In this document: in pieces, positions 1 to 64,000 of the stretch
Numbering within the stretch: the first letter of the stretch is position 1
Layout of the letters: each line of letters opens with the position of its first letter
From: Candidatus Heimdallarchaeum aukensis
Lineage (GTDB): Archaea; Asgardarchaeota; Heimdallarchaeia; Heimdallarchaeales; Heimdallarchaeaceae
Direction: 5' to 3'
Assembly (NCBI GenBank): GCA_021513695.1
Contig: CP084166.1
Location: 1,696,001 to 1,760,000 of the forward strand
DNA length: 64,000 nt
Made by a program: the position numbers and the translations under genes
The notes under the pieces: generated by a model
The model's input: the letters and a program-made list of their open reading frames with translations, nothing else
Told to the model about the DNA's origin: nothing
Database searches by the model: none

Positions 1-380
1 ATATAAATATCAATTGTCGTTCTTGGAAAATCCTTGGTAAGGATCACAGAATTTAAAGCATCTGATATGACTTTTGATATTTCTCTTTCCCTTCTTGAGG
101 GAGCAGGGCTTTTTCTTTCAGCTACAGAAAAAGTCGACATTCTATAATAACACTGAACCAATGCTCTATCGGGTAAAGCTAAATGTTTTGGATGAAGTTC
201 TCTTGGTCCATAAACTGCAGCTAGAATTTTATTATTTCCCATATATATGAGAGCACTACCATCAGCATTATTTAAAACACCTACTTCTATTTTCGTAGGA
301 CGAAGTTCATTAAATTTTCTTCCATCAGTTCTTTTTCCTGTTTTTTCATCAATTAATTTTACTGAACCATCACCGGCCAT
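1..380 (-). CDS. rrp41: Exosome complex exonuclease Rrp41 (RNase PH domain), N-terminal part; gene continues beyond the window start
   Basis: Reverse-strand translation from the ATG at 380 gives MAGDGSVKLIDEKTGKRTDGRKFNELRPTKIEVGVLNNADGSALIYMGNNKILAAVYGPRELHP..., typical of archaeal Rrp41. It lies immediately downstream of rrp4 in the conserved Rrp4-Rrp41 order. It is absent from the ORF track because it is truncated. Confidence 0.8.
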   Translation of the reverse strand, partial: MAGDGSVKLIDEKTGKRTDGRKFNELRPTKIEVGVLNNADGSALIYMGNNKILAAVYGPRELHPKHLALPDRALVQCYYRMSTFSVAERKSPAPSRREREISKVISDALNSVILTKDFPRTTIDIY

Positions 381-384
381 ATAA

Positions 385-1071
385 TCACCTTTTTGAGTTT
401 AAAAATTCATTAATTCTATTCGTTAGATTTTGTGTATGAGCTTCTCGCTCAATTTTCTTAATTGCTTCAATAGCACGTAATTCGTCTTGAATTTTTTTTC
501 CTTGAACCCATATTCTTCCGTTTTGCCCTGTTATAATTTGGCATCTTGTTAATCTTTTTATCATATTTATCATACTACCTTTCTTTCCTATCACTCTTGG
601 AATATGAGCAGCTTCAATTTCTATTACTCTCCCTCCTTTTAATTTTCCAAGTCCACGCTCTTTGGTTGAAAGGTTAGGATCTTTTGTTCTATCAAAAGCA
701 ATTATTTTTGCTAAAACGATATCTCCAACATCGAAAATTTTTCTTGCGTCAGCCATTATTGGGTCAAAACGTTTTGTTACAGCATTCATACTTGTGAGAA
801 CACCAACATATGGAGAACCAATGTCTAGTATCCAGTTTGTTAATCCAACATCTATAACTAATCCAATTACTAGATCTCCTGCTCTTGGCAGATATTTACC
901 TTTTAATGATTTTACAGAGATATAATCTCCTCGATCTCTAAATAATCCAACAACAGTAGCATAGTAATTGTTGTCTTGTCTTACGACTCCACTACCATAC
1001 TTAAAATGACCGGTCGCAAGTTTATCTCCCGGTACAACTATGGCATGATTTTCAAAAAATATTTCATTCAT
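385..1071 (-). CDS. rrp4: Exosome complex RNA-binding subunit Rrp4 (S1 + KH domains)
   Basis: 228 aa with S1-like and KH-like regions (IPRVIGKKGSMINMIKRLTRCQIITGQNGRIWV). The canonical neighbours SBDS and Rrp41 are adjacent. Confidence 0.85.
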   Translation of the reverse strand: MNEIFFENHAIVVPGDKLATGHFKYGSGVVRQDNNYYATVVGLFRDRGDYISVKSLKGKYLPRAGDLVIGLVIDVGLTNWILDIGSPYVGVLTSMNAVTKRFDPIMADARKIFDVGDIVLAKIIAFDRTKDPNLSTKERGLGKLKGGRVIEIEAAHIPRVIGKKGSMINMIKRLTRCQIITGQNGRIWVQGKKIQDELRAIEAIKKIEREAHTQNLTNRINEFLNSKR

Positions 1072-1117
1072 ATTTTTTCACAACTCCTAATAATAATTGT
1101 TTCTTTACACCATTTCT

Positions 1118-1870
1118 TTATTCGGATAATCGCTCTAACACTTTTACTTGCGATTTTCCTTTTGACTTTGTCATTATTTCATCTAAGAAGTCTGCTTGTA
1201 ATCCAGCGGGTATTTGAATAACAGCAACTAGTGAACCGTCATCAAGCCATTCTTCCTGTAACAATTCTCCTTTACCGTGCAAAACTCCATAAATTGGTCC
1301 GGTATAGCTAGGAGGTATTTTTACAGCTAATTTTACAGTTTCTAGCCTAATTGGCATGACGGGTTTTAATAGTTTAATAATTTCATGAGCTTGATCTTTA
1401 ACTGGTTCATTAAACTTTATATTCACTCCAAGATCCAAAATGGCTTTTTCTAATCGATCCTTTGGAATTGGGGTATTTGTACGAGGATTTATACAATGTA
1501 GATGAATATAATCAACAATTTCTGCTCTCTTTTCTTTTTGGATTTCTTGTCTTTGCTCTTGTGTGAGCTGTAAATTTCCTTCTTTAAGTATTTTTACTGC
1601 TATTTCCCGTTCTGTTAGATCTCCAAAAACAGCTATAATGTCATCTTCACTTGCTTTTTCTCCTCTTGAAAGATTTTCATAGACGGTATATGACTCAAAA
1701 ATATCATCAACAGGAACATCTTCTCCTTGCCTAAACAACCAAGCAGGTTCAGGATTAACCAATAATTCAAACCTTCTACCATGTGTTTGCAATCGAACTA
1801 TCGATTTTCCTCTCAAATCAATACGTCTATCAATAGTGCTGCCAGTATATCCATGACCCATTTTTTTCAC
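1118..1870 (-). CDS. sdo1: SBDS/Sdo1 family ribosome maturation protein
   Basis: 250 aa. N-terminal FYSH-like segment (VRLQTHGRRFELLVNPEPAW). Conserved position upstream of rrp4 in the archaeal exosome superoperon. Confidence 0.8.
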   Translation of the reverse strand: MKKMGHGYTGSTIDRRIDLRGKSIVRLQTHGRRFELLVNPEPAWLFRQGEDVPVDDIFESYTVYENLSRGEKASEDDIIAVFGDLTEREIAVKILKEGNLQLTQEQRQEIQKEKRAEIVDYIHLHCINPRTNTPIPKDRLEKAILDLGVNIKFNEPVKDQAHEIIKLLKPVMPIRLETVKLAVKIPPSYTGPIYGVLHGKGELLQEEWLDDGSLVAVIQIPAGLQADFLDEIMTKSKGKSQVKVLERLSE

Positions 1871-2023
1871 ACTCTAAAATGTCAAAGTTGAAATTTTCCT
1901 TTTTAATAAGATATTCAACACCTAATTTATAAGGCTTATTAAGATTGAGAATAAACAAATATTATATCAATACTTAAAAAAAGTAGAGGAACAGACACAT
2001 AAATAAGAAAGTAGTTGAAATAT

Positions 2024-2863
2024 ATGCCTGAGGGTCCCGAAGTAGAATGTGTAAAAAATGCATTACAAAAACTTGTAGGTGAAAAAATCAAAAAAATAGG
2101 ATTAACAGAGCAATCACAAAAATATAAGAAATATCAAGGAAAAAGTAAACAATTTGAATATTTTATTGGAAAAACTATCAGAAAAATCACTAGATATGGA
2201 AAATATCTTGTTTGGGAATTCGACTCCAAAAAAGTGATCCTTAATCATCTAGGGATGACAGGAATGTGGTATTTAAGTAATAATGGAGAGGATATAAAAA
2301 GTGCAACTCATCCTAAACTATTTATAGAAACAGTATCTGGAATCAATGCTGTTTTTAGTGATATTAGAAATTTTGGTCAATTAAGAATTTTTAACAATCT
2401 TTCGGAAATAAAGAAATATTCTCCCATAAAGGATCTTGGGATAGATGGATTAACTCTGCCCTTTCCAACTGAACTTTTTATTAAAAAATTAGATGAGAAA
2501 AAGTATGTGAATAAACAGATTGCTAACATTCTACTTGATCAGAAATTAGTTGCAGGAATAGGTAATATCTATAAATCTGAATCCTTACATCTAGCAAAAA
2601 TAGATCCCCGTAAAATTGTAAAGAATCTTTCATTAGAAGAGAAAAAAAGATTAGCTAGTGCTATTTCACAAATACTTCAAAAGGCAGTAAAAAGTGGTGG
2701 AAGCTCAATAAGTACTTATAGATTGCCATCAGGAGAAGAAGGTAGTGGACAACAATGGCATCAGGTATATCGAAAGCAATATTGCGCAAACTGTAACTCA
2801 AAAATCGAAAAAATAATTCAAAACAAAAGAACAACATACTTTTGTCCAAAATGTCAAAAGTAA
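2024..2863 (+). CDS. Fpg/Nei family DNA glycosylase/AP lyase (formamidopyrimidine-DNA glycosylase / endonuclease VIII-like)
   Basis: N-terminal catalytic MPEGPEVE (Pro2 after Met). C-terminal zinc finger CANCNSKIEKIIQNKRTTYFCPKCQK. The ORF-track start at 2015 is a TTG; the ATG at 2024 gives the canonical MPE start. Confidence 0.8.
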   Translation: MPEGPEVECVKNALQKLVGEKIKKIGLTEQSQKYKKYQGKSKQFEYFIGKTIRKITRYGKYLVWEFDSKKVILNHLGMTGMWYLSNNGEDIKSATHPKLFIETVSGINAVFSDIRNFGQLRIFNNLSEIKKYSPIKDLGIDGLTLPFPTELFIKKLDEKKYVNKQIANILLDQKLVAGIGNIYKSESLHLAKIDPRKIVKNLSLEEKKRLASAISQILQKAVKSGGSSISTYRLPSGEEGSGQQWHQVYRKQYCANCNSKIEKIIQNKRTTYFCPKCQK

Positions 2864-2937
2864 TTTAGAAGTCCAAACCTAGACAATCACGAAGTTACTC
2901 CAAAACAGTTAAATCTGTAATAACAAAGTTAGTCTTA

Positions 2938-4908
2938 ATGAGTCTGGAGAATTTAATAGAAATTGTTTCAAAAGAATTATCTGGTGAACGTGCAAAAAGA
3001 TACACAGCAAAAGTTTCTAGCTATCATAGAATACAAGCTAGTTCAGGATTTTTTGATGCAATAGAATTTATAAGAAGTGAACTTGAGAGATTAGGAGATA
3101 AAAATTATAAAATTGAAGAATTTATCGCTGATGGGAAAAAAAATAATTATTCTTGGTATTCACCAATTTCTTGGGAAATTAACGATGGTTTTCTAAGAAT
3201 GATAGAACCTGAAAATCTTTACTTATGTAGGTTTAATGAAACACCAGAAAGCATTGCAACACATTCAAAAGAAACAGATATTAAAGCAGAATTAGTTGAT
3301 ATTGAGGATGCAACCAATAAAGAACTCCTCAAAAAAGAAAATATTGAAGGGAAGATTGTATTAACAAGTGCCTCTGTTAAAAACATAAAAGAAAAAATTT
3401 ACAAATTAGGTGCTCTAGGAGTAATAATTTATCCTTCAGAAAAACGAGCAGTGGGAAAAGAAAATTTAATTCAATATGTTGGATTGTGGCCAAATGAATC
3501 AGATGCGGAAATGACAACATTTGGTTTTTCAATATCTAGAAAACAAGCAATAATGCTGAAGAACTATCTTAAAAAAGAAAAAGTGCTTCTTCATGCAAAA
3601 ATTGATTCTAAGCTTTATGCTGGAAAGCTCCACGTTTTGACAACAAAAATAGATGGAAATAGAGAAAGTGATGAAGAAATCGTTCTAATAGCCCACATTT
3701 GTCATCCCTACCCTTCTGCTAATGATAATGCATCAGGAAGTGGACTGCTATTAGAGATATATAGAACATTAAAAAAACTAATAGAAAAAAAGATTGTTGT
3801 TCCTAAAAGATCAATCAGATTTTTATGGGTACCAGAATTTAATGGAACAATTCCTTGGATAAAAAAACAAATAGAAAAAGGTACGTGGAATCCTGTTTTC
3901 TGCATTAATTTAGATATGGTAGGAGAACATCCAGGAATAATTGGAGAACCATTTACTGTAAGTCAATCAAGTGTTTCCACACCATTTTTTCTTAATGATT
4001 TAATAGCAGAATTAATAGAAAAATGCAAGGATAACCCATTATTAATTGAACAATCAGGTTGGAGCCACCCCTGGAATTGCAGAATGAAACCTTTTGCAGG
4101 AGGTTCTGATCACATCTTATTTACTGATGAACCAGTTAGAATTCCTTCTGTGATGTTTGGGCATGAAGACAGATTTTGGCATACAAACTTAGATACGATA
4201 GAGAAGGTTGATCCAACAGAACTAAAACGAGTTGGTGTCCTGGCAGCTTCTACAGTTTTGTCATCCTTAAATGAAACACAATTCAGTAATGAAATTCTAT
4301 TATCATATCTTACAGGATTTCTTAACAGAAAAAGTCAAGTTATTAAATTTTTACAGACTGAATTAAAAAAATTACAGAAAAGAAGTAACAATAATCTTGA
4401 AATGAAAATATTAGAAAGAGTGGGTGATTCCTTTTTCTTTAATGAGAAAGAAAAGGTAAGAAGTATTAAAACCAATTTTAAAAATTTTAATAAAGAATTG
4501 TTGGATTTTATAGAGTCAGAGCTAAAACACACAAAAAATGAATTAAACAAATTAACATTAAAAAATAAGGTAGACAATAATTTTGAGATTGATGAATTGT
4601 ACTTGAAAAAAGTTGAAAGAAGATGGGAAGGGCCATTTAACATTAGCGAGATTTTTTCTTTGTTAAACGAAGAGAAGAAAGAACAAGATATTCTCACAAA
4701 AGAAGAAAAAACCTTGATTAAGAAGTTTATTCAATCATCTTATTTTGGTGGTTCAGTTCTTGAACTAATAAATTTAATTAATAACGAGAGAACATTACTT
4801 AATATTTTAGTAGAGTATACTTTAACCTTTTACAATATTCCAGAGTTAAATGTAATAGAAAATTTCTTTAAATACCTAAAATCTAAGGAACTTATTAGAT
4901 TAGTATAA
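2938..4908 (+). CDS. M28 family metallopeptidase-like protein with PA-like region and ~200-aa C-terminal helical extension (TfR/GCPII-like architecture)
   Basis: M28 zinc-ligand signature HICHPYPSANDNASGSGLLLEI (H..D / NDNASG). 656 aa. Lys/Glu-rich helical tail. Confidence 0.5.
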   Translation: MSLENLIEIVSKELSGERAKRYTAKVSSYHRIQASSGFFDAIEFIRSELERLGDKNYKIEEFIADGKKNNYSWYSPISWEINDGFLRMIEPENLYLCRFNETPESIATHSKETDIKAELVDIEDATNKELLKKENIEGKIVLTSASVKNIKEKIYKLGALGVIIYPSEKRAVGKENLIQYVGLWPNESDAEMTTFGFSISRKQAIMLKNYLKKEKVLLHAKIDSKLYAGKLHVLTTKIDGNRESDEEIVLIAHICHPYPSANDNASGSGLLLEIYRTLKKLIEKKIVVPKRSIRFLWVPEFNGTIPWIKKQIEKGTWNPVFCINLDMVGEHPGIIGEPFTVSQSSVSTPFFLNDLIAELIEKCKDNPLLIEQSGWSHPWNCRMKPFAGGSDHILFTDEPVRIPSVMFGHEDRFWHTNLDTIEKVDPTELKRVGVLAASTVLSSLNETQFSNEILLSYLTGFLNRKSQVIKFLQTELKKLQKRSNNNLEMKILERVGDSFFFNEKEKVRSIKTNFKNFNKELLDFIESELKHTKNELNKLTLKNKVDNNFEIDELYLKKVERRWEGPFNISEIFSLLNEEKKEQDILTKEEKTLIKKFIQSSYFGGSVLELINLINNERTLLNILVEYTLTFYNIPELNVIENFFKYLKSKELIRLV

Positions 4909-5078
4909 AAACTAAGGAATGATTATATTCCTTAGCATTTTTTGAAACAACAGATTGAGTATAGAAGTAAAAGCATTGGATAGATTATCCACATAAGAGT
5001 TTTAAGATATATTATTTCAGAAACGAAATTATTTTAATATATGAAAGGTATACACCTTTAAGGAATTTAATTATATAG

Positions 5079-5999
5079 TTGGAGAAAAATAAAATGTCTA
5101 AAGATCAAATAAAAAGTTTAGTTAATTCAGTAGCTGTATTAAAAGAAATGGTAGAAAATATTGTCAAAGTCGTACAAAAAAGATTTGAAGAGTTTGAGAA
5201 AGAAATTACAGCAATAAAAAATGAACTCCAAGAGATCCGAACAGGAACTAGTGTAGAAAGTTCTTATGATTATACAGCATTAGAAAAGAAGTTAAACAAA
5301 TTAGAAACTCGATTCGAAAAATTAAATGAAAAGTTCCTTCTATCAATCGCTGCAAAAACTGTTGAAAAAAGAGAAACAGAAGTAATTCCTAAAACTCCAG
5401 CAGTAGAACCTAAACCAGCACCACAAGTAACAACTCCAGTAGCAGAATCTAAACCAGCACCACAAGTAACAACTCCAGTAGCAGAATCTAAACCAGCACC
5501 ACAAGTAACAACTCCAGTAGCAGAATCTAAACCAGCACCACAAGTAACAACTCCAGCAGCAGAATCTAAACCAGCACCACAAGTAACAACTCCAGTAGTA
5601 GAACCAAAACCAACTCCTCAAGTAACAACTCCAGCACCACAAGTAACAACACCGCCACCAGAACCAAAACCAACTCCTCAAGTAACAACTCCAGCACCAC
5701 AAGTAACAACACCGCCACCAGAACCAAAACCAACTCCACAAGTAACAGCACCAGCTACAAAACCCGTCCCCTCTAGTGAGAGAGATGTTAGTCCAATAGC
5801 TAAAGAAGCGCCTAGTGCACCAATACCTGCTCCTCCAAAGCTTGAACAACCAACCTCACCTCAATCGTTTAGTCCATCACGCATTGACACTGTAGCAAGA
5901 TCATTAGAAAAAAAAGAAACACCAAGTACAGCAGAGGAACCAGCTTCAGGAGACAAAGCTGAATTGCTAAAAGCGTTAAAGAAATTAGAAGAGTTATAA
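5079..5999 (+). CDS. Hypothetical coiled-coil protein with Pro/Thr-rich repetitive linker (KPAPQVTTPVAES repeats)
   Basis: N-terminal ~100 aa heptad-like coiled coil, then 5x 13-aa and ~2.5x 20-aa P/T/Q/V repeats, ending in the acidic helix KAELLKALKKLEEL. No signal peptide or TM. N-terminus is a paralog of 61565..62398. Confidence 0.5.
   Translation: MEKNKMSKDQIKSLVNSVAVLKEMVENIVKVVQKRFEEFEKEITAIKNELQEIRTGTSVESSYDYTALEKKLNKLETRFEKLNEKFLLSIAAKTVEKRETEVIPKTPAVEPKPAPQVTTPVAESKPAPQVTTPVAESKPAPQVTTPVAESKPAPQVTTPAAESKPAPQVTTPVVEPKPTPQVTTPAPQVTTPPPEPKPTPQVTTPAPQVTTPPPEPKPTPQVTAPATKPVPSSERDVSPIAKEAPSAPIPAPPKLEQPTSPQSFSPSRIDTVARSLEKKETPSTAEEPASGDKAELLKALKKLEEL
5412..5750 (+). repeat. In-frame tandem repeats: about 5 x 39 bp (aaaccagcaccacaagtaacaactccagtagcagaatct) followed by about 2.5 x 60 bp (ccaactcctcaagtaacaactccagcaccacaagtaacaacaccgccaccagaaccaaaa)
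   Basis: Near-perfect direct repeats readable in the sequence from 5412 to ~5750. They generate the shadow ORFs 5343..5849 and 5566..5751 on the opposite strand. Confidence 0.85.
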
Positions 6000-6058
6000 T
6001 CTTTATTTTTTAAAGTAAAAATTATAATAAGAAAAAATTCTTTAATGCTTGAAAATCA

Positions 6059-7105
6059 TTGTATTTAATGATTTTTCCTTTTATAATTTATCTATTAGCA
6101 TTTGTTTTACCAGCATTAATTTCTCTAGCCATATTTCCAATTTTTATAAGAAAAATGTTATCTATAGGTAAATATGGGATTGATATTCACAAGAAAGAAC
6201 AACCGAAAGTCGCCGAAATGGGGGGTATAGTTACTTTATCTGCAATAATTATTAGTTCAGTAATTCTAATATTATTGATTCAAGATCAGTCAATAAAATT
6301 AGAGATTATGATATTTACCATAACTTTAACTATTGCAGGAATTATAGGTATAGTTGATGATATTCGTCCATTAGGAGCGATTACAAAACCCATACTTTTA
6401 TTATTTGCAGCATTACCAATAATAATTTCTGGATATTTTACTCCGCAACCAGTATTACCGTTTGTTGGAAAAACTAGGCTAACAATTGTTTATTATCTAT
6501 TACTCCCATTTGTAATCTCTGTTACATCTAATGCGGTTAACATGATTGATGTTTATAATGGTTCTATGGCTTCAACTACAATAATTATTTTAATATGCAT
6601 TTTTATCTCAAATGGAATAATAAATGGTTTCCAATTTACTACTCTTAGCACAACCAACATTTACATTTTAATTATGATAGCTGCAGCTTTTTCTTTTTGG
6701 ATTTTCAATCGGTATCCTGCAAAAGTTTTTGCGGGAGATACTGGCAGTTTAATTTTTGGAGCATCACTTGGTGCAATAGCTGTACTAGGTAAGTTAGAAA
6801 TAGTCGTTATTATTGCAATGATTCCTTTAATAATGAACTCTTTTGGAATAATAAGTAGTGTAAAAGGATTGAAAGAAAGAAGAGAAATTAAAGTACGTCC
6901 AACTTCGATGACTGAAGATTGGAAGCTTCAAGCAACAAGAGATTCCCAAGCCCCAATCACATTAGCAGGACTAGTATTACAAAAAGGGCCGCTACGTGAA
7001 GATGATGTAGTTAAAGCTTTTAATATCTTAGTCATCATCAGTGGATTTTTGTCCATAATTACAGCGATATTAATCTGGGTAACAGAAACTTTTTTGGTGA
7101 ATTAA
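6059..7105 (+). CDS. aglH: UDP-GlcNAc:dolichyl-phosphate GlcNAc-1-phosphate transferase (GPT/MraY-WecA family; AglH/Alg7-like)
   Basis: Polytopic membrane protein with family motifs IVDDIRPL, VNMIDVYNG and FAGDTGSLIFGASLG. Confidence 0.75.
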   Translation: MYLMIFPFIIYLLAFVLPALISLAIFPIFIRKMLSIGKYGIDIHKKEQPKVAEMGGIVTLSAIIISSVILILLIQDQSIKLEIMIFTITLTIAGIIGIVDDIRPLGAITKPILLLFAALPIIISGYFTPQPVLPFVGKTRLTIVYYLLLPFVISVTSNAVNMIDVYNGSMASTTIIILICIFISNGIINGFQFTTLSTTNIYILIMIAAAFSFWIFNRYPAKVFAGDTGSLIFGASLGAIAVLGKLEIVVIIAMIPLIMNSFGIISSVKGLKERREIKVRPTSMTEDWKLQATRDSQAPITLAGLVLQKGPLREDDVVKAFNILVIISGFLSIITAILIWVTETFLVN

Positions 7106-7378
7106 ATGAAGTATTATAAAATAGTTCCAAGATTGAAGAATATAATAGGATTAGAATTTTTTGTCTTTATAAGTTTTTTAGCTATCTGTGAATTAATCAA
7201 TATATTGATAGTGAATCTTGTTCCAAATACTAGTAATACATTCTGGGCTTTTGTATACGGAATTTTAGAAATAGGAGGAAGTGCAGTCCTAGTAGGAATT
7301 TGGTTGATAATTTGGTACGTTTTGACAAAAAAACTAATGAAAAATGATAACGAAACCGAATCTATAGAAGAGGAATAA
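7106..7378 (+). CDS. Small 2-TM membrane protein, translationally coupled to aglH (TAAATG overlap)
   Basis: The stop of 6059..7105 is followed directly by the ATG at 7106. Two hydrophobic helices, acidic C-terminus. No recognisable family. Confidence 0.35.
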   Translation: MKYYKIVPRLKNIIGLEFFVFISFLAICELINILIVNLVPNTSNTFWAFVYGILEIGGSAVLVGIWLIIWYVLTKKLMKNDNETESIEEE

Positions 7379-7407
7379 AAACAGAAAGAAAAATAAATAC
7401 ATAAAAG

Positions 7408-8073
7408 TTATGAAGAAACTTTTTGTGATTCTAAAAGATATAATCTTTTCTTTAATGAATGATACTTTTTAGCAAATTCTAGGCTAGAGACTTCATAATC
7501 CTCAAACTGTTGTTCAAGTGCAAATAATTCATTCTCAACTTTTAATATTTCATCCTCAAGTAGTTTTGATTTCTCTTGAGCAATAACATTTTCAGAAACA
7601 CTGCTTCTCTCTTTTCGCTCGATCTCTGCTAATTCCCTCTTTTTCTGTTCTAATATTCGAACTAATTGAGATTTTTGATTATTTAACATCGCAATTTCTG
7701 ATGTTGGATCTTCCCATGTAGTTTCAGCATATGAAACCATTTTTGCTCTTACTCTTTGAAACAGACGCTTTACTTCTGCAATTACTTGAAAAATATGATA
7801 AGTTGGCCTCCACCGAGCTAACATTCTCATAGAAAGGATTCCATCTTCGACATTTGGATGTTCCATGGGAGTATTGACATAGATAGTTGGAGGAACATTT
7901 GGAAAATCATTAGGAATAACAATTTCTATTTCAGCATTTTTGGTGCCATTATAGGTTTGAACTGGAACAAAACCTTTCCATATTCTTAAATTGCCATCTT
8001 TAGGTTCAAAACCATAAGCTCTTTCATAAATAAATTGGGCCTCTCGACTTAGAATTTCATCGGAAATGGTCAT
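7408..8073 (-). CDS. UEV (ubiquitin E2 variant, catalytically inactive UBC fold) + C-terminal coiled coil; TSG101/Vps23-like (ESCRT-I) candidate
   Basis: UBC-fold motif HPNVEDGILSMRMLARWRPTYHIFQV retains HPN and Trp, but the catalytic Cys position is Ser. Followed by ~90 aa coiled coil (stalk/steadiness-box-like). Confidence 0.5.
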   Translation of the reverse strand: MTISDEILSREAQFIYERAYGFEPKDGNLRIWKGFVPVQTYNGTKNAEIEIVIPNDFPNVPPTIYVNTPMEHPNVEDGILSMRMLARWRPTYHIFQVIAEVKRLFQRVRAKMVSYAETTWEDPTSEIAMLNNQKSQLVRILEQKKRELAEIERKERSSVSENVIAQEKSKLLEDEILKVENELFALEQQFEDYEVSSLEFAKKYHSLKKRLYLLESQKVSS

Positions 8074-8278
8074 ATTTAATCAACGCTCCTTGAATCTAAA
8101 TAGCGAATCCACTATAAATAGCTTCCTTTTTAACTTTAAAGAATTCTATTTTATTTACAATATCAAATATTTCATTTCTAAAACTTTGTTTTTGATAATA
8201 GCTAAATATTTTCTCAAAATTAGGTATCTCTAACTTTAAAAATAAAATAGTTTGAGTTAGATTCAAACAGTGGAAAAA

Positions 8279-10114
8279 ATGAGAATCGCTATCATCGATA
8301 TAGAAAAATGTAAACCTTCAAAGTGTGGCAAAGTGTGTTACAAATACTGCCCTCCAGTTAGAATGGGACAGGAAACTATTACATTTGATGGACCAGAAAA
8401 TAAAGCAATAATACATGAAGAACTGTGTACTGGTTGTGGTATTTGCATTAAAAAATGTCCTTTCCATTGTATAAAGATCATAAATTTGCCTGAAGAGCTG
8501 GATGATCAAGTCACACACAGATATAGCATTAATGGCTTCAAATTACATCGACTACCAATGCCTGCATTTGGAAGTGTGATTGGATTAGTGGGTCAAAATG
8601 GTTCAGGAAAAACTACAACCCTTAATATTCTATCAGGAGAGTTAAAACCAAATCTTGGTAATTACGAGAATCCTCCTGAATGGGACGAAGTAATAGAACA
8701 TTACAGAGGAACAATAATACAAGATTACTTTTCAAAGCTAGTAAATAAAGAATTAAGAGTAGTAAAAAAACCACAAAGCGTTGACAGACTACCAAGAGTA
8801 GTTAAAGGAAAAGTCTTCGAATTGTTGAAAAAAGTCGACGAAAGGGGAATTATAGACGAAATAAAAACAGAGTTTTCTTTAGAAAATGTATGGAACAGAG
8901 AGATTTCTAAACTTAGTGGAGGAGAACTTCAACGACTTGCGATTGCTGCCACAGTGGCAAGAGATGCTGATGTATACATGTTTGATGAACCAACAAGTTA
9001 CTTAGATATAAATGAAAGAGTTCGTATTTCTAAATATATTAATGATATGCAAGCAGCAAATAGAACAATTATTGTAGTTGAACATGACTTAGCAATGCTG
9101 GATTATGTAAGTGAAAATATTCATATTTATTATGGACAAGCGGGAGCTTATGGAATTGTAAGTCAACCAATGAGTGTCCGTGAGGGAATAAATGTTTTCT
9201 TAGATGGCTATATACCCTCAGAAAACATGCGATTCAGAGATACAAGTATAGTTTTTAGAAAAGCTTCACTTGCTTCAACAAGCTTATCACATAGAATTGC
9301 AATTAGATATGGAGATATAACAAAAGAATTCGATACATTTAAACTACAAGTAAAAGGAGGAGAAATACATAAGGGAGAAGTTGTAGGAATAATAGGTCCG
9401 AATGGTATTGGTAAAACAACTTTTGTCAAGATACTAGCAGGAGTTCTAGAACCCACTACAATGTCTCAACCTGTTGAATTATTAAGTGAAATCCTTGAAA
9501 TAGATAAGAAACAAGCAGATGATGAAGAGAGAAAAGTTATTGTTAGTCATAAACCCCAATACCTCTACACTGAATCAGAAGAAACAGTCGAAAGCTATCT
9601 AGGAAAAATAAGCCCTGAAATTTTTACGGGGGCATGGTTCAGAACAGAAATAGTTAGACCACTAGATATAGAGAAATTAAAAGATCAACCATTAAGTGAA
9701 TTGTCAGGGGGAGAACTTCAAAGAGTCTCTATTGCAGCGTGTCTATCTAGAAAAGCACATTTATATCTGTTAGATGAACCATCAGCATATATTTCTGCAG
9801 AAGATAGAGTAAGCACTGCAAGAGTGATAAAAAGAGTAATCAGTCATTATGAAGCAACAGCACTAGTAGTAGAACACGATGTTATGATGCTTAATTTTCT
9901 AAGTGATAATCTCATTGTCTTTGACGGAACTCCAGGAAGAGAAGGAAAAAGCACTTCTATTATGTCTCTACAACAAGGAATGAATAAGTTTCTCAAAAAA
10001 ATGGAAATAACTTTCAGACAAGACCCAAAAACCCTTCGACCACGCGTTAATAAGAAAGATTCTCAATTGGATAAAAAACAAAAAGCTGAAGGAAAATATT
10101 TTGTTGCTCTTTAA
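8279..10114 (+). CDS. abcE1: ABCE1/RLI (RNase L inhibitor) ribosome recycling factor: N-terminal 2x[4Fe-4S] + two ABC ATPase domains
   Basis: CKPSKCGKVCYKYCP and CTGCGICIKKCP Fe-S motifs. Two Walker A (GQNGSGKTT, GPNGIGKTT), two LSGGELQR signatures. The ATG at 8279 gives the typical MRIAIID start. Confidence 0.9.
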   Translation: MRIAIIDIEKCKPSKCGKVCYKYCPPVRMGQETITFDGPENKAIIHEELCTGCGICIKKCPFHCIKIINLPEELDDQVTHRYSINGFKLHRLPMPAFGSVIGLVGQNGSGKTTTLNILSGELKPNLGNYENPPEWDEVIEHYRGTIIQDYFSKLVNKELRVVKKPQSVDRLPRVVKGKVFELLKKVDERGIIDEIKTEFSLENVWNREISKLSGGELQRLAIAATVARDADVYMFDEPTSYLDINERVRISKYINDMQAANRTIIVVEHDLAMLDYVSENIHIYYGQAGAYGIVSQPMSVREGINVFLDGYIPSENMRFRDTSIVFRKASLASTSLSHRIAIRYGDITKEFDTFKLQVKGGEIHKGEVVGIIGPNGIGKTTFVKILAGVLEPTTMSQPVELLSEILEIDKKQADDEERKVIVSHKPQYLYTESEETVESYLGKISPEIFTGAWFRTEIVRPLDIEKLKDQPLSELSGGELQRVSIAACLSRKAHLYLLDEPSAYISAEDRVSTARVIKRVISHYEATALVVEHDVMMLNFLSDNLIVFDGTPGREGKSTSIMSLQQGMNKFLKKMEITFRQDPKTLRPRVNKKDSQLDKKQKAEGKYFVAL

Positions 10115-10118
10115 ACCT

Positions 10119-10580
10119 TCACTTTTTATCTTTTAAATGATTAAACCATTCTGGAAGTTTAATTTCATCTATTGGTACACTATCTCCAGGTAAATATGGT
10201 TTGATATCCAACACTGGAGTTCCATCTATGGCATCAATTCTATCGATAAATATCTTATTTTCCTCTATTTTCAGAACTTTAACCTTAGTCAATCCAATAG
10301 GGTTAGGTCTAGCAGGACTACGACAAGCGAAAACTCCTGTTTCCACTTCCATATCGAGATTTGGAGGATGAGCTAACACTTGTGAACGATCTTTTGGTGT
10401 ATCCCTCATTGAAATCCACCATAATACAAAAATATAATTGAAAAATTGGAGATGCCTTAATCCTGGAGAATAATGTTTAGACAATTCAATAAAACAAGAA
10501 TCTTCTTCAACTCTAACTTTCCCAATTTGCTGTACTTTGAAATATGACATAATGTCACTTTTTTTCTCATTTCTTATCAA
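10119..10580 (-). CDS. TsaA/YaeB/TrmO-family tRNA methyltransferase-like protein
   Basis: CRSPARPNPIGLTKVKVLKIE....IDAIDGTPVLDIKPY signature of the TsaA-like fold. True start possibly the internal Met (MSYFKVQQIGKV) at 10550. Confidence 0.7.
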   Translation of the reverse strand: MIRNEKKSDIMSYFKVQQIGKVRVEEDSCFIELSKHYSPGLRHLQFFNYIFVLWWISMRDTPKDRSQVLAHPPNLDMEVETGVFACRSPARPNPIGLTKVKVLKIEENKIFIDRIDAIDGTPVLDIKPYLPGDSVPIDEIKLPEWFNHLKDKK

Positions 10581-10697
10581 ACTTTCTCTTTAAATTAAGA
10601 TTATGACTATTTATCTGAAATGAGTATTACAAAAGTATATAGTAAAAAAAGACTATTCTAGTCTATTATTTTGAAAAAAGAATAGGAGACGGATTAT

Positions 10698-10928
10698 TTG
10701 AAAATAACAAGTAACCAATATTTAAATGATAGATATGATATTAATCACAGCCAATCATTCAATGAAAAGCAAACTAAAGAAACACTTATTGTTTTTCAAT
10801 GTGCAGAATGTGGAACAAACTATTTTTTTCCACCGACAAGATGTAAGCAAGCAAATTGCAAAAATATTCACTTTAAGCCTATTATAGTCTCAGGAATAGA
10901 AAAAGAAAAAATCTATAGCGGGTTTTAA
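10698..10928 (+). CDS. Small zinc-ribbon protein (hypothetical)
   Basis: 76 aa with CAECG...C..ANC four-Cys arrangement. No other support. Confidence 0.25.
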   Translation: MKITSNQYLNDRYDINHSQSFNEKQTKETLIVFQCAECGTNYFFPPTRCKQANCKNIHFKPIIVSGIEKEKIYSGF

Positions 10929-11068
10929 ATATACTTTTTAATTATAAAATTGAATAATTTTTTTGTTTCAGAGGTGTTGTAAAAATAAACATAAATAATA
11001 AGCTTTAAAATTTAACTTCAAAATTTGCATTAACAACGAGATGTCGAAAGGAATCGTTGGTGAGTATA

Positions 11069-11698
11069 ATGGCAAAAAGTATGTACAGATATATCGGTGA
11101 TTTTTGGAAGAAAAGAAACAGTCCAGAATTCAAGGAATTAATGCGAACAAGGATTATCGCATGGAGAAGAGAAGGAACACTTCAAAGAGTAGAAAGACCA
11201 ACAAGAATAGATAGAGCAAGAGCTCTAGGCTATAAAGCAAAACAAGGATATATTGTTGTTCGTTCAAGAGTAAGAAGAGGAGGAAGAAGAAAGAAGCGAC
11301 CTGTTCGAGGAAGAAAGTCAAGAAACTTAGGTGTAAACAAAATCACTCCAAAAAAGAGCATAAAATTAATTGCTGAAGAACGTGCTGCAAGAAAATATCC
11401 AAACTTAGAAGTTCTGAATAGCTATTGGGTTGGACAAGATGGAAGACACAAATGGTTTGAAATAATCATGGTTGATCCTCAACACCCAGCAATAGCAAAA
11501 GATCATCGAACTTCCTGGCTATCAGACTTTGAATACAGAGGAGACAAAAAATATTACTTAAAACGTGGTAACCAGAGAGGAAGAGTATTCAGAGGAAAAA
11601 CTAGCGCAGGAAAGAAGATGAGAGGACAAAGGAAAAAAGGTAAAGGAACAGAAAAGAACAGACCTTCTTTAAGAAGACATCGCCGAAGAGGAAATTAA
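11069..11698 (+). CDS. rpl15e: 50S ribosomal protein L15e
   Basis: [15 protein letters not shown]...[46 protein letters not shown], canonical L15e. The ORF-track TTG at 11057 is probably upstream of the real ATG at 11069. Confidence 0.9.
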
Positions 11699-11755
11699 AG
11701 ACCTTTTTTCTACTTTATCATTTTTTCTTTTAAACCAGTTAATTGAGGGAAACAA

Positions 11756-12214
11756 TTGACCATTGAAATAAATAGAATTGAACTCATTATGTCAGTTCAC
11801 GCAACTGAAAGCATGAAAAAAAATGACCAAGCCTTGACAAATATTATTTCTGAAGAGTTATTAAAAAAGAATAAAATAATTACTGAAGAATTTGAGGGAG
11901 GATATGGAAATCCAATAATCATAAAGAAAGTTGAACTAGCAAGAAAAAAAGACATAGAGGAATTTATTACTTTTTTCTCAGAAAGGTTGACTGAAGAAAG
12001 CAAGAAAAAACTTTTTTCAGAATTTGAAGAAAGATTTGATGAAAACAAAAATAGATTCTATATAAGAATAGAAAAAGAAGAAGCGTATAAAGGAATTTTA
12101 AAAACAGAAAATAGCCCAAGAAATGTAAAAATTGAGTTAAGACTAAAAACTTTTGATATCAATCCCGATTATAAAAAATTCCTAACAAACAAAGGAATAT
12201 TAAAAGAGAATTAA
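11756..12214 (+). CDS. Conserved archaeal hypothetical protein, possibly small RNA-binding (exosome-superoperon-neighbour type)
   Basis: 152 aa with FEGGYGNPIIIKKVE motif. Acidic/lysine-rich. Position between L15e and IleRS. Start may be the internal ATG at 11789. Confidence 0.3.
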   Translation: MTIEINRIELIMSVHATESMKKNDQALTNIISEELLKKNKIITEEFEGGYGNPIIIKKVELARKKDIEEFITFFSERLTEESKKKLFSEFEERFDENKNRFYIRIEKEEAYKGILKTENSPRNVKIELRLKTFDINPDYKKFLTNKGILKEN

Positions 12215-12248
12215 AAAAGGAAATAATAGATAAAAACTTTAGAAAAAG

Positions 12249-15200
12249 TTAGACTTTGTCTATTCCTATCGTAATTTTGTGATTATCAAATTCCCAATCT
12301 TTGACAAATTCAGATTTGGCGGTACCAAAAGTAAGCTCGGTTGCTAGTGTTTCTTCCATTATATAATCCTTGAACTGAGTGATAGATTCTTTGCCAAAAC
12401 CATCAGTGGTTATAGTTAGTTTTATTTTTTGTGTATATTCTAGATTCATATCTTTACGCATGGTTTGAATACGGCGTACAACATCACGAACATAACCTTC
12501 ACGTCGTAATTCATCTGTAAGTTCGGTATTTAGAAGTATCTGGTAACTACCAACTTCTTGACCTTCAAATCCCTCACTAACCTTTATCTGATAGATTATA
12601 TCATCAGGAGTGAGAACATAGTCGACACCGTCAACAGTTATTGTAACATTTTCTCCAGAACTAAATTTCTCCACATAACCGCGAGCAACAGAAGAATCGA
12701 GAGCTTCAAGATACTGCTTTATTTTAGAGATAGCACCTTTAACCTTCTTGGCAAGAACTTTGAAATTAGGTTTGAGAGTATAGCTTATCAGTTCCTCAGA
12801 ACCTGTTTTTACAGTTAATTGTTTAACATTTAACTCTTCAAGTATTACTTTTTCATATTTTGTCAAGATAGGATCTTTCTCGTGGGGAGTTACTACTATA
12901 AGTTCAGATAAAGGTTGGCGCATCTTTATATTTGCACTAGAACGAAGGCTTCGTCCTGCAGTTACAATCTTCAACACTATATCCATTTCTGATGAAAGCT
13001 GCTCATTAACATATTCCTTTTTGAAGGCAGGAAAGTCACATAAATGAACGCTTTCTGGGGCAGAACTGTCAACATTAAGAACTAGATTCTGGTACATTCG
13101 TTCAGTTAAGAAGGGGATAAATGGAGCTAGAAGCTTAATTAAGGTAACTAAAACTTCGTAAGTAGTAGAATAAGCAGACTTTTTGTCTTTATCGAGTTCC
13201 TCTTTCCAGAAACGACGGCGAGATTGACGAAGATACCAGTTTGAAAAATTGTCTACAAAAGACTCGAAAGCTTTTACCGCTAAATGAACAGAAAGATCAT
13301 CCATAGCCTTAGTAACTTTATCAACCAAATATTCTAATTCACTAAGTAACCAACGATCTAACTCCGGACGTTCAGAGAAGGAAACATTGAATTTAGAGGG
13401 AGAAAAGTTATCGACATTGGCATTGGAAACAAAGAATGAGTAACTATTCCACAAAGTAAGGATAAATTTACGCAAAGACTCTTGAACTAAACGATCAGAA
13501 AAGCGTGCATCACTCCAAGTAGGAGATGAGTAAAGATACCAACGTATAGCATCAGCTCCATGTACATTTATTATCTCCTCAGGAGCGATATAGTTACCCA
13601 AACGCTTACTAAGCTTACGACCAGTTTCATCTAAGATAAGACCCATAGTCAAGACAGACTTATAGGCAGAGGTGTCAAAAAGAAGGGTACTGATAGCCAA
13701 AAGACTGTAAAACCACCCTCTTGTCTGGTCAATAGCCTCGGTTATGAAATCAAACGGAAAATATTTCTTAAACATATCATTGGATTTTTCGAATGGGTAG
13801 TGGAATTGAGCAAAAGGTGCAGCTCCACTATCGTACCAGCAATCTATTACATAAGGTACTCTTTCTGCTTCTTCTTCACATTCTGGGCATTTGAATTTTA
13901 TTTCATCCACCCATGGTCTATGTAAGTTAAAATCTTTTGCAAATTCTTTTCCATATAGTTCTCTTAATTCTGCTTTGCTTCCTACAAATGTTCTATGCCC
14001 ATTTTTACATATCCATATTGGTAATGGTGTTCCCCAATATCTGTTTCTTGATAGCGCCCAATCTCTCACGTTCTCTATGAAATTCCCAAATCGTCCATGT
14101 TTCAAATATTCTGGTTTCCAGAATATCTTTTCGTTGTTTTCTATTAATTTTTCTTTCATTTTTGTCATTTCTATGTACCAAGTTGGTGTCGAGTAGTATA
14201 GTAGTGGCGAATCACATCTTGGGCAGAATGGATACGTATGTTTATATTTCTCTTTTTTCCATAACAGTCCTCTCTCTCTCAATTGTTCTATTATTTTTGG
14301 GTCAGCTTTTTTCACGTGTAATCCTTTAAAATCAGTTATTCTTTCATCAAATGTTCCATCTTCCAGCACTGGATTGAGAACTGGTAATTTGTATTTTCTT
14401 CCTGTTTCTGCGTCATCTTCTCCAAATGCTGGTGCAGAATGTACTATTCCTGTTCCTTCTGTTGTTGTTACATAATCAGCTAGTGTTACATAAAATGCTT
14501 TTTTCTTTGGTTTTATATATGGAAATAGTTGCTCATACTTTTTCTTTTCTAGTTCTTTTCCTTTGAATTTCTTTAATACTTTATATTCTTCTTTTAGAAG
14601 TACTTTTGCTCTTTCTTCTGCTAGTATCAATTTTTCTCCATTATACTCTATCCACACATAATCTATTTCTGGATGAGCTGTTAGACATACATTGCTTATT
14701 AAAGTCCATGGAGTTGTTGTCCAAGCTAGGAAATATGTGTCTTCAAAATCTTTGGCTTTAAACTTTACAAATATTGCAGGATCAGTTGTTTCTTTCATCC
14801 CTTGTCCTGCTTCGTGAGTAGATAATGGTGTTCCGCATCTTGTACAGTAAGGAACTACTTTATGTCCTAGATATATCAACCCTTTTTTCCATATTTCTTT
14901 TAATGACCACCATACGCTTTCTATGTAATTTTCATCTAGAGTTATATAGGGGTGGTCCATATCTAGCCAAAAGCCTATTCTGTTTGTCATATCTCGCCAA
15001 GCTTTTTCGTATTTGAACACACTCTCTTTGCATTCTTGGTTAAATTCTTTTATTCCATACTTTTCTATCTCGTTCTTATCTTTTATACCAAGGGCTTTTT
15101 CTACTTCTCTTTCAACTGGTAAACCGTGTGTATCCCAACCAGCTATTCTAGGTTGAACATCATAACCTTTCATTGTCTTATATCGTAAGAACACATCTTT

Positions 15201-15407
15201 AATAGAACGAGTTAATACGTGACCCATATGAGGTTGACCATTTGCTGTTGGAGGGCCTTCTAACCATCTGAACAGTTCTTTTCCTTTATTTTTCTCTCTT
15301 GATTTTTCAAATACTTTCTTTTCTTTCCAGAATTTTAGTACATTTTCTTCTTCTTTTGCAAACTCTTGTGTCGTTTTCACAGGTTCAAAAACGTTACCAC
15401 TACTCAT
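12249..15407 (-). CDS. ileS: Isoleucyl-tRNA synthetase (class I, archaeal/eukaryotic type)
   Basis: 1052 aa. HIGH motif PPTANGQPHMGHV, KMSKS motif KLSKRLGN, CP1 editing region, C-terminal Zn region. Confidence 0.95.
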   Translation of the reverse strand: MSSGNVFEPVKTTQEFAKEEENVLKFWKEKKVFEKSREKNKGKELFRWLEGPPTANGQPHMGHVLTRSIKDVFLRYKTMKGYDVQPRIAGWDTHGLPVEREVEKALGIKDKNEIEKYGIKEFNQECKESVFKYEKAWRDMTNRIGFWLDMDHPYITLDENYIESVWWSLKEIWKKGLIYLGHKVVPYCTRCGTPLSTHEAGQGMKETTDPAIFVKFKAKDFEDTYFLAWTTTPWTLISNVCLTAHPEIDYVWIEYNGEKLILAEERAKVLLKEEYKVLKKFKGKELEKKKYEQLFPYIKPKKKAFYVTLADYVTTTEGTGIVHSAPAFGEDDAETGRKYKLPVLNPVLEDGTFDERITDFKGLHVKKADPKIIEQLRERGLLWKKEKYKHTYPFCPRCDSPLLYYSTPTWYIEMTKMKEKLIENNEKIFWKPEYLKHGRFGNFIENVRDWALSRNRYWGTPLPIWICKNGHRTFVGSKAELRELYGKEFAKDFNLHRPWVDEIKFKCPECEEEAERVPYVIDCWYDSGAAPFAQFHYPFEKSNDMFKKYFPFDFITEAIDQTRGWFYSLLAISTLLFDTSAYKSVLTMGLILDETGRKLSKRLGNYIAPEEIINVHGADAIRWYLYSSPTWSDARFSDRLVQESLRKFILTLWNSYSFFVSNANVDNFSPSKFNVSFSERPELDRWLLSELEYLVDKVTKAMDDLSVHLAVKAFESFVDNFSNWYLRQSRRRFWKEELDKDKKSAYSTTYEVLVTLIKLLAPFIPFLTERMYQNLVLNVDSSAPESVHLCDFPAFKKEYVNEQLSSEMDIVLKIVTAGRSLRSSANIKMRQPLSELIVVTPHEKDPILTKYEKVILEELNVKQLTVKTGSEELISYTLKPNFKVLAKKVKGAISKIKQYLEALDSSVARGYVEKFSSGENVTITVDGVDYVLTPDDIIYQIKVSEGFEGQEVGSYQILLNTELTDELRREGYVRDVVRRIQTMRKDMNLEYTQKIKLTITTDGFGKESITQFKDYIMEETLATELTFGTAKSEFVKDWEFDNHKITIGIDKV

Positions 15408-15764
15408 TCATTTTTCCTCTCCTAAAAAATTATTAGTAAATCTTCGATGGACTGCGCTAAGAGTACGTGTAAAAAATGTTTCCTTAGTGAATTTCGCGAT
15501 CCATCCTTTTTTTTACCTCAACAGTCTATTTTTATCCTTTATTTTAAATCTTTCTTTTCTTCTTACCTTATATTTTACTTTGAAGTCAATTTTTCTCACT
15601 TTTCTAGAATTCTCACTTTTCCCTTATTTAGGAATTTATTCTATGCTTTTATCCTTACACATCAATTTTTTCAAACAAGCATTGTAAAATAATGAAAAAG
15701 TAAAAATTATTGGATCTTAGTTTTTCAAAAGTATAAGAATATAAAAAGCACTTTCATCCTTTTT

Positions 15765-15923
15765 TTAACGTATAAAAATACTTAATATTGTCGTAATTAT
15801 CAACACTGTTACCCCAGCAACCACTAACCAAAACACTATATCAAACAGATAAATCATTTTTGGAACTTTTACTTTTTCCCATTTCCTTACTACAGTTTTG
15901 TTTAAATTCTTTTCTGAGCTCAT
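15765..15923 (-). CDS. Small tail-anchored membrane protein, possible Sec61-beta/SecG-like
   Basis: Basic N-terminus and single C-terminal TM (IVFWLVVAGVTVLIITTILSIFI). The ORF-track start at 15977 overlaps the upstream gene; the internal Met at 15923 is preferred. Similarity to Sec61-beta is weak. Confidence 0.25.
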   Translation of the reverse strand: MSSEKNLNKTVVRKWEKVKVPKMIYLFDIVFWLVVAGVTVLIITTILSIFIR

Positions 15924-15946
15924 TTTTCCACCTTTCTCCTTATTAT

Positions 15947-16465
15947 CTATACCTTTCCTATTCCACTTTTCTCCCATTTCTGAAATTGTTCAAGTAAGTT
16001 TTCTATTTCCCCGGATACACCTTTTTTGTCTACGAAAACAGTTTTTCCTTTAATTCGTATATTGTCTGTTGGTAAATCTAGCAAAAACTTCTGCAATGCT
16101 AGTTCATCAGTAAATCCTAACAGTTCAGCCATTGTCTCTATTTCTATTTCTTCATATTTCATTAATATTTGTTCAAATTTTGCTTTTCTTTCTTCCTCTG
16201 TTAATTCCTTAATTATTTTTTCTCCTTTCTTCTTTATTTTGACAAATCTGTCTTCTTTTAGCTCGCCCTCTATTTTTCTTTTTTCTATTAGTGATTGAAT
16301 TATAGCTCTTACTTCATCTTCTTCTATACCTGTGATTTCAGTTATTTTATTTACTTCTCTAACCATTTCAAGTTGAGTTAAAATTGTTTGTTCTTTTATT
16401 TGTCTCTGTATTTTTGGAATTTTCTTTTTTATATAATATCTTGAAAATGGACCTATGATTTTCAT
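15947..16465 (-). CDS. Tandem winged-helix protein (hypothetical; ESCRT-II Vps25-like architecture possible)
   Basis: 172 aa. Two predicted wH units (ITEITGIEEDEVRAIIQSLIEKRKIEGEL... and IETMAELLGFTDELALQKFLLDLPTDNIRIKGKTVFV). Confidence 0.35.
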   Translation of the reverse strand: MKIIGPFSRYYIKKKIPKIQRQIKEQTILTQLEMVREVNKITEITGIEEDEVRAIIQSLIEKRKIEGELKEDRFVKIKKKGEKIIKELTEEERKAKFEQILMKYEEIEIETMAELLGFTDELALQKFLLDLPTDNIRIKGKTVFVDKKGVSGEIENLLEQFQKWEKSGIGKV

Positions 16466-16599
16466 TTTATTCTTTTAATACTTGGTTGCTTTGACTATTT
16501 AATTTTTCTTAGAATTTTCTAATATTATTATAACAACAAGAGTAATGTTAAAAAGCTCCTTTCCTTTTTTTTATATGACTACATTATATGTAGTCGTTC

Positions 16600-16664
16600 G
16601 TGGCGATGACTTAACCGTCCCAGTCTGACTATTCAAATGATGACCCTACGACACAATGAGCCAC
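16600..16664 (+). ncRNA. Candidate C/D box sRNA (2'-O-methylation guide)
   Basis: GC-richer island in an AT-rich intergenic region. Terminal stem GUGGC(16600-16604)/GCCAC(16660-16664). C-like box GCGAUGA (16603-16609). D' CUGA (16625-16628). 8-nt spacer. Perfect C' AUGAUGA (16637-16643). Exactly 12 nt to the D-position AUGA (16656-16659). Confidence 0.4.
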
Positions 16665-16789
16665 ATTAATTAGTTCTTTTCGCTTTTTGCAGCAGTTTAC
16701 ATTTCTTTTTTCGTAATTGTAACTTGTTAATTGAACATTCTCTTTTAAAAAAGCAATATTTAATTAATTATTCAGTATTTTTTTCTTTA

Positions 16790-18370
16790 ATGAGTAACTC
16801 TTCTACTTTTCAAATTGTTATCCCTCAATCAGGACATCATGAACCAATTACTGTAATTAAGGAAATAAATAGATTAATTTTCACTGGAGATGCCTCAGGT
16901 AAAATTTGTATTTGGAATACATCTTTTGATTCTGAATTAGGTTTTATTAAAGCTCATTCCTCTTCTATTACTGATATTGAATGGTTCCCTTTTTCACCTT
17001 CTATTATCACATCATCACAGGGTTTAGATATTCGCTTATGGTCATGGGATAACTTTTCATTACTGCAATCGCAACAAGTTCATGGGTCCGTTGTTATTAA
17101 CATTGACTTTCTTGGTGACTATATTATCACAGGAGGACGTGACAGATTACTAAAGAAATGGTCTTTTTCTGAGGGAAAATTTCATCTTGTAAAACAGGTT
17201 AAAATTCCTTATTTAGAAGAGTTTTTTGTTTTTGACGATAAAATTCTTATTTCTTGTTCTGACGGATCAATTTCTATTTACGATTCAGATTTTAACCCCT
17301 TATCTTATTTAACCTTGAAAAGAAATAAACTTGTATCTGCAATTAGGAAATCAGGAAAATACCTTTCTACATACAAGAAAGACCCTTATACTGTTATTGG
17401 ACATTTGGAGGGTGTTCGAGGTCTTTCTGTTACTTGTTTCACTTTTGATGAAAAATTTCTTTATTTAGGACACTTCTATGGCATCATTACAGTATGGAAA
17501 AAGAAGGATTTCAAGCTTTCACATATTTTTGTTTCTCACGACAAAAATATTACGTCTATTCATATATTTAAAGGAAAAGTTGTAACAATTGCTCTTGATT
17601 CTAAGGTTGCAGTTTTTGATATAGCCAAAGAAAAACATCATTCCTATGAATTGCCTTATCGTCCTCTATGTTTAATTCAATTAAAAAATGAAAATTTTGT
17701 TATTGGGTTTGATAATGGTTTAATTGGAGTTTATGATAGTAATTTTAATGAAATCAAAAAAAGAGTTCCTGTTCAAAATATTAATTGTTGTTCAATTTCT
17801 CCTGAATTTATTTTAATAGGTACTAATAATGGGTATGTTAAACGATACACTATTCCAAATCTTGAAGAAATAGCACACTTCCATATTAATTCATCAATTC
17901 TAGGAATTTTCTACTATGATAGTATGATAGCTATTATTGATAGTGATAGTAATCTTAGAATATATGAAGCAAATTTAGCTTTTTCAGAGATTAAGCAATT
18001 ATTAATTCCTTTGAGAAAAGAAGAACTAACACTACAAGGATATAATAGATACATTGTTTTGTCTCCCAATTTGATCTTTGATTTTGAAAAGATGGAAATT
18101 ATGAAGGGAGAAGTCTCCTCTTCAACGAAAAAGAAATATTCAGAGTCAATAGTATACTCTTTTTCTTTTGAAACAGGAAATATTATTCTTAACATTGATG
18201 AAAATAAATTAAACATGTTTCTTGAAAAAGGAGACTACTCTGTCTATCCTGAAGGCATTTTGAGAAGTTTGAAAAAACTGATTCACAATGTTTCCTCACC
18301 TTTAAGACAGATTGGTGAATCTACTTGGATTAACATTGACATTCTTGAACAAGCAAGAAAACTCAGATGA
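16790..18370 (+). CDS. WD40 repeat beta-propeller protein (probably two propellers)
   Basis: Repeated GDASGKICIWN / DIRLWSW / GGRDRLLKKWS / GHFYGIITVWK type WD blades across ~525 aa. The ORF-track TTG start at 16724 is upstream of the first ATG at 16790. Confidence 0.75.
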   Translation: MSNSSTFQIVIPQSGHHEPITVIKEINRLIFTGDASGKICIWNTSFDSELGFIKAHSSSITDIEWFPFSPSIITSSQGLDIRLWSWDNFSLLQSQQVHGSVVINIDFLGDYIITGGRDRLLKKWSFSEGKFHLVKQVKIPYLEEFFVFDDKILISCSDGSISIYDSDFNPLSYLTLKRNKLVSAIRKSGKYLSTYKKDPYTVIGHLEGVRGLSVTCFTFDEKFLYLGHFYGIITVWKKKDFKLSHIFVSHDKNITSIHIFKGKVVTIALDSKVAVFDIAKEKHHSYELPYRPLCLIQLKNENFVIGFDNGLIGVYDSNFNEIKKRVPVQNINCCSISPEFILIGTNNGYVKRYTIPNLEEIAHFHINSSILGIFYYDSMIAIIDSDSNLRIYEANLAFSEIKQLLIPLRKEELTLQGYNRYIVLSPNLIFDFEKMEIMKGEVSSSTKKKYSESIVYSFSFETGNIILNIDENKLNMFLEKGDYSVYPEGILRSLKKLIHNVSSPLRQIGESTWINIDILEQARKLR

Positions 18371-18415
18371 CTGCATCTTCGATTTCTTTAATAATCTAAA
18401 CTATAACTCTTTGAT

Positions 18416-18997
18416 ATGCATAACATATTATTTATTACCCACAATAAACATAAATTCGAAGAAGCGTATGAAAAGGCTAAATTATTTAATATTAACTTGC
18501 AGTGGATTAACGTAGAGTACGAAGAAATTCAAGATGATAGTCTTGAAGAGATTGCTCGTTCAAGTTGTTTAAAAATCCTAGAACTTAGACCAGACTTAAA
18601 GGACAAATCTTTCTTCATTGAAGATGCTGGTTTGTTTATTGATTATCTGAAAGGTTTCCCTGGTCCTTATTCTTCATATGTATTCCGTACAATAGGTAAT
18701 CATGGCATTCTAAAATTGCTTTATGATGTTCCAGATAATAAACGTTCTGCTTTTTTTAAGTCAGTGATAGCTTATTACAACGCTGGACAAATTGAACTGT
18801 TCTCAGGGATAGCTCAAGGCAAAATAATCAAAGAATTAAGAGGAACACAGGGATTTGGTTTTGATCCTATTTTTATGCCAGTAGGGAGTAACAAAACTTT
18901 CGCTCAAATGAATAAAGAATCAAAGAATTTAAAAGGACACAGAGGAAAAAGTCTTCAAGAACTCTTCACGTCCCTATCAAACCGCCTTCGTCTCTAA
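18416..18997 (+). CDS. Non-canonical purine NTP pyrophosphatase (Ham1/ITPase/RdgB family)
   Basis: ILFITHNKHKFEEA..., FGFDPIFMPVGSNKTFAQM, KNLKGHRGKSLQEL family motifs. Confidence 0.85.
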   Translation: MHNILFITHNKHKFEEAYEKAKLFNINLQWINVEYEEIQDDSLEEIARSSCLKILELRPDLKDKSFFIEDAGLFIDYLKGFPGPYSSYVFRTIGNHGILKLLYDVPDNKRSAFFKSVIAYYNAGQIELFSGIAQGKIIKELRGTQGFGFDPIFMPVGSNKTFAQMNKESKNLKGHRGKSLQELFTSLSNRLRL

Positions 18998-19014
18998 AAG
19001 ATAGGTGATAAATT

Positions 19015-19467
19015 ATGGCAAGAATGCATGCAAGAACAAAAGGAAAAGCTGGATCTACAAGACCTTATCGTAATGAAGCTCCAGATTGGTTGGAATATGA
19101 TAAAGAATTTATCTTAAAGAAGATAGAAGAACTTAGAAGGCAAGGTTTACCATCTGCAATGATTGGTGTAATATTGAGAGATCAATATGGAGTTCCTTCA
19201 GTTAAAGAAGTGTTAGGAAAAAAACTCGTTAAAATCTTAGAAGAAAAAGATTTGAAACCAAAGTATCCTGAAGATTTAACCGCACTAGTACGTAAAGCTG
19301 TTAACATCCGAAGGCATTTGGAAGAAAATCCAAAGGACTTACATAATCGTAGAGGACTTATGTTAGTCGAATCTAAGATTAGACGATTAGTTAAATACTA
19401 CAAGAGAAAAGGTGTATTTCCACCAAACTTCAAATATCAGCCAGATAAAGCTGGGTTATTGCTTTAG
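19015..19467 (+). CDS. rps15: 30S ribosomal protein S15 (eukaryotic S13e-type)
   Basis: [20 protein letters not shown]-terminus and S15 C-terminal fold region. Confidence 0.9.
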
Positions 19468-19521
19468 GAACCAATTTTTCCTTTCGATAGTCTTTTATTT
19501 TTCTTTTTTTATGTTCAATAA

Positions 19522-20976
19522 GTGGAAAAGATGAGTGAAGAGGTCACTGAAGAGATTTATACAAACTTAAAAAATATGGCAAAAGAATTTTCATCTCTAA
19601 TCCAAAATACTCTTGGAACACATTTAATTTTAACAAATCCTACAATTGATGGGTTGTGTTCGTCATCAATTATATTTGACTTGTTATCAGATAAAAAAAG
19701 CGGAGTGCAAGTTTCTTTTAAAAAAACAACACGAAATTTACAGAAACTAAAAGAAAAAAAATTTGATAATATTTGGCTTATAAATTTTAAACTAACAAAA
19801 GAAGATATTGAGGTATTGAAAGAGAGCAATAAAACAATTTTTATTATAAATTATAGGATGAATAAAGAAGTTTTTTCAATGTTCAATAAGAATGAAATGA
19901 TGCATGTCTTATCTTCAGTGTCTCTAAATTTAAATGAAAGATTCCTTACTTCATCAGGGTTATTATATTTTGTAGCAAAAGCATATAAAGAGGACTATTA
20001 TAAATATGGAATTCAAGCTCTTTTAGGTGCTCTAGCTGAAGGGCAGATAGAAACATCAAATCAAGAGTTTATGGGTTTTAACAGATTTATTCTTAATGAA
20101 TTAATAGATGCAAATATTCTTTCTCTTGTTCATGGTACTAGAATAAGGGGTAGAGAAACAAAACCTATTCATTTAGCTCTTATGCACTCAATTGACCCAT
20201 ACTTTCCAGGTTTAACTGGAAATGAGGAAGCTTGTACTGCTTTCATTTCTAGAATTGGAATAACAATGAAAGATCAAAATAATGAATGGAGAAAAATAAG
20301 TGATCTCACAAAAAAAGAGATGCAAACATTAAATGATGCTTTAATTTCACTAATTGTTAGCGAAGGTAAAAATGTTAATGACATAAGTAAACTTATTGGA
20401 CCTATTTATGTTTTGAAAAATGAACAAAAAGAGACCTATACTAGAAACTTAGATGAGTTTTTACTCTTAATTGAGGGCGCTGTAAACCTTGAACTTTATG
20501 GTCTTGCTTTCGCTGTGCTATTAGGAAATAGAACATACCAATACAATCAAATTGTATATGAAATAGATAATTATTATGGAGAATCGAGCCAAATCATCGG
20601 TGAGATAGAGAATAATCAGATTACGTTAGAAGATAGAAAATATTTCACAGTAATCAAGGGGTTATCATCTCCAAACAACTATAATGTGTTGAAAAAACTT
20701 TGTCAAAGTGGAAAATTTGACCTTGATAAACCAATATTTTTCCTGTTTAAAAAACGAAAATACAGCGAAATCTTTGTTTACGAATCGTCTGTCCAAAAAA
20801 TCAAAGGATATCTAATATATCCTATCTTTGCAAAGTTAAAAGAAGAGAAAATTATAGAAGAAATTTCCGATAAAGATGACTTTTTTACCATAAAAATACT
20901 AAACGATTCCTTAGATAAAGCTTATTCTGAAATTGAGAATAAAATGGATTATCACTATCACGGAGAAAAGCAATGA
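19522..20976 (+). CDS. DHH-superfamily-like protein with degenerate catalytic motifs (inactivated RecJ/Cdc45-like candidate)
   Basis: N-terminal HLILTNPTIDGLCSSSII resembles DHH motif I, but Asp/His positions are substituted. The DHH motif III position is NYR. 484 aa. Located directly after rps15. Confidence 0.35.
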   Translation: MEKMSEEVTEEIYTNLKNMAKEFSSLIQNTLGTHLILTNPTIDGLCSSSIIFDLLSDKKSGVQVSFKKTTRNLQKLKEKKFDNIWLINFKLTKEDIEVLKESNKTIFIINYRMNKEVFSMFNKNEMMHVLSSVSLNLNERFLTSSGLLYFVAKAYKEDYYKYGIQALLGALAEGQIETSNQEFMGFNRFILNELIDANILSLVHGTRIRGRETKPIHLALMHSIDPYFPGLTGNEEACTAFISRIGITMKDQNNEWRKISDLTKKEMQTLNDALISLIVSEGKNVNDISKLIGPIYVLKNEQKETYTRNLDEFLLLIEGAVNLELYGLAFAVLLGNRTYQYNQIVYEIDNYYGESSQIIGEIENNQITLEDRKYFTVIKGLSSPNNYNVLKKLCQSGKFDLDKPIFFLFKKRKYSEIFVYESSVQKIKGYLIYPIFAKLKEEKIIEEISDKDDFFTIKILNDSLDKAYSEIENKMDYHYHGEKQ

Positions 20977-21025
20977 TGCCATTGACACTAAATATAAACT
21001 GATTATCCAATGGAGGATATTATAT

Positions 21026-21292
21026 ATGAAAAAAGTAAATAAAACAAAAACAAAGATCACCATAATTTGTAAAGATTCTCAAACTGCAAAAATAATAAAA
21101 GAGTGTTTAGAACCAGAAAACGATATTTTAGGCAATCGAACTCAAATTACATCGATTCTGAGAGAGAATAATTTAGAGATAACTATTAATTCTACAGCTT
21201 CAATTTCGTCCTTAAGAAATACTATAGATGATATTTTTCATACTATAAGATTAACAGAGAGTGTTTTATTAAAGACAGAACGAGAGGCATAA
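21026..21292 (+). CDS. pcc1: KEOPS complex subunit Pcc1
   Basis: ~88 aa: ITIICKDSQTAKIIKECLEPEN...LEITINSTASISSLRNTIDDIFHTIRL matches the Pcc1 beta-alpha pattern. The ORF-track start at 20933 is likely spurious upstream extension; the ATG at 21026 is preferred. Confidence 0.55.
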   Translation: MKKVNKTKTKITIICKDSQTAKIIKECLEPENDILGNRTQITSILRENNLEITINSTASISSLRNTIDDIFHTIRLTESVLLKTEREA

Positions 21293-21391
21293 AAGATTTG
21301 TAAGCATTCACAAGCTTTAAAATACCTTGCTCTGAATTGAAAATGTTCAGAAAATAGTGAGGAAAATCTGAAGTAATAGGAAGGTACAGCG

Positions 21392-22027
21392 ATGTCATCA
21401 AGTAGTAGACGTAAAAGAGCACAAAGAAAAGTCGTTGATAAGTTTAAATTAAAATCTTGGTATCAAGTACAAGCAGCGCCATATATCACAGATCAGGTTT
21501 TAGGAGAAACCATAGCAGATGATCCACAAAAACTATATGGCCGAGTCATTGAAATGGCTAAATTGGGGATACTAGATGATATTATTGCAGATTTAAATTT
21601 AAAGGTTAGATTCAAAATTGTTAATGTCGAAGGTACAGTCTGTAGGACAGAATTTGTTGGACACGAAATCTCTAAAGAACAAATTCGTTCTCTTATCAGG
21701 AGAAATCGTAGTAGAGTAGAAAGCATACAAAATGTTACTACAAAAGACAAAGCTAAACTCAGGATTAGTACCATTATTGTTACTCCAATGAGATGTGGAA
21801 CAAGCACACAAAAAGTAATAAGAAAAGCAATACAAGAGTATATTGATAAGAAAGCTAAAGAAGAAACTTTTCAAACATTTGCTTTAAACTTAGTAAATAG
21901 AAGCATAGCTTCAGAAGTTGAAGCAATTGTAAATAAGATTTATCCAACTATTCTTGTAGAAATTAGAAAAAGCAAGGTATTAGCTTTTCCAGGTGGAAAA
22001 ACATTAGATAAGATTATTTCCGCCTAG
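21392..22027 (+). CDS. rps3ae: 30S ribosomal protein S3Ae (S1e)
   Basis: RKVVDKFKLKSWYQVQAAPYI.. and overall S3Ae length and composition. Confidence 0.9.
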   Translation: MSSSSRRKRAQRKVVDKFKLKSWYQVQAAPYITDQVLGETIADDPQKLYGRVIEMAKLGILDDIIADLNLKVRFKIVNVEGTVCRTEFVGHEISKEQIRSLIRRNRSRVESIQNVTTKDKAKLRISTIIVTPMRCGTSTQKVIRKAIQEYIDKKAKEETFQTFALNLVNRSIASEVEAIVNKIYPTILVEIRKSKVLAFPGGKTLDKIISA

Positions 22028-22170
22028 TTTTATATTTATTTATTATTTTGTTTCTTTTTCATTAAGTTAATTTTTATTCAACTGACTTTTCTAAATAAAT
22101 CAGTAATGTCAACTTTTAAAAATAAACTTGTATCATCTGACAATAGTAAAGGAAAAGGTGAATACTAACT

Positions 22171-22566
22171 TTGTCCCAAGCACTAGAATTCAAATTAAAT
22201 ATTGGAGATAAAAAGGGTAAAGCTTATGTTAAAATTGTCAAAGAAGAACAGGCTAATGCATTAATTGGTTATAAAATCGGACAAACAGTTCAAGGAAGCC
22301 TTATTGGATTAGAGGACTGGACTTTTATTATAACTGGTGGAAGTGATAGATCAGGGTTCCCCATGAGAAAAAGTGTAGATGGTCCTGGAAGAAAAAAACA
22401 TCTTCTACGTGGTGGTGTAGGATATCACCCTCCTCGTAAAGGAAGAAGAGCTCGAAAGAGTGTTCGAGGAAATACAATTTCAGAAGCAATTTACCAAATT
22501 AACCTTAAGGTGGAAAAAGAAGGGAAAAAGCCTTTAGAAGAGCTTATAGGTGAAACCTCTTCATAA
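22171..22566 (+). CDS. rps6e: 30S ribosomal protein S6e
   Basis: ITGGSDRSGFPMRKSVDGPGRKKHLLRGGVGYHPPRKGRRARKSVRG, canonical S6e. TTG start in the track. Confidence 0.85.
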   Translation: MSQALEFKLNIGDKKGKAYVKIVKEEQANALIGYKIGQTVQGSLIGLEDWTFIITGGSDRSGFPMRKSVDGPGRKKHLLRGGVGYHPPRKGRRARKSVRGNTISEAIYQINLKVEKEGKKPLEELIGETSS

Positions 22567-22645
22567 TTTTTACCGAAACACTATTTTAATTACAATTTTT
22601 TAGTTCTGAAAAAACTTATATTTTTACAAAAATTTGAGCTAAATA

Positions 22646-23128
22646 ATGAAAAAAAGAGATTCTTGGAATGAATATTTCTTAAAAATCGCTGACTTAGTAT
22701 CAACGAGATCTACGTCTCCTCATAGAAGGGTAGGTGCAGTACTAGTTAAAGACACACGGATTATCGCCACAGGTTATAACGGTACCCCAAGGGGTTTTCC
22801 ACATGAAATAGACACGGGCTGCCCTCGTGAAGAATTAAAACGTCAAGGAAAAATTAAATCAGGAGAGAGATATGAACTTTGTTCAGAAGTGCATGCAGAA
22901 ATAAATGCAATTATCCAATGCGCATTATATGGAGTATCATGTGAAAATGCAACTTTATATTGCTCTACTGTTCCTTGTAAACTTTGTGCTCGTGCATTAG
23001 TGAATGCAAAAATAAAGGAAGTTTTTGTTTTAGAGGATAACATGGGGGTAGACGGTCGAGACATTCTAAAAACAGCTAATATCCCAGTATATGTTTTAGA
23101 AAAAGAAAAGTTTAAGCAACTTGTTTAA
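22646..23128 (+). CDS. dCMP deaminase (cytidine/deoxycytidylate deaminase family)
   Basis: HAEINAI zinc-binding motif and PCKLCARAL second motif. Confidence 0.85.
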   Translation: MKKRDSWNEYFLKIADLVSTRSTSPHRRVGAVLVKDTRIIATGYNGTPRGFPHEIDTGCPREELKRQGKIKSGERYELCSEVHAEINAIIQCALYGVSCENATLYCSTVPCKLCARALVNAKIKEVFVLEDNMGVDGRDILKTANIPVYVLEKEKFKQLV

Positions 23129-23142
23129 ATGAAGTTAAACAC

Positions 23143-23469
23143 TTATTCAATTGCACTTTTTGCTTTTTTTATTGTTCCTGAAATATAAACGGGGAATATT
23201 ATTACTGGAATAGAATTAATTTCGTTAATCAAGGCCATTGTTATAAGAGTGTTTTTAAGTGATTTTTGAGTACAACGCAACAATCCTTTTCCATCTTGTT
23301 CTCTATATTCTTCAAAAAAAAGACCAGCTTCAGTTGTTTTAGTAATTCCAAACAAGAGCTGATATTTTTGCCAAAATATCCTCTTAATGTCAGATAACTT
23401 TAATACTTCTTTTGCAATGGTTTTATAAACAATGTATCTGTCACGTATATTATCAATCATTTTTCTCAC
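23143..23469 (-). CDS. rnp2: RNase P protein component 2 (Pop5/Rnp2 family) candidate
   Basis: 108 aa. RDRYIVYKTIAKEV...LLFG...AGLFFEE...GKGLLRC..., ends with IFPVYISGTIKK (Pop5-like SGTI tail). Overlaps and is co-directional with the rpp30 candidate. Confidence 0.5.
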   Translation of the reverse strand: MRKMIDNIRDRYIVYKTIAKEVLKLSDIKRIFWQKYQLLFGITKTTEAGLFFEEYREQDGKGLLRCTQKSLKNTLITMALINEINSIPVIIFPVYISGTIKKAKSAIE

Positions 23470-24301
23470 CTACTATTTCAACCCCATCAAAAACATATTT
23501 TTCACTTAGTCTAGTTAAGTTTGAAATAAGAATTGTTAATTGTTCATTAAAAACTGCATTTTTTGATTTATTAAAGGGTATTCCAATTAATTCTCCAAGA
23601 TAGCGTAATTGTTGCGATGTTCTTAGATGATAAGGTGTCATTGGTCTAACTGTAAGAATAAACTTATTTTTTTTGGCTATCAAATTTGTAATTTTTTTTG
23701 CTGAACGTATAGTCAAACTTAATTGTTTTGTATCGTTAGATTGAATTAAATGGTCTAAACATAATTCAAAGGTCATATTATGTTGTTTCGCTAGCGATAT
23801 CAGTCCTTCATCAACTGCTTTTTTATTGGAAATATCTATCGTCAAATAGTCGACTCTTCGATCATGGGTAGCCCACTTCGCTACCTCCAAATTATTACAA
23901 AAAACACTAATAATTTCAAACTTTTTTCGATATTTATTTAGTTCATTTTTTAAATTAACTATAGACTCTCCTCTCAAAGTTTTTCTAGAGAAAAGGAAAG
24001 TAGTATTTGGGGAGTTTCTTATTTCTTTAACAGCGCATTTTATTCTATCGTCATCTGTTTCACATTCTTGAATTTGTGAGAATATTGATGAGATGGCTTT
24101 TACTTTTTCACGTGAATCTTTTATTTTCTCTTGTATAAACTGATCAATCTTTTTTCTCTCATAATTTTCTATGCCCAAGAGCTTAATACCTAGTTTTTTA
24201 GAAAAAACAATGAATTCTAGCAATCTATCGTTATCTTTTACCTCAATAAAATTTTCACATGATAGAATTGAGAGTTTATTTTTTGTCTCACCAATTAACA
24301 T
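23453..24301 (-). CDS. rnp3: RNase P protein component 3 (Rpp30/Rnp3, TIM-barrel) candidate
   Basis: 282 aa. Region WATHDRRVDYLTIDISNKKAVDEGLISLAKQHNMTFELCLDHLI resembles the Rpp30 core. Classical Pop5-Rpp30 pairing. Confidence 0.45.
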   Translation of the reverse strand: MLIGETKNKLSILSCENFIEVKDNDRLLEFIVFSKKLGIKLLGIENYERKKIDQFIQEKIKDSREKVKAISSIFSQIQECETDDDRIKCAVKEIRNSPNTTFLFSRKTLRGESIVNLKNELNKYRKKFEIISVFCNNLEVAKWATHDRRVDYLTIDISNKKAVDEGLISLAKQHNMTFELCLDHLIQSNDTKQLSLTIRSAKKITNLIAKKNKFILTVRPMTPYHLRTSQQLRYLGELIGIPFNKSKNAVFNEQLTILISNLTRLSEKYVFDGVEIVGEKND

Positions 24302-24462
24302 TTTTTCATAACCATATAATCAAAAACTTCAGAATTCAAAAACGTTTTTTTAGACTAAAATTCAAAAAAAATAAGCCAACCTAAATAGCTAACCAATTAA
24401 TTTATAAGTAGTATATTGATTTCCATCAAGAAGTAACCTCAATTAAGAATGGTGATATAAAT

Positions 24463-24927
24463 ATGAGTATTTATCAAACATTTTGGAAAGATAAAAGAAA
24501 TCGTACTGCACTAGTATCCTCTATTATAGCTATTGCAATGCTCATTTTAGTCATTTTCCTAGCATCTTTAAAGCAGGACTTTGTCCCTGATTGGTTAAAG
24601 TGGATGTATACACCTGGAGAATATAATATTGGTTTGACAATTATTACTTTTGTTTGCTTGGCAATCCTTTATTTATTTACATTAATAGCCATTGCAACAA
24701 TAAATGAAATAAGAGCAAACCTACCAGGTTGGGGAAGTATCATTTTAAGTACGATTATTACATTTCTCATTGGAATAATGGCCACATTCATAAAACCTGA
24801 AGAAGCAGAAAAATACTGGAATTATACAGCAGGAATGAGATGGACAATTTTTGGTTCTTTGTTTGCATTTGTAATTTTAAGCGTAGTTTACTTGTTTTTC
24901 ACAGAAACCCCAGAAGAAACAAACTAA
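24463..24927 (+). CDS. Hypothetical 4-TM membrane protein
   Basis: Four hydrophobic helices. No recognised family. Confidence 0.4.
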   Translation: MSIYQTFWKDKRNRTALVSSIIAIAMLILVIFLASLKQDFVPDWLKWMYTPGEYNIGLTIITFVCLAILYLFTLIAIATINEIRANLPGWGSIILSTIITFLIGIMATFIKPEEAEKYWNYTAGMRWTIFGSLFAFVILSVVYLFFTETPEETN

Positions 24928-25038
24928 CATTTTTCTTATTTTTTTGTCGCTTATTATTATTAAATCAGAATTTAGTATCATTTTTCATTAAATAATTACT
25001 CATTAAAAAAATAAACTTCAGGCGTTTATTTATGGAGG

Positions 25039-25464
25039 TTAAGCGTTTACTTCACTTAATACTATTTCTTTTATTTCTGGAATCTCTTTTAATATAAGTT
25101 TAATTTCTTCAGCTGTTTTGCTTAAATCTTTCTTCTGGAAAAACCCTTCCCAAAGACACTTATTCTCCATAAGGCATAAGCCAGTGCTATAAATAACTTT
25201 ACTTGCAAATTCTGAGATTTTAGTCATGACCTTTGCTACAATCTCTGGTGTGAGTGGATATATCGAAATGGATAGTCTAAGTATTGAACTAGTTACAGGG
25301 AAAAAGTATAATGCTCTTGCATTTTTTGCATATATACTTAAGATTGGTCCATCTTTAGTCATTTTAGATAGTTCTTCTTTTATATCCTCTGAAATTTCAA
25401 CATCCATCGCATTCTCGTAAACTTTTGAATATGTCAACATAGATGTTTTGTTCATAGAAATCAC
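25039..25464 (-). CDS. Hypothetical protein
   Basis: 141 aa, mixed alpha/beta. No motif recognised. Confidence 0.3.
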   Translation of the reverse strand: MISMNKTSMLTYSKVYENAMDVEISEDIKEELSKMTKDGPILSIYAKNARALYFFPVTSSILRLSISIYPLTPEIVAKVMTKISEFASKVIYSTGLCLMENKCLWEGFFQKKDLSKTAEEIKLILKEIPEIKEIVLSEVNA

Positions 25465-25639
25465 TTTTTAGATATTCAAGCTAACATAACATGAACTAGT
25501 TATTAACTTTAATGCTGTTAAAAACTATTAATTTCCATATATTAGTTTTTCTTTTTTTTTAATGAAATCTTTTTTTAATTCTTCTAGTATAATCACCCAA
25601 TTGTTTAAAAATAATTTTGAAAGAAGTAATACGGTTAAA

Positions 25640-26854
25640 ATGAATTTCGCTATAATTAATGGAGTAATATATACTGTCAATAAAAAAAATGCAGTTATTA
25701 AAAATGGTACAATTCTTGTAAAAGACGGTAAAATAGAAAAAATATCTCCTGAAATAATAAAGCCAGAAGGATATGAAGTAATTGATGCCGCAGGAGGACA
25801 CATTCTTCCTGGTTTCATTGATTCTCACACTCATCAAGGGCTATTTGATGGTTCTGTAGGTTGGGCTGGTTTTGATGGAAATGAAATGACTGACCCTGCA
25901 ACGCCTTATGTAAGAGCTATTGATGCTATTAATCCTGAGGATCCAGCATTAGTTGAAGCAAGAATTGGTGGAGTTACCACTATTCAAACAGGTCCAGGAT
26001 CAGGAAATGTAATAGGGGGAACGGATACTATTATTAAAACTTGGTCTGAAAGCAAAATAATAGATGATATGATATTAAAGGAACCATCGTGTTTAAAGTC
26101 AGCCCTAGGTGAAAACCCAAAAAGAGTCTATGGGACAGATAAGAAACTTCCTTCAACAAGAATGGGAAATGCTGCAGTATTTAGAAAAGCTTTTGTTGAA
26201 GCTCAAAACTATGCTAAAAAATGGGAAGAATATGAAACAAAGAAGAAGCTTGCTCTTGAAAAAGGAGATAAGGACAAAATACCTTCTGAACCTGAACGAG
26301 ACATAGGCAAAGAGGTACTTGTGAAAGTATTACGTAAAGAAATTCCTTTAAACATGCATTGCCATCAAGCAAACGATATTGTCACAGCAATTAGGTTAGC
26401 TGAAGAATTTGATATAAACCTTGTCTTAATTCACGCTACTGAAGGACATAAGATTGCAGATTACATTGCAAAGAAAGGAGTATCAGCTTCTGTCGGACCT
26501 TCATTAGTGGGTTTTGAGAAAGTAGAACTTAGAGATATAACATTTAAAACACCAGCTATTCTTTGGAAAGCTGGAGTAAAAATTTCAATACAAAGTGATT
26601 CATTTACAAGACTATGCTATTTTCCGATTTTGCCATGTATGGCTATAAAAGAAGGATTACCAGTGGATGAAGCATTAAGAGCTGTTACAATAAATGCTGC
26701 AGAGATGATAGGTGTTAGTGATCGAATTGGTAGTTTAGAGGAAGGAAAAGATGCTGACCTTGTAATTTGGTCTGATCATCCTCTAAAGAATTTCTATGCT
26801 CAAAACAAACTTACCATGATTAATGGAAGTATAGCCTACAAAAAAGAAGAGTAA
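25640..26854 (+). CDS. Amidohydrolase family metal-dependent hydrolase
   Basis: ILPGFIDSHTHQGLFDG HxH metal-binding motif. ~400 aa TIM-barrel hydrolase pattern. Start taken at the internal ATG (MNFAIINGVIYTV) rather than the ORF-track 25562. Confidence 0.75.
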   Translation: MNFAIINGVIYTVNKKNAVIKNGTILVKDGKIEKISPEIIKPEGYEVIDAAGGHILPGFIDSHTHQGLFDGSVGWAGFDGNEMTDPATPYVRAIDAINPEDPALVEARIGGVTTIQTGPGSGNVIGGTDTIIKTWSESKIIDDMILKEPSCLKSALGENPKRVYGTDKKLPSTRMGNAAVFRKAFVEAQNYAKKWEEYETKKKLALEKGDKDKIPSEPERDIGKEVLVKVLRKEIPLNMHCHQANDIVTAIRLAEEFDINLVLIHATEGHKIADYIAKKGVSASVGPSLVGFEKVELRDITFKTPAILWKAGVKISIQSDSFTRLCYFPILPCMAIKEGLPVDEALRAVTINAAEMIGVSDRIGSLEEGKDADLVIWSDHPLKNFYAQNKLTMINGSIAYKKEE

Positions 26855-26861
26855 GTATTAA

Positions 26862-27215
26862 TTAAGCTCGTTCATAATAACCTGGAGTTCTATGAGGACC
26901 AAAAGATTCTAGTCCCTCTTCTTTCAATTGCAACAATAACTCCTCTTTCTCTTTTTCTGATATTTCATTTCTTTTAAACAAAAAATTAATTATCTCTATT
27001 GCCTCATCAACTGTCTTGCATCGACATATAAAATCTACAACTCCTGGCTCATAACCTCTGAATTTTCTTATTTTTTTTGTTCCTTTGCTTGTTCTTGCCT
27101 CGTGTTCAGCTAGAATCTGTTCACTTTCTTTTAGTTCTCTATAAATTGCTGGAAAAAATTCTTTGATGTTTTCCTCCAAATCTCCAGAGTTAGCTTTTTT
27201 TTGCTTATCTTCCAT
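26862..27215 (-). CDS. Hypothetical conserved protein
   Basis: 117 aa, charged, with CRCK and FGPHRTPGYYER C-terminal motif. Family not recognised. Confidence 0.3.
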   Translation of the reverse strand: MEDKQKKANSGDLEENIKEFFPAIYRELKESEQILAEHEARTSKGTKKIRKFRGYEPGVVDFICRCKTVDEAIEIINFLFKRNEISEKEKEELLLQLKEEGLESFGPHRTPGYYERA

Positions 27216-27311
27216 AATTAAAGATAAAATTTACTAATTAAAAGACTTATGATTTATAATTTTGAAGTTTAATTTCTAATATTGACGATTTAAACTTTGT
27301 TTTTTTGAAAC

Positions 27312-28112
27312 TTAATTAACAGTGAGATCTACTGCAATATGCGCGATATTTGGCGATAAAGAGCGTATTTTTCTTGTAAATTGTATACTAATTTTATTTG
27401 TTAAGCTATTTTCTCTAACTACCTTCTCCAATCTTTCTTTAGCAATCTTTTCAATATCATTTTTATTTTCCTTTTTTCCTATATATCCAGAAATTTGCCA
27501 GTGTATAGTCCCCTTTTCATCAGACAAAGCTTTTATTGCTAACGAAAGAGCTCTGTCAGCGAGCATTGGAAGAGGTAAAATTATTCTATCAGCATAATTG
27601 ATAAATTGTTTTTTCACTATTTCAAAAGCATCTCCTAAGTAAGGAATTACATTATTTTTACATTTATTAGCTTCAATATTTTTGATCATATACTGATAAG
27701 CAACAGGATTTAACTCGATACTATGAATCACTGAAGAAGGCTTTTTTCTTGCTATGCAAATAGAAAAAGGTCCAACCCCTGAAAAAAAGTTTATTATTTT
27801 CTCATTTTCCTGCACCTTGCTTGCAATACGTTGCCTTTCAAAGCTTAGCCTAGGGGAGAAGAATACTTTTGCCGGATTGAGATAAAATTTGCAACCATAT
27901 TCTCTATGAATTGTATCAAATTTTTTTTCTCCCATAAAGTATCTTAAAGAGGGAACTCTTTCTTCATTGGAGACTTTATTAGTTTGCAAGAGAACTGTTC
28001 GTATATACTTTTTTTTTGATAATTGCTCTTCTGCAAATCTTTTTAAGTCTTTTAAATTCCCCTTTGACCTAATAATTAGTATATGACCTATTTGCTCAGA
28101 AATAACATTCAT
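27312..28112 (-). CDS. Trm5/TYW2-family class I SAM-dependent tRNA methyltransferase/aminocarboxypropyltransferase
   Basis: FFSGVGPFSICIA...IHSIELNP motif typical of Met-10+/Trm5/Taw2. Confidence 0.7.
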   Translation of the reverse strand: MNVISEQIGHILIIRSKGNLKDLKRFAEEQLSKKKYIRTVLLQTNKVSNEERVPSLRYFMGEKKFDTIHREYGCKFYLNPAKVFFSPRLSFERQRIASKVQENEKIINFFSGVGPFSICIARKKPSSVIHSIELNPVAYQYMIKNIEANKCKNNVIPYLGDAFEIVKKQFINYADRIILPLPMLADRALSLAIKALSDEKGTIHWQISGYIGKKENKNDIEKIAKERLEKVVRENSLTNKISIQFTRKIRSLSPNIAHIAVDLTVN

Positions 28113-28171
28113 AGTTTCTTGTAAAATGTATTACAGAATAGTTTAAAATCTTAATTGTATATTAACCAATA

Positions 28172-29335
28172 ATGAAAAGAGTTTTTGTTATTGGAGTAGG
28201 TCTAACTAAGTTTGGAAAGCATGAACACTTAAGTACAAGAGATCTTTTTTTTCATGCTTCAAAAAAAGCCATCGCAGATGCAAAAATAGATATTAACGAT
28301 GTAGATGGGATATACTTTGGTAATCTCTCTTCTGACAGATTTGAACATCAAGCACATACAGCAGCAATTAATGCTTCAAATTTTTCCTCACGTAATTTTC
28401 CTTCTACAAGGATAGAAGACGCTTGTGCTTCTGGAGGAGTAGCGGTAGCTCAAGCATATTTAGCGATAAAATCGGGTCTTCACGACACAATTCTTGTAGG
28501 CGGAGCAGAAAAGATGACAAATCTAAGTACTCCAGAAGTTACAGATGTTTTAGGTACATGTGCAGATAATATTTTTGAACTCCCACACGGTATAACATTT
28601 CCTGGATTATATGCGTTAATGGCCAGAGCTCATATGCATAAGTACGGAACTACAAAGGAGCATTTGTCAATGGTTGCTGTAAAGAATCACTTTAACGCTT
28701 TAAAGAATCCTTATGCTCAATTTCACAAAGAAATAACTTTAGAAAAAGCGATGAACTCTGTAATTGTTTCAGACCCATTAAATTTGTATGATTGTTCGCC
28801 CATCACTGACGGAGGTGCTGCACTTATATTAACTACAGAGGAAAAAATAAAAAATCTTGACGTCACACCCGTAGAAATTGTAGGTGTGGGGCAAGCTTCT
28901 GATTCTATTAGTTTAGCGAACAGAAAATCACTTACAAGCATTGAAGCAAACAAAATTGCATCAAAACGAGCTTATAATATGGCTGAAATTACTCCAAAAA
29001 ACATAGATGTTGCAGAAGTACATGATTGTTTTACGATTGCGGAAATAATTACCACTGAAGATTTAGGCTTTTTTGAAGAAGGAAAAGGAGGAAAAGCGGT
29101 TGAGGAAGGGATAACGTCTATAGATGGAGATTTACCAATAAATACAGACGGGGGATTAAAAGCCAAAGGTCATCCTATTGGAGCTACAGGAGTTGCTCAG
29201 ATAATTGAACTAGTTCACCAGATCAGAGGAACAGCAGGAGATAGGCAATTAAATGGAGTAAAATACGGACTTGCTCAAAACATGGGCGGTTCTGGGGCAA
29301 CTAGCGTGGTACATATTCTTAAGGAGGTTGATTAA
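28172..29335 (+). CDS. Thiolase (acetyl-CoA C-acetyltransferase, archaeal SCP-x-like type)
   Basis: 387 aa. MKRVFVIGVGLTKFGK N-terminus. Thiolase fold with catalytic Cys region. Followed by the DUF35 partner. Confidence 0.85.
   Translation: MKRVFVIGVGLTKFGKHEHLSTRDLFFHASKKAIADAKIDINDVDGIYFGNLSSDRFEHQAHTAAINASNFSSRNFPSTRIEDACASGGVAVAQAYLAIKSGLHDTILVGGAEKMTNLSTPEVTDVLGTCADNIFELPHGITFPGLYALMARAHMHKYGTTKEHLSMVAVKNHFNALKNPYAQFHKEITLEKAMNSVIVSDPLNLYDCSPITDGGAALILTTEEKIKNLDVTPVEIVGVGQASDSISLANRKSLTSIEANKIASKRAYNMAEITPKNIDVAEVHDCFTIAEIITTEDLGFFEEGKGGKAVEEGITSIDGDLPINTDGGLKAKGHPIGATGVAQIIELVHQIRGTAGDRQLNGVKYGLAQNMGGSGATSVVHILKEVD
29321..29327 (+). promoter_or_regulatory. Shine-Dalgarno-like AAGGAGG, 9 nt upstream of the GTG start of the DUF35 gene, inside the 3' end of the thiolase gene
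   Basis: aaggaggttgattaaaGTG read directly in the sequence. Implies translational coupling of thiolase and DUF35. Confidence 0.4.
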
Positions 29336-29336
29336 A

Positions 29337-29708
29337 GTGGATTCAATTCTAAATAGTTTTATTGACGGACTAAAAAACGAGAAAATTCTATACAATCGGT
29401 GCAATCAGTGTGAAAAAGATTTTCTTCCACCAGCATACCATTGTCCCACTTGTGGTAACGACAAACTAGAAATTAAGGAGGCCAAAAAAGAAGGCACAAT
29501 CGAAACCTTTACTGTTGTTCATGTTGCTCCAACAGATTTTATTGAAGAAGCCCCATATATCGTAGGGATAGTTCAACTCAATAATAATCTAAGAATAATG
29601 GCGCGTATTAAAACTACACAAATTGAGAATATAAGAATAGGAGACAAAGTAAAAGCGGCATTTGATAAAAACAAGCAAGATGTGTCTATTCTTTTCTTTA
29701 CTTTTTAG
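29337..29708 (+). CDS. DUF35 OB-fold/zinc-ribbon protein (thiolase/HMG-CoA synthase scaffold partner)
   Basis: VDSILNSF... with CNQCEKDFLPPAYHCPTCG zinc ribbon followed by OB-fold region. GTG start immediately after the thiolase stop. Confidence 0.7.
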   Translation: MDSILNSFIDGLKNEKILYNRCNQCEKDFLPPAYHCPTCGNDKLEIKEAKKEGTIETFTVVHVAPTDFIEEAPYIVGIVQLNNNLRIMARIKTTQIENIRIGDKVKAAFDKNKQDVSILFFTF

Positions 29709-29712
29709 TTTT

Positions 29713-30111
29713 TTATATTTCTCCTACAAGTTTCAATTGTTTTTTTCCAACTAACGTAATGCACAAAATCCCTTCTTTATGCAACCTTTTTCTCAGATTT
29801 ACATCCGTTGTTGCTACAATTCCATTATATTGTTTGGCCAGACGAATCAATTCATCATCAGTGTGCTCTTCAGTTTTTGATGGTAGAATTTCATATTTTT
29901 GAGCTATTGATAAAGCTAGTTTTGCTTTTTTTTGTACAGCTGATTTTCCGTTATTTATCAAGTTTTGTAGTTCTTTTATCACGACTTCTGGTATGACTAC
30001 TTTTAAAGAAAAAGGGAGAGTTTCTAATTGTCCTAAGTTTACTTTTTTCTCTGCTGGTAACATCAAGATACAACTATCTAGAAGTATTAACCGTTTTTTT
30101 GTTGAGATCAT
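29713..30111 (-). CDS. PIN-domain nuclease (Fcf1/Utp24-like), conserved downstream partner of aIF2-gamma
   Basis: LILLDSCILM...VATTDVNLRKRL acidic PIN residues. 4-bp overlap with the aIF2-gamma gene. Confidence 0.6.
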   Translation of the reverse strand: MISTKKRLILLDSCILMLPAEKKVNLGQLETLPFSLKVVIPEVVIKELQNLINNGKSAVQKKAKLALSIAQKYEILPSKTEEHTDDELIRLAKQYNGIVATTDVNLRKRLHKEGILCITLVGKKQLKLVGEI

Positions 30112-31391
30112 TTGTCATCAATTATTTCTCCAACTCCAATTAGACGGAATCTTCTTTGAATCCTTCGGGATATAGCAACTTTTTCTTTAACTCGTGAAGC
30201 TATTTCTCTTGTTAACTTAACTTTTACCCAATCCCCTTTAATATCTGTAATTACACCAGCAGTTTTAGCCGTCCCAACATTTAACATTAAAGTTTCATTT
30301 TTAGCTAATGGTTGAACCTCTGTAATTTCTTCAGAACCCACAACATATTTCATCAGTTGAACTTTCATTGTTAACTCGCTAAGTATTGGTGGCGAATGAC
30401 CTGGAGAAGTTACAATGTTTCCAGACATTTTGTCAGCTCTAGCAAAAGATGGATCCAAATCTGTTCCTAATCCAACTAATCCACCAGGATGAGCAATGTC
30501 TGTAAATCCTTGGTCTCCAATTGCAATACTTACCACTTTGGTCTTTATTGGAACATATTCGGTTTTTTTACCTCTTTTAAGAGAAAGACCAGGTACAATC
30601 TCAATTTCATCACCAACTCTTACCACTCCACTCTTAATAGAGCCACCTAACACTGCTCCCTTGAGTTTTTTGGGTTTTGTCCCTGGCCGATTGATATCAA
30701 AAGAACGTGCAACATGCATTTCAAATGGGCTTTCTTCATCTACTTTAGGACTTGGTATAGTTTCCTCAATTGCTTTAATTAGTAGATCTAAATTTGCTTT
30801 ATGCATTGCACTAATTGGAATAATAGGAGCATTTTCAGCGATTGTTCCTTTTATAAAATCCTTTATCTGTTGATAGTTTTTCTTTGCTTGTTCCTCTGAT
30901 ACAAGTTCAATTTTATTTTGAGCTATTACAATATTTGAGATACCTAAAATTTCCATAGCAGCTAGATGCTCACGAGTTTGAGGTTGAGGACACTCTGTAT
31001 TAGCTGCAATAAGTAGAATTGCACCATCCATTATATTTGCTCCAGAAAGGAGTGTTGCCATGAGTATTTCATGACCAGGACAATCAACAAAAGAGACTTT
31101 TCGTAATAATTCTGTCTCAACTTTATGAATAGGACATATTTTCTCTGTGGTGTAACACTCAGGGTCACTACATTGAGGACACTTTCTAAATTCAGCATCT
31201 GCATACCCAAGTCTTATGGAAATTCCTCTTTTTAATTCTTCTGAGTGGGTATCAGGAAATTTTCCAGAAAGAGCTTGAACTAGCGTTGATTTACCATTAT
31301 CTACATGTCCAATTGTCCCGATATTTACTTCAGCTTGGATAATAGGCTCACTCTTTTTATTAGACGGTGTGTTCTTTTGTTCTTTGCTCAT
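30108..31391 (-). CDS. eif2g: Translation initiation factor aIF2 gamma subunit
   Basis: GHVDNGKST G1 motif, zinc knuckle CPQCSDPECY...C, EF-Tu-like domains II/III. Confidence 0.95.
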   Translation of the reverse strand: MSKEQKNTPSNKKSEPIIQAEVNIGTIGHVDNGKSTLVQALSGKFPDTHSEELKRGISIRLGYADAEFRKCPQCSDPECYTTEKICPIHKVETELLRKVSFVDCPGHEILMATLLSGANIMDGAILLIAANTECPQPQTREHLAAMEILGISNIVIAQNKIELVSEEQAKKNYQQIKDFIKGTIAENAPIIPISAMHKANLDLLIKAIEETIPSPKVDEESPFEMHVARSFDINRPGTKPKKLKGAVLGGSIKSGVVRVGDEIEIVPGLSLKRGKKTEYVPIKTKVVSIAIGDQGFTDIAHPGGLVGLGTDLDPSFARADKMSGNIVTSPGHSPPILSELTMKVQLMKYVVGSEEITEVQPLAKNETLMLNVGTAKTAGVITDIKGDWVKVKLTREIASRVKEKVAISRRIQRRFRLIGVGEIIDDK

Positions 31392-31883
31392 CTTAAGTCT
31401 TTATTATCTACTGGATTAATATAGTTAATGGTGTTTAACCATGCTAAATTTTTGTTTACATATTTTATAGGATAGTTGCATACAAAAAAATAGGAAAATA
31501 CATGAAAAGAAAAAAAAATAATACGTATTAAATAATGATTTCTAATTATCATGCAAAAACAGCAACAAAAAAAATAAACAACTCATTTTTTGAACTAATA
31601 CAGAGATATTCATTAATTTTTAATCAACTATTTAATAGATAGTTGGTTTGTTTTTCAGTCCATCACACCGAAATAGAACAATTTTACAAATTTCCTGCAA
31701 AAATTTAAACATCAAGAATAATTATTATTTTTTTCTTGTAAAAAATAGATGCAAGATAAAAAATTTCACGAGTTATGCCATTTTCACTAGTTTAAACTAT
31801 TTAAACCAGCGTTTTTGGTAAAAGGATTTAAAAAGACAACTGAAAACGTTAATTTAACCTACAAAAAGGGATGTATCTGAAAA

Positions 31884-32144
31884 ATGGCAATTTCTTCAGG
31901 AACAACAAACCTAAATTTAGATACGCAGAAAATTGAACTGCTAGAAAAACTACCTCCAAGCGCAAGAAGAGTTTTTAAGATCGTGAAAGAAAAAGGCCCA
32001 ATTACGAGTGCTGAAATTGTAGAAATCTGCAATTTGGCGCCACGAACTGTTAGACATGGACTTAAGCTACTTGTAAGAGCTGGCCTAATAGAGAAACTAC
32101 CTCACTTATTAGATATGAGATCAAGTAAATTTTATTGTGAATAA
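31884..32144 (+). CDS. Small winged-helix DNA-binding protein (MarR/TrmB-like)
   Basis: 86 aa, PITSAEIVEICNLAPRTVRHGLKLLVRAGLIEK HTH. Confidence 0.5.
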   Translation: MAISSGTTNLNLDTQKIELLEKLPPSARRVFKIVKEKGPITSAEIVEICNLAPRTVRHGLKLLVRAGLIEKLPHLLDMRSSKFYCE

Positions 32145-32290
32145 ATCCATCAAACTATTTATTTTAATTTTTAAAATATCTATTTTTGTTTTCTCTTTTA
32201 GAAATACACTTACGGATACTCAAAAATTTTTTTCAATTTAGATGTTTGATTTTTTCAAAAAGCTTTAATTTGATTAAATTTCAATTGAAA

Positions 32291-33496
32291 ATGAATATCA
32301 TGTTAATAGGAATTGTAGGAAAACCAAGTGCTGGAAAAAGTACATTTCTCAATGCACTTACCATGGTTGGAGCTAAAACTGGCTCTTACCCTTTTACGAC
32401 TATTGAACCAAATAGAGGAACTGCTTATGTAAGAACAAAATGTAAATGTACAGAATTAGGTGTCAAAGATAATCCAAAAAATAGCATCTGTGAAAATGGT
32501 TTTCGTTTTTTACCTATTCAATTTTTAGATGTTGCGGGTCTTGTTCCAGGTGCATCTGAAGGGAGGGGATTAGGAAATAAATTCTTGGACGATTTACGTC
32601 AAGCTGATTTGTTGATTCATGTTGTTGATGCAAGTGGATCGTTAGATGCCGAAGGGAATCAAGTGGATAAAGGTAGCTGGGATCCATTGAAGGATGTTGA
32701 GTTTTTGGAAAAAGAAATCGATTCTTGGATTAAGAACATAATTACTCGTGATTATGTAGGAATGAAAAAAAAGGCTGAAGCAGAAAAGATAAGGCTATCA
32801 AAGTTATTAACTGAAAAACTTTCTGGATTAAAAATTTCTCCTTCTGATATTTCATCAGCTATCCTCGAATCAGACATCGTTGATGATGACCCTAAAACAT
32901 GGGATGAAAATCTGGATAATCTTGTTACTATAATTCGAAAAAAATCCAAACCTATAATCGTAGTAGCGAACAAGATTGATCAAGAAACAGCACACAAAAA
33001 CTATGAAAGAATGAAAGAAATTCTAAAAGAAGATGTTTTTCCTGCTTCTGCACTTTCTGAGGTCGTATTGAGATCAGAGCAAGAAAAGGGTACTATTAGT
33101 TATACCCCTGGAGATTCGGATTTTAAAATATTAGATGAAGAAAAGTTGGGGAAGAAAAAAGAAATTTTGTTAAAGATAAAACATGAAATTTTAGAGAGAT
33201 ATGGATCAACTGGCATTCAAAAAATACTAAATTATATCGTATTTGATAAAATGAAAATGATTGTTGTATATCCTGTTGAGGACTTAACAAAGTACACTGA
33301 CAAAGATGGAAATGTCCTACCTGATGCTTTTTTAGTTCCGAAAGGTACTACAACTATTGAGTTTGCAGGAAAAATACATTCTGACTTTGCAAAAAACTTC
33401 ATCAATGGACAACTAGCCCCCTCGGGAAGAAGAGTTGGAGCAGATTATGAATTACAAAACAACGATATTATAAAGATAAATGCAGCAGTAAAATAA
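32291..33496 (+). CDS. Obg-family P-loop GTPase/ATPase (YchF/OLA1/Ygr210-like) with C-terminal TGS domain
   Basis: GIVGKPSAGKSTFLNALT, FLDVAGLVPGASEGRGLGNKFLDDLRQADLLIHVVDASG. C-terminal TGS-like GDIIKINAAVK. The ORF-track start at 32186 precedes the real ATG (MNIMLIGIVGKPS). Confidence 0.8.
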   Translation: MNIMLIGIVGKPSAGKSTFLNALTMVGAKTGSYPFTTIEPNRGTAYVRTKCKCTELGVKDNPKNSICENGFRFLPIQFLDVAGLVPGASEGRGLGNKFLDDLRQADLLIHVVDASGSLDAEGNQVDKGSWDPLKDVEFLEKEIDSWIKNIITRDYVGMKKKAEAEKIRLSKLLTEKLSGLKISPSDISSAILESDIVDDDPKTWDENLDNLVTIIRKKSKPIIVVANKIDQETAHKNYERMKEILKEDVFPASALSEVVLRSEQEKGTISYTPGDSDFKILDEEKLGKKKEILLKIKHEILERYGSTGIQKILNYIVFDKMKMIVVYPVEDLTKYTDKDGNVLPDAFLVPKGTTTIEFAGKIHSDFAKNFINGQLAPSGRRVGADYELQNNDIIKINAAVK

Positions 33497-33560
33497 ACTT
33501 ATTGCAATATAACAAGTAAATAAGGAATAAATAAGAAAAAATGACTATAAGTTAAAATCT

Positions 33561-35858
33561 TTAAAGTTCATAATCATGGGTATGAAACATTACATCGCGG
33601 TTTACAGCTGCTTTAAACATCTGTAGAAGTAATTCATTGTCTGTTCTAATTGCTACAGGCACAGCATCTGGCACCAAAAATGCAAAGATTGCTTCGTCAA
33701 AACCATCCTTAATACCACAGAAAACATCCTTTTTATCGTATTGTCTTAATTTCAAACCTACAAATCGTTCTTTCAAGTTAATTAGAGCATTTCTAAATTT
33801 TCCAGAAGAAAAATCAGAAACAAGTGTTACTCTATTTGCTTTGGTGAACATTGCCATTTCTTCTAACAATGATTCTTCCAGATACGGTGTTATTACTAAC
33901 AACTCTCTACTAGCTCGCATACTTAAATCAGTTAAACTTGCAAGAATTGCTTCTTCCCCAACAATCACTGATACATTGTGATGTCCTCGAATGTTAATAG
34001 AATTTGCTGCTTTATCAATCTGCTTTAACTCACCCTCTCTTGTATTTATTATTTGATAATAGGCTGATGCTTTTTCTTGTAACAAAGCGAGTGTTTCCAT
34101 TATTGCTTCATCAACATCCTTGATAACAGAAGCTACTTGAGCAACAATAGTATCTATTTGTACTTCTTCTGCCTCAATTATTTTAGATGTCAGTTGTTCC
34201 TTTATTTCTTCTGTTTTTTCTTCCATAATTTTTATATCATTGTTTATATGATTCGCAATTTTGTCTTTAGTCTTTAACACTTTGCTTGAAAAGTCTTTAT
34301 CAAACATGGCCAATTTTTCTTTGAAATCTCCACCAATTTTTTTAATATCATCTTTTGTTTTATTTAACTCTGTATTCACTTCATTCTTGAAATCTATCAT
34401 TGTTTTTGAATGCTCATCATGGAACTGCTGGACATTTCCTATAATGTTCGACGAAGTGTTGTCCATACTTTCGGAAATAGTCTTGATTAAATTTGAACTA
34501 ACATCTCTACATGATTCGTAAGAAGAGGTTACATATTTCTCGACTTCATTTTGGATTTTGTTCAGAAGTTCATCAGGGAGGAGTTCTATTTTTTCAGTTG
34601 TTTCTGCTATTATTTTACTCTTTTTTGTTTTAATACTTGTTACTCCACTTAGTTGAAAATGATCAATTTTTTCACGTAGTTTATCTTTTGTTTCGTTAAT
34701 TTTTAAGACGTGTTGATCTACTATTTGGAGACCACTTTCTGAAAAATTATTAGCAAGCAACCTCATTCCATCTCTTACTTCCTGTAGTTTCTCGATTAAC
34801 GGGCTTGCTTTCTTTTTCTTCAGATCTTCTGCGAGATGTAAAGCATCAACTATAGTAGAAGAAAGTTTGTTTATGTTTCTATCAATTTGTTCTACAGATC
34901 TTCTTAGTTCTTGTGTTTGGCGAGTTTGTTCTGTTAAGATGAGATTAATATCTTGCTGCAAGGATTCAGCCAGGTTACGACTCTCCTTAATCCAAGCTTC
35001 AAAAGTATCTTCCCATATTCTTCTATATTCTTTTAGAAACTCTTGTTGTAATTCATTTGCATAGTTTAAATGTTCCTTCAAGACATTATCAAGTTCTGGT
35101 GCAAACTTATCTAAAAAATCTTTATGATTCTCCGTATGTGACTCAAGACCATTCTTTAAGATTTTAAATAATTCTGAAAAATTAGCTGAAAGCTGTTGTT
35201 CTATATTTTTTTTGTTTAATTCACTTCTTTTTTTTGCAGAATGTTCAAACTGTTTTATGAAAGCATCTAATTCTTGCAAATAAGACTCCATTCTGAGAGA
35301 TATGGCAATAGATTGGTTCTGAGCTTCTGCAATTTCTTTAGAAATCAAATTAACTGTTTCATCAAGGATATTAAATGATTCATTTTCTATTGCTTCAGTC
35401 ATTTCTACAAATTGAGAATTAACAGAATCAGTAAGTTGCTTTATTAACCCACTTACAATATGGATATCAAATATGTGCTCATCACTTGAAGTATCTAGTT
35501 TACCACCAAATTGCTTTCGTTTTTCTTTATAAGATGCTGCGTCATTCTTTAAACTATTTATTATTCCTTCAATTGCATATAATGTATCACGTTCTACTGT
35601 TATATATTGTTTCAAAAAAGGAAAAACAGCGAGATATTGTGGAGTTAAACCTTGAATTTTTTTAAGAAAACCGATCTCTTCCAGATTTCTTACTGACTGA
35701 ACTGTTGATAGAGCATCTAGTTGAGTTATAACCATGATTTCGCCTATCGTCGCTTTTCCTAAGCCAAGTATTGTTGTATATATTTTTATATCATTTTCAT
35801 TTAGACCAATTCTGGTTAATAATGGAGGTAATATGTTAACATCACTCATTTGTTTCAC
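33561..35858 (-). CDS. Large coiled-coil protein with N-terminal TrmB-type winged helix and C-terminal globular domain
   Basis: N-terminus LLTRIGLNENDIKIYTTILGLGKATIGEIMVITQLDALSTVQSVRNLEEIGFL..PQYLAVFP closely follows the TrmB wHTH pattern. ~500 aa of heptad-rich sequence. ~130 aa non-repetitive C-terminus. Confidence 0.5.
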   Translation of the reverse strand: MKQMSDVNILPPLLTRIGLNENDIKIYTTILGLGKATIGEIMVITQLDALSTVQSVRNLEEIGFLKKIQGLTPQYLAVFPFLKQYITVERDTLYAIEGIINSLKNDAASYKEKRKQFGGKLDTSSDEHIFDIHIVSGLIKQLTDSVNSQFVEMTEAIENESFNILDETVNLISKEIAEAQNQSIAISLRMESYLQELDAFIKQFEHSAKKRSELNKKNIEQQLSANFSELFKILKNGLESHTENHKDFLDKFAPELDNVLKEHLNYANELQQEFLKEYRRIWEDTFEAWIKESRNLAESLQQDINLILTEQTRQTQELRRSVEQIDRNINKLSSTIVDALHLAEDLKKKKASPLIEKLQEVRDGMRLLANNFSESGLQIVDQHVLKINETKDKLREKIDHFQLSGVTSIKTKKSKIIAETTEKIELLPDELLNKIQNEVEKYVTSSYESCRDVSSNLIKTISESMDNTSSNIIGNVQQFHDEHSKTMIDFKNEVNTELNKTKDDIKKIGGDFKEKLAMFDKDFSSKVLKTKDKIANHINNDIKIMEEKTEEIKEQLTSKIIEAEEVQIDTIVAQVASVIKDVDEAIMETLALLQEKASAYYQIINTREGELKQIDKAANSINIRGHHNVSVIVGEEAILASLTDLSMRASRELLVITPYLEESLLEEMAMFTKANRVTLVSDFSSGKFRNALINLKERFVGLKLRQYDKKDVFCGIKDGFDEAIFAFLVPDAVPVAIRTDNELLLQMFKAAVNRDVMFHTHDYEL

Positions 35859-36061
35859 TCACATATAAATTAAATTTTATTTATTCTTTTATCTCTAATG
35901 TCATATTAAGCAGTATAGATTTTAAATTTTTGTTCTCAAAAACAGAAAGCAGTTATAAAAAATACTGATTATATCTTGCCCTCTTTTAACTTACTATCAG
36001 CTATAAATATGTTATTTAGAAATACACTATAGTTATAGTAAAAAGTGGGATAAAAAGAAAA

Positions 36062-36625
36062 TTAAGCATATAGTTTCTCATAGAAAAGTACAATGTTTTT
36101 TAGCAGAGTTTTAAATGCTTCGTCCACGTTTTCACCAGTCTTTGCTGAAGTTTCAATATATGGAACTGCAAAACCTGACCAAGCTGATAACGATCTTGCA
36201 TATTCTTCTGCTTGTTCCCGTAAAATGGGGTCTTTTGCTGTGTCCCTTAAATCAGATTTATTTCCAATTAAAACAATTGGAACAACACGATTATGATTAT
36301 TTTTTAATAGTTCTGCAATCCACGCAGGTATGTTCTCAAAAGATGACCTACGAGATATATCAAAAACAAGCAGGCAACCAGATGTTCCACGATAATATAC
36401 CTCCCGTACTGCTGAAAATCTTTGTTGCCCAGCTAAATCCCATATTTGTGCTACAAAATCCTGTTGATCTATTTTCAATCTTTTTACCGCAAAATCTGCA
36501 CCTATTGTCATACTATATCCTTCTTTAAACCCCTCACCTAGGTATGTTTTTCTGAGTGATGTTTTTCCTACAGCACCGTCACCGAGTAATGTTACTTTGA
36601 AAATTTTTCGCTGTGATGAACTCAT
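36062..36625 (-). CDS. Ras/Rab-like small GTPase
   Basis: G1 GDGAVGKTS, switch II WDLAGQQRF (DxxGQ), G4 GNKSDL, G5 ETSAKTG. 187 aa. No CaaX. Confidence 0.8.
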   Translation of the reverse strand: MSSSQRKIFKVTLLGDGAVGKTSLRKTYLGEGFKEGYSMTIGADFAVKRLKIDQQDFVAQIWDLAGQQRFSAVREVYYRGTSGCLLVFDISRRSSFENIPAWIAELLKNNHNRVVPIVLIGNKSDLRDTAKDPILREQAEEYARSLSAWSGFAVPYIETSAKTGENVDEAFKTLLKNIVLFYEKLYA

Positions 36626-36835
36626 TATTTATTCCCCAATTAACTCCAATTAGTAATGACTAAATTAACACTATAAATTAATTACTTTGTAATGCTTTAA
36701 ATATTTTGCTTACTAGGAAAAGTTTTTTCAAACAATTGTAAAAAAAACAAAAATTCAAGTTTCAAAAACCATGACTGAAAAAAATAAGAAATTTTGTGAG
36801 GACAAGATAATTAAGCTTAAAAGTTTCTGAAAAAT

Positions 36836-37522
36836 ATGAAAAATATGAACAAGTTAGCTAATGTCGTTCTTGAAAGACTTTTAGAACACTATGACATCAA
36901 AAAAAAGGAATTTTTGAATAATTATTCAACTCCCTTTCAGTTACTAGTTGCAGCATTATTAAGTGCTCAAAGCACTGACAAACAAGTGAACACTGTTACT
37001 AACCAACTCTTTAAAAGATATCCAGATCCCCAATCTTTTGCACAATCATCTCCAGAAGAGATAGAACAATATATTAAAAGCGTGGGACTTTACAAGACTA
37101 AAGCCCGAAATATCCATAATCTTTCTAAAGTTTTACTAAGTGAATATAACTCTTCGGTACCTAAAACAATTTCAGAACTAATAAAATTGCCAGGAATTGG
37201 AAGAAAAACAGCTAATGTTGTTTTAAATGATTGGTTTCAAATAAATGAAGGAATAGCAGTAGATACTCATGTGCAAAGAATTAGTTATCGTATAGGCTTA
37301 ACAAAGCATACCAATCCAGAAAAAATAGAAAAAGACTTGATGCTTCTTTTTCCAAAAAATAGTTGGGGTATATTGACTCGTTTATTTATTTCACATGGAA
37401 GAGAAATTTGCTTAGCTCGCAATCCAAAGTGTGATAATTGTTTTTTAAGTGATATTTGTAAAAAAAACATTATCAGAAAAAACAAATCAAGTAAAAGAGA
37501 GAAAAATAATATTACTAAATAA
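36836..37522 (+). CDS. nth: Endonuclease III (Nth) HhH-GPD DNA glycosylase with 4Fe-4S cluster
   Basis: LPGIGRKTANVVL HhH-GPD motif. C-terminal CLARNPKCDNCFLSDIC cluster ligands. Confidence 0.9.
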   Translation: MKNMNKLANVVLERLLEHYDIKKKEFLNNYSTPFQLLVAALLSAQSTDKQVNTVTNQLFKRYPDPQSFAQSSPEEIEQYIKSVGLYKTKARNIHNLSKVLLSEYNSSVPKTISELIKLPGIGRKTANVVLNDWFQINEGIAVDTHVQRISYRIGLTKHTNPEKIEKDLMLLFPKNSWGILTRLFISHGREICLARNPKCDNCFLSDICKKNIIRKNKSSKREKNNITK

Positions 37523-38273
37523 CTGTTGTATCAAAATTTGGATCTAGTTCTACGGTATCATCCTCTTTAAGTTGTACTATCTTTATTTTTTCTAATTCCT
37601 TAAGGTATTGTTTTGTTTGACTTAGAGAGATACCTAATACAAAAGATAACTGCATTTGAGAAATTGATTGTAACTGTTTTAACATACTTATTATTTTATA
37701 TCTTGGATCTGTAGAAACTAGTTTTTGTGTTATCTCCTTGACTTTATTCCACTGTTCTTTTTCTTCTTTTAGATTCTTCAATTCTTTTTCAATTTCAGAT
37801 TTTTTTACAGAAAGAGCAACTACTTGATCAGATAATTCATATATTAGTTGTTCTCGTTCTTCTAACATGCTAATAAGTCTAGAAATGTATTCTTTTTGTT
37901 CTTCGACAATGGAAATCTGTTCTTCTTGATTTTCAGTTTCTTCTTGTTTTTTGTACTTCTGTCTATCAAAATCTAATTCTTTTAACAATTTTTCTTTTTC
38001 ATCGACATCAGAAGAACTATAGAATAGTGTAATTAGTCTATAAAACTCTGATTTTATTTCGCTCAAAAGAAATTTGGTGGAACCGTCAATTTGCTCTTTA
38101 ATCATATCAACAATTGAAGTAATTTCAAAAGGAAGATCTTTACTTGTACTTGTTTGTAAAATAGGTGGATATTTTGTTAAACTCTCTTTTAAAGCTTGTA
38201 TTTCATTTGATAATTTTATAATTTCAGTAAGTATTCTCTCTTTTTCATTGTTTTTATTTTCATCTATTGTCAT
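37515..38273 (-). CDS. Coiled-coil protein with C-terminal winged helix (third gene of the Roadblock operon)
   Basis: 252 aa. Central Glu/Lys heptads. C-terminal MQLSFVLGISLSQTKQYLKELEKIKIVQL wHTH. Confidence 0.4.
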   Translation of the reverse strand: MTIDENKNNEKERILTEIIKLSNEIQALKESLTKYPPILQTSTSKDLPFEITSIVDMIKEQIDGSTKFLLSEIKSEFYRLITLFYSSSDVDEKEKLLKELDFDRQKYKKQEETENQEEQISIVEEQKEYISRLISMLEEREQLIYELSDQVVALSVKKSEIEKELKNLKEEKEQWNKVKEITQKLVSTDPRYKIISMLKQLQSISQMQLSFVLGISLSQTKQYLKELEKIKIVQLKEDDTVELDPNFDTTVI

Positions 38274-38281
38274 TTTTCACC

Positions 38282-39112
38282 CTATATCTTTGAGGTTGAT
38301 TCGATCTTGAATCCTTCTTCTTCTGATGGAGATACATCCAAAACTTCACTTATATATGCAACACCCATTAATTTACTTATAGAAAATGTATCTCTTAACC
38401 TTGAACCAATTCTATCTCTTGTAAAATAGAAAATTCCTTGAGCATAATTTAAAATAATTTGTTCTGCTACAGGATTCAGAATATTTTGAGGGAGTAAAAA
38501 AAAGTGCACTCCACCTATTTTTGAAAACATCTGAATTATCTCTTTCATAAAACTAATTAATGTGTTATGATCGTCATCCAATTGATCTTCCTTTAGCCAT
38601 AGAAGGTCATCGAAAACACTAAAACAATTCTTTTTCTGTGTTTCTTTAACATGCATAATCTTTTCTATAATACGTTTAACGTATGTTCTTCTTTTTACCT
38701 CAATTCGCCCTATTTTTAATGAAGTAGTTGTGCTGCTAGCCATATCATACATATTTTCAAAGAAAAAAGATTTGTCCTTTACACTCATTATATCCCAGTT
38801 GTATGCCGTATATGATTGTTTTACAAGCTCAAATGGTTTACTACTATGCACATAAAAAACACGGTTAAGATCAGTTTTTTGAGCCCAGTTAAGAACAATA
38901 CGTTGTACAAATAACAGAGGAATTACTGAAGATGCAGGGTAAGAAACGACAATTACAGAACCAGAAGGAATACCTTGTCTTGCAGACATCTCCATACCAA
39001 GCTTTTGATCTAAAGAACGAATTCCAGTTTTAATTAATCCTGTGGAAAGTGTAGATTCAGCGCCTACTTTACCTATTCTTTCTATATTTCCTCTTGTATT
39101 GTTGAAACTCAT
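38282..39112 (-). CDS. KaiC/RecA-superfamily (COG0467-like) protein with degenerate Walker A (predicted pseudo-ATPase)
   Basis: TGIRSLDQKLGMEMSARQGIPSGSVIVVSYPASS follows the KaiC-like TGIxxLDxxLGGGxPxGSxxLxxGxPGxGKT pattern, but GKT is replaced by SYPASS. Confidence 0.55.
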   Translation of the reverse strand: MSFNNTRGNIERIGKVGAESTLSTGLIKTGIRSLDQKLGMEMSARQGIPSGSVIVVSYPASSVIPLLFVQRIVLNWAQKTDLNRVFYVHSSKPFELVKQSYTAYNWDIMSVKDKSFFFENMYDMASSTTTSLKIGRIEVKRRTYVKRIIEKIMHVKETQKKNCFSVFDDLLWLKEDQLDDDHNTLISFMKEIIQMFSKIGGVHFFLLPQNILNPVAEQIILNYAQGIFYFTRDRIGSRLRDTFSISKLMGVAYISEVLDVSPSEEEGFKIESTSKI

Positions 39113-39138
39113 CTTCTAACCCCGCATAGAGTAATTAT

Positions 39139-39666
39139 TTAGAATTCTTCTAGTTCTTTTAGTGCGAGTTCAAGATCAGATAAATACTCTTCTTGAACAG
39201 ATTCAACTTTTGGAGTTGGTTCAGCAGTTGAAACTTGTGTTGGTGTACTAACGGGTTGTTTTGCTTCTATGGGTTTTGTTTCAACATCCAATATTGCTCT
39301 GATATTTTCAGACTGTATTTTCATAGTTCGTCTAACCAAACCTAGTTGAATGCCTGCATCTGTTATAAGACAGAGTACAGAGCTACCACAACTAGCAACT
39401 AAAATAAATCCATCTTCAAATTCTGAGATAATAATATCCAAATTTTCTAGACCAACATTTGTTCCTTGTTGTTCAGAAGCTAAATATACTGCACTTGCTA
39501 TTGCTCCTAGAGCTTCTGTTTCAAACTCATCGAAAGCAAATCTTGAAGAATATGCCAGTGTCAACCCTGTTTTATCAGCTAAAATAACATGGTTTATTAA
39601 AGGATCACTTGTAATAATTTCATGGAGAATACTGTTTATCTTATCTACACCGATAATTCTTATCAC
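39139..39666 (-). CDS. Roadblock/LC7 (MglB-like) domain protein with Pro/Thr linker and acidic C-terminal helix
   Basis: LINHVILADKTGLTLAYSS...ALGAIASAVY...FEDGFILVASCGSSVLCLITDAG Roadblock fold signature. C-terminus PVSTPTQVSTAEPTPKVESVQEEYLSDLELALKELEEF. Confidence 0.7.
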   Translation of the reverse strand: MIRIIGVDKINSILHEIITSDPLINHVILADKTGLTLAYSSRFAFDEFETEALGAIASAVYLASEQQGTNVGLENLDIIISEFEDGFILVASCGSSVLCLITDAGIQLGLVRRTMKIQSENIRAILDVETKPIEAKQPVSTPTQVSTAEPTPKVESVQEEYLSDLELALKELEEF

Positions 39667-39709
39667 CTTTACTAACTAATCATAGTTATTATATACTATT
39701 AATAATTAG

Positions 39710-39717
39710 TTATATAA
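39710..39717 (-). promoter_or_regulatory. TATA-box-like TTATATAA ~44 bp upstream of the Roadblock operon start codon
   Basis: Palindromic ttatataa at 39710-39717 in the divergent intergenic region shared with tpiA. Position is compatible with an archaeal TATA at about -27 and a short leader. Confidence 0.25.
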
Positions 39718-39838
39718 GCGTTAGTCTCAGAAGAATAAAAATTTTACCAAAATAACGAGAAAGCTAGACATAAATTTAGAAAAAGCACATTTAAAATCCT
39801 AGAGCAAGATTTTTATTGGATTTACTATTGTATAATAT

Positions 39839-40519
39839 ATGAGAAAATTAGAATACCCAATCATTATTTTAAATTTTAAAAATTACAGTGAAGGAACAGG
39901 AGAAAAAGCATTAAAACTTGCAAAAATTGCAGAAGAAGTCTCAAAAAATAAAAATGTAAATATTGCTATTTGCCCTCAGACTGTCGATATTAGAATGATT
40001 TCACAAAATGTAGACTTACCTGTTTTAGCCCAACATGTGGATTCTAACAATCCAGGTAGTCATACTGGAAACAATCTAATTGATGCTATTATTGAAGCTG
40101 GTGCAGTGGGAACACTGGTCAACCACTCAGAACATCAACTAAAGATTTCAGAAATAGAAGCAATAATTGAAAAATCAAAAGAGAAAGGCTTCTTAACTTG
40201 TGTTTGTGCAAATAACATAAAAACAAGTATATCTTTAGCCGCGTTAGATCCAACTTGTTGTGCAATGGAACCTCCAGAGTTAATTGGGGGAGATGTTTCG
40301 GTTACAACAAAACCAGACTTGGTTAGAAAAACAGTAGAATCTATAAAAAATATTAATCCTAATGTAATTCCTTTAGTTGGAGCAGGAGTAAAAACAAGAG
40401 AGGATATAGAAAAAGCAATAAAATTAGGAGCTAAAGGTGTACTACTTGCTTCAGGTTTCGTTAAGGCAAAAAACCCAAAACAAGCTCTAGAAGAAATGGC
40501 AGAAGGAATTTTAAGTTGA
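39839..40519 (+). CDS. tpiA: Triosephosphate isomerase (short archaeal type)
   Basis: 226 aa. IIILNFKNY N-terminus, NHSEHQL catalytic region, AMEPPELIGG phosphate-binding loop. Confidence 0.85.
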   Translation: MRKLEYPIIILNFKNYSEGTGEKALKLAKIAEEVSKNKNVNIAICPQTVDIRMISQNVDLPVLAQHVDSNNPGSHTGNNLIDAIIEAGAVGTLVNHSEHQLKISEIEAIIEKSKEKGFLTCVCANNIKTSISLAALDPTCCAMEPPELIGGDVSVTTKPDLVRKTVESIKNINPNVIPLVGAGVKTREDIEKAIKLGAKGVLLASGFVKAKNPKQALEEMAEGILS

Positions 40520-40552
40520 TAAAAAAAGATAATATAAAAAATTCTCTTTTTT

Positions 40553-41017
40553 CTAATTTCTTTTCCACATTAATTTTCCATTTTGCTCGATTTTGCTTAA
40601 TACTCCGGCTTTCTCCATCTCTGAAAGAGTCTTTGTAAATTCTTCCTTCGATAAAGGTTGTTCTCCTTTCTTCATTCTAGAGAAAACACATGCCGTATAT
40701 AGCGCATCTTCATACATAAATTTGCTAGAGGAAAATGATTCTAGTATTAGGTTCATATTGGGAATTTTATGCTCTTTGACTACTGTTTCTACTTTTTGTA
40801 CAGATGGTGTAATTGTACTAATTTTTGAACTGAAAATATCTGTTAACAAATCTGAAAGTTTTTTTCCTGTTATGGTCTCTGAAAAACCATACAACTCAGC
40901 AAGACCAGACACTGCATGAAGGATAAAATGTTCAATAGATGTGAATTTACCCTCCTCAACTTTCTTTTCTATAAAACTATACAGTTCATCTGGTATGTTC
41001 AAGTTAAATTGTTTCAA
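40553..41017 (-). CDS. Hypothetical protein with N-terminal RHH-like and C-terminal wH-like segments
   Basis: NLNIPDELYSFIEKKVEEGKFTSIEHFILHAV then LSKEEFTKTLSEMEKAGVLSKIEQNGKL. No confident family. Confidence 0.3.
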   Translation of the reverse strand: MKQFNLNIPDELYSFIEKKVEEGKFTSIEHFILHAVSGLAELYGFSETITGKKLSDLLTDIFSSKISTITPSVQKVETVVKEHKIPNMNLILESFSSSKFMYEDALYTACVFSRMKKGEQPLSKEEFTKTLSEMEKAGVLSKIEQNGKLMWKRN

Positions 41018-41312
41018 TGTTATTACCTCATAAATTATTAGAATCTATTATTAAAAACTCTTTCGCGAGTAAAATATTTTTTGAAATAACTGTCTCTTAA
41101 TTTAAAAAAAAAGATATTTGTATCTATTTTTTAACACAATTTCCTTTTATAACTTAACAAAAATAAAAAAAAGAATATTTAGCGGCATCATCCGGCTATC
41201 TTCTATCATTCAAGGAGTCTACGCCGTCTCATTTCATTCATTTGCCAATAAAAAACTAATGTTTAACCTAATAAACTTTTACAAAACATACAAAGAGGAA
41301 AGAGTAGATAAT

Positions 41313-41480
41313 TTAACTAAATTTACGACCACGTTTATACTGTGTGAAACCACATTTCCCACAAGTCCATCTGTCTTTGTGTTCCGCCATATATGTAGCT
41401 CCACCACATCTTTCACATACTTTTTTTATTCTTACTAACTTATCTCCTTCAATTTTATAATATTTATGAGCTTGAGTCAT
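41313..41480 (-). CDS. rps27ae: 30S ribosomal protein S27ae (zinc ribbon); not in the ORF track because it is <60 aa
   Basis: Hand translation of the reverse strand: MTQAHKYYKIEGDKLVRIKKVCERCGGATYMAEHKDRWTCGKCGFTQYKRGRKFS (C..C...C..C). Directly downstream of rps24e, as in the conserved cluster. Confidence 0.75.
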   Translation of the reverse strand: MTQAHKYYKIEGDKLVRIKKVCERCGGATYMAEHKDRWTCGKCGFTQYKRGRKFS

Positions 41481-41490
41481 TTTTTCTCAC

Positions 41491-41790
41491 CTATTCTTCT
41501 TTTTCATCTTTAACTATGCCAGAACGTTTTAGCAAGTGAGGTCGCTCTACTTTTAGAGCGCGTTCTGCAGAATCGTATACATGAAATAGAGCATCTGATT
41601 GTCCAATACCATATTGAGCTTCCATTTTTATGAGAACAACTTGATTCCTTTCTTTGTTAAGTAAAGCAGCAAGTTTTGATAATACAGCATCCCTTGTAGG
41701 TACGGCTTCACCATGATGCTTAATTAATGCATAAACTTCTGTACGTTCTAGCAATTTATTGTTAATTTGTTTTTGTATTTCAATCTCCAT
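41491..41790 (-). CDS. rps24e: 30S ribosomal protein S24e
   Basis: 99 aa, ...VVLIKMEAQYGIGQSDALFHVYDSAERALKVERPHLLKR pattern of S24e. Confidence 0.8.
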   Translation of the reverse strand: MEIEIQKQINNKLLERTEVYALIKHHGEAVPTRDAVLSKLAALLNKERNQVVLIKMEAQYGIGQSDALFHVYDSAERALKVERPHLLKRSGIVKDEKEE

Positions 41791-42334
41791 TTTTTTTCAC
41801 CAGATATTTTTCTACTAATTTTTTTACAAATTGTTTTCTTTCCTCAGTAACGGATACGACTACTAGTCCTTCTTTTGGTTGCCCATATAAGACTTTTGAA
41901 TTCGTACTTACTTCAAATACTACTGGTAACACTAGTAAGTCTTCCTCTCCATCTATTTTTATAATAGTTTTGATTGAATCTAACTTTAATGCATCACGAA
42001 TTTTTTGACATGCACCTAGAGTTATCTCTCCAGGGGGATTAATTGCATCAACAATTTTATAATCATTAACTTCAATAATTGAAGTTTCCTTTCTTTCTAT
42101 TTGACCATCAATTATTATTAAGCGGGGATAGATTTTATTTTCTAACAATTTTTTTGTTGTTGCATCCCCTACAGATATTAATTCATTTTCTATATTGTTT
42201 TCTTTTATAAAATCAAAAAAAGAATTGATTTCAGAGTCTGTCTTCAACAGCTTCCCAAGTGGCTTTTTAAAAAAAGATCTATTTTTTGTTGGTAGAAAGT
42301 AATTTGTAGAAAAAAGAGAACACAACTTTTTCAC
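41780..42334 (-). CDS. DUF359/COG1909 protein (GTP-dependent dephospho-CoA kinase family) in the Spt4-S24e cluster
   Basis: LISVGDATTKKLLENKIYPRLIIIDGQIER....NPPGEITLGA motifs. Conserved position between spt4 and rps24e. Confidence 0.6.
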   Translation of the reverse strand: MKKLCSLFSTNYFLPTKNRSFFKKPLGKLLKTDSEINSFFDFIKENNIENELISVGDATTKKLLENKIYPRLIIIDGQIERKETSIIEVNDYKIVDAINPPGEITLGACQKIRDALKLDSIKTIIKIDGEEDLLVLPVVFEVSTNSKVLYGQPKEGLVVVSVTEERKQFVKKLVEKYLVKKNGD

Positions 42335-42519
42335 CGAACTCGTAGTGCATATCTTCCAGGAGTTGTAATATTCATTCTTTTCGCTATTTCGCTTCCTTCA
42401 ACGTTTAATATGAACACTTCACCAGTGTATTCTGAAGACAAATCTTGGACTCTGCAATGAGGGCAGATATTTACATTGTCTTCAACGATTATATGACATA
42501 CTCTACATGCTTTTGCCAT
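42331..42519 (-). CDS. spt4: Transcription elongation factor Spt4 / RNA polymerase subunit E''
   Basis: 62 aa. Zn ribbon CRVCHIIVED..CPHC. Confidence 0.75.
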   Translation of the reverse strand: MAKACRVCHIIVEDNVNICPHCRVQDLSSEYTGEVFILNVEGSEIAKRMNITTPGRYALRVR

Positions 42520-42524
42520 TTAAA

Positions 42525-43118
42525 TCACTTTTTTTCTTCTTCAGGTTTCTTATCGAAACTCTGTTTCCATTCTTCAATCCACTCATATGCGCCTAGAGCG
42601 TCTTGCTTCATTGTCAATCCTACCTGAATTTCTGTTTTTCTTACATTAACTGCGATTATTCGAGCTCGTACTCGTGTATTTACAACGAGATCTCTTTTAG
42701 TTTTATCTCCCCTAAGAAGGGCGTTTTTTGGAACATATCTAAAGTAATCGTCAGCTATTTGGGAAACATGACACAAAGCATCGATTGTTCCAATTCTGCA
42801 AAATGCTCCAAAATCTGTACATTCAATTACTATTCCTTCTACTATTTCATTAATTTCTGGGAGGTAAGTTAATAGATCAATGTCACATTCATAATATACA
42901 GCTCCATCATTCGGGACAATTTTCCCTCTATATACCTTATCAATTCTCGAAACTGCAACAATAATTCCTAATTCTGGATCAATCTTACCTTCAATACTTT
43001 CTCTTGCTATTTGAACAAGTACTTCCCTCAAATCTTCGCCAAAACGATTTGGAGGAACACGCAATGTTTCCCTGATTTTCGTATCATAGTAAATAAAAAT
43101 CACCCACTTTACAAACAA
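42525..43118 (-). CDS. rpoE: DNA-directed RNA polymerase subunit E' (Rpb7 homolog, S1 domain)
   Basis: YYDTKIRETLRVPPNRFGEDL N-terminal Rpb7-like fold and C-terminal S1 domain. Start codon assignment uncertain. Confidence 0.8.
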   Translation of the reverse strand: MFVKWVIFIYYDTKIRETLRVPPNRFGEDLREVLVQIARESIEGKIDPELGIIVAVSRIDKVYRGKIVPNDGAVYYECDIDLLTYLPEINEIVEGIVIECTDFGAFCRIGTIDALCHVSQIADDYFRYVPKNALLRGDKTKRDLVVNTRVRARIIAVNVRKTEIQVGLTMKQDALGAYEWIEEWKQSFDKKPEEEKK

Positions 43119-43300
43119 TCCTTCTAAAGAAGTAGTTTAGCTTTGCTTTAAAAATAAATCGCTTTTTGACTATTAAAAACAATATGAATTCTGCTGAAAG
43201 ATAAAGGCATAATCATTAAAATTTCAAAAATCTGTTTCAAATACAAAACAGTTAAAGTTAAAAACAGCATTATATTTATCGTTATGTCGAGGAATTACAG

Positions 43301-43999
43301 ATGAAGAAAAAGTTAAACTTTATTTCAATTGTAATCTTATTAACACTAGTAAATGTTTTTGTTCAACATTCAGTAGCGTATGTACCAGAGAACACCATTA
43401 TTGTCAATCAAATTGTTGACAAATATGAAGGCCCAGTTAATAGTAATATTTCAATGTCAATATCAGTAAAGAACTACATGAATTTCACTCTAACTAATAT
43501 TACTATTTCTCTTAATCTTTCTTCAAATACTGACCTTGAATCGGTAAAGTTTACCTCATGTGATTTCGGTCAACTATCAGGAGATAATGTAACACTTAAC
43601 GAAACAATATTATCTTCATCTGAGGGAATTTTCACTCCATTAAATATTACAGAGGGATACTTAACAGAAAAATATTTTGAAGTTAAAGTTGATAAAATGG
43701 AAAATGGAACAAAATTTTTAGTGAACTTAAACATAACAGCAGAAGAAGAAGGAGATTATACTATTCCCCGTGTTAAGGTTACATATTTGGACAATTGGGG
43801 AGATAAAAAGAAAACTGAATCTTCTAGAAATGTCCAATTATCATTTAAGAAAATAGAAAGTTGGTCAGAAGATGTTCCATATTGGAAAGGTGGAAAAAAA
43901 CTAACCCCTACAGTGGCTACTGTGATTTTTGCTTTAGCTCCAGTTTTAATAGCTATAGCTTCATCATACATTTTTACAATCAAAATAAGACGATACTAG
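43301..43999 (+). CDS. Predicted surface glycoprotein: signal peptide + sequon-rich ectodomain + C-terminal TM anchor
   Basis: MKKKLNFISIVILLTLVNVFVQHSVA signal. At least 8 N-x-S/T sequons. C-terminal LTPTVATVIFALAPVLIAIASSYIF. Confidence 0.5.
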   Translation: MKKKLNFISIVILLTLVNVFVQHSVAYVPENTIIVNQIVDKYEGPVNSNISMSISVKNYMNFTLTNITISLNLSSNTDLESVKFTSCDFGQLSGDNVTLNETILSSSEGIFTPLNITEGYLTEKYFEVKVDKMENGTKFLVNLNITAEEEGDYTIPRVKVTYLDNWGDKKKTESSRNVQLSFKKIESWSEDVPYWKGGKKLTPTVATVIFALAPVLIAIASSYIFTIKIRRY

Positions 44000-44161
44000 C
44001 CTTTTTTTCTCTTTTTCTTCTTAATTTGAAATAAGTGACCCAAAAATCAAGTTAATATAAAATACATACGTAAAGTTTACTTGGTCTAATTCTTTAAGAA
44101 TATTTAAAACAACTTTTTAATATAACAAAATCTTTATTTTTCCTCAAAATAACCAAAATAT

Positions 44162-44596
44162 ATGAGAAAACAACTTAAACCTCGTTCTACTATTGCAATC
44201 TATACAATGCAATATTCTTTAATTGTTATAGCTTCAATCTTTTTTATCATAGGAATTATGAGAGTAAAAGCGACTGAAACTATGGACGTTATTTCTTTGG
44301 TTTGGCTTCTTTCTGGAGCTTTTCTGTATGTTGCTTCATATATTTATGCAAAGAAAGGTGTTAAAATTATACAAACTGCTTGTCCTTATTGTTATGGAAC
44401 AGGATATATTGATATGGGTACAGGAAAAAATAAGAGACAAGAAACCTGTCCCGTCTGTCATGGGACTGGAAAAATGTTGGATAAAGCAACAATTGAACTA
44501 GAAAAAGAGAGAGAAAGAATTAAAAAAGAAAAAAAAGAGGAGAAAAAGTTACAAAACCCAGTACCCAAAGAAGAACAACAAAATAATAGCCCATGA
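44162..44596 (+). CDS. Membrane protein (2 TM) with DnaJ-type CxxCxGxG zinc-finger repeats
   Basis: CPYCYGTGYIDMGTGKNKRQETCPVCHGTGKM after two hydrophobic helices. Lys/Glu-rich tail. Confidence 0.45.
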   Translation: MRKQLKPRSTIAIYTMQYSLIVIASIFFIIGIMRVKATETMDVISLVWLLSGAFLYVASYIYAKKGVKIIQTACPYCYGTGYIDMGTGKNKRQETCPVCHGTGKMLDKATIELEKERERIKKEKKEEKKLQNPVPKEEQQNNSP

Positions 44597-45169
44597 TATC
44601 ATTAGTAGAGCATTAACAACAAACCATGTACGAGTAGCTTTTTTGTTAAGTGTATTTTTTCCTTTAATACTAAAGGGATAAAAGTGTATTAGATAAGTCC
44701 CTTTTAATTTTGAATAAAGTTCTCTTCCTGATAAACCTGTTGTTAACCAAGCCATGGCATGAGCATCATCTTTTATTTTTCCATCTTTTTCTTCTTTCCA
44801 ACTTGGAAATAGGTCCAACAACAAATGAGATGCATTACCTATCAAAAAGAAACCAAAAACAGGTAAAAGGAAGTTAGTTCTTTCCGAAACAGCAATTACA
44901 GGTAGAGTTAAGATTGCTGGTAGTATTGCTGAATGAGTAAGGAAATATCTGTGATGAAAGACTTCTTTCCAAATTATGTCAAAATCTGGGAATTCAGCTC
45001 CGATTATGCATATCAAAGCAGATATAACAATCCATAACGAATTGTCCCAACTTGCGAAAAGATCTTTTTCCACGAAATAAAGAATAATAATAGTAACAAC
45101 CCAAAAAAAGAATCCACCAATTATATGATTTTTTCTATTCATATATATATATTCTAAAAAGATATACAA
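44549..45169 (-). CDS. Membrane-bound metal-dependent hydrolase (DUF457/YdjM-like)
   Basis: Multi-TM with HHRYFLTHSAILP motif typical of DUF457. 3' end overlaps the convergent zinc-finger gene by 48 bp. Confidence 0.5.
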   Translation of the reverse strand: MYIFLEYIYMNRKNHIIGGFFFWVVTIIILYFVEKDLFASWDNSLWIVISALICIIGAEFPDFDIIWKEVFHHRYFLTHSAILPAILTLPVIAVSERTNFLLPVFGFFLIGNASHLLLDLFPSWKEEKDGKIKDDAHAMAWLTTGLSGRELYSKLKGTYLIHFYPFSIKGKNTLNKKATRTWFVVNALLMISWAIILLFFFGYWVL

Positions 45170-45266
45170 TAAGTTTTTGCATCACTTGACTTTTTCTTTT
45201 TTTACACAACAGTATTTTTCAAGTATTACATCGCTTTTTTTAAATTAAGAAAAATCGAGTGATGAG

Positions 45267-45824
45267 ATGGGAAAGGATATTGAAGTCAAATTTAGAGACT
45301 ATGAAGTGTACAAACTGAGTATCTGCGGACCAGGTCAAGCAGGAAAGACAAGTTTATGTAAAAGACTTGTACATAACAAATTTACCAAATCCTATAAAGA
45401 AACAGTGGGGGCAGAATTTTTTAGCTATAAATTTAACACAAAGAAAGGAAAAAATGTTGGCTTATTTTACGATTTTGCGGGACAACAACGATTTGTAAGT
45501 GTACGTAATGTTCTTTATCCTGGCACAGATGCTGCAGCAGTTGTATTTGATGTTACAAAAAGGGATTCTTTTCGTTCTGTTGCCCAATACATTAGAGAGT
45601 TAAGGACGAAACTTAAAGATGTTGAAATAACAATTGTTGGAAACAAAATTGATTCTAAAAAAAGAGAGATTTCATTTGAAGATGCAAAGAGAATAGCAGA
45701 AAAACTAGGTTGTAAGTACGTTGAAACCTCTGCTGCAACTGGTGAAGGATTAGGAGAATTTTTCAAAACATTAATACATTCTGCAATTTCATATAAAAAG
45801 AAAAAAATAAGTGTTGTAGAATGA
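45267..45824 (+). CDS. Ras/Rab-like small GTPase (second copy)
   Basis: G1 GPGQAGKTS, switch II YDFAGQQRF, G4 GNKID, G5 ETSAATG. 185 aa. Confidence 0.8.
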   Translation: MGKDIEVKFRDYEVYKLSICGPGQAGKTSLCKRLVHNKFTKSYKETVGAEFFSYKFNTKKGKNVGLFYDFAGQQRFVSVRNVLYPGTDAAAVVFDVTKRDSFRSVAQYIRELRTKLKDVEITIVGNKIDSKKREISFEDAKRIAEKLGCKYVETSAATGEGLGEFFKTLIHSAISYKKKKISVVE

Positions 45825-45919
45825 ACAACTACTATCACTAAAACGCTTCATAGTTTTTAATTTATCAGAAAGATTATATCTTTACACAAATACTTTTTAA
45901 ATTAAAAAATAACAAAAAT

Positions 45920-46783
45920 TTGATTACTATGAGTCATCAGATTTCAAAAGTTGCGGTTATTGGAGCAGGAACAATGGGTGCGGGTATAGCACAAGTCCTA
46001 GCTCAAAAAGGATTACAGATATCATTAGTGGATATAAAGCAAGAATTCATAGATAAAGGCATTGAAAGAATCAAAAAATTTCTAGCAAGATCTGTAGAAA
46101 AAGGCAAAATCTCTGCCGAAGAGATGGATAATACAATTTCTAATATATCTCCTTTTGTTAATATTGAAGATGCGGTAAATGGAGTCGAACTTGTTATTGA
46201 AGCAATTGTGGAAAATGAAGAAATAAAGAAGGACCTTTTTAAAAAGCTCGACGATATTTGTTCTCCTGAAGTAATATTGGCAAGTAATACATCAGCTATT
46301 AGTATTACCGCGCTGAGTGAAGTAACAAATAGACCAGATAAGGTTCTAGGATTACACTTTTTCAACCCTCCGGCAATCATGAAACTTGTAGAAATAATTA
46401 AAGGAGAAAAAACAAGTGAAGAAACTATCCAGAAAGCTATTAAGTTCTGTGAATATCTTGGAAAAACTCCGGTACCATCCAATGAGGCACCCGGATTTAT
46501 AGTAAACAGGCTGTTATGGAAATTCCTTAATGAAGCATACAAGCTACTAGAAAATGGCGTAGCATCAAAAGAAGGAATTGATCAAGCCGTGAAACTTGGA
46601 TTAAACCATCCGATGGGGCCCTTTGAACTAAGTGACTACATTGGTTTAGATGTAATGCTTAACATTGGTGATTATATTGCATCAAAGTTAGGTGACGAAT
46701 ATAAGCCGTGTGATATTTTAAGAAATCTTGTTGAGCAAGGTAAGCTAGGTCGAAAAACTGGGGAAGGTTTTTACAAATATTGA
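45920..46783 (+). CDS. hbd: 3-hydroxyacyl-CoA (3-hydroxybutyryl-CoA) dehydrogenase
   Basis: KVAVIGAGTMGAGIAQV Rossmann motif. ~285 aa with the HCDH C-terminal domain (GFIVNRLL). Confidence 0.85.
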   Translation: MITMSHQISKVAVIGAGTMGAGIAQVLAQKGLQISLVDIKQEFIDKGIERIKKFLARSVEKGKISAEEMDNTISNISPFVNIEDAVNGVELVIEAIVENEEIKKDLFKKLDDICSPEVILASNTSAISITALSEVTNRPDKVLGLHFFNPPAIMKLVEIIKGEKTSEETIQKAIKFCEYLGKTPVPSNEAPGFIVNRLLWKFLNEAYKLLENGVASKEGIDQAVKLGLNHPMGPFELSDYIGLDVMLNIGDYIASKLGDEYKPCDILRNLVEQGKLGRKTGEGFYKY

Positions 46784-46803
46784 ATTATTTCTTTTTTATT
46801 TTA

Positions 46804-46813
46804 GGATAGAACT
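46804..46813 (+). repeat. Left copy of 10-bp target-site duplication GGATAGAACT flanking the IS element
   Basis: Identical 10-mer at 46804-46813 and 47576-47585, immediately outside the terminal inverted repeats. Confidence 0.6.
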
Positions 46814-47575
46814 GGTAGTGTCTAGTTTTTATACCACCTCCTAGGTAAAAAGGAACTAAGGGGAGGATGTCCTAAGCTCTGATGAGGACGAACGAAATTA
46901 TAATAGAGCATAAAGAGAGTAAGAAAACCAGAAAGATGAGTAGAGCCATAGACGGCACGGATAGGACAAGTGCAGTGGAGAATAGAATGAAACCAACGAT
47001 AACTCTTAAGAGTAGCATTAAAACGTTCAATATAGGAGCGTAAACCACCTTTGATAACGGAGATTTTAATACCGAGACGAAGTAAGACAGGATACCATAC
47101 CCCTGCATCTGTAACGACAATACGAGGCTTAGAACCCCAACATTTGAACCAATAACGAAAAGTTAGTAAACATTCAAGATTACTCCGTCCTTTAGTAATA
47201 CTAAAACCCAGTAAAGTCTTGTTGTAAGGATCTAACGCGAACCACATGTACATTGAGCCTTGAGAGGTCTTAATCTCTGTTTCATCTACTACTATAATCT
47301 CTGGTATTCCCCCTCTCTCTGCTACAACTCTATGTAAACTTTCCCTAAAGAGGCTGAATTTCTTTACCCAATACCATAGTGCCTGGTGTGTTAAACCATT
47401 CTTCCATGCTACTGTCCTCAACCCATTCTTTGAACCGATATATTCATAAATAGCTCTTATGATTATTTTCTTGGGGATTCTGCTCCCTTTAAAAAGGGAG
47501 TATATTCTTAGTTTGTTCATATTTTCACATTAGAATCCCCAATAATATTTTTGTCGGGAGAAACTAGACACCACC
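46814..47575 (-). mobile_element. IS6-family insertion sequence (762 bp) with ~15-bp terminal inverted repeats
   Basis: IRL ggtagtgtctagttt (46814-46828) vs IRR aaactagacaccacc (47561-47575): 14/15 complementary. Single 232-aa DDE transposase. Visibly GC-richer than surroundings. Flanked by direct repeats. Confidence 0.8.
46822..47520 (-). CDS. tnp: IS6-family DDE transposase
   Basis: D (IIVVDETEIK), D ~61 aa later (RIVVTDAGVWY), E 34 aa later (YIERFNATLK), giving DD(34)E spacing. YNFVRPHQSL integrase-core motif. N-terminal HTH. Confidence 0.8.
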   Translation of the reverse strand: MNKLRIYSLFKGSRIPKKIIIRAIYEYIGSKNGLRTVAWKNGLTHQALWYWVKKFSLFRESLHRVVAERGGIPEIIVVDETEIKTSQGSMYMWFALDPYNKTLLGFSITKGRSNLECLLTFRYWFKCWGSKPRIVVTDAGVWYPVLLRLGIKISVIKGGLRSYIERFNATLKSYRWFHSILHCTCPIRAVYGSTHLSGFLTLFMLYYNFVRPHQSLGHPPLSSFLPRRWYKN

Positions 47576-47585
47576 GGATAGAACT
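47576..47585 (+). repeat. Right copy of 10-bp target-site duplication GGATAGAACT
   Basis: See left copy. Lies ~10 bp upstream of the putative tfb TATA box (cttatata, 47596-47603). Confidence 0.6.
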
Positions 47586-47623
47586 ATAAGTCAAACTTAT
47601 ATAGTGGTCAGTTTTATATATCA

Positions 47624-48580
47624 ATGAAGAATATGCCCTACGATACTATTAACATATCTGGCGAGAATAAGACATCTTTACGACGTTGTCCAGATTGTAA
47701 CAGTACAAAATTAAATTTTGATTCACAACGAGGTGAAACAAGTTGTGCTATGTGTGGACTTGTAATTGAAGAAGGATTTATTGATACAAGTCAAGAGTGG
47801 CGGGCATACAACCATGATCAATTTGAAAAGCGAGCAAGAACAGGTTCTCCTAAAAACTTACTGACCTATGACAATTATGGGACTGTAATCAGTTATTCAA
47901 ATAAAGATATTTTTGGTAATAAAATTTCAGTTAAAAAAGCAAGTCAAATGTTTCGACTTCGAACATTACAAAGGAGAGCAGTTTTTCAGTATGGAACAGA
48001 AAGAAATCTACTATTTGCATTAAGCGAAATCAAGCGAATAGGAAGCCAATTAAATCTTCCACAGAAAATTCAAGAAACAGGTTCTATAATATATCGTAAA
48101 ATTCTGAAGACTGGACTAATTAGGGGGAGATCCACTGAATCTTTAGTTGCAGCCAGTGTATACTTAGCTTGTAGGTTAAATAAACAACCAGAGACACTAG
48201 ATGATGTAGCAAAAAAAACAAGACTATCTCGTAAAAAATTAGCAAGGAATTATCGTCTTTTATTGAAAAATCTAGATATAAAGATTCCTCTTGCTACTCC
48301 AGACACAAAATTAGAGAAATATGCTAGTATTCTTAATTTTCCTCCAGAAGTCGTTAATGAAGCCAAAGACATATTAGTCAAAGCAAAAGAAAAGAAGATA
48401 ACAGTAGGTAAAAACCCTAATTCTCTCGTTGCTGCTGCGTTGTACATATCTGCAATTAAAAATGGACATACTTGTGCACAAAAAACTATTTCTGAAGTTT
48501 GTCAAATTACCGAAGTAACGTTAAGAAATAGGTATAAACAGTTTCTTAAGACGCTAAAGATTAAGATTGTCTTGAAATAG
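47624..48580 (+). CDS. tfb: Transcription initiation factor TFB (TFIIB homolog)
   Basis: N-terminal Zn ribbon CPDCNSTKLNFDSQRGETSCAMCGLV, B-finger/linker, two cyclin-like repeats. Confidence 0.95.
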   Translation: MKNMPYDTINISGENKTSLRRCPDCNSTKLNFDSQRGETSCAMCGLVIEEGFIDTSQEWRAYNHDQFEKRARTGSPKNLLTYDNYGTVISYSNKDIFGNKISVKKASQMFRLRTLQRRAVFQYGTERNLLFALSEIKRIGSQLNLPQKIQETGSIIYRKILKTGLIRGRSTESLVAASVYLACRLNKQPETLDDVAKKTRLSRKKLARNYRLLLKNLDIKIPLATPDTKLEKYASILNFPPEVVNEAKDILVKAKEKKITVGKNPNSLVAAALYISAIKNGHTCAQKTISEVCQITEVTLRNRYKQFLKTLKIKIVLK

Positions 48581-48671
48581 CTTTTAATTTTTAGTAAAAA
48601 GAGTTTTAATAAGTAGAATTTGTAAAACCATATAAAGTAGAGTTTTTATAATCAATTATTTTTATTACTCA

Positions 48672-49010
48672 GTGAGTATAATGAGTCTAAAAGAACGACT
48701 AGAGCAATTTGCTCAAGAAATGAAAGATTGGGAAACTCGAAAAACATCTATAATGGGAGTCGAAATTGCAAAGCTTCCCTCTAAAGAGGGAGAATTGAAT
48801 CTCGCCCTAAAAATAATTCCAACTGATGAAGAAGGAAAACCACTTAAAAGAAAAGGTGTTTTTATTACCAGTTTAGAACAATGGGATTCTATGAAACGTA
48901 TCTTTAATGACGAAAAAGCTACAGAGCTCATAGAGAATATAGAAAAAATGAGACAAAAACGAGAAATAAAAGAGGATAAAGAAGATACTGGAGAAGTATT
49001 TGAACTGTAA
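48672..49010 (+). CDS. Hypothetical protein
   Basis: 112 aa, charged. No motif recognised. Confidence 0.3.
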   Translation: MSIMSLKERLEQFAQEMKDWETRKTSIMGVEIAKLPSKEGELNLALKIIPTDEEGKPLKRKGVFITSLEQWDSMKRIFNDEKATELIENIEKMRQKREIKEDKEDTGEVFEL

Positions 49011-49036
49011 TTTCTTTTTTTTCTTGAGGGTTTTAA

Positions 49037-50338
49037 ATGAAGGCTGTTATTCTCGCTGCAGGAAAAGGGGAAAGGCTAAGACCTTTAACAGAAACTACCC
49101 CAAAACCTATGTTAAAGCTTTTAGGAAAAACGATTATTGAGCGTCAATTTCTTGCTTTAGCAGAAGCTGGGGTAAAAGAATTCATTGTTGTTACAAATTA
49201 CATGGAAGAAAAAATACAAGAACATATTGCTTCAATTGCTCCACCCTACACATCTATAATTTTTGTTCATCAAAAGAAAGTTAGGGGGACTGCTGACGCA
49301 TTTCTAAGCGTGAAGCATTATCTTGATGAGGACTTCTTTATAGGTTTGAATGGGGACTGTGTATACTCGCCACAAACAATAGAAAAAGCTGTAAACATCC
49401 TGAAAGACAAGAAAATTGGATTAGGGGGCAGATTAGTAAAGGACACTCATAATTATGGAATAATACAGCTAGATGATGAATATCCTACCGCAATTATTGA
49501 GAAGCCTCCAAAAGGAGAAATAGAGGAAGGGTATGCAAATATCGGTATTTATGTATTACCAACTGGAATAATAGATATTTTAGAAGATATGATCAAACAA
49601 AAGGAAATCTCTTCAAGAGGAGAATATGAATTTCCAACAGCCATAAACAAGCTTATTTCCTATAGTGACTACAAAACTGCATTAATAAAGGTAGAAGAAA
49701 ACGATTATTGGTTTGATATTGGATTACCTTGGACTTTACTGGAAGCTAATCAGAAACTCCTTTCTTTATGTGAAGAAGAAAAAGAAGGAAAAATAGAAGA
49801 TAATGTTCATATTGAAGGAAAAGTTATCATAAAAAAAGGTGCTATTGTTAGAAGTGGAGCATATATACAAGGGCCAGTATTTATTGATGAAGGAGCAGAT
49901 ATTGGTCCAAATTGCTACATACGTAAATACACCTACTTAGGAAAAAACACTAGAATAGGAAATGCTTGTGAAGTGAAGAATTCTATTATCTATGATGGAA
50001 CACATGCAGGACACTTGTCTTATATTGGCGATAGCATAATTGGAGAAAATTCTAATTTCGGAGCTGGAACAATAACTGCTAATTTAAGACTGGACGATAG
50101 AACGGTTAAAATGTTTATCAAAAACGAGAGAGTCGACAGTCAAAGAAGAAAGCTAGGGGCAATCATAGGTGACAATGTAAAAACGGGTATTGGAGCATTG
50201 TTTATGCCTGGTGTAAAAATAGGACATGACACATGGATCGGAGCAGGAACAATCGTTAATGAAGATGTAGAATCTAAAATGATATATTATTCAAAACCTA
50301 AAAATATACAAAAAGGAAAAGAATCTAATGTTGGTTAG
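49037..50338 (+). CDS. Bifunctional sugar-1-phosphate nucleotidyltransferase / left-handed beta-helix acyltransferase (GlmU-like)
   Basis: MKAVILAAGKGERLRPLTETTPKPM NTP-transferase signature. C-terminal hexapeptide repeats (IGDNVKTGIGALFMPGVKIGHDTWIGAGTIV). Confidence 0.75.
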   Translation: MKAVILAAGKGERLRPLTETTPKPMLKLLGKTIIERQFLALAEAGVKEFIVVTNYMEEKIQEHIASIAPPYTSIIFVHQKKVRGTADAFLSVKHYLDEDFFIGLNGDCVYSPQTIEKAVNILKDKKIGLGGRLVKDTHNYGIIQLDDEYPTAIIEKPPKGEIEEGYANIGIYVLPTGIIDILEDMIKQKEISSRGEYEFPTAINKLISYSDYKTALIKVEENDYWFDIGLPWTLLEANQKLLSLCEEEKEGKIEDNVHIEGKVIIKKGAIVRSGAYIQGPVFIDEGADIGPNCYIRKYTYLGKNTRIGNACEVKNSIIYDGTHAGHLSYIGDSIIGENSNFGAGTITANLRLDDRTVKMFIKNERVDSQRRKLGAIIGDNVKTGIGALFMPGVKIGHDTWIGAGTIVNEDVESKMIYYSKPKNIQKGKESNVG

Positions 50339-51938
50339 AGAACAAAACGCAATAAAGAAAGAGTGGAACGAGGAAAAAATCAAAATCGGTTTAGTATATC
50401 CTCAAACTTATCGCGTGGCTATGACCTCATTAGCGATACAATTACTTTATTTTCTTTTTAATAGTTGGGATAATTTCATCTGCGAAAGAATATTTAAACC
50501 CTTAAACCCTACTCAAAACCCTTATTCTTTAGAAAGTCAGAAAAATATGAAAGATTTTGATATTATAGCTATTTCATGTCAATTTGAATTTGATTATATT
50601 TATGCAATAGAGATGCTTCAAAAAGCGGGAATAGAACCTGATGTGAGGAAAAGAAAAGAAAGTGATCCTCTCATTATGATAGGAGGACCATCTGTAACTG
50701 TAAACCCCTTCCCTATATTGTTTGTACCTGATATTTTTTTCTTAGGCGATTTTGAACCAGTTGAAAGACTATTCAGAAACGCGCTCAGCGAAAAGTCAAA
50801 GAGATTAAGAATTGAATCATTGTTAGATATCCCTGGTGTCATTGGCTATAATCATTCTTATGATAAAAATGGTAAATGGATAGGACAAAAAGCTAGATCG
50901 GTAAAGATTAAAGATTTCTCAAATACTTTTTACCCAATAAAGCAAATTATTCCTGAAAATGTTCAAGGAACAAAAAATGAACCTGTATTTGGAAAAGCAT
51001 ATTATTTAGAAACAGATAGAGGATGCAACCAAAGATGTAACTTTTGTATGGTTGGCCATTGCCGCTTTCCTAGAGTTGGTCGAACTCTGGAACAATTAAC
51101 TGAAATTATAGATCTTGCTTCAGAACAAAATGATTTTGATAAAGTTATAATTTACGGGAGTGCAGTAGCGCAATCAGGAAATTTGGACAAATTACTAGAG
51201 CATATTGTTAATTTAGGATACGAAGTCTCTTGTTCTTCATTCAGAGCTGACTATATAACAGAGGAACTACTCACAATTTTGAAGAATGGTGGCCAAAGAA
51301 CTTTAACTTTAGCTCCAGAAACAGGAGATGAAGAATTAAGATTAGACATAAACAAAATTATGTACGATGAAGATATTTTTAATGCTGTTGATATTGCATG
51401 GAAAACAGGATTTAGGCAATTAAAGCTATATATGATCTATGGTTTCCCCTTTGAAGACGAAATAGTAGAACAAAGAAATATTGATTTTGTTAAAAATATA
51501 AGAAAAAAATATTTTCCCACTGGAAAAATTTCAGTTTCAATTAATCAGTTTATTTCTAAAGCAAACACACCATTTCAATTTGCGCCAATGCTCACAATTA
51601 AAGATTCCAAGATGAAACAACAAAAGTACAAGAAAGAGATTTACCAAATAAAAAATACCACCCCTGGATTCTATGAACCAGAGTGGGCAGCTATCCAAAA
51701 GATACTATCATTAAGAGATCAAACTTACTTTCCATTTTTATTAGAAATAGCACAATTGAAGAATACTATTGGCAATTGGAAGAGATTATTAAAGAAAAAC
51801 AATAACAGTTTTGATAAAGAATTACTCTGGCATCCAGAAATAAAAGACGAACTGCCTTGGGACAACATAACACACAATCTGTCCAAAAAAACAGTAGTAG
51901 CAGCATATCTAAAATATCGGGACAAAAGAGCAAAATAG
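50328..51938 (+). CDS. Radical SAM protein with N-terminal B12-binding-like domain
   Basis: TDRGCNQRCNFCMVGHC CxxxCxxC cluster motif at ~residue 235 within a ~536-aa protein. 11-bp overlap with the upstream GlmU-like gene. Confidence 0.7.
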   Translation: MLVREQNAIKKEWNEEKIKIGLVYPQTYRVAMTSLAIQLLYFLFNSWDNFICERIFKPLNPTQNPYSLESQKNMKDFDIIAISCQFEFDYIYAIEMLQKAGIEPDVRKRKESDPLIMIGGPSVTVNPFPILFVPDIFFLGDFEPVERLFRNALSEKSKRLRIESLLDIPGVIGYNHSYDKNGKWIGQKARSVKIKDFSNTFYPIKQIIPENVQGTKNEPVFGKAYYLETDRGCNQRCNFCMVGHCRFPRVGRTLEQLTEIIDLASEQNDFDKVIIYGSAVAQSGNLDKLLEHIVNLGYEVSCSSFRADYITEELLTILKNGGQRTLTLAPETGDEELRLDINKIMYDEDIFNAVDIAWKTGFRQLKLYMIYGFPFEDEIVEQRNIDFVKNIRKKYFPTGKISVSINQFISKANTPFQFAPMLTIKDSKMKQQKYKKEIYQIKNTTPGFYEPEWAAIQKILSLRDQTYFPFLLEIAQLKNTIGNWKRLLKKNNNSFDKELLWHPEIKDELPWDNITHNLSKKTVVAAYLKYRDKRAK

Positions 51939-52300
51939 TAAATAGAGCAAGCATAGAACTTTCTCGAGAGCAAGATTGGTGTACAATCATTTTTACAAAA
52001 ATCAAGTGGATAGTAATACAGATGTTTATAAAGAGAATGCAGTATCTTGCGTTAAGGTGGGGTTATTAGATGAGTGTCTTTACAAGAAGCACTTATCTTT
52101 TAGGCAGAGGAAGTTACCTTTTTGTCTACTGGAGAAACGATAATTATTCTCTCTTAAGGTAATATTTAAAAAAATACTCTATTCGTTTCTTTTAGAGGAT
52201 AAAAAGACAGTATAACAAATCAATAATTCGTCGGTTTATCCATTGAAACGCGAAGCTCGATTAATAATATCATTAATGTCGAGCGCCACGAAGAAAGATC

Positions 52301-52783
52301 GTGGGATCAAAAAAAAAGGTGATTAAGATTTCGCATGAATCTGGATTTAGGTATTTAGTACGTGTAATGAGCACTGATATAAAAGGTGATTTACCAATCC
52401 ATATAGGATTGACAAGAATAAAAGGAGTTAACAGGCGTTTAGCGACTCTTATTGCTAATAAACTTGAGATCTCTTTAGATACTAGAATTGGGACGCTTAC
52501 TGAAAAATCAATCAAAGATATTGAAGCTATTTTAGCGAACCCATTAGAATATAATATTCCTCCTTATCTGTTAAATCGTCGAAAAGATCGTTTTTCTGGT
52601 GAGGATAGGCATATTACTGAAGCACAGTTGGTCTTAACAACTAAACAAGATATCGAGAGGTATATTAGAACTCGTTCTCGTCGTGGAATTAGACACCAAT
52701 ATGGTTTGAAGGTTAGAGGTCAACGAACTAGAACACATGGTAAGAAAGGTACCACTGTGGGTGTTTCAAAGAAGAAAAAATAA
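52301..52783 (+). CDS. rps13: 30S ribosomal protein S13 (S18e)
   Basis: FRYLVRVMSTDIKGDLPIHIGLTRIKGVNRRLA canonical S13 N-terminus. First gene of the S13-S4-S11 cluster. Confidence 0.9.
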   Translation: MGSKKKVIKISHESGFRYLVRVMSTDIKGDLPIHIGLTRIKGVNRRLATLIANKLEISLDTRIGTLTEKSIKDIEAILANPLEYNIPPYLLNRRKDRFSGEDRHITEAQLVLTTKQDIERYIRTRSRRGIRHQYGLKVRGQRTRTHGKKGTTVGVSKKKK

Positions 52784-52797
52784 GGAAGGTGTAGATA

Positions 52798-53439
52798 ATG
52801 GGTGGAATTCGTAGACACAGAAAGAAGATTGTAACTCCTGGTCATCCTTATGACAGTGAGAGATTGATTAATGAGCTTGTATTTGTTGGAGAGTATGGTC
52901 TCAGGAATAAGAGAGAATTGTGGAAAGCCAGAACTATTCTTTCTACAGCTAGAGCTCAAGCTAGAAGGCTCTTAGCCCAACCAGCTGATATTCGAGAACA
53001 AAGAGAAAAAGAATTGCTTTCAAGATTAACTCGTTTAGGTTTACTCCCTCCAGGAGCAGATTTAGATACTGTTCTAGCTCTTGATGTTAGATCAGTACTT
53101 AATCGTCGGTTACAAACTATTGTATTTAACAAAGGTTTAGCTCGTTCACCTTATCAAGCGAGACAATTTGTTGTACATCGCCATATTGCTTTAAACGGTA
53201 GAGTAGTTACTTCTCCAGGAAGATTAATTACTGTTGAAGAAGAAGATTTAATATCTTATGCACCCCGTTCACCTCTCAACAAAGATGATCATCCAGCAAG
53301 ACCTCAAGCAACTCCAGCTTTTGAAGAAAAAGGTAAAACTAAACCTGGTAGGTCTAAAGACAATATAAAAAATAATGATGAAAGTGCAGGACCAGAAAAC
53401 GCTGAGGAAGTAGAAACTCTAGAAAAAATTGAAGGATAA
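52798..53439 (+). CDS. rps4: 30S ribosomal protein S4 (S9e)
   Basis: GHPYDSERLINELVFVGEYGLRNKRELWKARTIL and S4 domain. Confidence 0.9.
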   Translation: MGGIRRHRKKIVTPGHPYDSERLINELVFVGEYGLRNKRELWKARTILSTARAQARRLLAQPADIREQREKELLSRLTRLGLLPPGADLDTVLALDVRSVLNRRLQTIVFNKGLARSPYQARQFVVHRHIALNGRVVTSPGRLITVEEEDLISYAPRSPLNKDDHPARPQATPAFEEKGKTKPGRSKDNIKNNDESAGPENAEEVETLEKIEG

Positions 53440-53458
53440 AGGAGACGAGGTGTAAGAA

Positions 53459-53854
53459 ATGAGTAAGAAAAATATCAGATTTGGCATAGCTCATATTTAC
53501 AGCAGCTATAATGACACAATTGTTCATATAACTGATCTATCAGGAGCAGAAACATTTAGTAGAAAAAGCGGAGGAATGTTTGTAAAAGCAGATAGAAACG
53601 AGTCAAGCCCATATGCTGCAATGAAAGCTGCTAGTGAAGCGGCAAATGAAGCAATGGATAAGGGAATAACTGGTTTATATGTTCGCTATAGAGCACCTGG
53701 TGGTCATAAAAATAGAACTCCAGGACCAGGAGTTCAAGCTGCATTAAGAGCTTTAAAAAGAGCAGGAATGAGAATAGTTAGATTAGAAGATGTTACTCCT
53801 CTTCCAACTGATGGTACCAGAAGAAAAGGTGGCCGTCGAGGAAGAAGAATGTAA
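53459..53854 (+). CDS. rps11: 30S ribosomal protein S11 (S14e)
   Basis: [48 protein letters not shown] canonical S11. Confidence 0.9.
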
Positions 53855-53962
53855 GACTTTTTTTCTTTCTTTATTTTTCATTTATTTTGAATTTACAAAT
53901 ACTATTTTAGACAGAATTTTTTCTAAATATTTATAATTTAGTTTTTAATAACTTTCTTCATA

Positions 53963-54847
53963 ATGGGTTTTCTAAAAGTGAGTGACAATTGTATCTTATG
54001 TGGAAGATGTGTAGATATATGCCCTAGATACATTTTTCAAATCGATAAAACAAAATCTAAGAAAGTAATAATTAATGAGAATGTTCAATATTGTCACGAT
54101 TGTGGACATTGTGTTGCAATCTGTCCCCAAGATGCAATAGTTAATACTAGAATGGGAGATAATCTGGATGTAGATTTTCCTTTAGTTCCTTCAAATATTG
54201 ATTATGAAAAAGCTTTATCTTTTATTCGCTTAAGAAGATCAATAAGGAAATTTAAATCAGAACTTATCTCTGAGGAAAAGGTTAAGCAACTCTTAGAATT
54301 TAGTAGATTTGCGCCTACTGGCCACAATACTAACGCAGTTGAGTATACGATAATTATTGGAAGAGACAAAATTGATGTCTTATGGGGAGAAACAATACAA
54401 TTGATGAAGGAAGTGATACGCAAAATTAACAATCCATTTTGGGTTGGAATAGCCTTTTTAGCTGGAAAAAAGAATTTTGTAAATGAAGCTAAAAAAAACG
54501 AATATAGATTAAATAGCCATATTATTAACTTTGAGAATAAGAAGGATACTATTTTCCATGGAGCACCTATGTTGATTTTACTGCACACAGGAAAAAAAGC
54601 TGCAAGCCCTATTGAAGATTGCGCGATCGCTTCAGAAAACATCATGCTAGGAGCGAATACATTGGGGTTAGGAGCAACAATTATTGGTTATTTTGTTAGA
54701 GCTTGGAAACATTCAAAAAAGATAAAAAAACTTGTAAACCTGCCAAAAGGCCATATTCTCCATTCTTGTTTAAGCGTGGGTGTTCCAACTTACAATTTTA
54801 GAAGACTAGTTCCGCGACCAGAGCCAAATATCTCTTTTATAAAATAG
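53963..54847 (+). CDS. Nitroreductase-family flavoprotein with N-terminal 2x[4Fe-4S] ferredoxin domain
   Basis: CILCGRCVDICP and CHDCGHCVAICP clusters, followed by nitroreductase-like fold (RRSIRKF, GHNTNAVEY). Confidence 0.7.
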   Translation: MGFLKVSDNCILCGRCVDICPRYIFQIDKTKSKKVIINENVQYCHDCGHCVAICPQDAIVNTRMGDNLDVDFPLVPSNIDYEKALSFIRLRRSIRKFKSELISEEKVKQLLEFSRFAPTGHNTNAVEYTIIIGRDKIDVLWGETIQLMKEVIRKINNPFWVGIAFLAGKKNFVNEAKKNEYRLNSHIINFENKKDTIFHGAPMLILLHTGKKAASPIEDCAIASENIMLGANTLGLGATIIGYFVRAWKHSKKIKKLVNLPKGHILHSCLSVGVPTYNFRRLVPRPEPNISFIK

Positions 54848-54864
54848 AAATTAACAAAAGATGC

Positions 54865-55548
54865 TTAATATAGTTGTTCCAAGAGCCTATCAAGATGTTT
54901 TATCATTTCTTTTCTTAATACTTCTTTAGGTGGTTTTTCTAGAGTTTTAATAGCTGTCAAATCTTGTTCTAATATAATATGAGCTGCTATAGTACGAAGT
55001 ATATCATTGTACACACTTTCTGGAAGTTGATGTTCAACACTTGCTATAGGTTCTGCTTTGATCGTTTTTTTCTTTGCTCTAACCGTAGATTTAACAACAG
55101 CTTTTTCTTTTGGAACAATCATTTTTTCTCCAGAGACTAGTGCTCTTTCTTGTTCTTCTATTGCTTGAAAGGTTGTTTTTTCTGTCTTAATGTCTACTGG
55201 CTTCATTACCTCCCGTATTGTTTCTTTACCAAAATCTTCTAATTTTCCTGCAAATATCTCTTGCAATTTTTCTTCTGATTCTTCGTGCTCGATATTTACA
55301 ATCTTATACTTAGAAGAAAAGAATCTTGCATTTAGATTAGTTGCAGCTCTCCCTGCAGCATAAGCTAATGATCTGGTTATACCTGGTTTTCTGTATATCC
55401 AGATCTTTTTTGGTTCCCGAGCTAAAATTAAATATGCCCCATTACCTTTCTCCAAACTTGAAATATCAGCACCTACCTCTGAATAACTCCCATCTTTTTT
55501 TACCGAGAAGATTCTTATTGTCATTGGATCCCCCTTAAAATTACACAC
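54865..55548 (-). CDS. Gelsolin-domain protein with unrelated C-terminal extension (Asgard gelsolin-like candidate)
   Basis: N-terminal ~90 aa (from MTIRIFSV): IRIFSVKKDG..EVGADISSLEKGNGAYLILAREPKKIWIYRKPGITRSLAYAAGRAA parallels the gelsolin G1 core ([50 protein letters not shown]). Confidence 0.4.
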   Translation of the reverse strand: MCNFKGDPMTIRIFSVKKDGSYSEVGADISSLEKGNGAYLILAREPKKIWIYRKPGITRSLAYAAGRAATNLNARFFSSKYKIVNIEHEESEEKLQEIFAGKLEDFGKETIREVMKPVDIKTEKTTFQAIEEQERALVSGEKMIVPKEKAVVKSTVRAKKKTIKAEPIASVEHQLPESVYNDILRTIAAHIILEQDLTAIKTLEKPPKEVLRKEMIKHLDRLLEQLY

Positions 55549-55607
55549 TAGTAATATAATCAGAAGGGAATACTAAAATTTTTCCTTTTTTCTTCAAACT
55601 AAATGTA

Positions 55608-56327
55608 CTATTCTGCATAAAGAGTTTTATCTTCTATATTTGCATTTGAAAACGCTCTTTTTCTTCGTAAACAGCTTTCACATTTTCCGCAATGAATTGG
55701 TCTTCTATCTTTAGTCCATCCAGTAAGTCTGTAACATGAAGACGAAAACTCATATTTTGCACTTTTTTCATTTAGAAACAACACAATATCCTTTTTATCA
55801 GAAGCAATAAAAGGAGAAATAACTTTTACTTCATTCATACAACCAAGTTTCATAGCGGCATTCATTCGTTCAACAAAATCTTTGGTGTTGTCAGGAAAGG
55901 TTTCTCCCTCTTCTATATTTGCACCAAAGATGATATCTACTGTATTTTTTTCGCTGTCTGCTGCCGATGCAGCTATAGACAAAAATAGTAAATTTCTACC
56001 TGGAACCCACACTTTTTTTGCAGAATCTATGGTTATATCCTTGTCATCTAGTTTTTCAAATTCTTTAAATTCAGGGAGTTCTTCTACAGATTGAGAGAGA
56101 TTGGAACCTGCTTTAGCAGTAAACTCCTTTAGAAATGGCAGAGAGATAATTTTTGATTCTATAGAGAAAAAATCTGCAAATGTCTTATTAGTTCTCTCTA
56201 TTACTTCATCTTCTTTACTCCCATACAAGAATGATAGTAAAGAGACTGAATCATATTTTTCTAATGCCCAATACAAGCAAGCTGTAGAATCTAATCCTCC
56301 TGAAAATAATACTATGGCTTTTTTCAT
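55608..56327 (-). CDS. queC: 7-cyano-7-deazaguanine synthase QueC
   Basis: PP-loop SGGLDST. C-terminal Zn site CGKCESC. Confidence 0.85.
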   Translation of the reverse strand: MKKAIVLFSGGLDSTACLYWALEKYDSVSLLSFLYGSKEDEVIERTNKTFADFFSIESKIISLPFLKEFTAKAGSNLSQSVEELPEFKEFEKLDDKDITIDSAKKVWVPGRNLLFLSIAASAADSEKNTVDIIFGANIEEGETFPDNTKDFVERMNAAMKLGCMNEVKVISPFIASDKKDIVLFLNEKSAKYEFSSSCYRLTGWTKDRRPIHCGKCESCLRRKRAFSNANIEDKTLYAE

Positions 56328-56366
56328 TGTGAAACAAGAATGGAAGATGTTTTTTTATTTTTCTGT

Positions 56367-57710
56367 TTAATCCTTTCTCAATTTTACTATGAAAAAGCCT
56401 TCTGTATTATGTAAGCTAGGAGTTAACATTTGTGCTTTATTTTCAAGTGATTCTATTCTTATCCCTATCATCGGTTCCATTTTTTCGATACTAAAATTTG
56501 TGTTCTTGGAGAGAAACTCCTCTATTACATATACATTTTCATCTTTAAATATTGAACAAGTTGAGTAGGTAATTTCTCCTCCGTCCTTAAGTACTCTTGC
56601 TGATTCATCCAACAACTTCTTTTGAATAGCTGTATAAAATTTCAGATCTCTCTTTTCCAATCGAAATTTCGTTTCAGGCCGGGTAGAATAAGTCCCAGAA
56701 CCTGTACATGGCGGATCAAGAAGTATTTTGTTAAACTTATTATTGAATAAACTTGATATCATTCTTGAATCAGTGTTTATAATCTCAATTCCATTAACTC
56801 CTAGAAGATCCATTCTCTTTTTTAAGATAGATACTCTTCGTTCATTTAACTCACAAGCAAAAATATTGTTTCCTGAATTATTTAGTGCAGCTAAATGAGA
56901 AGTTTTTTGTCCTGGTGCAGCACATACATCTAGAATAAGATCATGAGGCTTTGGTTTTACGATTAAAGAAACCAATGCTGAAGATTTTTGTTGAATTACT
57001 ATTTTTCCATTTTTGAAAATATCTAATCTAGGAAGAGCTACTGGAGACTTTTTAATTTGTATTAAGTTTGGTATATCCTTATCAACTTCATATTCAATGT
57101 CAAAAGAGGTTAATACTTGCTCTATTTCCTTCATTTCAGATTTTAAGGTGTTTACCCTTATGTATGTCGGAAGAACAGTTTGGATAGAATTAAGAAAATC
57201 CAGTGAAAAGTTCTCTCCCCATTGAGAAAATAACTTTCTGATGATCCATGTTGGAGTGTAATATTTCAGGGATAATAGGCTGATTTCATCTTTATTTCTT
57301 TCTAACATCTGCATTGACACAGATTCAATATTCTTCACAATGCCTTCAAAATCAAAATTTTTGTTGTTATTGAAGAGAGTGTTGAACTCTTTTTTTATGT
57401 CTCCTAACATCGAACTGTACACTTGAGCATATTTAACAATAAAAGTGATTAAACGTAACAATGCCTTTTTTTCGAATGAGAGTTTCTTTAGTGAGAAATA
57501 AGAAGAACTTTCTTTTATATAAAGATCTATCACATTTAATTTCCCAATAATATTAAAAACGAAGTAGTATATCCTTGCTTCTTCATCTTTGTTCAATGTA
57601 TATTCAGATCTAACCCTATTCATTGCGTTTCGAATAGAATCTCCCTTTTCTACTTGAACCAATGCAGAAAGAATGGGTTTTATGATTATGTTCATGTCGC
57701 TCCCTCTCAT
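56367..57710 (-). CDS. NOL1/NOP2/Sun-family RNA cytosine-C5 methyltransferase
   Basis: SAM motif DLILDVCAAPGQKTSHLA, catalytic ILLDPPCTGSGT and TYSTCSI motifs. N-terminal NusB-like region. Confidence 0.85.
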   Translation of the reverse strand: MRGSDMNIIIKPILSALVQVEKGDSIRNAMNRVRSEYTLNKDEEARIYYFVFNIIGKLNVIDLYIKESSSYFSLKKLSFEKKALLRLITFIVKYAQVYSSMLGDIKKEFNTLFNNNKNFDFEGIVKNIESVSMQMLERNKDEISLLSLKYYTPTWIIRKLFSQWGENFSLDFLNSIQTVLPTYIRVNTLKSEMKEIEQVLTSFDIEYEVDKDIPNLIQIKKSPVALPRLDIFKNGKIVIQQKSSALVSLIVKPKPHDLILDVCAAPGQKTSHLAALNNSGNNIFACELNERRVSILKKRMDLLGVNGIEIINTDSRMISSLFNNKFNKILLDPPCTGSGTYSTRPETKFRLEKRDLKFYTAIQKKLLDESARVLKDGGEITYSTCSIFKDENVYVIEEFLSKNTNFSIEKMEPMIGIRIESLENKAQMLTPSLHNTEGFFIVKLRKD

Positions 57711-57734
57711 TTTCAGCTTTTGTCTTAATTTACA

Positions 57735-58544
57735 TTAGTATTGGTCATAATCATGAGGAGTTTTTAATTTTATTGAATCTTGAGGGAGAAATAGCGTTGG
57801 TATCTCAACATCCAGCTGAATTGTTTGTGCAAGTTTTCTAAGTAATATATTCAAATAGTCAATGTGGTTCAAATATATTAGGTTTAAGTTTGCCTTTTTG
57901 TACAAAGGCAACTTTTGTGAATTTATATGAAAAGAGATTACAGTATCCACACCCGAATCCTTTATTACAAATATATCATCTATGGTAAATGGAGCAGAAG
58001 GATTTTCTACAATTAGTTTGGAGTTATCATCTTTCAAATCTAAAGACACCCAATTTTTTGAGAGATGAGAGAGAGATGTCATGAATTCGTCAAAAGAAAT
58101 AGGTGATACAGAGAATATTGTACTATTAGAATTATGTAAAGTGATAGGTTCTTCATCGAGATAATTCATCCCAATTGTATTTAGAAAATACTGAAAACCA
58201 GTTTTAAACAGCCAACTACGTGAAATATTGATTGTAATAATATTGTTAATTGCTAATGTCCTTATTAATTCATATTCTTTATCAATAAGCTGACCTTTCT
58301 CAGCCTTTGCAAAAGGTATAGACTCTGCTTTTAATACAAGATTCAATTTGTTTTCTAACATAAAACCGATATTGCTATTCGAAAAATAAGGAGTAACTAA
58401 TATACCAGATACATGAAGAGCTTTCAATCTTTCTTCATTAGTTGGAGCAAACTCAACAATAAAAGCTTGAGAGGACATATTATCAGTAATAAATGTTCTC
58501 TTGAGCTGTTTAAGAAATTGATAGAGTGAAGTGACCATGAACAA
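57735..58544 (-). CDS. Hypothetical protein embedded in the preQ0 cluster
   Basis: 269 aa. No motif recognised. Confidence 0.3.
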   Translation of the reverse strand: MFMVTSLYQFLKQLKRTFITDNMSSQAFIVEFAPTNEERLKALHVSGILVTPYFSNSNIGFMLENKLNLVLKAESIPFAKAEKGQLIDKEYELIRTLAINNIITINISRSWLFKTGFQYFLNTIGMNYLDEEPITLHNSNSTIFSVSPISFDEFMTSLSHLSKNWVSLDLKDDNSKLIVENPSAPFTIDDIFVIKDSGVDTVISFHINSQKLPLYKKANLNLIYLNHIDYLNILLRKLAQTIQLDVEIPTLFLPQDSIKLKTPHDYDQY

Positions 58545-58590
58545 CGAATCATAAGAATGAATAAAAAAGATTTGGATAAAAATGGTTTTT

Positions 58591-59052
58591 TTATTCAGAA
58601 AAAACAGCTATACTTGTTGGAGTTTCCGATATAGAAACTGTGATTTTTAATTCTGGATAATTTTCTTTAATTAGATTATGGATATATCTTGCTAACAATT
58701 CTGCAGTAGTAGCTTCAATAGGAAGAATCAGCACATCTTCTTTTGGAAAACGATAATATTTATTTTCTGTAGTTAAAATTTTTACTTCCCGTTCATCAGT
58801 GGTTATATTAAATTCTTTACTATGTAAAGGCACTAGTACCTTATGATCAAATTGTTTTACGATGTTCTTAACTTTAGTTTTAAATTCTCCAAAATCTACC
58901 ACCATCTTTTTTTCATTTAACTGACCTTCGGCCTCAACCTTTAATCTATAGTTGTGCCCATGCAATCTAGAGCACTTATCATGGTGAGACAATATATGAG
59001 CTGCTGAAAACGAAAGTTTATCTCCTGAAATTTGTATCTTCATTTTTATCAC
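58591..59052 (-). CDS. queD: 6-carboxy-5,6,7,8-tetrahydropterin synthase QueD (PTPS family)
   Basis: FSAAHILSHHDKCSRLHGHNYRLKVE zinc/catalytic motif. Confidence 0.85.
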   Translation of the reverse strand: MIKMKIQISGDKLSFSAAHILSHHDKCSRLHGHNYRLKVEAEGQLNEKKMVVDFGEFKTKVKNIVKQFDHKVLVPLHSKEFNITTDEREVKILTTENKYYRFPKEDVLILPIEATTAELLARYIHNLIKENYPELKITVSISETPTSIAVFSE

Positions 59053-59672
59053 TTGATTACTCTTGTTTTAACAATGTCATGTTTAACTTTATCTATTTCT
59101 TGAACATATTTTTTTGCTACAGAAATCGCGAATGACAATAGCTCTTCCTCTGAGAAACCTATTTCTTTTAAGCCTATTGCTTGAACATGGTTAGGCACTC
59201 CATCACTTGAGATGTTTATTCCAAAATGAATTTTTCCGCTATTTCCTCCTATTGTTGCAATACCCACATTTAGTTTTTTTCCATTAACGTAAATATCAGT
59301 TCCTTTACGTTGAATTAAGTTAACACCTTTTTCAACTAATGATTCTATAACAACAATTGTTAAAATTCTAAGTCTATAATACATAATTTCTAGATTTGGT
59401 GGCTGAACATCAAATTCTTCAACTATAAAATGAATTGCATCATCAGAACTAATTAGAACTTTAGCTAAATGAAATTCATTTAAAATATCTTTTAGATCAA
59501 GCATTTCTTTTGGGGTTAGTTTCATATCACCTCTAAATATAAGTACACTATTTCCAGGAACATTATAGTGTTCATATGTGTATAGAGACTGAATCTGTGA
59601 ACCATCGTAGCATATCTTTTCATTGAAATCCAGATATTTGATTGTATAATCTTCTAGTTTTTCTTCACTCAT
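59049..59672 (-). CDS. Hypothetical protein embedded in the preQ0 cluster
   Basis: 207 aa. Overlaps queD by 4 bp and folE2 by 8 bp (operonic). No motif recognised. Confidence 0.3.
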   Translation of the reverse strand: MSEEKLEDYTIKYLDFNEKICYDGSQIQSLYTYEHYNVPGNSVLIFRGDMKLTPKEMLDLKDILNEFHLAKVLISSDDAIHFIVEEFDVQPPNLEIMYYRLRILTIVVIESLVEKGVNLIQRKGTDIYVNGKKLNVGIATIGGNSGKIHFGINISSDGVPNHVQAIGLKEIGFSEEELLSFAISVAKKYVQEIDKVKHDIVKTRVIK

Positions 59673-60627
59673 CTTTTTTTTCCTCCAAGAGCTCTTTCTT
59701 CAAGTCTCCAATAGTTGTGCAAACTTCAGCTACTGCATCATGTTGGTGAATACTTTCATAATTAATCTGTTTTGCATATACTTGTACTTCATCGGGTAAA
59801 TGCCCAAACTTGAAAACTACATTCTGTAATAATGTTCTGATTACGTCTTCTACGAAACCAGGTTTTTTGTGAGCGTATAACACTACTGCTTGTTCATCTT
59901 TTCTTTTTAACACTTCATGAATTGGAGCGCTCATACTTATTTCCATTAGTGCTATAATATCATCTAACTCAATTCTCGGAGAGTCTTCAGGTAATTCAAA
60001 AAGAAGTATTGCTTTTGATCTTTGATTGTGTGCAGCAAGTGGAATTATATCCAAAATTTCATTAATTTGTTCATCTGAATAACCTTTTTTCTTTAATTGT
60101 TCTTTAGCAAAATCACGCGATAATTCCTCTGAACAGGGACAAACTGTAGTTCCTTGTACTTCAGCGCCTATAATTTTTTTAATTCTGATTTCTCCATTAA
60201 TAACTTCAGCTTTTGCTCCAGCTTTTAATTTATGAACACTTGATTTTTTCTTAAGCAAAGGTTCAGAAAAAGTTTCAGCTTCATAATCAGCTTCAAGTTT
60301 CACTTCTGAAAATTTAGCTCCATCTTGTATTTCTATAACTTTTCTTGCTATTCGGGAGCATAATACTTCTGTATCTGAAATAACTTCGCTCAGTAGTTCT
60401 GCCGTCACTTCATTTATTGCTTCAATATTTCGTGACATGTGTATTCCTCTTTGTGTAGAAACAAGGTCTACATACACATCTATTTTAGCTGATAACTCAT
60501 TATACGAGTTCTTCCATTTTCTTCTAATTATTTTAGGTATATTACTAACACCTACTCGCTGTAAACTTAACTTTATTAGTGCTTTATCAGCTTGCACATC
60601 AGAAATAATTTCACTATTTAAACTCAT
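59665..60627 (-). CDS. folE2: GTP cyclohydrolase FolE2/MptA family (GCYH-IB type)
   Basis: LVSTQRGIHMSR and TTVCPCSEELS signature motifs of the DUF198 GTP cyclohydrolase family. Confidence 0.75.
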   Translation of the reverse strand: MSLNSEIISDVQADKALIKLSLQRVGVSNIPKIIRRKWKNSYNELSAKIDVYVDLVSTQRGIHMSRNIEAINEVTAELLSEVISDTEVLCSRIARKVIEIQDGAKFSEVKLEADYEAETFSEPLLKKKSSVHKLKAGAKAEVINGEIRIKKIIGAEVQGTTVCPCSEELSRDFAKEQLKKKGYSDEQINEILDIIPLAAHNQRSKAILLFELPEDSPRIELDDIIALMEISMSAPIHEVLKRKDEQAVVLYAHKKPGFVEDVIRTLLQNVVFKFGHLPDEVQVYAKQINYESIHQHDAVAEVCTTIGDLKKELLEEKKDE

Positions 60628-60635
60628 TTTTTCAC

Positions 60636-61460
60636 CTACAAGATATTGATTAATTTATGAACTTGAACTGAAAGTCCGATTTTTTCTGAAGAAAGATATT
60701 CACCTGCTATCTCGGTAAAAGACCTAATTTTTTTCCATGCGGGAGGTTGAATTTCAAGTCCTTTCTTTGGAGTAACAGGTTGAATTACTAAAGGGATTTG
60801 ATGCTTACCACACATACTAGAAATATAACGAAAATCTTCTTCAGTTGATTTGTTAGAGATTACAACTTTTGCAAATACTTTTACGCCATTTTTTTGAAGA
60901 ATTCTGCACATTTTGAGTTCTTGTTCAGCTAGTTTTTTCCAATCTTTAGCTGACTGTGCACTCCTATCTTTAATATCTACACAAGCGTAATCAATTTTAC
61001 TGGAAACCATCTCTAATTCACTAAGATTTTCAGTATAAGCTGTTTCCAAATATAAAAGATACCCCCGTTTCTTTAATTCATCAATAAGATTTGAGACGAA
61101 ATCAACCTGTAACAAGGGCTCTCCTCCCGTTAAACTAATAGAATGAAGATCTGGTGTTTTTAGGTTTTCTATAATTTCTACTAGTTGAGCGACTGAAATA
61201 GGGTTCTCAACTTTTTTAAATTCTTGCTCTCCAGCCTTCTTTTCAACAAAAAAGATTTTTGGTTTTAATATCTGAGCTTTGGGGCTATCACACCACACGC
61301 AACCTTTTGTTCCACAAGCCCCAAGTGCCAAAGGACAGCCTGCAAAACGGACAAATATCTGTCTTAAACCATAACAGCTACCAGAAAGTGAAGCACCTTC
61401 ACCTTGGAAAGAAGAGAATATTTCTTGTATAAAACCGTATTTAGTTAGCTCTTTTTTCAT
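60636..61460 (-). CDS. queE: 7-carboxy-7-deazaguanine synthase QueE (radical SAM)
   Basis: EIFSSFQGEGASLSG and VRFAGCPLALGACGTKGCVWCDS cluster motif. Confidence 0.8.
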   Translation of the reverse strand: MKKELTKYGFIQEIFSSFQGEGASLSGSCYGLRQIFVRFAGCPLALGACGTKGCVWCDSPKAQILKPKIFFVEKKAGEQEFKKVENPISVAQLVEIIENLKTPDLHSISLTGGEPLLQVDFVSNLIDELKKRGYLLYLETAYTENLSELEMVSSKIDYACVDIKDRSAQSAKDWKKLAEQELKMCRILQKNGVKVFAKVVISNKSTEEDFRYISSMCGKHQIPLVIQPVTPKKGLEIQPPAWKKIRSFTEIAGEYLSSEKIGLSVQVHKLINIL

Positions 61461-61564
61461 TACTAGAAAACATATTTAGGGGTAAATAAAAATTCTCTTT
61501 TAACAGAAGAATAATTTTTCAAATTTACAAATAAAAAAATTAGAAAAGACGAAGGGTAAACAGT

Positions 61565-62398
61565 TCACTCATATTTTCTTTTAATTGCTGACAATACTCT
61601 TTCTTGCCAGTCAACTAGCTTTTCAGCGAGCTCTTTATGTAAATCGGGGTGTAAGGGGGCATCAGCTTTAAGTTTATCTATTTTTTTCAACCAACTATTA
61701 ATTTCATACAACATTGGGCTCATGCCCACGCTCGTTTCTACTTCATCACGCAACTCTTCAAGGTACTTTAGAACAGAGCTAGATATGGATTGTGGACTTA
61801 TCATTTGAGATATGTGTTTAAACTTATTCTTTATTGCGTCCATTGCAACTTGTGCATCAGCAGCAGCAGTAGAGATAACAGGTTCTTCTGCTATTCCGGG
61901 TGAGGTATATTCTGTACTAGTTTCTTTTTGGGGAGCATGTTCTTTTATCTCAAAATCATTGTTAAGTACTTCAGAACTAGATAAAGTAGTTGCAGGGGTA
62001 GGCTCTGAAGGAACTGGTTTAGGTTCAATCTTTTTAGAAATTTCTTGTTTTGATGCAACCTCAACTAATTTTTTATCAAGATTTGCAGTTAATTGCTCAA
62101 TCTTTGTTTCTAAAATTCCTAAAATATTTCGAATTGAAGGTATATCTGTAAGATATTGTAAATTTTCCAAGGAACCATTTGCTAATTTATCACTAACAAG
62201 AGAAAAAGTTTCGATCTTAGTTTTTATGTCATCAACTTTTGCATTCAATTCATTTAAATTAAATCCTGCTATTTGTTTCTCAAAATTTGATAATTGTTCA
62301 GAAAAATGACTTATTGTATTTTGAATTGCGTTTACAGATTCTGCTAGGGTGTTGATTGAATTAACTAATTCTACAAGTTTATTTTCAACATCACTCAT
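61565..62398 (-). CDS. Hypothetical coiled-coil protein with Pro/Thr-rich linker (paralog of 5079..5999)
   Basis: N-terminus KLVELVNSINTLAESVNAIQNTISHFSEQLSNFEKQI aligns with KSLVNSVAVLKEMVENIVKVVQKRFEEFEKEI of the 5079 protein. Then KIEPKPVPSEPTPATTLSS linker and helical C-terminus. Confidence 0.45.
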   Translation of the reverse strand: MSDVENKLVELVNSINTLAESVNAIQNTISHFSEQLSNFEKQIAGFNLNELNAKVDDIKTKIETFSLVSDKLANGSLENLQYLTDIPSIRNILGILETKIEQLTANLDKKLVEVASKQEISKKIEPKPVPSEPTPATTLSSSEVLNNDFEIKEHAPQKETSTEYTSPGIAEEPVISTAAADAQVAMDAIKNKFKHISQMISPQSISSSVLKYLEELRDEVETSVGMSPMLYEINSWLKKIDKLKADAPLHPDLHKELAEKLVDWQERVLSAIKRKYE

Positions 62399-62967
62399 TT
62401 AATTTCACTTACTTGATTTTAATATATATAACTATAAAAAATTTATTGCAAGAGTAATATTTATTTTTTTTAATAACGGTCTATATTCTCACTCGTTTTT
62501 ATAAGAAAATACTTTTTAGATTACAAAAAAAGGCGTAGATTCGATTAAATCTTATTTTTAGGAGAAGTCATAGCTTAAATAAAAATAGAAATAAAGATGA
62601 CTGATCATCTTTTTTGAAGTTCAAGCAGTATTAACAACAAGGCAGCAATTACACCTTTTTCATCACCAGCTAATTTTTTGAATTCATCACGCTCAAGCAT
62701 TTGAGCTACACTTCGCCATTGAATTAGAAGTTGAATAAGTTCTCTTTCCGACATAGCTATCAACGAAATAAATGTACAAATTAAATTGATAAGTTTTGTG
62801 TAAGAAAAAACAAAAAATTAAAAAGTCCTAACAGCTCACCAAAGCACAAAAAGCGTAAGATCTTGTGAATCGCTTTAAAAAATAAAAAAACAGAATTAAC
62901 ATAAAGGATAAAAATAAGAAAGATGTAAAAGAATTATTAATAGAGAAATTATCAAGGAAGAATCAAT

Positions 62968-63438
62968 ATGAGCTTGGATGAAGAAGAATTTTTTGCAAGA
63001 TTAGCTATTGAAGCAAATGAATTAAAACGTGAGCTTCCTACTTTTAAACCAGTTGATGGAGATATGACTCATTTACGTGGATTTATTTTTGGAACAGGAC
63101 TTTATGAAGGAGGAGTATTTGTTTTAGACATAATCATCCCTAGAGAATACCCATTTAAACCACCAAAAGTAGAATGTTTAACAAAAATTTTTCATCCTAA
63201 CTTCTTTAATAGAAGAATTTGTGTAGGGGTTTTAGGCGCAGATTGGACACCAGCAAATAACCTTGTTGATGTAATTGAGAGCATACGATTTTTGCTTGGT
63301 GAACCAAATCCTGACGATCCTTTAAATTCCACGGCAGCCAACTTAATGAAAAGAGATCTTAAAGCATTTGAACAAAAAGCCAGAGAATACGTGGAAAAAT
63401 ACGCATCATTTAGTCAAATACAAGAATATGGTTTATAA
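62968..63438 (+). CDS. Ubiquitin-conjugating enzyme E2 (catalytically competent UBC domain)
   Basis: FHPNFFNRRICVGVLGADWTPANNLVDVIESIRFLLGEPNPDDPLN: HPN, active-site Cys, Trp and PNPDDPL all present. 156 aa. Confidence 0.85.
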   Translation: MSLDEEEFFARLAIEANELKRELPTFKPVDGDMTHLRGFIFGTGLYEGGVFVLDIIIPREYPFKPPKVECLTKIFHPNFFNRRICVGVLGADWTPANNLVDVIESIRFLLGEPNPDDPLNSTAANLMKRDLKAFEQKAREYVEKYASFSQIQEYGL

Positions 63439-63736
63439 AAAAGATTTTTTTGTTCTTCTTTGAAAAACAGATTGGCGTACAAAAAATTGTACAAAAATCA
63501 AGTTGATGTAGTAGACTATTGAGAGCTTGAATAAAGATATCAATTATTTTTTTAATCTACTTACACAAATAAAAAAGTATTTTCAACAACTTGTTTTTCT
63601 TAAATATCCACTGTAATACGTGTGTGTTGTTTCTAATGTTACTTATTTTAAATTGTGTTAAGTACTAAGGTAGTATGAACAACTGTGTTCATAAAATAAT
63701 ATATCGTACAAATAAACTAGTTTAGGAAGTGAAAAA

Positions 63737-64000
63737 TTGAACCTTGATCAAGTAAAAGGAGTAATTGAGATTGCAGGAGTGAAGTTTAGTGCAGCTCAAT
63801 TAATAGAAAGTTTAGTAGATCAAGGTTTTTCAGTTTCTTTTATTAACGGGAATTTACGTGTTGGGCAAAGATTCTTAAAACCAGAAGTTTTTATTGACGA
63901 AGAATATAAAACGTGCCCAATTATTGATATATGTAAAAAGTATGATGAAATTATTAAGGATGCAAAAAGAAAAATTCAATTTCCCCAATATATCAACAAT
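63737..64000 (+). CDS. Hypothetical protein, N-terminal fragment (runs off the window end)
   Basis: TTG-initiated frame LNLDQVKGVIEIAGVKFSAAQLIESLVDQGFSVSFINGNLRVGQRF... No family recognised. Confidence 0.25.
   Translation, partial: MNLDQVKGVIEIAGVKFSAAQLIESLVDQGFSVSFINGNLRVGQRFLKPEVFIDEEYKTCPIIDICKKYDEIIKDAKRKIQFPQYINN

Follow-up and report, generated by a model that had tools for sequence, protein, structure and literature searches.

The 65-nt element at positions 16600–16664 (+ strand) of the 64-kb stretch of Heimdallarchaeum DNA analysed here (the window) very probably encodes a functional C/D box guide RNA for the P-loop Gm of 23S rRNA. It adds one more member to a well-known class of RNAs and is an expected housekeeping RNA. 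An initial annotation had read the site as an archaeal C/D methylation guide; this reading is supported by a P-loop match that falls on the equivalent of E. coli G2251, by the occurrence of the guide in published sRNAs and in 28 archaeal genomes, and by the Asgard character of the window.

Architecture of the element

As read from the sequence, the RNA has the layout GUGGC-GAUGA-(15 nt)-CUGA-(8 nt)-AUGAUGA-(12 nt)-AUGA-GCCAC, which in the DNA of the + strand reads GTGGC GATGA CTTAACCGTCCCAGT CTGA CTATTCAA ATGATGA CCCTACGACACA ATGA GCCAC; the coordinates, motifs, and spacings first given for this site are all exact. These 65 nt would constitute a dual-guide C/D box sRNA gene. The 5′ arm of the terminal stem, GUGGC (16600–16604), is invariant in six related sequences that were aligned with the window (L001, L002, L003, L005, L029, and L050) and pairs with the 3′ arm GCCAC (16660–16664), as seen in the sequence, the fold, and the alignment. 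Box C, GCGAUGA (16603–16609), has a C for the U at position 2 of the consensus RUGAUGA, with an intact GA core, and is invariant in the relatives. It is followed by the 15-nt D′ guide spacer CUUAACCGUCCCAGU (16610–16624), the 3′ 11–12 nt of which (16613–16624) pair with the 23S sequence GCUGGGGCGGU. Box D′, CUGA (16625–16628), and box C′, AUGAUGA (16637–16643), both match the consensus perfectly and are connected by an 8-nt linker, CUAUUCAA (16629–16636), that would form the k-loop. Downstream lie the 12-nt D guide CCCUACGACACA (16644–16655), with an invariant core CCUACGACA (positions 11–3) and positions 12, 2, and 1 that vary among the relatives, and box D, AUGA (16656–16659), which has an intact UGA core compared with the consensus CUGA and is kept in all six aligned relatives.

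The dimensions are those of a C/D box sRNA, for which spacers of ~12 nt and a length of ~50–70 nt are typical: the C′–D spacer is 12 nt, the C–D′ spacer is 15 nt, and the total is 65 nt. The 15-nt C–D′ spacer is above the archaeal norm of 12; among members of the P-loop guide family described below, this spacer ranges from 12 to 17 nt. In the terminal C/D pair, the U–U position is present, as are the GA dinucleotides from which the sheared pairs would form, and the usual C1–G6 pair is lost through the use of AUGA instead of CUGA as box D. In addition, the 5-bp terminal stem directly abuts the GA core and a 3-nt bulge is not evident; were a canonical k-turn to form there, approximately two stem pairs would remain. 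Both deviations in the terminal boxes (GCGAUGA and AUGA) are conserved in all six aligned relatives, and thaumarchaeal members of the family have a comparable G-rich stem plus GAUGA, with CCGA or CUGA as box D. Since the degenerate terminal boxes, the placement of the stem, and the 15-nt spacer are conserved in relatives, they look tolerated rather than disabling.

The GC content of the element is 49.2%, versus 22.4% and 20.8% for the flanking intergenic DNA and 31.8% for the window, which agrees with its earlier description as a GC-richer island in an AT-rich gap of ~260 bp. The gap is 258 nt long if the ORF is taken at its greatest length (TTG 16724) and 324 nt long if it is taken from ATG 16790, the start used by gene callers for the WD40 gene. 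The neighbors are a divergent PCI-domain gene (15947–16465, minus strand) and this 526-aa WD40 gene (ATG 16790, plus strand). A relaxed four-box pattern, GATGA-N10-17-CTGA-N2-10-TGATGA-N10-14-[ACT]TGA, which was set after the element had been seen, has a single match in the window, both strands included; 300 first-order Markov simulations of the window gave no match. When the window was searched with a second, looser C/D scanner, the site at 16600–16664 was the only one detected. In predicted folding stability, the element does not exceed shuffled sequences (z = 0.16), and the centroid structure keeps the terminal stem alone; C/D sRNAs are expected to fold weakly.

The host setting is archaeal. 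The window is densely coded and carries archaeal genes for uS15, eL15, eS1, eS6, and eS24, for TFB, aIF2-gamma, and ABCE1, and for RNase P proteins, exosome Rrp4, and SBDS, next to the Asgard hallmarks of two ubiquitin E2 enzymes, two Ras-family GTPases, a Roadblock/LC7 protein, and PCI and WD40 proteins. A search for genes encoding L7Ae, Nop5, and fibrillarin, proposed along with the initial annotation, found none in the 64-kb window, a result with no bearing on the rest of the genome. An ortholog of fibrillarin occurs in more than 85% (probably more than 90%) of the archaeal taxa surveyed (PMC8481954). ARAGORN found no tRNAs in the window, and BLAST searches with E. coli 16S and 23S rRNA found no rRNA in the fetched loci.

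Conservation within Heimdallarchaeum

The two named Heimdallarchaeum species share 88% average nucleotide identity (PMC8813620). The syntenic locus in Ca. H. endolithica PR6 (CP084167.1) is 87% identical over the 8 kb around the element, and the sRNA itself is 95% identical. The window would accordingly come from a congener, possibly Ca. H. aukensis. The boxes, the stem, the entire D′ guide, and D-guide positions 3–11 are unchanged between the two species; the differences consist of a 3-nt deletion in the D′–C′ linker, which is correspondingly shorter in H. endolithica, and substitutions at D-guide positions 12, 2, and 1. Linker length and these three guide positions are features in which a C/D RNP tolerates change. 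A strain-level variant (L002/L003) differs at D-guide position 1 alone, and the window locus is also present in enrichment metagenomes. The substitutions being few, their pattern in the sRNA is consistent with selection but does not prove it.

Flanking signals and the relation to the WD40 gene

A TATA-like sequence, TTTATATG (16570–16577, +), is a putative sRNA promoter; its center lies ~26 nt before the first base of the stem, a position that relative to 16600 fits the usual archaeal distance from TATA box to start. This sequence is conserved in Ca. H. endolithica. Many of the 29 loci considered below have a TATA-like motif ~25–35 nt upstream, and at this distance homologues in other phyla carry AT-rich TATA-like or “GGTTAAA” motifs. 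Between the TATA-like box and the 5′ end of the sRNA lies a perfect 8-bp palindrome, GACTACAT-TAT-ATGTAGTC (16577–16595), that is the sole copy in the window and forms a 10-bp hairpin in the minimum free-energy fold. Its arms are identical in H. endolithica, where one loop base is changed. The palindrome is possibly an operator, or a 5′-leader hairpin if it is transcribed. On the other side of the element, 10–24 nt past the stem, the T-rich tracts TTCTTTT and CTTTTT (16674–16688, +) form a putative oligo-T terminator of the type that archaea use. A scan for sigma-70 promoters and intrinsic terminators yielded nothing useful, the models being not applicable to archaea.

The element precedes the WD40 gene and shares its strand, which allows another reading: the sequence could act in cis on the neighboring mRNAs, for example as a k-turn/L7Ae-binding motif or structured leader within a long 5′ UTR of this gene, 125 nt farther downstream. 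The upstream intergenic region is unusually conserved (94% identity with H. endolithica), some archaeal C/D sRNAs are cut from mRNA ends, and in one Heimdall locus (L025) the homologue overlaps the stop codon of an ORF. However, the element is followed by the T-rich tracts, conservation collapses before the WD40 gene is reached (79% identity with 13 gapped columns in the downstream intergenic region), and a separate TATA-like sequence, TTTAAAAAAG, is present ~40 nt before the WD40 ATG. Moreover, homologues in other phyla lie in unrelated gene contexts, and a role in a UTR would leave unexplained a perfect rRNA guide in register with box D′. We consider this reading highly improbable.

The D′ guide matches the P-loop of 23S rRNA

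The D′ guide AACCGUCCCAGU, which adjoins CUGA, is complementary to the P-loop of 23S rRNA. Its 12 nt form 10 Watson–Crick pairs and one G·U pair with E. coli 23S 2247–2258, and C16620, the fifth nucleotide counting back from box D′, forms its pair with the P-loop G that corresponds to E. coli G2251. Complementarity to rRNA, which had been put forward initially as a check on the guides, was thus found for the D′ guide, with its fifth position on the G2251 equivalent. E. coli G2251, which corresponds to yeast G2619, pairs with C75 of the P-site tRNA.

The run of contiguous pairs is 11 long both with E. coli 23S 2247–2257 and with the euryarchaeal-type sequence GCUGGGGCGGU of M. maripaludis; for rRNAs reading GGC it is 10. 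This exceeds the approximately nine contiguous pairs, with the target at the fifth nucleotide, that characterize such guides, the match being to universally conserved and not to cognate rRNA. The seven archaeal 23S sequences aligned by Dennis et al. (2015) all read GGCUGGGGCGG at the P-loop site (PMC4644070), so that the archaeal duplex would have 10–11 contiguous pairs, with G·U wobbles at guide positions 7 and 1. The U that is invariant in the guide had suggested an archaeal 23S rRNA with A at the fourth P-loop position; this idea was rejected, since all seven aligned archaea have G at that position and the invariant U hence forms a G·U wobble (PMC4644070).

Gm2251 is among the few universally conserved rRNA modifications; in yeast (Gm2619) it is guided by snR67 (PMC11121408), and Dennis et al. 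predict sRNA-guided methylation of the P-loop G (their G2520) in three of seven archaea (PMC4644070). Complementarity by itself is weakly significant, as 17 of 300 shuffled D′ guides match E. coli rRNA equally well somewhere. The strength of the case for this target lies in the fact that the match is in register on the G2251 equivalent, reproduces a known guide, and belongs to a conserved family.

Published archaeal sRNAs with the same guide

Three sRNAs in the table of Dennis et al. contain CCGTCCCAG, namely PCAsR36 (...AGCCGTCCCAGTCTGA), TtesR107, and IHOsR410 (PMC4644070). All three are listed there with counts that we take to be RNA-seq reads (PMC4644070). These RNAs (Pca sR36, Tte sR107, and Iho sR410) have in common with the element the guide core CCGUCCCAG(U) adjoining a D-type box, including the wobble U, as well as the predicted target (G2520 in the alignment, equal to E. 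coli G2251) and the dual-guide layout. In the sRNAs of T. tenax and P. calidifontis, the partner guide is directed to helix 81 (U2544), the same site as we propose for the D guide of the element.

There are also differences. The element has its P-loop guide in the D′ position, whereas Pca sR36 and Tte sR107 have theirs next to box D and use the D′ position for the helix-81 guide, so that the order of the guides is reversed. These two sRNAs have 12-nt spacers and GUGAUGA C boxes, while the element has a 15-nt D′ spacer, GCGAUGA and AUGA as terminal boxes, and a 5-bp terminal stem. Finally, the host of the element is a mesophilic Asgard archaeon with 32% GC, whereas the published sRNAs come from hyperthermophilic crenarchaea.

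Distribution of the P-loop guide among archaea

Genomes were scanned with the pattern GATGA-N1-8-ACCGYCCCAGTCTGA, using one genome per species (GTDB). The scan yielded 38 loci, 28 of which are in archaeal genomes, one on a “Kaiserbacteria” contig, and nine elsewhere in bacteria, a number within the ~15 chance matches expected by our own rough estimate. The archaeal loci belong to Heimdallarchaeota, Promethearchaeota, Nitrososphaeria/Conexivisphaera, Micrarchaeota, and Altiarchaeales. The “Kaiserbacteria” contig carries a locus identical in type to the Micrarchaeota RNAs and is probably misbinned. In 26 of these 29 loci (the 28 archaeal ones plus “Kaiserbacteria”), a recognizable C′ box, a second guide, and a D box are found downstream of the match. 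In L010, L011, and L036, a second C box is located upstream because the P-loop guide occupies the D slot. None of the nine other bacterial matches has C/D architecture. At the degenerate position of the pattern, where C was allowed, all archaeal matches have T, and five of the nine bacterial chance matches have C. This distribution indicates that the P-loop guide is widespread in Archaea, always with the same wobble.

The partner of the P-loop guide differs in other lineages, and the gene contexts of the homologues in other phyla are unrelated. The Heimdall locus L025 lacks synteny with the window and therefore offers no orthology-based covariation. A metagenome scan with TGTCGTAGG-N2-20-ACTGGGACGGT returned one further copy of the sRNA (L050) plus chance matches; this pattern was aimed at 23S rRNA with adjacent targets, assumed A and not G at the wobble position, and also matches the antisense of the sRNA. 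Two scans of viral contigs, one for the 23S P-loop plus the target pattern and one for an archaeal 16S motif, gave chance matches or nothing.

These data also bear on the idea that the site is a functionless chance cluster of short intergenic motifs. The boxes are indeed short and two of the four are imperfect, the fold is unremarkable (z = 0.16), and no Rfam family matches at threshold; yet none of the 300 simulations reproduced the architecture, the element is a GC island, its guide and box context recur in the published sRNAs and in 28 archaeal genomes, its substitution pattern is selective, and the weak fold is that expected of C/D sRNAs. The genome scan, the simulations, and the published sRNAs together effectively refute a chance origin, to which we give the lowest probability among the alternatives to a genuine guide RNA.

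The D guide and a candidate site in helix 81

The target predicted from the D guide is 5′-UGUGU*CGUAGGG-3′, and that predicted for H. endolithica is 5′-ACUGU*CGUAGGC-3′. Against E. coli rRNA, the D guide has no convincing site, as 139 of 300 shuffled guides score as well. The E. coli segments 2357–2368, 2589–2600, and 2615–2626, and the region of yeast U2724, were considered as targets and rejected, none of them scoring above chance.

By analogy with published sRNAs, we give about an even chance to the D guide targeting the loop U of helix 81, ~24 nt downstream of the P-loop. The target table of Dennis et al. contains one sRNA (“sR7”) with both 23S G2520 and U2544, and their alignment marks both of these sites with T7 as well as with P36 (PMC4644070). 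U2544 is the last nucleotide of the helix-81 loop, before the closing C of the 3′ strand (Pca GAUAU*CGGGGGUG, Mma UGCAU*CAGGAGGG; PMC4644070). The predicted UGUGU*CGUAGGG has the same form as the Pca and Mma sites, that is, xxGU*C followed by the helix strand, and the helix-81 target that would be expected from the D guide is UGUCGUAGG, with CUGUCGUAGGC as the PR6 counterpart. The D guides of the thaumarchaeal members (GCUCGC-GAC-GAA), of Heimdall L025 (GCCCGA-GAC-GAU), and of the element (CCCUAC-GAC-ACA) have GAC in common and differ in the part that would pair with the covarying helix.

Alternatively, the element could be a genuine C/D RNA in which the D′ half alone acts as a guide, the D guide being an orphan or directed to another target (16S ~1291–1302 or a tRNA), or its RNP could act mainly as a chaperone of rRNA folding. 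The lack of a significant match of the D guide in E. coli rRNA would fit this alternative, as would the dependence of the D guide on the terminal C/D pair, which is the degenerate one, and the different partner guides with which the P-loop guide occurs in other lineages. The best 16S match of the D guide is the 7-nt core GUCGUAG at E. coli 1291–1302, a sequence that is also present in the 16S rRNA of M. maripaludis (PMC4644070 alignment); however, pairing there would leave guide positions 11–12 mismatched, opposite a U conserved throughout the 16S alignment. Furthermore, across a divergence of 13% of sites between two species, D-guide positions 3–11 have stayed invariant and positions 1, 2, and 12 have changed, a pattern that argues for selection on pairing, and the helix-81 reading explains the GAC common to the three lineages. 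On balance, we regard this alternative as unlikely, if less so than the mRNA-element reading discussed above, and retain a dual-guide RNA as our preferred interpretation.

Eukaryotic and bacterial counterparts

An Rfam search of the whole window, at gathering thresholds and in E-value mode, returned nothing relevant. A local search with 451 nt gave SNORD31 (RF00089) at 16.6 bits (E = 0.58), well below the gathering threshold of 40 bits; the covariance scan suggested in the initial annotation therefore did not assign the element to any family at gathering score. SNORD31 is the sole snoRNA family to match, owing to the shared guide ACCG(C/U)CCCAGU-CUGA in the 5′ (D′) slot. In the consensus of human SNORD31, UACCGCCCCAGU-CUGA comes right after box C, in the same slot as in the element, but with C opposite the fourth P-loop G where the element has U. 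With a score of 16.6 versus 40 bits, the likeness to SNORD31 reflects the shared guide and does not demonstrate homology.

Yeast snR67, which guides Gm2619 and also Um2724, has the same target nucleotide as the element, yeast G2619 being E. coli G2251. It is likewise a dual guide, the two sites of which flank a nearby helix (PMC2806949); its second site, U2724 in the helix 86 region, is ~105 nt away, compared with ~24 nt for the pair of sites proposed for the element. Both snR67 and SNORD31 are longer than the element.

In bacteria, the same position is served by a protein. The E. coli enzyme for Gm2251, RlmB, is a stand-alone SPOUT enzyme that acts without a guide RNA; being protein-only, its mechanism of site selection is unrelated to that of the element. 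The modification and the universally conserved nucleotide that receives it are the same (Gm2251 in E. coli, PMC11121408).

Literature searches retrieved no paper on C/D sRNAs in Asgard archaea, and full-text searches for the guide and target strings returned primers and unrelated sequences alone.

Proposed mode of action

We propose that the RNA would be transcribed from its own TATA-type promoter and that L7Ae, Nop5, and fibrillarin would assemble on its C/D and C′/D′ motifs, as they do in the rest of the family. The D′ guide would then pair with the P-loop in helix 80 of 23S rRNA (5′-GCUGGGGCGGU-3′), a pairing shown here with E. coli and seven archaeal 23S sequences, so that fibrillarin would 2′-O-methylate the G opposite the fifth guide nucleotide. 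This methylated G would be the equivalent of E. coli G2251 and yeast G2619. By analogy, the D guide may pair with the 3′ side of helix 81, ~24 nt downstream, and direct methylation of the loop U before the closing C (U2544). An RNP that holds two neighboring segments of 23S rRNA might also act as a local folding aid in assembly of the 50S subunit.

Implications

The wobble U is invariant in all 28 archaeal genomes matched (with C allowed in the pattern) and in the three published sRNAs. It is conceivable, though in our view doubtful, that the RNA belongs to a single, vertically inherited, pan-archaeal family of P-loop guides, of which the Asgard form, with the P-loop guide in the 5′ (D′) slot and a second guide for a nearby 23S site, could be the direct counterpart of SNORD31 and snR67. 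If so, rather than a case of repeated convergence, this would be one of very few guide RNAs traceable across the transition from archaeon to eukaryote.

To our knowledge, C/D guide RNAs are poorly annotated outside cultured thermophiles, and the element may serve as a seed for annotation of the family in Asgard, thaumarchaeal, and DPANN genomes. [quoted passage not shown]

Sequence upstream of the sRNA

The candidate box C/D guide RNA (sRNA) at window 16600–16664 (+), whose D′ guide pairs with the P-loop of 23S rRNA, is preceded by an intergenic region (16466–16599) that it shares with a divergent PCI-domain gene. This region is 94% identical to its counterpart in the congener Ca. H. endolithica, compared with a regional mean, including coding sequence, of 87%, and such high conservation suggests that promoter or regulatory elements are densely packed there. 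A perfect 8-bp palindrome, GACTACAT-TAT-ATGTAGTC (16577–16595), which occurs once in the window, separates the TATA-like box from the 5′ end of the sRNA; in Ca. H. endolithica its arms are kept and one loop base differs. The palindrome could be a repressor operator or, alternatively, a hairpin in the 5′ leader of a precursor.

Other genes in the window and in a metagenomic variant

The small PCI-domain protein gene (15947–16465) adjoins the sRNA. The window also encodes two ubiquitin-conjugating E2 enzymes (7408–8073 and 62968–63438), two Ras-family small GTPases (36062–36625 and 45267–45824), and a Roadblock/LC7 protein (39139–39666). With the PCI-domain protein, these form a cluster of the eukaryotic signature proteins that are typically seen in Asgard archaea. 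The isoleucyl-tRNA synthetase of the window is a single ORF of 1052 aa, whereas in the 97.5%-identical metagenomic variant L002 (JGI Ga0366833_1003153, 4060–6519), it is called as two ORFs, the first of 403 aa and the second of 473 aa, running past the end of the locus. The split is due to a frameshift or else to an assembly error.

sRNAs with P-loop guides at other loci

Heimdallarchaeota 4571-419 carries a homologous sRNA (L025, 3530–3590) with a perfect C box, AUGAUGA, and 12-nt spacers. Its sequence overlaps two ORFs, one of 226 aa lying upstream, at the stop codon, and a convergent one of 521 aa, at the 3′ end, a context quite unlike that of the window copy, which is intergenic and has a putative promoter. 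A complete C/D box sRNA was also found on MFMA01000023.1 (L022, 4266–4330), a contig labeled “Candidatus Kaiserbacteria bacterium,” that is, a CPR bacterium. Its layout, GUGAUGA-UACCGUCCCAGU-CUGA-...-CCGAGGUAGCUU-CUGA, is of the same type as that of Micrarchaeota sRNAs, and this contig is probably archaeal DNA assigned to the wrong bin.

In all the archaeal P-loop guides found, from 28 genomes (loci among L006–L043) and from the published sRNAs PCAsR36, TtesR107, and IHOsR410 (PMC4644070 supplement), the nucleotide facing the fourth G of the P-loop is U (window 16618); the search pattern also admitted C. Archaeal 23S rRNA carries G at this position (PMC4644070 supplement), and the U thus forms a G·U wobble at guide position 7. 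In contrast, the consensus of human SNORD31 has C there. The invariant U may be either a mark of shared ancestry or a functional requirement, relating to duplex stability, register, or release.

In L010 (Promethearchaeota) and in L011 and L036 (Heimdallarchaeota B3), the P-loop guide occupies the D slot, likewise with a 15-nt spacer, and is partnered by a different 5′ guide. The 5′ guide of L011 and L036 includes AACUUACC, the complement of the conserved GGUAAGUU in 23S helix 71. Judging from these arrangements, guides appear to have been shuffled among sRNAs across Asgard lineages.

Follow-up and report, generated by a model that had tools for sequence, protein, structure and literature searches.

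The helix that follows the winged helix-turn-helix (wHTH) domain is the dimerisation element of TrmB-family proteins (PMC4158304, PMC4877046), and the members of this family differ in what comes after it. The sugar-responsive regulators TrmB, TrmBL1 and Tgr (3qph, 2f5t) have a sugar-binding beta-barrel, which in TrmB makes six of the seven contacts with the sugar (PMC4158304). TrmBL2 (TK0471 of Thermococcus kodakarensis and PF0496 of Pyrococcus furiosus; 5bpd, 5bpi, 5bqt) consists instead of a TrmB wHTH, an amphipathic helix and a PLD-like C-terminal domain, in this order and with no sugar-binding subdomain (PMC4877046). It is a tetrameric, filament-forming nucleoid protein of the Thermococcales, 264 aa long, with a dimerisation helix of ~30 residues.

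We analysed a stretch of 64,000 nucleotides from Candidatus Heimdallarchaeum aukensis (here called the window), which encodes a protein with the same order of parts as TrmBL2, at ~15-17% sequence identity to it, but with ~540 helical residues as a long arm. TrmBL2 was also the top Foldseek match of the full-length model of this protein. The explanation that best accounts for our observations, with a probability of about 0.6, is that of an Asgard-specific long TrmBL2-type protein with a folded-back arm and an architectural or tethering role.

A conserved Asgard gene

The open reading frame is uninterrupted on the minus strand from a GTG at 35858 to 33561 (33561..35858), giving the 765 aa that the sequence-only reading had reported. 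The true start is probably the ATG at 35849, three codons downstream of the GTG, because all homologues begin there with MS(K/D/R); the public annotation uses the same start. On this basis, the whole coding sequence would occupy 33561..35849 (-) and encode 762 aa plus the stop codon. We found 20 near-full-length orthologues (762-767 aa; 45-100% identity) in independent assemblies that included two closed genomes. For 17 of these, with 762-766 aa and 46-100% identity, the alignment spans the whole protein and is nearly gapless. The ORF is a real, conserved Asgard gene.

The gene is solitary: an AT-rich region of its own precedes it, and a T-rich tail follows. A TATA-like AT-rich element, TTTAATTTATAT, is located at 35863..35874 (-), ~14-25 nt upstream of the ATG, and this may be a promoter from which a transcript with a short leader, or none, is made, although the evidence is weak because the genome is only ~31% G+C. 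Just past the stop codon, the T-rich stretch at 33511..33545 (-) is possibly an archaeal terminator, on similarly weak evidence from reading the sequence; the next gene beyond this tail is convergent.

Every named relative belongs to the Asgard archaea, and the family is present in each Asgard lineage with a named match, which bears on the question of phyletic distribution raised earlier. In species-representative genomes, a scan queried with the alignment of a sister subfamily (not that of the whole family) returned 138 relatives of that subfamily, and the three-part design of wHTH, arm and C-terminal domain recurs in dozens of divergent relatives. When the family alignments were used in word-indexed protein searches, most of the matches were fragmentary or belonged to coiled-coil proteins with no relation to the family. 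The existing annotation of the family is only 'hypothetical' or 'helix-turn-helix domain-containing', and the long-arm TrmB/TrmBL2-type design is undescribed. TrmBL2-type chromatin proteins are marked by high abundance in the cell, non-specific coating of DNA, tetramers and stiff filaments. The one lead towards such traits is a 'TrmB family transcriptional regulator', a possible member of the long-arm family, which is one of the ten proteins best identified in Promethearchaeum syntrophicum (PMC11284389).

Gene neighbourhoods were considered as a guide to function and set aside. The Heimdallarchaeaceae keep the order Roadblock, KaiC-like ATPase, coiled-coil wHTH protein, Ras-like GTPase and endonuclease III, which is partly retained in one distant locus and missing in four other lineages. 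Small GTPases, moreover, occur so widely in the genomes of Asgard archaea that their nearness means little. The neighbours in the sister subfamily, two membrane proteins and Fae-Hps, were likewise rejected as a clue, since their conservation looks like lineage synteny. Among the loci compared, no neighbour, and no candidate target operon, was kept across the whole family.

The winged helix and the shortened effector domain

Residues 1-77 (35619..35849, -) form a TrmB-type wHTH, as had been proposed from the sequence quoted by the sequence-only reading, which is present at this position. The Pfam family PF01978 (TrmB) matched residues 14-78 of the 765-aa ORF with 29.4-29.5 bits, above its gathering score of 25.6, and also matched 36 of 39 divergent relatives at E <= 0.01. 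The best PDB matches of the N-terminal profile of the family were TrmB (3qph, E 1.3e-10) and TrmBL2 (5bpd, E 2.6e-10). By these sequence criteria, the window protein belongs to the TrmB family. In TrmB, TrmBL1 and TrmBL2, the Tyr50 of the recognition helix, together with Asp51, matters for DNA binding (PMC4158304), and profile alignment to 3qph placed Val50 and Gln51 at these positions in the window protein. However, this does not exclude it from the family, because MreA, an accepted member, also lacks the Tyr (PMC4158304).

The wHTH is followed by a first neck helix, residues 78-123 (35481..35618, -), which ends in an invariant FGG loop. Profile alignment to 3qph and 5bpd runs through this helix and makes it the likely equivalent of the TrmB/TrmBL2 dimerisation helix. 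At the other end of the helical region, a second neck helix in the AF2 model, residues 570-615 (34005..34142, -), leads into the C-terminal domain, and the conservation of residues 78-123 is mirrored in it (r 0.51).

The globular C-terminal domain of ~130 aa noted previously was borne out as a predicted alpha/beta domain of ~125-135 residues after the helical region. We assign residues 626-762 (33564..33974, -) to a non-catalytic PLD-like domain of the TrmB effector type. Comparison with the TrmB effector domain, a check that the sequence-only reading had recommended, matched the first, PLD-like alpha/beta subdomain, and the chain stops ~12 residues beyond the last helix of this subdomain. The second subdomain, the beta-barrel that in TrmB holds the sugar-contacting residues Asn305, Gly320, Met321, Val324, Ile325 and Glu326, is absent from the window protein, and PF11495 did not match it even at E 10 (two of the 39 relatives do match). 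The earlier doubt that this is a simple sugar-responsive repressor is thereby upheld, in that the barrel that would provide six of seven sugar contacts is missing. A catalytic phospholipase D role was rejected: the HxK(x)4D motif is absent, the matching strand reads Y704-D-K-K-D-V-F-C, its Lys varies within the family, and D715 and E719 alone are invariant or nearly so.

Repeat and path of the helical arm

The AF2 model predicted the ~490 residues of region 124-614 to be all-helical. They comprise an ascending arm that is a single helix, residues 124-345 (34815..35480, -), a tip, residues 346-349 (34803..34814, -), where the helix breaks and pLDDT falls below 50, and descending arm helices, residues 350-569 (34143..34802, -), with kinks at 419-425 (an invariant LLP) and 560-565. 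The tip lies in the basic stretch DLKKKKASPL. In many other subfamilies the tips are likewise basic, or contain Gly or aromatic residues, and KKGFFWMGKKKK is one tip-peptide type in the family.

The sequence-only reading had described ~500 heptad-rich residues of coiled coil; the helical character stood, as predicted, and the heptad did not. Hydrophobicity in residues 124-614 peaked at a period of 3.66 with a power of 9.1 (shuffle maximum 1.30 +/- 0.27), whereas the power at 3.5 was 0.04, and the autocorrelation tracked multiples of 3.67 to lag 121 while multiples of 7 had become negative by lag 28-35. A periodicity of 3.62-3.69 was found in all 38 long family members tested, at 13-23% identity. 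The repeat of the arm is a hendecad (11/3), with a narrow hydrophobic stripe at core positions a, d, e and h.

The evolutionary patterns in the arm suggest that it most likely folds back as an antiparallel hairpin and is no extended stalk. In the subfamily of the window protein, conservation was mirror-symmetric about residues 344-347, which coincide with the helix break of the AF2 model (smoothed r 0.66-0.69 over ~227 pairs), and none of 3000 block shuffles equalled this correlation (smoothing of 5 or 7, centre fixed beforehand). The rod of 495 residues was free of indels in 14 of 17 orthologues, also at 46-49% identity, and the only indels, of 4 and 11 aa, were located at the tip. Antidiagonal covariation among these 17 sequences was weak (z 2.6). 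In 78 sequences of the sister subfamily, the mirrored conservation was r 0.60 (equalled by 2 of 3000 shuffles), 1-4-residue indels were confined to columns 339-350, and the best eight antidiagonals by MI-APC were all centred on columns 339-342.5 (z 3.0-3.4). Furthermore, insertions in this subfamily came in equal pairs at the mirrored columns 171 and 510 (44+44 residues in four sequences, 40+40 in nine), with an additional 11+11 pair in two sequences at approximately column 171 (17 inserted, 6 deleted) and column 496. The full-length AF2 model is of low confidence (pLDDT 58.9, pTM 0.27), and the helix packing proposed here comes from these evolutionary patterns only.

These results run counter to the earlier placement of the DNA-binding head and the globular domain at opposite ends of a ~500-residue stalk. 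In a hairpin, the arm would instead reach about half as far as that stalk, and the two terminal domains would meet at its base. Furthermore, the exactly kept length and the pairwise compensation of length changes suggest that the geometry of the arm is itself under selection. We are therefore rather confident of an architecture in which a head of wHTH and PLD-like domain, lacking the sugar-binding subdomain, carries an antiparallel hendecad hairpin arm with a basic tip, as deduced from the sequence patterns.

The same conservation bears on whether this is an ordinary, sequence-specific transcription factor, regulating a defined set of genes, in which the arm would be no more than a module for oligomerisation or sensing. 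Of the TrmB members that have been characterised, most are regulators (PMC4158304). Conservation is highest in the wHTH with its recognition helix (60% invariant columns), which fits a specific DNA target, and this domain lacks the basic character of many non-specific nucleoid proteins. An arm held to exactly 495 residues at 46-49% identity, with its changes compensated pairwise, is not expected of such a module; additionally, the effector-binding barrel is absent and no neighbouring target operon is conserved. We regard this account as possible but unlikely. It would be compatible with an architectural role, since TrmBL2 is a repressor and a chromatin protein both (PMC4158304).

Mirror symmetry, paired insertions and covariation would be explained equally well by two chains pairing as an intermolecular antiparallel rod of ~70-80 nm, each end of which would carry one wHTH and the partner's C-terminal domain, so that the rod would bridge two DNA sites. 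The TrmB crystal dimer, which pairs Phe81 with Ile91' and Phe84 with Leu88', is antiparallel (PMC4158304) and agrees with such a rod. However, the mirror centre coincides with the predicted low-confidence helix break, contains Gly and Pro in most subfamilies, and takes indels of 1, 2 and 4 residues. In a continuous helix, these would twist the hydrophobic stripe out of line between the two halves. This non-helical, indel-tolerant tip is the sole feature that discriminates between the two arrangements; it favours the intramolecular hairpin and makes the antiparallel dimer quite improbable.

The extended arrangement, a parallel two-chain coiled coil of ~70 nm with the pair of wHTH domains and the C-terminal domains at opposite ends, is consistent with dimerisation of the TrmB family through the post-wHTH helix and with a continuously helical region that has a coherent hydrophobic stripe. 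We give it very little credence, as a parallel rod predicts no mirrored conservation, no equal paired insertions and no antidiagonal covariation, and the central 1-4-residue indels would not be tolerated in it.

An 11/3 periodicity is typical of apolipoproteins, perilipins and synucleins, and exchangeable apolipoproteins (ApoA-I, ApoA-IV and ApoE; apolipophorin III) share the 11-residue periodic amphipathic helices of the arm. These repeats might therefore lie on a membrane or lipid and hold the DNA-binding domain there. Sub-threshold matches to the Pfam family Apolipoprotein A1/A4/E occurred in 30 of 39 family members (best E 1.1e-25), and the tips are both basic and aromatic in several subfamilies. 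However, PF01442 reached only 28.2-28.4 bits in the window protein, against a gathering score of 90 (41.5-52.2 bits in three relatives scanned singly), and matches from PADLOC to the tail of ZorA showed that such matches can arise from periodicity alone. ZorA identity was itself rejected, as the matches fell only in that periodicity-driven tail and there was no MotA-like membrane domain. The hydrophobic stripe is narrow, both arms are strongly acidic (-15 and -7), and the evolutionary pairing of the arms indicates packing of helix on helix, not on lipid. Class A lipid-binding helices were also rejected, because Lys and Glu are mixed in the middle of the polar face, unsorted by comparison with class A helices. 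The window protein differs from the apolipoproteins in being cytoplasmic, in starting with a DNA-binding domain and in having helices that are apparently paired with each other. Lipid binding by the arm thus appears highly improbable. Finally, an assembly or annotation artefact joining two genes, which the sequence-only reading had asked to be checked, can be dismissed, as 20 near-full-length homologues from independent assemblies align end to end and nothing was found in its favour.

Proposed role and relation to known systems

In the hairpin arrangement, the wHTH and the PLD-like domain would lie side by side as a head at the base of the arm, while residues 78-615 (~540 residues) would run out and back as a nearly straight antiparallel alpha-helical hairpin, ~35-40 nm long at 0.15 nm per residue, and end in a short basic loop. 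By analogy with TrmB and TrmBL2, the heads may associate via their neck helices and hold DNA with two wHTH domains, so that the rigid arms would point away from the DNA. The conserved basic tips could then touch a second partner, whether another DNA segment, a membrane or a protein. We tentatively suggest, at somewhat less than even odds, that the protein acts as a DNA-bound architectural spacer, bridge or tether and not as a metabolite-sensing switch. The net charge of the wHTH is -1, that of the whole protein is -28, and Tyr50 is replaced by Val, all of which count against this proposal.

A further suggestion, which we consider speculative and rather unlikely, is that the family is an ATPase-free, Asgard-specific counterpart of SMC arms, in which TrmB heads bound to DNA would carry the arms as rigid spacers of 35-40 nm. 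The basic-aromatic tips would then link the chromosome with the membrane, with filaments of the cytoskeleton or with DNA far away. If true, this would be a chromosome-tethering or nucleoid-scaffolding system in the prokaryotes closest to eukaryotes, and the several paralogous arm lengths would give different spacings; the organisation of Asgard chromosomes, and whether their DNA is linked to membranes or to the actin cytoskeleton, bear on the origin of the eukaryotic nucleus. Apart from function, the analysis defines a large, length-conserved family in which the head of a TrmBL2-type archaeal chromatin protein is joined to a long rigid arm, and it offers a clear-cut case of an antiparallel hendecad coiled coil in which strand lengths shift in matched steps of 11, 40 and 44 residues.

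Sso10a proteins are small, about 95 residues, and those of the Sulfolobales likewise join a winged-helix domain that binds DNA to an antiparallel coiled coil, which in their case forms between two chains. They have been proposed to act architecturally on DNA (PMC4941522). No sequence link to Sso10a was detected, and none appeared among the PDB profile matches.

The SMC-like architecture proposed in the sequence-only reading held only in part. Neither Pfam nor NCBIfam gave a match to an ABC ATPase (P-loop, SMC_N) in the window protein, whose termini are the wHTH and the PLD-like domain; its tip has no hinge domain or zinc hook, with no CxxC and no globular insert in the 4-15-residue loop; and the repeat of SMC is a heptad, that of the window arm a hendecad. 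The window protein is not a member of the SMC/Rad50 family. An SMC arm measures roughly 50 nm, compared with the ~35-40 nm estimated for the window arm. The predicted hairpin geometry is nonetheless nearer to the arm of SMC or Rad50 than the stalk first envisaged: as in SMC, Rad50 and MukB, a long intramolecular antiparallel coiled coil appears to join the N- and C-terminal parts as a head, and in the family of the window protein the arm length is conserved and altered by matched insertions in both strands.

The gene and its product

The TrmB-like gene is an uninterrupted minus-strand ORF (window 33561..35858) that contains the sequence quoted in the sequence-only reading and that, with the GTG start assumed there, would encode 765 aa. 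However, its full-length homologues (n = 17, 762–766 aa, 46–100% identity, the 100% match being a protein annotated in Candidatus Heimdallarchaeum aukensis) all start at the Met equivalent to ATG 35849, so that the true product is most likely, judging from these starts, a 762-aa protein; residues are numbered here from ATG 35849. The homologues align end to end with a mean column identity of 79%, which excludes a fusion artefact, and a later search added three that were near full length. The gene appears to be a stand-alone unit, since it has its own TATA-like AT-rich element ~14–25 nt 5' of ATG 35849, a T-rich run just past its stop codon, and a convergent gene as its next downstream neighbor.

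A probable folded-back hendecad arm

The full-length model, although of low confidence (pLDDT 58.9), predicted four long helices in the middle of the protein (residues 124–345, 350–418, 426–559 and 566–614). Hydrophobic periodicity over residues 124–614 gave a single sharp peak at 3.66 residues (power 9.1, relative to a shuffled-sequence maximum of 1.30 +/- 0.27; power at 3.5 was 0.04), with hydrophobic residues at positions a, d, e and h of an 11-residue repeat. Sequence autocorrelation was positive at lags 4, 7, 11, 15, 18, 22, 26, 29, 33 and also 121, and at multiples of 7 was negative by lag 28–35. The peak lay at 3.62–3.69 in all 38 long relatives tested, and at 3.5 in none. Because periodicity and autocorrelation follow the 11-residue repeat, the earlier description of this region as heptad-rich was wrong, and the middle is, judged by its repeat, a nearly straight hendecad-type helical assembly. 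The same periodicity accounts for a sub-threshold Pfam Apolipoprotein match (28 bits vs. a cut-off of 90) and for PADLOC matches, which fall on ZorA tails.

Several independent alignment patterns indicate that these predicted helices are antiparallel and centred on residues 344–349. In the protein's own subfamily of 17 orthologues, per-column conservation was mirror-symmetric, with the best centre at 344–347 (r 0.69, 227 pairs) and with peaks and troughs pairing across the arms (e.g. 198/496, 216/478, 246/448, 318/376). When the centre was preset to the AF2 helix break at 346–349, the resulting r of 0.66–0.68 was matched by none of 3000 block shuffles at smoothing 5 or 7, and the symmetry by one of 3000 both unsmoothed and at smoothing 11. 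The symmetry extended to residues 78–123 vs. 570–615 (r 0.51); as residue 77 is the last of the wHTH and the C-terminal domain starts at ~626, the two would lie side by side at the base of the arm. The rod of 495 residues had no indels in 14 of the 17 orthologues, and its only indels, of 4 residues (two Heimdallarchaeum sequences) and 11 residues (sequence P0010), are both at the tip. Covariation, weak with 17 sequences, was best on an antidiagonal centred on residue 347 (z 2.6).

The sister subfamily (78 sequences from representative genomes, 751-column consensus) provided more statistical power. Equal paired insertions were present at its mirrored columns 171 and 510 (sum 681, centre 340.5), with 44+44 residues in four sequences and 40+40 in nine, and two sequences had an 11+11 pair at ~column 171 (17 inserted, 6 deleted) and column 496. 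Indels of 1–4 residues were confined to columns 339–350. The eight best MI-APC antidiagonals were all centred on columns 339–342.5 (z 3.0–3.4), the top pairs, including 189/493, 318/361, 313/367, 324/355 and 152/532, had sums of ~680, and mirrored conservation about the centre reached an r of 0.60, as did 2 of 3000 shuffles. Examples of these length steps, at columns 171, 496/510 and 339–350, are the sister loci L011 (6001–8544), L019 (6001–8496) and L081 (1063–3387). Per strand, the steps are 44, 40 and 11 residues; 44 and 11 are whole hendecads and 40 is not.

An antiparallel dimer of continuous helices would also fit, as mirror symmetry, paired insertions and covariation would suit it too. 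However, the mirror centre coincides with the predicted helix break, in most cases has a Gly or Pro, and takes 1-, 2- and 4-residue indels, which a continuous amphipathic helix would not, and for these reasons an intramolecular hairpin is the simplest reading of the alignments. At 0.15 nm per residue, the hairpin would be ~33 nm long (residues 124–345), or ~40 nm counted from residue 78. Its geometry, a folded-back arm with a compound head, replaces the head on a 500-residue stalk that had been proposed; the accompanying SMC analogy is fair for the arm, but the ATPase is absent. The protein has a net charge of -28 and a locally basic tip (DLKKKKASPL; LKLGKARKQIESPL in its orthologues), and basic, Gly- and aromatic-containing tips are common to many otherwise unalignable subfamilies (e.g. 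KRGxAFKALFxGKHK, RKLFKGK and KKGFFWMGKKKK). There is strong indication of a long antiparallel hendecad arm whose length is strictly maintained and whose basic tip is conserved.

The probable compound head and the gene neighborhood

Residues 11–75 matched Pfam TrmB (PF01978) with a score of 29.5 bits, which exceeds the curated 25.6, and a 125-residue N-terminal profile from 21 divergent relatives, run against the PDB, best matched TrmB (3qph, E 1.3e-10) and TrmBL2 (5bpd, E 2.6e-10) over the wHTH and part of the next helix, confirming the TrmB-type wHTH already recognized at this end. In this alignment, TrmB residues Tyr50 and Asp51, which matter for DNA binding (PMC4158304), correspond to Val50 and Gln51. 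A sequence-level search with the C-terminal 150 residues gave no match. The C-terminal model, built from 31 sequences, was confident (pLDDT 83.3, pTM 0.69), and its structural matches below the top ones were members of the PLD superfamily, among them FAM83, NucT, Nuc and Zucchini. In the sequence of this domain, the catalytic HxK(x)4D motif of PLD was not found, and its absence is strongly indicated. The chain ends after the first effector subdomain and so lacks the beta-barrel, which in TrmB provides six of the seven sugar contacts (PMC4158304). This lack of the sugar-binding module, for which the indications are strong, bears out the earlier suggestion that the protein is not a sugar-responsive repressor. 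TrmBL2 chains were the top Foldseek matches of the full-length model, and the evidence points strongly to a head of TrmBL2 type.

Syntenic neighbors in Heimdallarchaeaceae encode a Roadblock protein, a KaiC-like ATPase, a coiled-coil wHTH protein, a Ras-like GTPase and endonuclease III; the Roadblock-ATPase trio and a GTPase were found again near a 21%-identical relative, and neighbors were unrelated in four other lineages. No partner gene kept across the whole family was found in the loci compared, and context therefore gave no functional lead. In the window, genes for Roadblock/LC7 (39139..39666), a KaiC/RecA-like ATPase (38282..39112; only its orthologues match PF06745) and a 252-aa coiled-coil protein that carries a wHTH at its C-terminus (37515..38273; HTH_24 and Sul12a match it weakly) form a minus-strand cluster (37515..39666) that is kept in Heimdallarchaeaceae, recurs in a distant lineage, and looks like a functional module (counterparts: L001 4014–6226 and L003 3565–5738, from other Heimdallarchaeaceae, and L004 15724–17847, a further family locus). 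A Ras/Rab-like small GTPase gene (36062..36625, minus strand; Pfam Ras, E 1.7e-49) lies directly 5' of the TrmB-like gene on the same strand, and Ras/Arf GTPases lie within 6 kb in L001, L003, L004 and L009 and not in L006, L007, L008 and L010; this proximity is probably coincidence, because Asgard genomes encode so many such GTPases. A gene for a small HTH_20/ArsR-like wHTH protein (81–86 aa) adjoins the TrmB-like gene downstream and convergently in other Heimdallarchaeaceae (L001 10438–10683 and L003 10349–10594, both minus strand), and in the window (31884..32144, plus strand) a YchF-type GTPase gene sits between the two. At the sister loci (L011–L090), two divergent genes, both on the strand opposite to the family gene, recur ~0.4 kb and ~1.3 kb 5' of it. 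One, in 56 of 80 loci, encodes 227 aa that include a signal peptide and, at the C-terminus, a membrane anchor, and the other, in 49 of 80, encodes 400 aa comprising an extracytoplasmic N-terminal part, a single membrane span and two HVO_0163-like wHTH domains in the cytoplasm; their recurrence may reflect either linkage or plain lineage synteny.

Possible role, distribution and relation to TrmBL2

Our best guess, to which we give a probability of roughly 0.4, is an architectural role on DNA. By analogy with TrmB and TrmBL2 (PMC4158304, PMC4877046), the heads would pair and contact DNA via two wHTH domains, and the DNA-bound heads would bear rigid arms whose tips might space, bridge or tether DNA. 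The very high conservation of the wHTH would equally suit a sequence-specific regulator, and the wHTH is not basic and lacks the TrmB Tyr, both of which caution against an architectural role. In Promethearchaeum syntrophicum, a 'TrmB family transcriptional regulator' is among the ten best-identified proteins yet is low in length-normalised abundance (PMC11284389, Table 1), a pattern that fits a long protein, possibly one of the long-armed family described here.

An exhaustive profile search yielded 98 cluster representatives (E <= 0.001), many of them 646–1122 aa long and matching the wHTH and the C-terminal domain alike; among divergent members, 36 of 39 matched Pfam TrmB and 2 of 39 the TrmB C-terminal family PF11495. 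All family matches with a source name were from Asgard archaea (Heimdallarchaeaceae, Kariarchaeaceae, Hodarchaeales/Hodarchaeota, Jordarchaeales, and Thor-, Hermod-, Sigyn-, Odin- and Lokiarchaeota/Promethearchaeota), and the best 80 of the sister subfamily's 138 relatives in species-representative genomes were all Asgard or archaeal MAGs. Source-named matches, a minority of all, thus leave a strong impression, and not proof, that the family is restricted to Asgard. Our literature search found no paper describing such long-armed TrmB-like proteins, and the Asgard-wide arm insertion is undescribed. The TrmB/TrmBL2 family itself is already known, and TrmBL2, in which a DNA-binding domain is followed by a helix and by a C-terminal domain that lacks the sugar-binding subdomain (PMC4877046), has its parts in the same order as the protein studied here.

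Follow-up and report, generated by a model that had tools for sequence, protein, structure and literature searches.

The gene studied here lies on the minus strand of a stretch of 64,000 nucleotides from Candidatus Heimdallarchaeum aukensis (contig CP084166.1, positions 1,696,001 to 1,760,000; hereafter the window) and encodes an Asgard Rab-like GTPase of the Thor-Rab type, i.e., a single G domain without a lipidation site. Most likely, this gene (GTPase1) stands alone as a monocistronic unit and is an independent neighbour of the Roadblock operon, since a putative promoter of its own is found in the 210-bp region in front of it and a putative T-rich terminator behind it. The genes and flanking regions of the locus are as follows:

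36062..36625, minus strand: GTPase1, gene of a Rab-like small GTPase of 187 aa, stop codon included in the coordinates (open reading frame and Pfam)
36626..36835, no strand assigned: divergent intergenic region of 210 bp, common to GTPase1 and nth (read from the sequence)
36040..36061, minus strand: T-rich tract straight after the stop codon, TAA-TTTTCTTTTTATCCCACTTTTT, candidate archaeal oligo-T terminator (read from the sequence)
36836..37522, plus strand: endonuclease III gene nth, between GTPase1 and the Roadblock operon and divergent to GTPase1 (Pfam HhH-GPD 4e-26, HHH, EndIII_4Fe-2S)
37515..39666, minus strand: neighbouring unit of three genes, outside the GTPase1 transcription unit (Pfam and annotations of homologues)
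39139..39666, minus strand: Roadblock gene (Pfam Robl_LC7 1.5e-7)
38282..39112, minus strand: gene of a KaiC-like protein without Walker A, pseudo-KaiC (homologues of KaiC/GvpD/RAD55 type, PF06745)
37515..38273, minus strand: gene of a coiled-coil and winged-HTH protein (Pfam HTH_24)

Identity, conservation and motifs

The open reading frame fills 36062..36625 exactly, with its ATG at 36623-36625 and its TAA at 36062-36064. The Pfam model Ras (PF00071) matches with E=1.7e-49 and 167.9 bits (cut-off 21.6) over profile positions 1-160 of 162, and all five G motifs are found, such that the complete Ras/Rab-type small GTPase with DxxGQ switch II and NKxD announced by an earlier, sequence-only reading of this DNA is borne out. 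The protein is 100% identical to the deposited NCBI entry 'GTP-binding protein [Ca. Heimdallarchaeum aukensis]' and 99% identical to its counterpart in the sister species Ca. H. endolithica, in agreement with the link to Asgard archaea that the same reading had drawn. Its label of the gene as copy 1 was likewise apt, as the window contains a second Ras-family gene (45267..45824, plus strand) that is 36% identical to GTPase1. A chance origin of the reading frame is excluded because of the Pfam E-value, 3072 database relatives at E<=1e-10, and the divergence from Ca. H. endolithica (dN 0.005 vs. dS 0.41; dN/dS ~0.01).

GTPase1 is under extreme purifying selection. Its amino-acid identity to genomes of the AB_125 type amounts to 93%, compared with 73% for Roadblock (core 85%), 75% for S27ae, and 62% for S24e, as well as 62% for TIM and 60% for nth in the same block. 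An antisense open reading frame of 137 aa (36115..36528, plus strand) was considered as an alternative gene and rejected, because only 77 and 63 aa of it are left at orthologous positions and because of the low dN/dS (~0.01) of the GTPase frame. GTPase1 has been annotated before, belongs to a class of proteins that is well described, and is nothing new in kind; its value is that of a clean, exceptionally conserved example of a small GTPase in a closed Heimdallarchaeum genome. Ras-superfamily small GTPases count among the eukaryotic signature proteins and are used to argue that trafficking-type switches predate eukaryotes in an archaeal ancestor.

Concerning the motifs, the following segments were located on the minus strand:

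36560..36583, minus strand: G1 or P-loop, GDGAVGKT, residues 15-22 (motif search)
36506..36508, minus strand: G2 or switch I threonine, T40, preceded by M39 (alignment to 7EZB)
36425..36439, minus strand: G3 or switch II, DLAGQ, residues 63-67, within WDLAGQQRF, 62-70, with Gln67 predicted to be catalytic (motif search)
36251..36262, minus strand: G4, NKSD, residues 122-125, predicted to confer guanine specificity (motif search and DNA check)
36170..36199, minus strand: family-specific segment YARSLSAWSG, residues 143-152 (alignment gap vs. 7EZB)
36140..36148, minus strand: G5, SAK, residues 160-162 (motif search)

In an alignment of 61 relatives, G15, G17, V19, G20, K21, and T22 of the P-loop are invariant, and so are D63 of switch II, N122, K123, and D125 of G4 (which reads atcagatttatt on the plus strand), and E158, T159, and A161 around G5, while T40 is found in 58/61, M39 in 57/61, and Q67 in 60/61 of them. 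The stretch between G4 and G5 exceeds that of Thor-Rab by about 8 residues, and the family-specific segment is about 6 residues longer in the alignment to 7EZB; Trp149 within this segment is present in 61/61 relatives, and Y142 and L146 are also invariant. The sole cysteine of GTPase1 is C84, and the C-terminus, ...KNIVLFYEKLYA (ending in LFYEKLYA), contains no CAAX, CC, or CXC prenylation box. None of the 61 family members carries a cysteine in its last six residues either, and the absence of a prenylation box given in the sequence-only reading is confirmed for GTPase1. The protein has neither the C-terminal Roadblock domain of Rag/Gtr nor the Gly2 or the amphipathic helix at the N-terminus of Arf.

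Classification and predicted mode of action

The best sequence match in the PDB is the Rab of Thorarchaeota (7EZB, E=3e-39), followed by Ypt7, Rab7, and Rab11, and all 60 of the 60 matches listed are of the Rab type. An AlphaFold2 model (pLDDT 86.7, pTM 0.84) adopts a Rab fold, and the best 50 Foldseek hits of this model in the PDB are all Rabs (TM 0.8-0.89); GTPase1 is thus modelled with the six-stranded alpha/beta fold of a G domain. In BLASTP comparisons with reference sequences, of which only Thor-Rab and Ypt7 were taken from the PDB matches, GTPase1 scores 103-133 bits against Rabs, 92-99 against Ras/Ral/Rap, 80-92 against Rho/Ran, 34-40 against Arf/Rag/Sar, and 29 against MglA. A tree of the same references, built by the rough method of neighbour-joining only, unites GTPase1 with Thor-Rab (73%) in an Asgard-only clade outside the eukaryotic Rabs, within a group of Ras, Rab, Rho, and Ran (81%) and apart from Arf/Sar/Rag and MglA. 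The phylogenetic check that had been proposed along with the sequence-only reading thus came out, at this rough level, in favour of the Ras/Rab assignment.

That GTPase1 should instead be MglA-like, Arf-like, or Rag-like deserves almost no credence. The Pfam models Arf (63.7 bits) and Gtr1_RagA (24.5 bits) do match at lower scores; however, members of the superfamily usually show cross-matches of this kind, and the Ras model scores far above them. The similarity to MglA is restricted to 25% identity over a partial alignment; the G3 aspartate is kept in GTPase1 (DLAGQ), whereas MglA reads TVPGQ, a methionine occupies the site of the intrinsic arginine finger of MglA, and no co-directional Roadblock gene accompanies GTPase1. 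The lack of the Rag- and Arf-type features mentioned above and the separation from these groups in the tree (81%) likewise speak against this alternative.

The assignment to the Asgard Rab-like GTPases does not extend to the eukaryotic Rab family in the strict sense, from which GTPase1 appears, judged by its sequence, to be set apart by the missing C-terminal cysteine motif and by its position outside the eukaryotic Rab clade. Matches to the RabF1-RabF5 consensus of Pereira-Leal & Seabra number 4/5, 3/5, 2/6, 4/5, and 4/6, with RabF3 being poor; segments resembling RabF1, RabF4, and RabF5 are IGADF, YYRGT, and LVFDIS.

As a single G domain, GTPase1 would cycle between a GTP-bound and a GDP-bound state. 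The P-loop with Thr22, together with Thr40, is expected to bind the nucleotide and Mg2+, the catalytic residue would be Gln67 of DLAGQ, and NKSD together with SAK would provide guanine specificity. At the site of Met39, MglA and Thor-Rab carry arginines regarded as arginine-finger positions (R53 and R37, respectively; PMC10933270). With methionine in this place, GTPase1 would have no intrinsic arginine finger, such that a GAP acting in trans is presumably needed for fast hydrolysis; a GEF is probably needed for nucleotide exchange. As the protein has neither a lipid anchor nor an N-terminal helix of the Arf type, any recruitment to membranes or complexes would have to rely on protein partners.

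Transcription most likely starts from a promoter of its own within the 210 bp common to GTPase1 and nth and ends at the T-rich tract. On the minus strand, this region contains a GGGG element resembling a Shine-Dalgarno sequence, which precedes the ATG by 8 nt, and a TATA-like TTTATAG around 50 nt upstream; GGGGAAT..ATG is conserved in three of the loci compared, and across genera the region is mostly unalignable, with only GGGG...ATG and the TATA-like element recurring. These short AT-rich motifs make up a candidate promoter, and the tract 36040..36061, likewise a short AT-rich motif, may serve as a terminator by analogy with the known use of oligo-T in archaeal termination. A 14-nt inverted repeat (36011-36024 / 37510-37523) flanking the segment of nth and GTPase1 was treated as a chance occurrence, because 25 comparable pairs exist in 2.1 kb of this AT-rich DNA. 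A scan of the whole window with Rfam gave no match.

The GTPase gene and the Roadblock operon

The sequence-only reading had placed GTPase1 900 bp from the 3' end of the Roadblock/pseudo-KaiC operon and had taken this proximity to suggest a functional pairing of GTPase and Roadblock regulator. The distance stands (889 bp to the stop of the HTH gene at 37515), but the nth gene, which fills the interval on the plus strand, had gone unnoticed. The pairing, for its part, does not follow from the position of the gene: in other Heimdallarchaeaceae (around 35 other loci), the pair of nth and GTPase gene is inverted, such that the GTPase gene is convergent with the operon, with a gap of 12-30 bp to the trio in genomes of the AB_125 type, and it is never co-directional. 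Despite this local inversion, all Heimdallarchaeaceae genomes sampled keep the GTPase gene next to the trio, on its 3' side. Such adjacency is seen in this family only, in which the whole block of around 10 kb is syntenic, with the genes of TIM and of ribosomal proteins among its members.

Outside this family, the two parts occur separately. The trio of Roadblock, pseudo-KaiC, and coiled-coil wHTH genes is a self-contained unit, and in at least five further loci, which come from more distant relatives, no Ras-like gene was found near it within 1-10 kb, the range being limited by contig ends. Beside rps10, Roadblock homologues of 45-48% identity occur on their own. The neighbours of GTPase1 homologues from Kariarchaeaceae, Gerdarchaeota, and further Asgard lineages are UvrC, OST3-like/thioredoxin, TPP enzymes, TrmO, GT2, or NAPRTase. 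An iterative HMM search starting from the window Roadblock through all open reading frames of 79 GTPase loci returned 23 orthologues only, without expansion; as this search is too insensitive for divergent paralogues, recurrent neighbours were additionally scanned with Pfam, and a Roadblock gene was never found among the neighbours so examined in other lineages. The co-transcription or operonic linkage of a GTPase-Roadblock module of the MglAB or Ragulator kind is not found here, and the proximity is best explained as gene order conserved at the level of the family and does not in itself speak for a dedicated partnership.

The regulation of GTPases is a common role of Roadblock proteins (MglB, Ragulator), and GTPase1 might accordingly be conceived as the cognate switch of the trio, with proximity marking a functional unit in which the Roadblock dimer acts on it either as a GAP in the manner of MglB or as a GEF or scaffold in the manner of Ragulator, perhaps by way of its conserved and tethered C-terminal helix. 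We regard this as unlikely. The constant position beside the trio in all Heimdallarchaeaceae sampled would fit it, as would the lack of a GTPase in the trio itself and the C-terminal helix of the Roadblock protein, an acidic and highly conserved element (DLELAL[KR]ELE[EQ]F) on a variable linker rich in Pro, Thr, and Val, which resembles the C-terminal helix by which MglB contacts MglA. In one Kariarchaeaceae contig (L091), furthermore, a Ras-like gene (9124-9723) follows immediately after the genes of pseudo-KaiC and the wHTH protein and in the same direction; however, this is a different paralogue (31% identity), and the closest relative of GTPase1 in the same assembly (65% identity) is situated on another contig beside UvrC. 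Against a cognate switch also stand the orientation of GTPase1, which is never that of the operon in its own family, the intervening nth, the five loci in which the trio does without a nearby Ras-like gene, and the distribution of the GTPase1 subfamily, which is far more widespread than the families of pseudo-KaiC (56 proteins) and Roadblock (69). With dozens of small GTPases per genome (291 in 8 Asgard genomes; PMC8813620), some adjacency is to be expected by chance. Asgard operons of Roadblock and GTPase genes do exist, combining a LAMTOR1-like Roadblock protein, a Rab-like GTPase, and DENN (Liu et al., preprint 10.1101/2020.10.19.343400).

A looser link between the trio and small GTPases, in the sense of some affinity, may exist. 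On this basis one may speculate, although we think it unlikely, that the trio of Heimdallarchaeia is a module controlled by a small GTPase next door (GTPase1 in Heimdallarchaeaceae; in Kariarchaeaceae, the different Ras-like paralogue that lies within the operon), with Roadblock serving as GAP or GEF via its tethered helix and the DNA-binding coiled-coil protein as output; if true, it would constitute an archaeal signalling pathway from GTPase to DNA with non-orthologous replacement of the GTPase. That the divergent nth is the meaningful partner, the two genes being co-regulated from a common bidirectional promoter, is highly improbable: the head-to-head pair was inverted as a unit and is intact in around 35 loci, and a Kariarchaeaceae homologue is followed by another DNA-repair gene, uvrC; however, the pairing occurs in one family only, homologues elsewhere have an nth-like gene at a distance of 5-8 kb or none nearby, the presence of a repair gene in each of two families could easily be coincidental, and we know of no mechanism linking Rab-like GTPases to base excision repair. 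Compared with these alternatives, an independent neighbour of the Roadblock operon remains the preferred interpretation of GTPase1. The useful outcome is a negative one, in that proximity to the Roadblock operon gives no ground here for assuming a pair of GTPase and regulator. If a physical link were shown, it would provide one of the first defined partners of an Asgard Rab-like GTPase.

Comparison with known systems

The bacterial polarity module MglA/MglB resembles the present locus in the closeness of a small GTPase gene to a Roadblock gene and in the tethered C-terminal helix of the window Roadblock. It differs in its GTPase, with TxxGQ instead of the DxxGQ of GTPase1 and with an arginine finger that GTPase1 does not possess, and the two genes of the window do not form one operon. 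The window Roadblock itself is closer to an Asgard-type Robl_LC7 protein (7F8M, 9e-4) and to LAMTOR2 (0.011) than to MglB (only E=0.3-0.5). The parallel with Rag/Gtr and Ragulator, in which Roadblock proteins control a small GTPase, is conceptual only, the similarity of the window Roadblock to LAMTOR2 being weak; GTPase1 has no C-terminal Roadblock domain and scores only 38 bits against the G domain of RagA.

The Asgard operon with DENN shares with the window a Rab-like GTPase and a protein of the Roadblock superfamily, whereas the present locus contains no DENN gene, GTPase1 is not co-directional with Roadblock, and the partners of the latter are the coiled-coil wHTH protein and the KaiC-like protein, in which the Walker A motif GxxxxGK[ST] was sought and found to be absent.

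Eukaryotic Rab7/Ypt7 and Rab11 are 39-41% identical to GTPase1 (129-133 bits), but GTPase1 possesses neither their hypervariable C-terminal tail nor a CC/CXC site, and RabF2 and RabF3 are poorly matched. Asgard archaea also lack REP and Rab-GGTase (PMC10933270).

Among proteins of solved structure, GTPase1 is most similar to Thor-Rab (7EZB/7EZD/7EZE), with 43.5% identity over the G domain. Both are single-domain Asgard GTPases with all G motifs, the switch II WDLAGQxRF, a Rab-like fold, and a short C-terminus without prenylatable cysteines. Despite this general similarity, Thor-Rab belongs to a different phylum, GTPase1 has Met39 in place of Arg37 at the putative intrinsic arginine-finger site, and its longer stretch between G4 and G5 contains the family-invariant Trp149. 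The GTPase1 protein is already deposited, and a close relative has been both solved and assayed: Thor-Rab binds GDP and GTPgammaS, and its intrinsic hydrolysis is slow and Rab11-like (Tran et al. 2024, PMC10933270).

The GTPase gene and its product

The Rab-like small GTPase gene, here GTPase1, comprises 187 codons on the minus strand (36062..36625; ATG at 36623-36625, TAA at 36062-36064). At the G+C content of the window (31.8%), stop codons are frequent, so that its length alone makes this ORF unusual; an antisense ORF of 137 aa (36115..36528) is not conserved and was discarded as spurious. A 'GTP-binding protein' deposited for Candidatus Heimdallarchaeum aukensis agrees with the product at 100% identity, and its counterpart in Ca. 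H. endolithica at 99%; these are the two organisms with closed Heimdallarchaeum genomes (Wu et al. 2022, PMC8813620). The product matches Pfam Ras (PF00071) from end to end (E=1.7e-49), with lesser cross-matches within the superfamily (Roc, Arf, GTP_EFTU, Gtr1_RagA), and a motif search found it complete in G motifs:

Residues 15-22: G1, GDGAVGKT
Residue Thr40: switch I
Residues 62-70: switch II, WDLAGQQRF
Residues 122-125: G4, NKSD
Residues 160-162: G5, SAK

The sole cysteine is C84, the C-terminus reads ...KNIVLFYEKLYA, and all 61 relatives lack cysteine in their last six residues. The sequence-only reading had described G motifs, DxxGQ, NKxD and the missing prenylation box correctly, leaving the strand unstated.

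The 210-bp region 5' of GTPase1 separates it from nth, the head-to-head endonuclease III gene (product with Pfam matches to HhH-GPD, HHH and the EndoIII Fe-S motif). A GGGG element, kept across genera, stands 8 nt 5' of the ATG, and about 50 nt upstream there is a TATA-like TTTATAG. Directly 3' of the stop codon follows TTTTCTTTTTATCCCACTTTTT, and after a gap of 203 bp the gene for a TrmB-HTH/coiled-coil protein. From these short motifs we infer that GTPase1 is probably monocistronic. The TrmB-HTH gene (33561..35858, -) encodes 765 aa, which comprise a TrmB-type HTH at the N-terminus, about 500 residues of helical repeats that resemble apolipoprotein and are probably coiled coil, and a conserved domain at the C-terminus; homologues are found alongside the Roadblock module in L108/L110 and in Kariarchaeaceae (locus L091).

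Placement among small GTPases

Among all PDB sequences, the top match of GTPase1 is the Thorarchaeota Rab 7EZB (Thor-Rab; 3e-39), followed by Ypt7, Rab7, Rab11, Rab2 and Rab1, and all 60 matches listed are Rab-type. A confident AlphaFold2 model (61 relatives as input; pLDDT 86.7, pTM 0.84) retrieved only Rabs, Thor-Rab among them, as its best 50 Foldseek matches in the PDB. BLASTP against reference sequences, the human and Myxococcus ones entered by hand and Thor-Rab and Ypt7 taken from the PDB search, gave 103-133 bits for Rabs, 92-99 for Ras/Ral/Rap, 80-92 for Rho/Ran, 34-40 for Arf/RagA/Sar1 and 29 for MglA. In a rough neighbour-joining tree, GTPase1 and eight Asgard relatives join Thor-Rab (73% bootstrap) within a Ras/Rab/Rho/Ran assemblage (81%) that is separate from Arf/Sar/Rag and MglA; the clade is not nested in the eukaryotic Rabs. 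The initial classification as a Ras/Rab-type Asgard GTPase is supported, and the MglA-type identity, against which that classification was to be checked, is rejected.

GTPase1 is 'Rab-like' as Tran et al. 2024 use the term for Asgard proteins, without being a Rab sensu stricto, and lacks the prenylation tail, a defining feature of eukaryotic Rabs. It matches the Rab signature segments only in part (RabF1 4/5, RabF2 3/5, RabF3 2/6, RabF4 4/5, RabF5 4/6). MglA and Thor-Rab may have an intrinsic arginine finger (Arg53 and Arg37, respectively; PMC10933270); GTPase1 and 57 of the 61 relatives have Met at this position, so that, judged from sequence, rapid GTP hydrolysis by GTPase1 would need a GAP in trans. 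The stretch between G4 and G5 is about 8 residues longer than in Thor-Rab and includes W149, which is invariant throughout the subfamily.

The window holds two Ras-family small GTPases. The second (45267..45824, +; 185 aa; Pfam Ras 2.8e-39; 36% identical to GTPase1) has the P-loop GPGQAGKT and the switch II FYDFAGQQRF, lies between genes for a YdjM-like membrane protein and a 3-hydroxyacyl-CoA dehydrogenase, and falls outside the Thor-Rab clade of the rough tree. A third P-loop GTPase near GTPase1, unrelated to it, is Obg/YchF-like (32291..33496, +; YGR210-like G4 domain, MMR_HSR1, TGS). An ORF at 46822..47520 (-) with weak, sub-threshold integrase core matches (rve_3 4.4e-5, rve 1.6e-4) may be a mobile-element remnant.

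Gene order around GTPase1 and the Roadblock trio

The operon at 39666..37515 (-) encodes a Roadblock protein (Pfam Robl_LC7 1.5e-7), a KaiC/GvpD/RAD55-like protein whose Walker A motif (GxxxxGK[ST]) is lost (pseudo-KaiC), and a coiled-coil protein with a winged HTH at its C-terminal end (wHTH). The whole block, with TIM, S27ae and S24e, is syntenic in Heimdallarchaeaceae; identities to AB_125-type genomes of this family are:

36062..36625 (-): GTPase1, 93%
36836..37522 (+): nth, about 60%
37515..38273 (-): coiled-coil wHTH protein, about 37%
38282..39112 (-): pseudo-KaiC, about 61%
39139..39666 (-): Roadblock, 73% (core 85%)
TIM: about 62%
S27ae: about 75%
S24e: about 62%

Of all genes in the neighbourhood, GTPase1 is thus under the strongest constraint, its 93% being retained despite saturated synonymous sites; against Ca. 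H. endolithica, dN is 0.005 and dS 0.41.

A functional pairing of GTPase1 with Roadblock had been proposed from their proximity, and gene order does not support it. The 889 bp between the GTPase1 start and the operon 3' end are occupied by nth on the opposite strand. About 35 other Heimdallarchaeaceae loci show the order TrmB-CC(-), nth(-), GTPase(+), wHTH(-), pseudo-KaiC(-), Roadblock(-), TIM(+), in which the GTPase converges with the operon. The head-to-head nth/GTPase pair is flipped as a unit in the two Heimdallarchaeum species (window 36062..37522, L001, L092) versus all other sampled Heimdallarchaeaceae (e.g., L002 9015..10570, L088 9727..11179), still between the TrmB-coiled-coil gene and the operon; inverted repeats flanking this segment do not exceed chance level. 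A shared transcript is impossible in both arrangements, and with synteny extending over the block, adjacency to the operon is, at family depth, no more informative than adjacency to the ribosomal protein genes. Furthermore, small GTPases number in the dozens in these genomes (291 across eight, PMC8813620) and Roadblock genes are many, so that some chance adjacency is expected.

At greater depth, the trio stays together. Roadblock, pseudo-KaiC and wHTH genes stand in a row in the more distant Heimdallarchaeia loci L083/L105 and L086 (pseudo-KaiC 47-48% identical), L108 (41%), L110 (40%) and L111 (38%), with no Ras-like ORF (HMM E<=1e-5) within 1-10 kb, the range being set by contig ends. The GTPase1 subfamily is far more widely distributed than the pseudo-KaiC (56 proteins) and window-type Roadblock (69) families, both confined to Heimdallarchaeia, and the genes next to GTPase1 homologues at this depth are unrelated ones. 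They encode UvrC in Kariarchaeaceae, thioredoxin and an OST3-like protein in another Heimdall group and in Gerdarchaeota, and GT2, NAPRTase, isochorismatase or bactofilin in other lineages; a 65% paralogue in AB_125-type genomes neighbours TPP-enzyme subunits and TrmO.

Two observations favour a partnership. In the rearranged Kariarchaeaceae locus L091 (JBQSKW010000083; TrmB-CC(-), Roadblock(+), homologue of window ORF 40553..41017(+), Ras-family GTPase(-), wHTH(-), pseudo-KaiC(-), TIM(+)), pseudo-KaiC, wHTH and GTPase form a co-directional, operon-like run with short gaps (9124..11457, -), the GTPase at most 70 bp behind wHTH, and the first two (+) genes converge on this run. This GTPase is only 31% identical to GTPase1 and the closest GTPase1 relative of the assembly (65%) is on another contig, so that another paralogue occupies this slot. 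The Roadblock protein, moreover, ends (residues about 130-175) in a strictly conserved acidic amphipathic helix EEYLSDLELALKELEEF, kept in the Kariarchaeaceae homologue (ADLELALRELEEF) and tethered by a Pro/Thr/Val-rich linker variable in sequence and length. This helix resembles the C-terminal helix through which MglB contacts MglA. It has the look of a peptide that docks a partner. Both observations leave room for the weaker proposal that some small GTPase acts with the trio, and neither singles out GTPase1, which we consider unlikely to be its specific partner.

The Roadblock/pseudo-KaiC module tends to occur in housekeeping neighbourhoods. Roadblock homologues of 45-48% identity stand solitary beside rps10, and in the more distant lineages of L084, L089, L090, L112 and L113 a Roadblock or pseudo-KaiC homologue lies within translation genes, next to that for ribosomal protein S10. 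The window ORF 40553..41017 (-; 154 aa, without Pfam match) has homologues (37-61%) adjoining TIM or Roadblock across Heimdallarchaeaceae and Kariarchaeaceae.

Concerning the GTPase homologues, the closest one (62-65%) of Gerdarchaeota and another Heimdall group recurs in one arrangement (L041-L048, L081/L082; e.g., L045 3709..4245, L041 2027..2470), closely preceded by a Ras-like paralogue and followed by an OST3/OST6-like protein and a thioredoxin, which may point to a connection with N-glycosylation or membrane proteins. In L054-L071 (Hodarchaeales, Heimdall and Thor MAGs), two more Ras-like genes (about 30%), with a GT2 glycosyltransferase between them, lie 3.2-3.9 kb downstream of a homologue of about 50% and make up with it a conserved multi-GTPase cluster (e.g., L055 10001, 13226, 13904).

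Comparison with described Asgard GTPases

As a class, Rab-like GTPases of Asgard archaea have already been described: Thor-Rab, crystallized with GDP and with GTPgammaS, exhibits slow, Rab11-like intrinsic hydrolysis and has no prenylation sites, and the cultured Lokiarchaeon MKD1 has 74 small GTPases, mostly Rab-like (PMC10933270). Two small-GTPase families belong to the Asgard core genes, and a conserved Asgard operon combines a LAMTOR1-like Roadblock protein, a Rab-like GTPase and DENN (Liu et al., preprint 10.1101/2020.10.19.343400), whereas GTPase1 does not lie within such an operon. The Heimdallarchaeum genome paper lists small GTPases among its families of eukaryote-related proteins (PMC8813620). 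The earlier observation of a small GTPase gene is confirmed, and GTPase1, whose sequence was already in the databases, represents a known class.

Follow-up and report, generated by a model that had tools for sequence, protein, structure and literature searches.

Organization of the locus upstream of tfb

In the stretch of 64,000 nucleotides analysed here (referred to as the window), an insertion sequence (IS) lies between hbd and tfb, a general transcription factor gene of Candidatus Heimdallarchaeum aukensis. The features of the locus are given below, with coordinates counted from the first letter of the window.

45920..46783, plus strand: hbd, 3-hydroxyacyl-CoA dehydrogenase (Pfam 3HCDH_N 1.5e-68, 3HCDH 5.7e-36), with its stop codon TGA at 46781-46783
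46788..46802, plus strand: T-rich tract tttcttttttatttt after hbd, a probable archaeal oligo-T terminator (sequence read directly, function predicted)
46804..46813, no strand: target-site duplication, left copy GGATAGAACT, single copy in the empty sites L012 and L014
46814..47575, minus strand: complete insertion sequence of 762 bp, IS6-like, of a Heimdallarchaeum-specific clade; allelic contigs L012, L014 and L023 are without it
46814..46828, no strand: terminal inverted repeat GGTAGTGTCTAGTTT, transposase 3' end (pairwise repeat match)
46822..47520, minus strand: transposase gene, DDE type (D79, D138, E165, K172), 232 aa, identical to UJG39720.1 (K9W45_07575) of Ca. H. aukensis
47541..47552, minus strand: A/T box AAAAATATTATT, probable transposase TATA box (sequence read directly, function predicted)
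47561..47575, no strand: terminal inverted repeat (reverse complement GGTGGTGTCTAGTTT), transposase 5' end, abutting the tfb side in this genome
47576..47585, no strand: target-site duplication, right copy GGATAGAACT, a perfect 10-bp match to the left copy
47586..47629, plus strand: 44-bp invariant block (window compared with L010-L015 and L023), with a putative promoter function
47624..48580, plus strand: tfb, transcription initiation factor B (TFIIB homologue), 318 aa (Pfam TFIIB 3e-38, Zn_Ribbon_TF 6.3e-15; gene call shared by four public contigs)

The limits of the element, its terminal repeats and its 10-bp duplication lie where a preliminary description of this DNA had placed them, and they withstand controls for chance. 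The terminal inverted repeats match at 14/15 positions, and the only two matches to them in the 64 kb window are the two IS ends, with 0.14 expected by chance. The duplicated GGATAGAACT likewise occurs at the two edges of the element and nowhere else in the 64 kb (0.08 expected). The transposase is the sole open reading frame and fills the element, its stop codon falling within the terminal repeat at 46814-46828. Like many mobile elements, the IS has a foreign composition: its GC content is 38.7%, that of the window 31.8% (sd 2.7%), among 762-bp segments just 0.6% are equally GC-rich, and the GC3 of the transposase is 34%, against 19-25% in neighbouring genes. This GC-richness had been read as a sign of recent horizontal acquisition; the richness itself holds, but it does not support a recent acquisition of the family, because the family is a multi-copy resident of both Heimdallarchaeum species. 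An Rfam scan of the whole window gave no matches.

The oligo-T tract stays on the hbd side of the insertion. On the tfb side, the first base of the 44-bp block directly follows the duplication. The block is intact in every insertion and is identical in all compared lineages, including one that is ~10% diverged. It contains the palindrome ATAAGT-CAA-ACTTAT (47586-47600), a probable BRE/TATA element cttatata (47596-47603) and the tfb ATG (47624). As a recurring operator, the palindrome ATAAGTNNNACTTAT was rejected, with 10 matches (<=2 mismatches) compared with 10.1 expected and thus no enrichment. The IS end (47575) lies 20 bp from cttatata and 48 bp from the tfb ATG; the distance of about 10 bp given in the preliminary description is correct if counted from the end of the duplication, but not from the IS itself. 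The centre of the TATA element (~47600) is 24 nt upstream of the ATG, a distance plausibly compatible with a leaderless or near-leaderless tfb mRNA. An alternative tfb ATG occurs at 47633, and the sequence fits a start at 47624 or 47633. Deeper TFB orthologues (P0180, 82% identity) have another upstream gene, so that they offer no homologous site for comparison.

In the orientation found in the window, the transposase would be transcribed divergently from tfb, starting from the probable TATA box at 47541-47552, which is centred ~26 nt upstream of the transposase ATG. In three other contigs (L010, L011 and L015) it reads toward tfb. No run of >=5 T separates the transposase stop codon from the tfb promoter in these contigs, and therefore read-through toward tfb may be possible in that orientation. 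It is plausible that the insertion alters tfb expression.

Relationship of the transposase to the IS6 family

Curated models place the transposase near the IS6 family, below its thresholds. The best match is the NCBIfam IS6 model NF033587, with 47.7 bits against a cut-off of 125 and only residues 10-146 covered. The transposase also falls below the threshold of the NCBIfam ISC774 model, Pfam rve and rve_3 give sub-threshold matches only, and Pfam PF13610 (DDE_Tnp_IS240, cut-off 27 bits) does not match it. The IS3 and IS481 families were rejected, with scores of 36 bits against a cut-off of 160 (IS3) and 19.6 against 224 (IS481). An element of 762 bp with a 232-aa protein also misfits the length of >1 kb and the frameshifted or longer transposase expected in these families, for which duplications of 3-6 bp (IS3) and 4-15 bp (IS481) were used as criteria.

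More distant searches connect the protein to IS6 through intermediates. A profile of the clade, run against 1.84 billion representatives, recovered 243 proteins at E <= 1e-3. The next relatives beyond the clade are ~30% identical over a full-length alignment, and the profile intermediates P0027, P0028 and P0030 pass both NF033587 (137.7, 128.4 and 137.3 bits) and PF13610. A tblastn search against PLSDB plasmids returned 35 records at 23.5-28% identity; among the matches listed, every annotated feature is an IS6-family transposase, H8 being without an annotated feature. Close homologues are named 'IS6 family transposase' in UniProt. An AlphaFold2 model (pLDDT 66.6) has an RNase H-like integrase fold, and its structural matches (retroviral integrases, TnsB, ISCth4 and IstA) confirm the DDE fold and do not separate families. 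A sequence search of the PDB with the transposase yielded nothing useful.

The catalytic residues D79, D138, E165 and K172 (E+7) are invariant in the clade. Their spacing is DD(26)E, not the DD(34)E first proposed. Among comparators, the haloarchaeal ISHbo1 has DD(25)E and the bacterial ISCpe7 a spacing of 33-34, and DD(26)E appears to be a spacing of the archaeal IS6 type. The catalytic signature of the Heimdall clade, ERFNATLKSYRW, has F at +2, K at +7 and R at +10 (E-F----K--R). The intermediates carry ERWFETLKDR, that is, the signature E--F---K-R of archaeal members, in which large non-polar residues are conserved C-terminal to the signature (PMC6807381). The ends GGTAGTG and GGTGGTG fit GGnnnTG, a feature of IS6/IS26 terminal repeats (PMC6807381). 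By the criteria in PMC7986276 and PMC6807381, the length of 762 bp is within the IS6 range of 700-890 bp, and the single open reading frame filling the element and the short terminal repeats starting with GG agree with IS6 as well.

Compared with the archaeal IS6-like elements (ISfinder IS6 clade A: ISHbo1/ISH14, ISPfu1, ISC774), the element is alike in many respects. These are ~700-800 bp long with a single transposase of ~210-235 aa, terminal repeats of 14-18 bp that often start with GG, a short D-to-E spacing (DD(25)E in ISHbo1 and DD(26)E here), K at E+7 and a C-terminal YN..R.H motif, and 9-bp duplications are recorded for ISH15 and ISPfu5 (PMC6807381). However, their identity to the element's transposase is only ~25-28%, the element stays below threshold in NCBIfam (IS6, ISC774) and in Pfam (DDE_Tnp_IS240), and the E--F---K-R found there is shifted to E-F----K--R in the element. 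Moreover, their duplications are mostly of 8 bp, whereas they vary from 9 to 11 bp here, and the host range of the element is so far only Heimdallarchaeum/Heimdallarchaeaceae. IS26 and bacterial IS6 members, the nearest annotated family by sequence, share with it a compact one-gene organization, the GGnnnTG terminal repeat and a DDE transposase with an N-terminal helical, HTH-like region. Unlike it, bacterial IS6 members combine DD(34)E with E-DH---K (PMC6807381), and IS26 makes a strict 8-bp duplication (PMC7986276). Cointegrate-only transposition has been demonstrated for IS26.

Altogether, IS6 appears to be the nearest family, as the PLSDB annotations, the intermediates and the GGnnnTG ends suggest, and to this extent the initial family assignment stands. 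It does not extend to ordinary membership, given that both curated score thresholds failed, the spacing is DD(26)E and the duplications are of 9-11 bp instead of 8 bp. The clade is best seen as a divergent offshoot of the archaeal IS6 branch, found only in Heimdallarchaeum/Heimdallarchaeaceae and apparently undescribed previously; neither Wu et al. 2022 (PMC8813620) nor a 2026 survey of archaeal IS (PMC13343696) specifically describes the element. Harmer and Hall (2019, PMC6807381) have argued that the archaeal elements called 'IS6' may fall outside the IS6/IS26 family altogether.

Copies, host range and duplication length

In GenBank, the transposase of the window is labelled 'hypothetical protein'. 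Close homologues number only 17 among 5.8 billion clustered proteins, and all named ones are from Heimdallarchaeum or Heimdallarchaeaceae. In species-representative genomes, nine copies of the element were found, all in Ca. H. endolithica PR6, with 88-96% nucleotide identity to the IS of the window from tip to tip. The family is thus represented by at least nine copies in Ca. H. endolithica and at least two protein variants in Ca. H. aukensis.

Recognisable duplications flank ten copies and measure 9-11 bp (one 11-12 bp). They are of 9 bp at L001, L004 and L015, 10 bp in the window and at L002, L003 and L009, 9 or 10 bp at L005, 11 bp at L020 and 11-12 bp at L006. The clade thus characteristically duplicates 9-11 bp, which reflects a flexible stagger and not 8 bp extended by chance. 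L016 and L019 are without duplications, as are L007 and L008, two directly oriented copies ~4.5 kb apart. This pair is suggestive at most of cointegrate or pseudo-compound transposon formation; otherwise, simple insertions with duplications are seen.

Empty sites and recent transposition

A look-up of the exact TFB protein of the window led to four public contigs. In one of these with an identical TFB protein (L012), the hbd-tfb spacer measures 68 bp and carries one GGATAGAACT and no IS. A metagenome scan with the promoter sequence yielded a second identical empty site (L014), again with one GGATAGAACT. The empty site that the preliminary description proposed to look for in relatives thus exists, and its single copy of the repeat establishes that the 10-bp repeat is a true target-site duplication and that the boundaries of the element are as listed above. 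Since the contigs with empty alleles are 99.6% identical to the window in the tfb region, the insertion postdates strain divergence and is a fairly recent transposition, as first suggested.

Two Logan assemblies (L017 and L018) match the window at 100% identity for 3912 bp, reproduce the left junction and break off 27 bp inside the IS, so that the arrangement cannot be put down to an assembly artefact. The possibility of a recombination breakpoint at the IS was also considered and rejected: the identity between the window and L012 is mosaic throughout (89-100%), and the step near the site is not special.

Recurrent insertion at the tfb site

Other contigs carry the element at the same place in the opposite orientation. 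In L010 and L011, 5 kb of downstream flank match the window at 99.5-99.8% identity, and the junction reads ...AAACTAGACACTACC|GGATAGAACT, with the 3' end of the transposase abutting tfb. Both contigs start inside the IS, so that the left junction is outside them, and they possibly come from one shared sample. Their IS end differs from that of the window at 4/113 nt, whereas the flanks differ by 0.2-0.5%; at the divergence rate of the flanks, a difference of this size has a Poisson probability of P = 0.003. Gene conversion among IS copies could inflate the IS divergence between the window and L010.

L015 has a complete IS, 96.7% identical to that of the window and also in the opposite orientation, in a ~10%-diverged lineage with 87-93% identity to the window in the flanks. 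Its duplication is a perfect 9 bp, AGATAAGCT, which is this lineage's version of the window segment GGATAGAACT. A single AGATAAGCT without an element occurs in L023 and L013. L023 is 99.7% identical to L015 minus the IS over 1746 bp with no gaps, and it represents the empty allele of the L015 lineage. In all cases, ATAAGTC follows the right edge of the duplication. Three allele states are therefore present in wild populations: empty, occupied as in the window, and occupied in the opposite orientation.

These alleles point to at least two, and probably three, independent insertions in one homologous segment, because each occupied allele has its own perfect duplication and a matching empty allele, with the orientation swapped. 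The swapped IS end excludes homologous recombination and IS-mediated inversion, since both keep each end on its own flank. The preliminary description had regarded the same element at the same site in related genomes, with diverged duplications, as the mark of an old insertion. The element does occur there, but its opposite orientation, its own undiverged duplications and the matching empty alleles indicate recurrent insertion instead of an old shared one. Altogether, the spot upstream of the tfb core promoter appears to be a natural recurrent insertion hotspot.

Position of the hotspot and possible causes

A weak bias toward T-rich/A-rich flanks and the very narrow neutral gap between terminator and promoter explain part of this pattern. 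In the symmetrised flanks of ten sites, a T-rich tract lies 7-10 bp outside the duplication, with T at position -8 in 17/20 half-sites (binomial 3e-6, post hoc). A target weight matrix was built from the eight other sites, the tfb sites being left out. On L012, it ranks the tfb site 161st of 11337 positions (top 1.4%), and the T-tract enrichment is real; within the 68-bp spacer, the tfb site is the best position, within 1 nt. In addition, only ~10-15 bp of room are available between the hbd oligo-T tract and the 44-bp block. Weak sequence preference and this narrow gap together account for the exact position inside the spacer, but not for repeated hits on the spacer, and as the full cause of recurrence the matrix preference was rejected, a rank in the top 1.4% being insufficient. 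Targeting of pre-existing ends in the manner of IS30 or IS26 was rejected as well at the tfb site, where AAACTTATATAGTGG and AAACTAGACACCACC match at 5/15 positions only. Elsewhere, L020 sits 11 bp from an end-like repeat.

The remainder of the recurrence would be due to either stronger local targeting or selection via tfb expression. In a more specific and rather doubtful reading, a promoter-bound factor (the TBP/TFB pre-initiation complex, or a regulator on ATAAGT-CAA-ACTTAT) would direct insertion next to tfb, or rewired tfb expression would have been selected repeatedly in a lineage close to eukaryotes. The version with a promoter-bound factor would be an archaeal counterpart of promoter-tethered Ty1/Ty3 integration.

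In Escherichia coli, IS1 and IS5 insertions recur upstream of flhDC, glpFK and bglGFB in natural and laboratory populations. They activate transcription, as established by experiment, and are scattered over tens to hundreds of base pairs, glpFK excepted. The tfb site resembles these cases in that independent IS insertions fall in a short region upstream of the promoter of a regulatory gene; unlike them, it is hit at the same nucleotide in both orientations, and an effect on expression would be a putative one. IS26 is not known to have a marked target preference except for insertion beside an existing copy. A comparable natural hotspot was not found in the available part of an IS6 review (PMC7986276).

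The events at the locus may be pictured as follows. The transposase would recognise the 15-bp terminal repeats GGTRGTGTCTAGTTT, and the IS ends would be joined to target cuts staggered by 9-11 bp, the stagger here being 10 bp and leading to duplication of GGATAGAACT. Movement would probably be of the copy-in type via a cointegrate that is later resolved, by a loose analogy with IS6, whose curated thresholds the transposase fails. The copy entered the 68-bp hbd-tfb spacer, between the hbd terminator and the core promoter of tfb and ~50 bp ahead of the tfb start codon. It left the conserved BRE/TATA block untouched, with its transposase presumably transcribed away from tfb.

Alternative explanations

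We consider it likely that the locus contains an intact and recently active IS of Heimdallarchaeum/Heimdallarchaeaceae at a natural tfb hotspot that has received multiple independent insertions. The recurrence itself could result from selection and not from targeting by the transposase, if insertions ~50 bp upstream changed tfb expression and were repeatedly favoured. Upstream control would then be removed, or read-through or divergent transcription added, as in the IS1/IS5 cases of E. coli. The repeated hits at one position despite a weak inferred sequence preference (top 1.4%) and the occurrence of both orientations would fit such a history, as would the tract of tfb and its promoter that is 99-100% identical among strains with 89-95% identical flanks and compatible with a recently spread allele. 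However, selection alone would not fix the position to the same nucleotide, and none of the insertions touches the 44-bp core promoter. Both lineages still contain empty alleles, and the narrow gap between terminator and promoter could act equally through purifying selection. Selection as the explanation of the recurrence is accordingly a possibility to be kept in mind, but an unlikely one.

Presence of the element at the same homologous position in three backgrounds might also recall one old shared insertion, with empty sites arising by precise excision and the opposite orientation by in-place inversion. Such a history is highly improbable: each occupied allele has a perfect duplication with the sequence found in the empty allele of that lineage (GGATAGAACT or AGATAAGCT), and the divergence between IS copies is 3.5%, compared with 0.2-0.5% in the flanks. 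In addition, the swap affects the whole end, both the asymmetric position 4 of the terminal repeat and what lies beyond, an outcome that recombination between 15-bp repeats or IS-mediated inversion cannot give. IS copies do break assemblies, L010, L011, L017 and L018 end inside the IS and L016 and L019 have no duplications, all of which might suggest that repeats caused a misjoin, either in the window or in metagenome contigs. Yet two independent Logan assemblies show the same left junction, and the opposite-orientation junction occurs in contigs from JGI and from NCBI, L015 containing it in full. Toward the tip, identity between the two IS ends extends over <=11 bases, which is not enough to cause a k-mer misjoin, and an artefact is hardly credible. 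As regards family, an ordinary IS6/IS26 member with DD(34)E and an 8-bp duplication plus two chance bases would be consistent with the best-scoring family, the UniProt label of close homologues, the size, the single open reading frame and the GG-starting terminal repeats. The score of 47.7 bits against a cut-off of 125, the missing PF13610 match, the DD(26)E spacing and the 24-28% identity to annotated IS6 transposases argue against it. So do the 9-11-bp duplications at ten sites, the 10 bp proven here by comparison with empty sites, and the questions already raised about archaeal 'IS6' membership (Harmer and Hall, PMC6807381). Such ordinary membership is improbable.

Significance

An IS insertion is in itself ordinary. 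The clade to which this one belongs consists of Asgard-restricted, IS6-like elements in which the DD(26)E spacing is of the archaeal type and the duplication length is flexible (9-11 bp), and it is relevant to the disputed IS6/IS26 family membership of archaeal 'IS6' elements. What is unusual is that one nucleotide position before the promoter of a general transcription factor gene appears to have been struck independently, in both orientations and with matching empty alleles. The three allelic states are already present in sequenced enrichment cultures, which makes the question testable. If the cause proves to be targeting by a promoter-bound factor or selection on tfb dosage, the site would provide a handle on transcription regulation in Heimdallarchaeia and on the interplay between transposon and host.

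Genes and repeats in the window

Two protein-coding features of the window touch on its host and composition:

45267-45824, + strand, gene for a Ras/Rab-like small GTPase (Pfam Ras, 2.8e-39)
5079-5999, + strand, ORF of 306 aa carrying Pro/Thr-rich tandem repeats (ESKPAPQVTTPVA...)

The GTPase gene is located two genes upstream of the IS. Small Ras/Rab-like GTPases are typical Asgard eukaryotic-signature proteins, and this one is consistent with the host assignment. The 306-aa ORF is the sole other stretch of the window that matches the IS in GC-richness, and its repeats are like the intragenic tandem repeats reported from Heimdallarchaeum genomes (PMC8813620).

Within the IS (window:47465-47548), an inverted repeat and a hairpin are found by the transposase start:

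47465-47481 / 47532-47548, 17-nt inverted repeat bracketing the transposase start codon
47476-47507, 15-nt hairpin just inside the 17-nt repeat

Folded in the mRNA, the repeat and the hairpin could sequester the transposase start, a possible form of translational control such as other IS show. In some metagenome homologues of the transposase (P0011, P0016), the similarity gives way to an unrelated C-terminus from about residue 125-170 onward. Relatives of this type are frameshifted, decaying copies, which implies that the family contains inactive members.

Other copies of the IS family

A diverged copy (about 80% nucleotide identity) is found on a metagenome contig, JGI Ga0187538_172385 (L020:2190-2255), flanked by an 11-bp duplication, ATTCTACGGAC. 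A tandem pair of end-like sequences, AAAACTAGATACTGTTAGTG and AAAACTAGATACTATT, both similar to the IS right end, lies 11 bp upstream, and this copy may have inserted adjacent to a related element's end. In Ca. H. endolithica (CP084167.1), two copies at about 0.515 and 0.530 Mb (L001 and L006) are inverted, about 15 kb apart, with near-identical targets, ATTTGCAAT vs (T/A)TTTGCAATAGT, reflecting either a repeated target motif or a second small hotspot. Two degenerate copies on CP084167.1 (L007 and L008, about 2.980-2.986 Mb) are directly oriented, with about 4.5 kb between them; both lack a duplication, and the sequences flanking the pair on the outside do not match. This pair could be what is left of a pseudo-compound transposon or of a recombination event between copies.

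Strain mosaicism around tfb

The empty-site contig JGI Ga0190359_1061388 (L013) is 99.7% like L015, from the diverged occupied lineage, on its hbd side, where it also has the site variant AGATAAGCT, and 100% like the empty-site contig L012 on its tfb side, with the changeover falling at the shared 44-bp promoter block. Either the two lineages recombined naturally, or the contig is a chimera of strains. In a comparison of the window with L010-L014, contigs with occupied or empty sites, tfb and its promoter (window:47586-48580) are 99.6-100% identical between strains that share only 89-95% identity in the neighbouring DNA (e.g. window vs L012). This disparity suggests that the tfb allele was recently exchanged, or swept, among strains.
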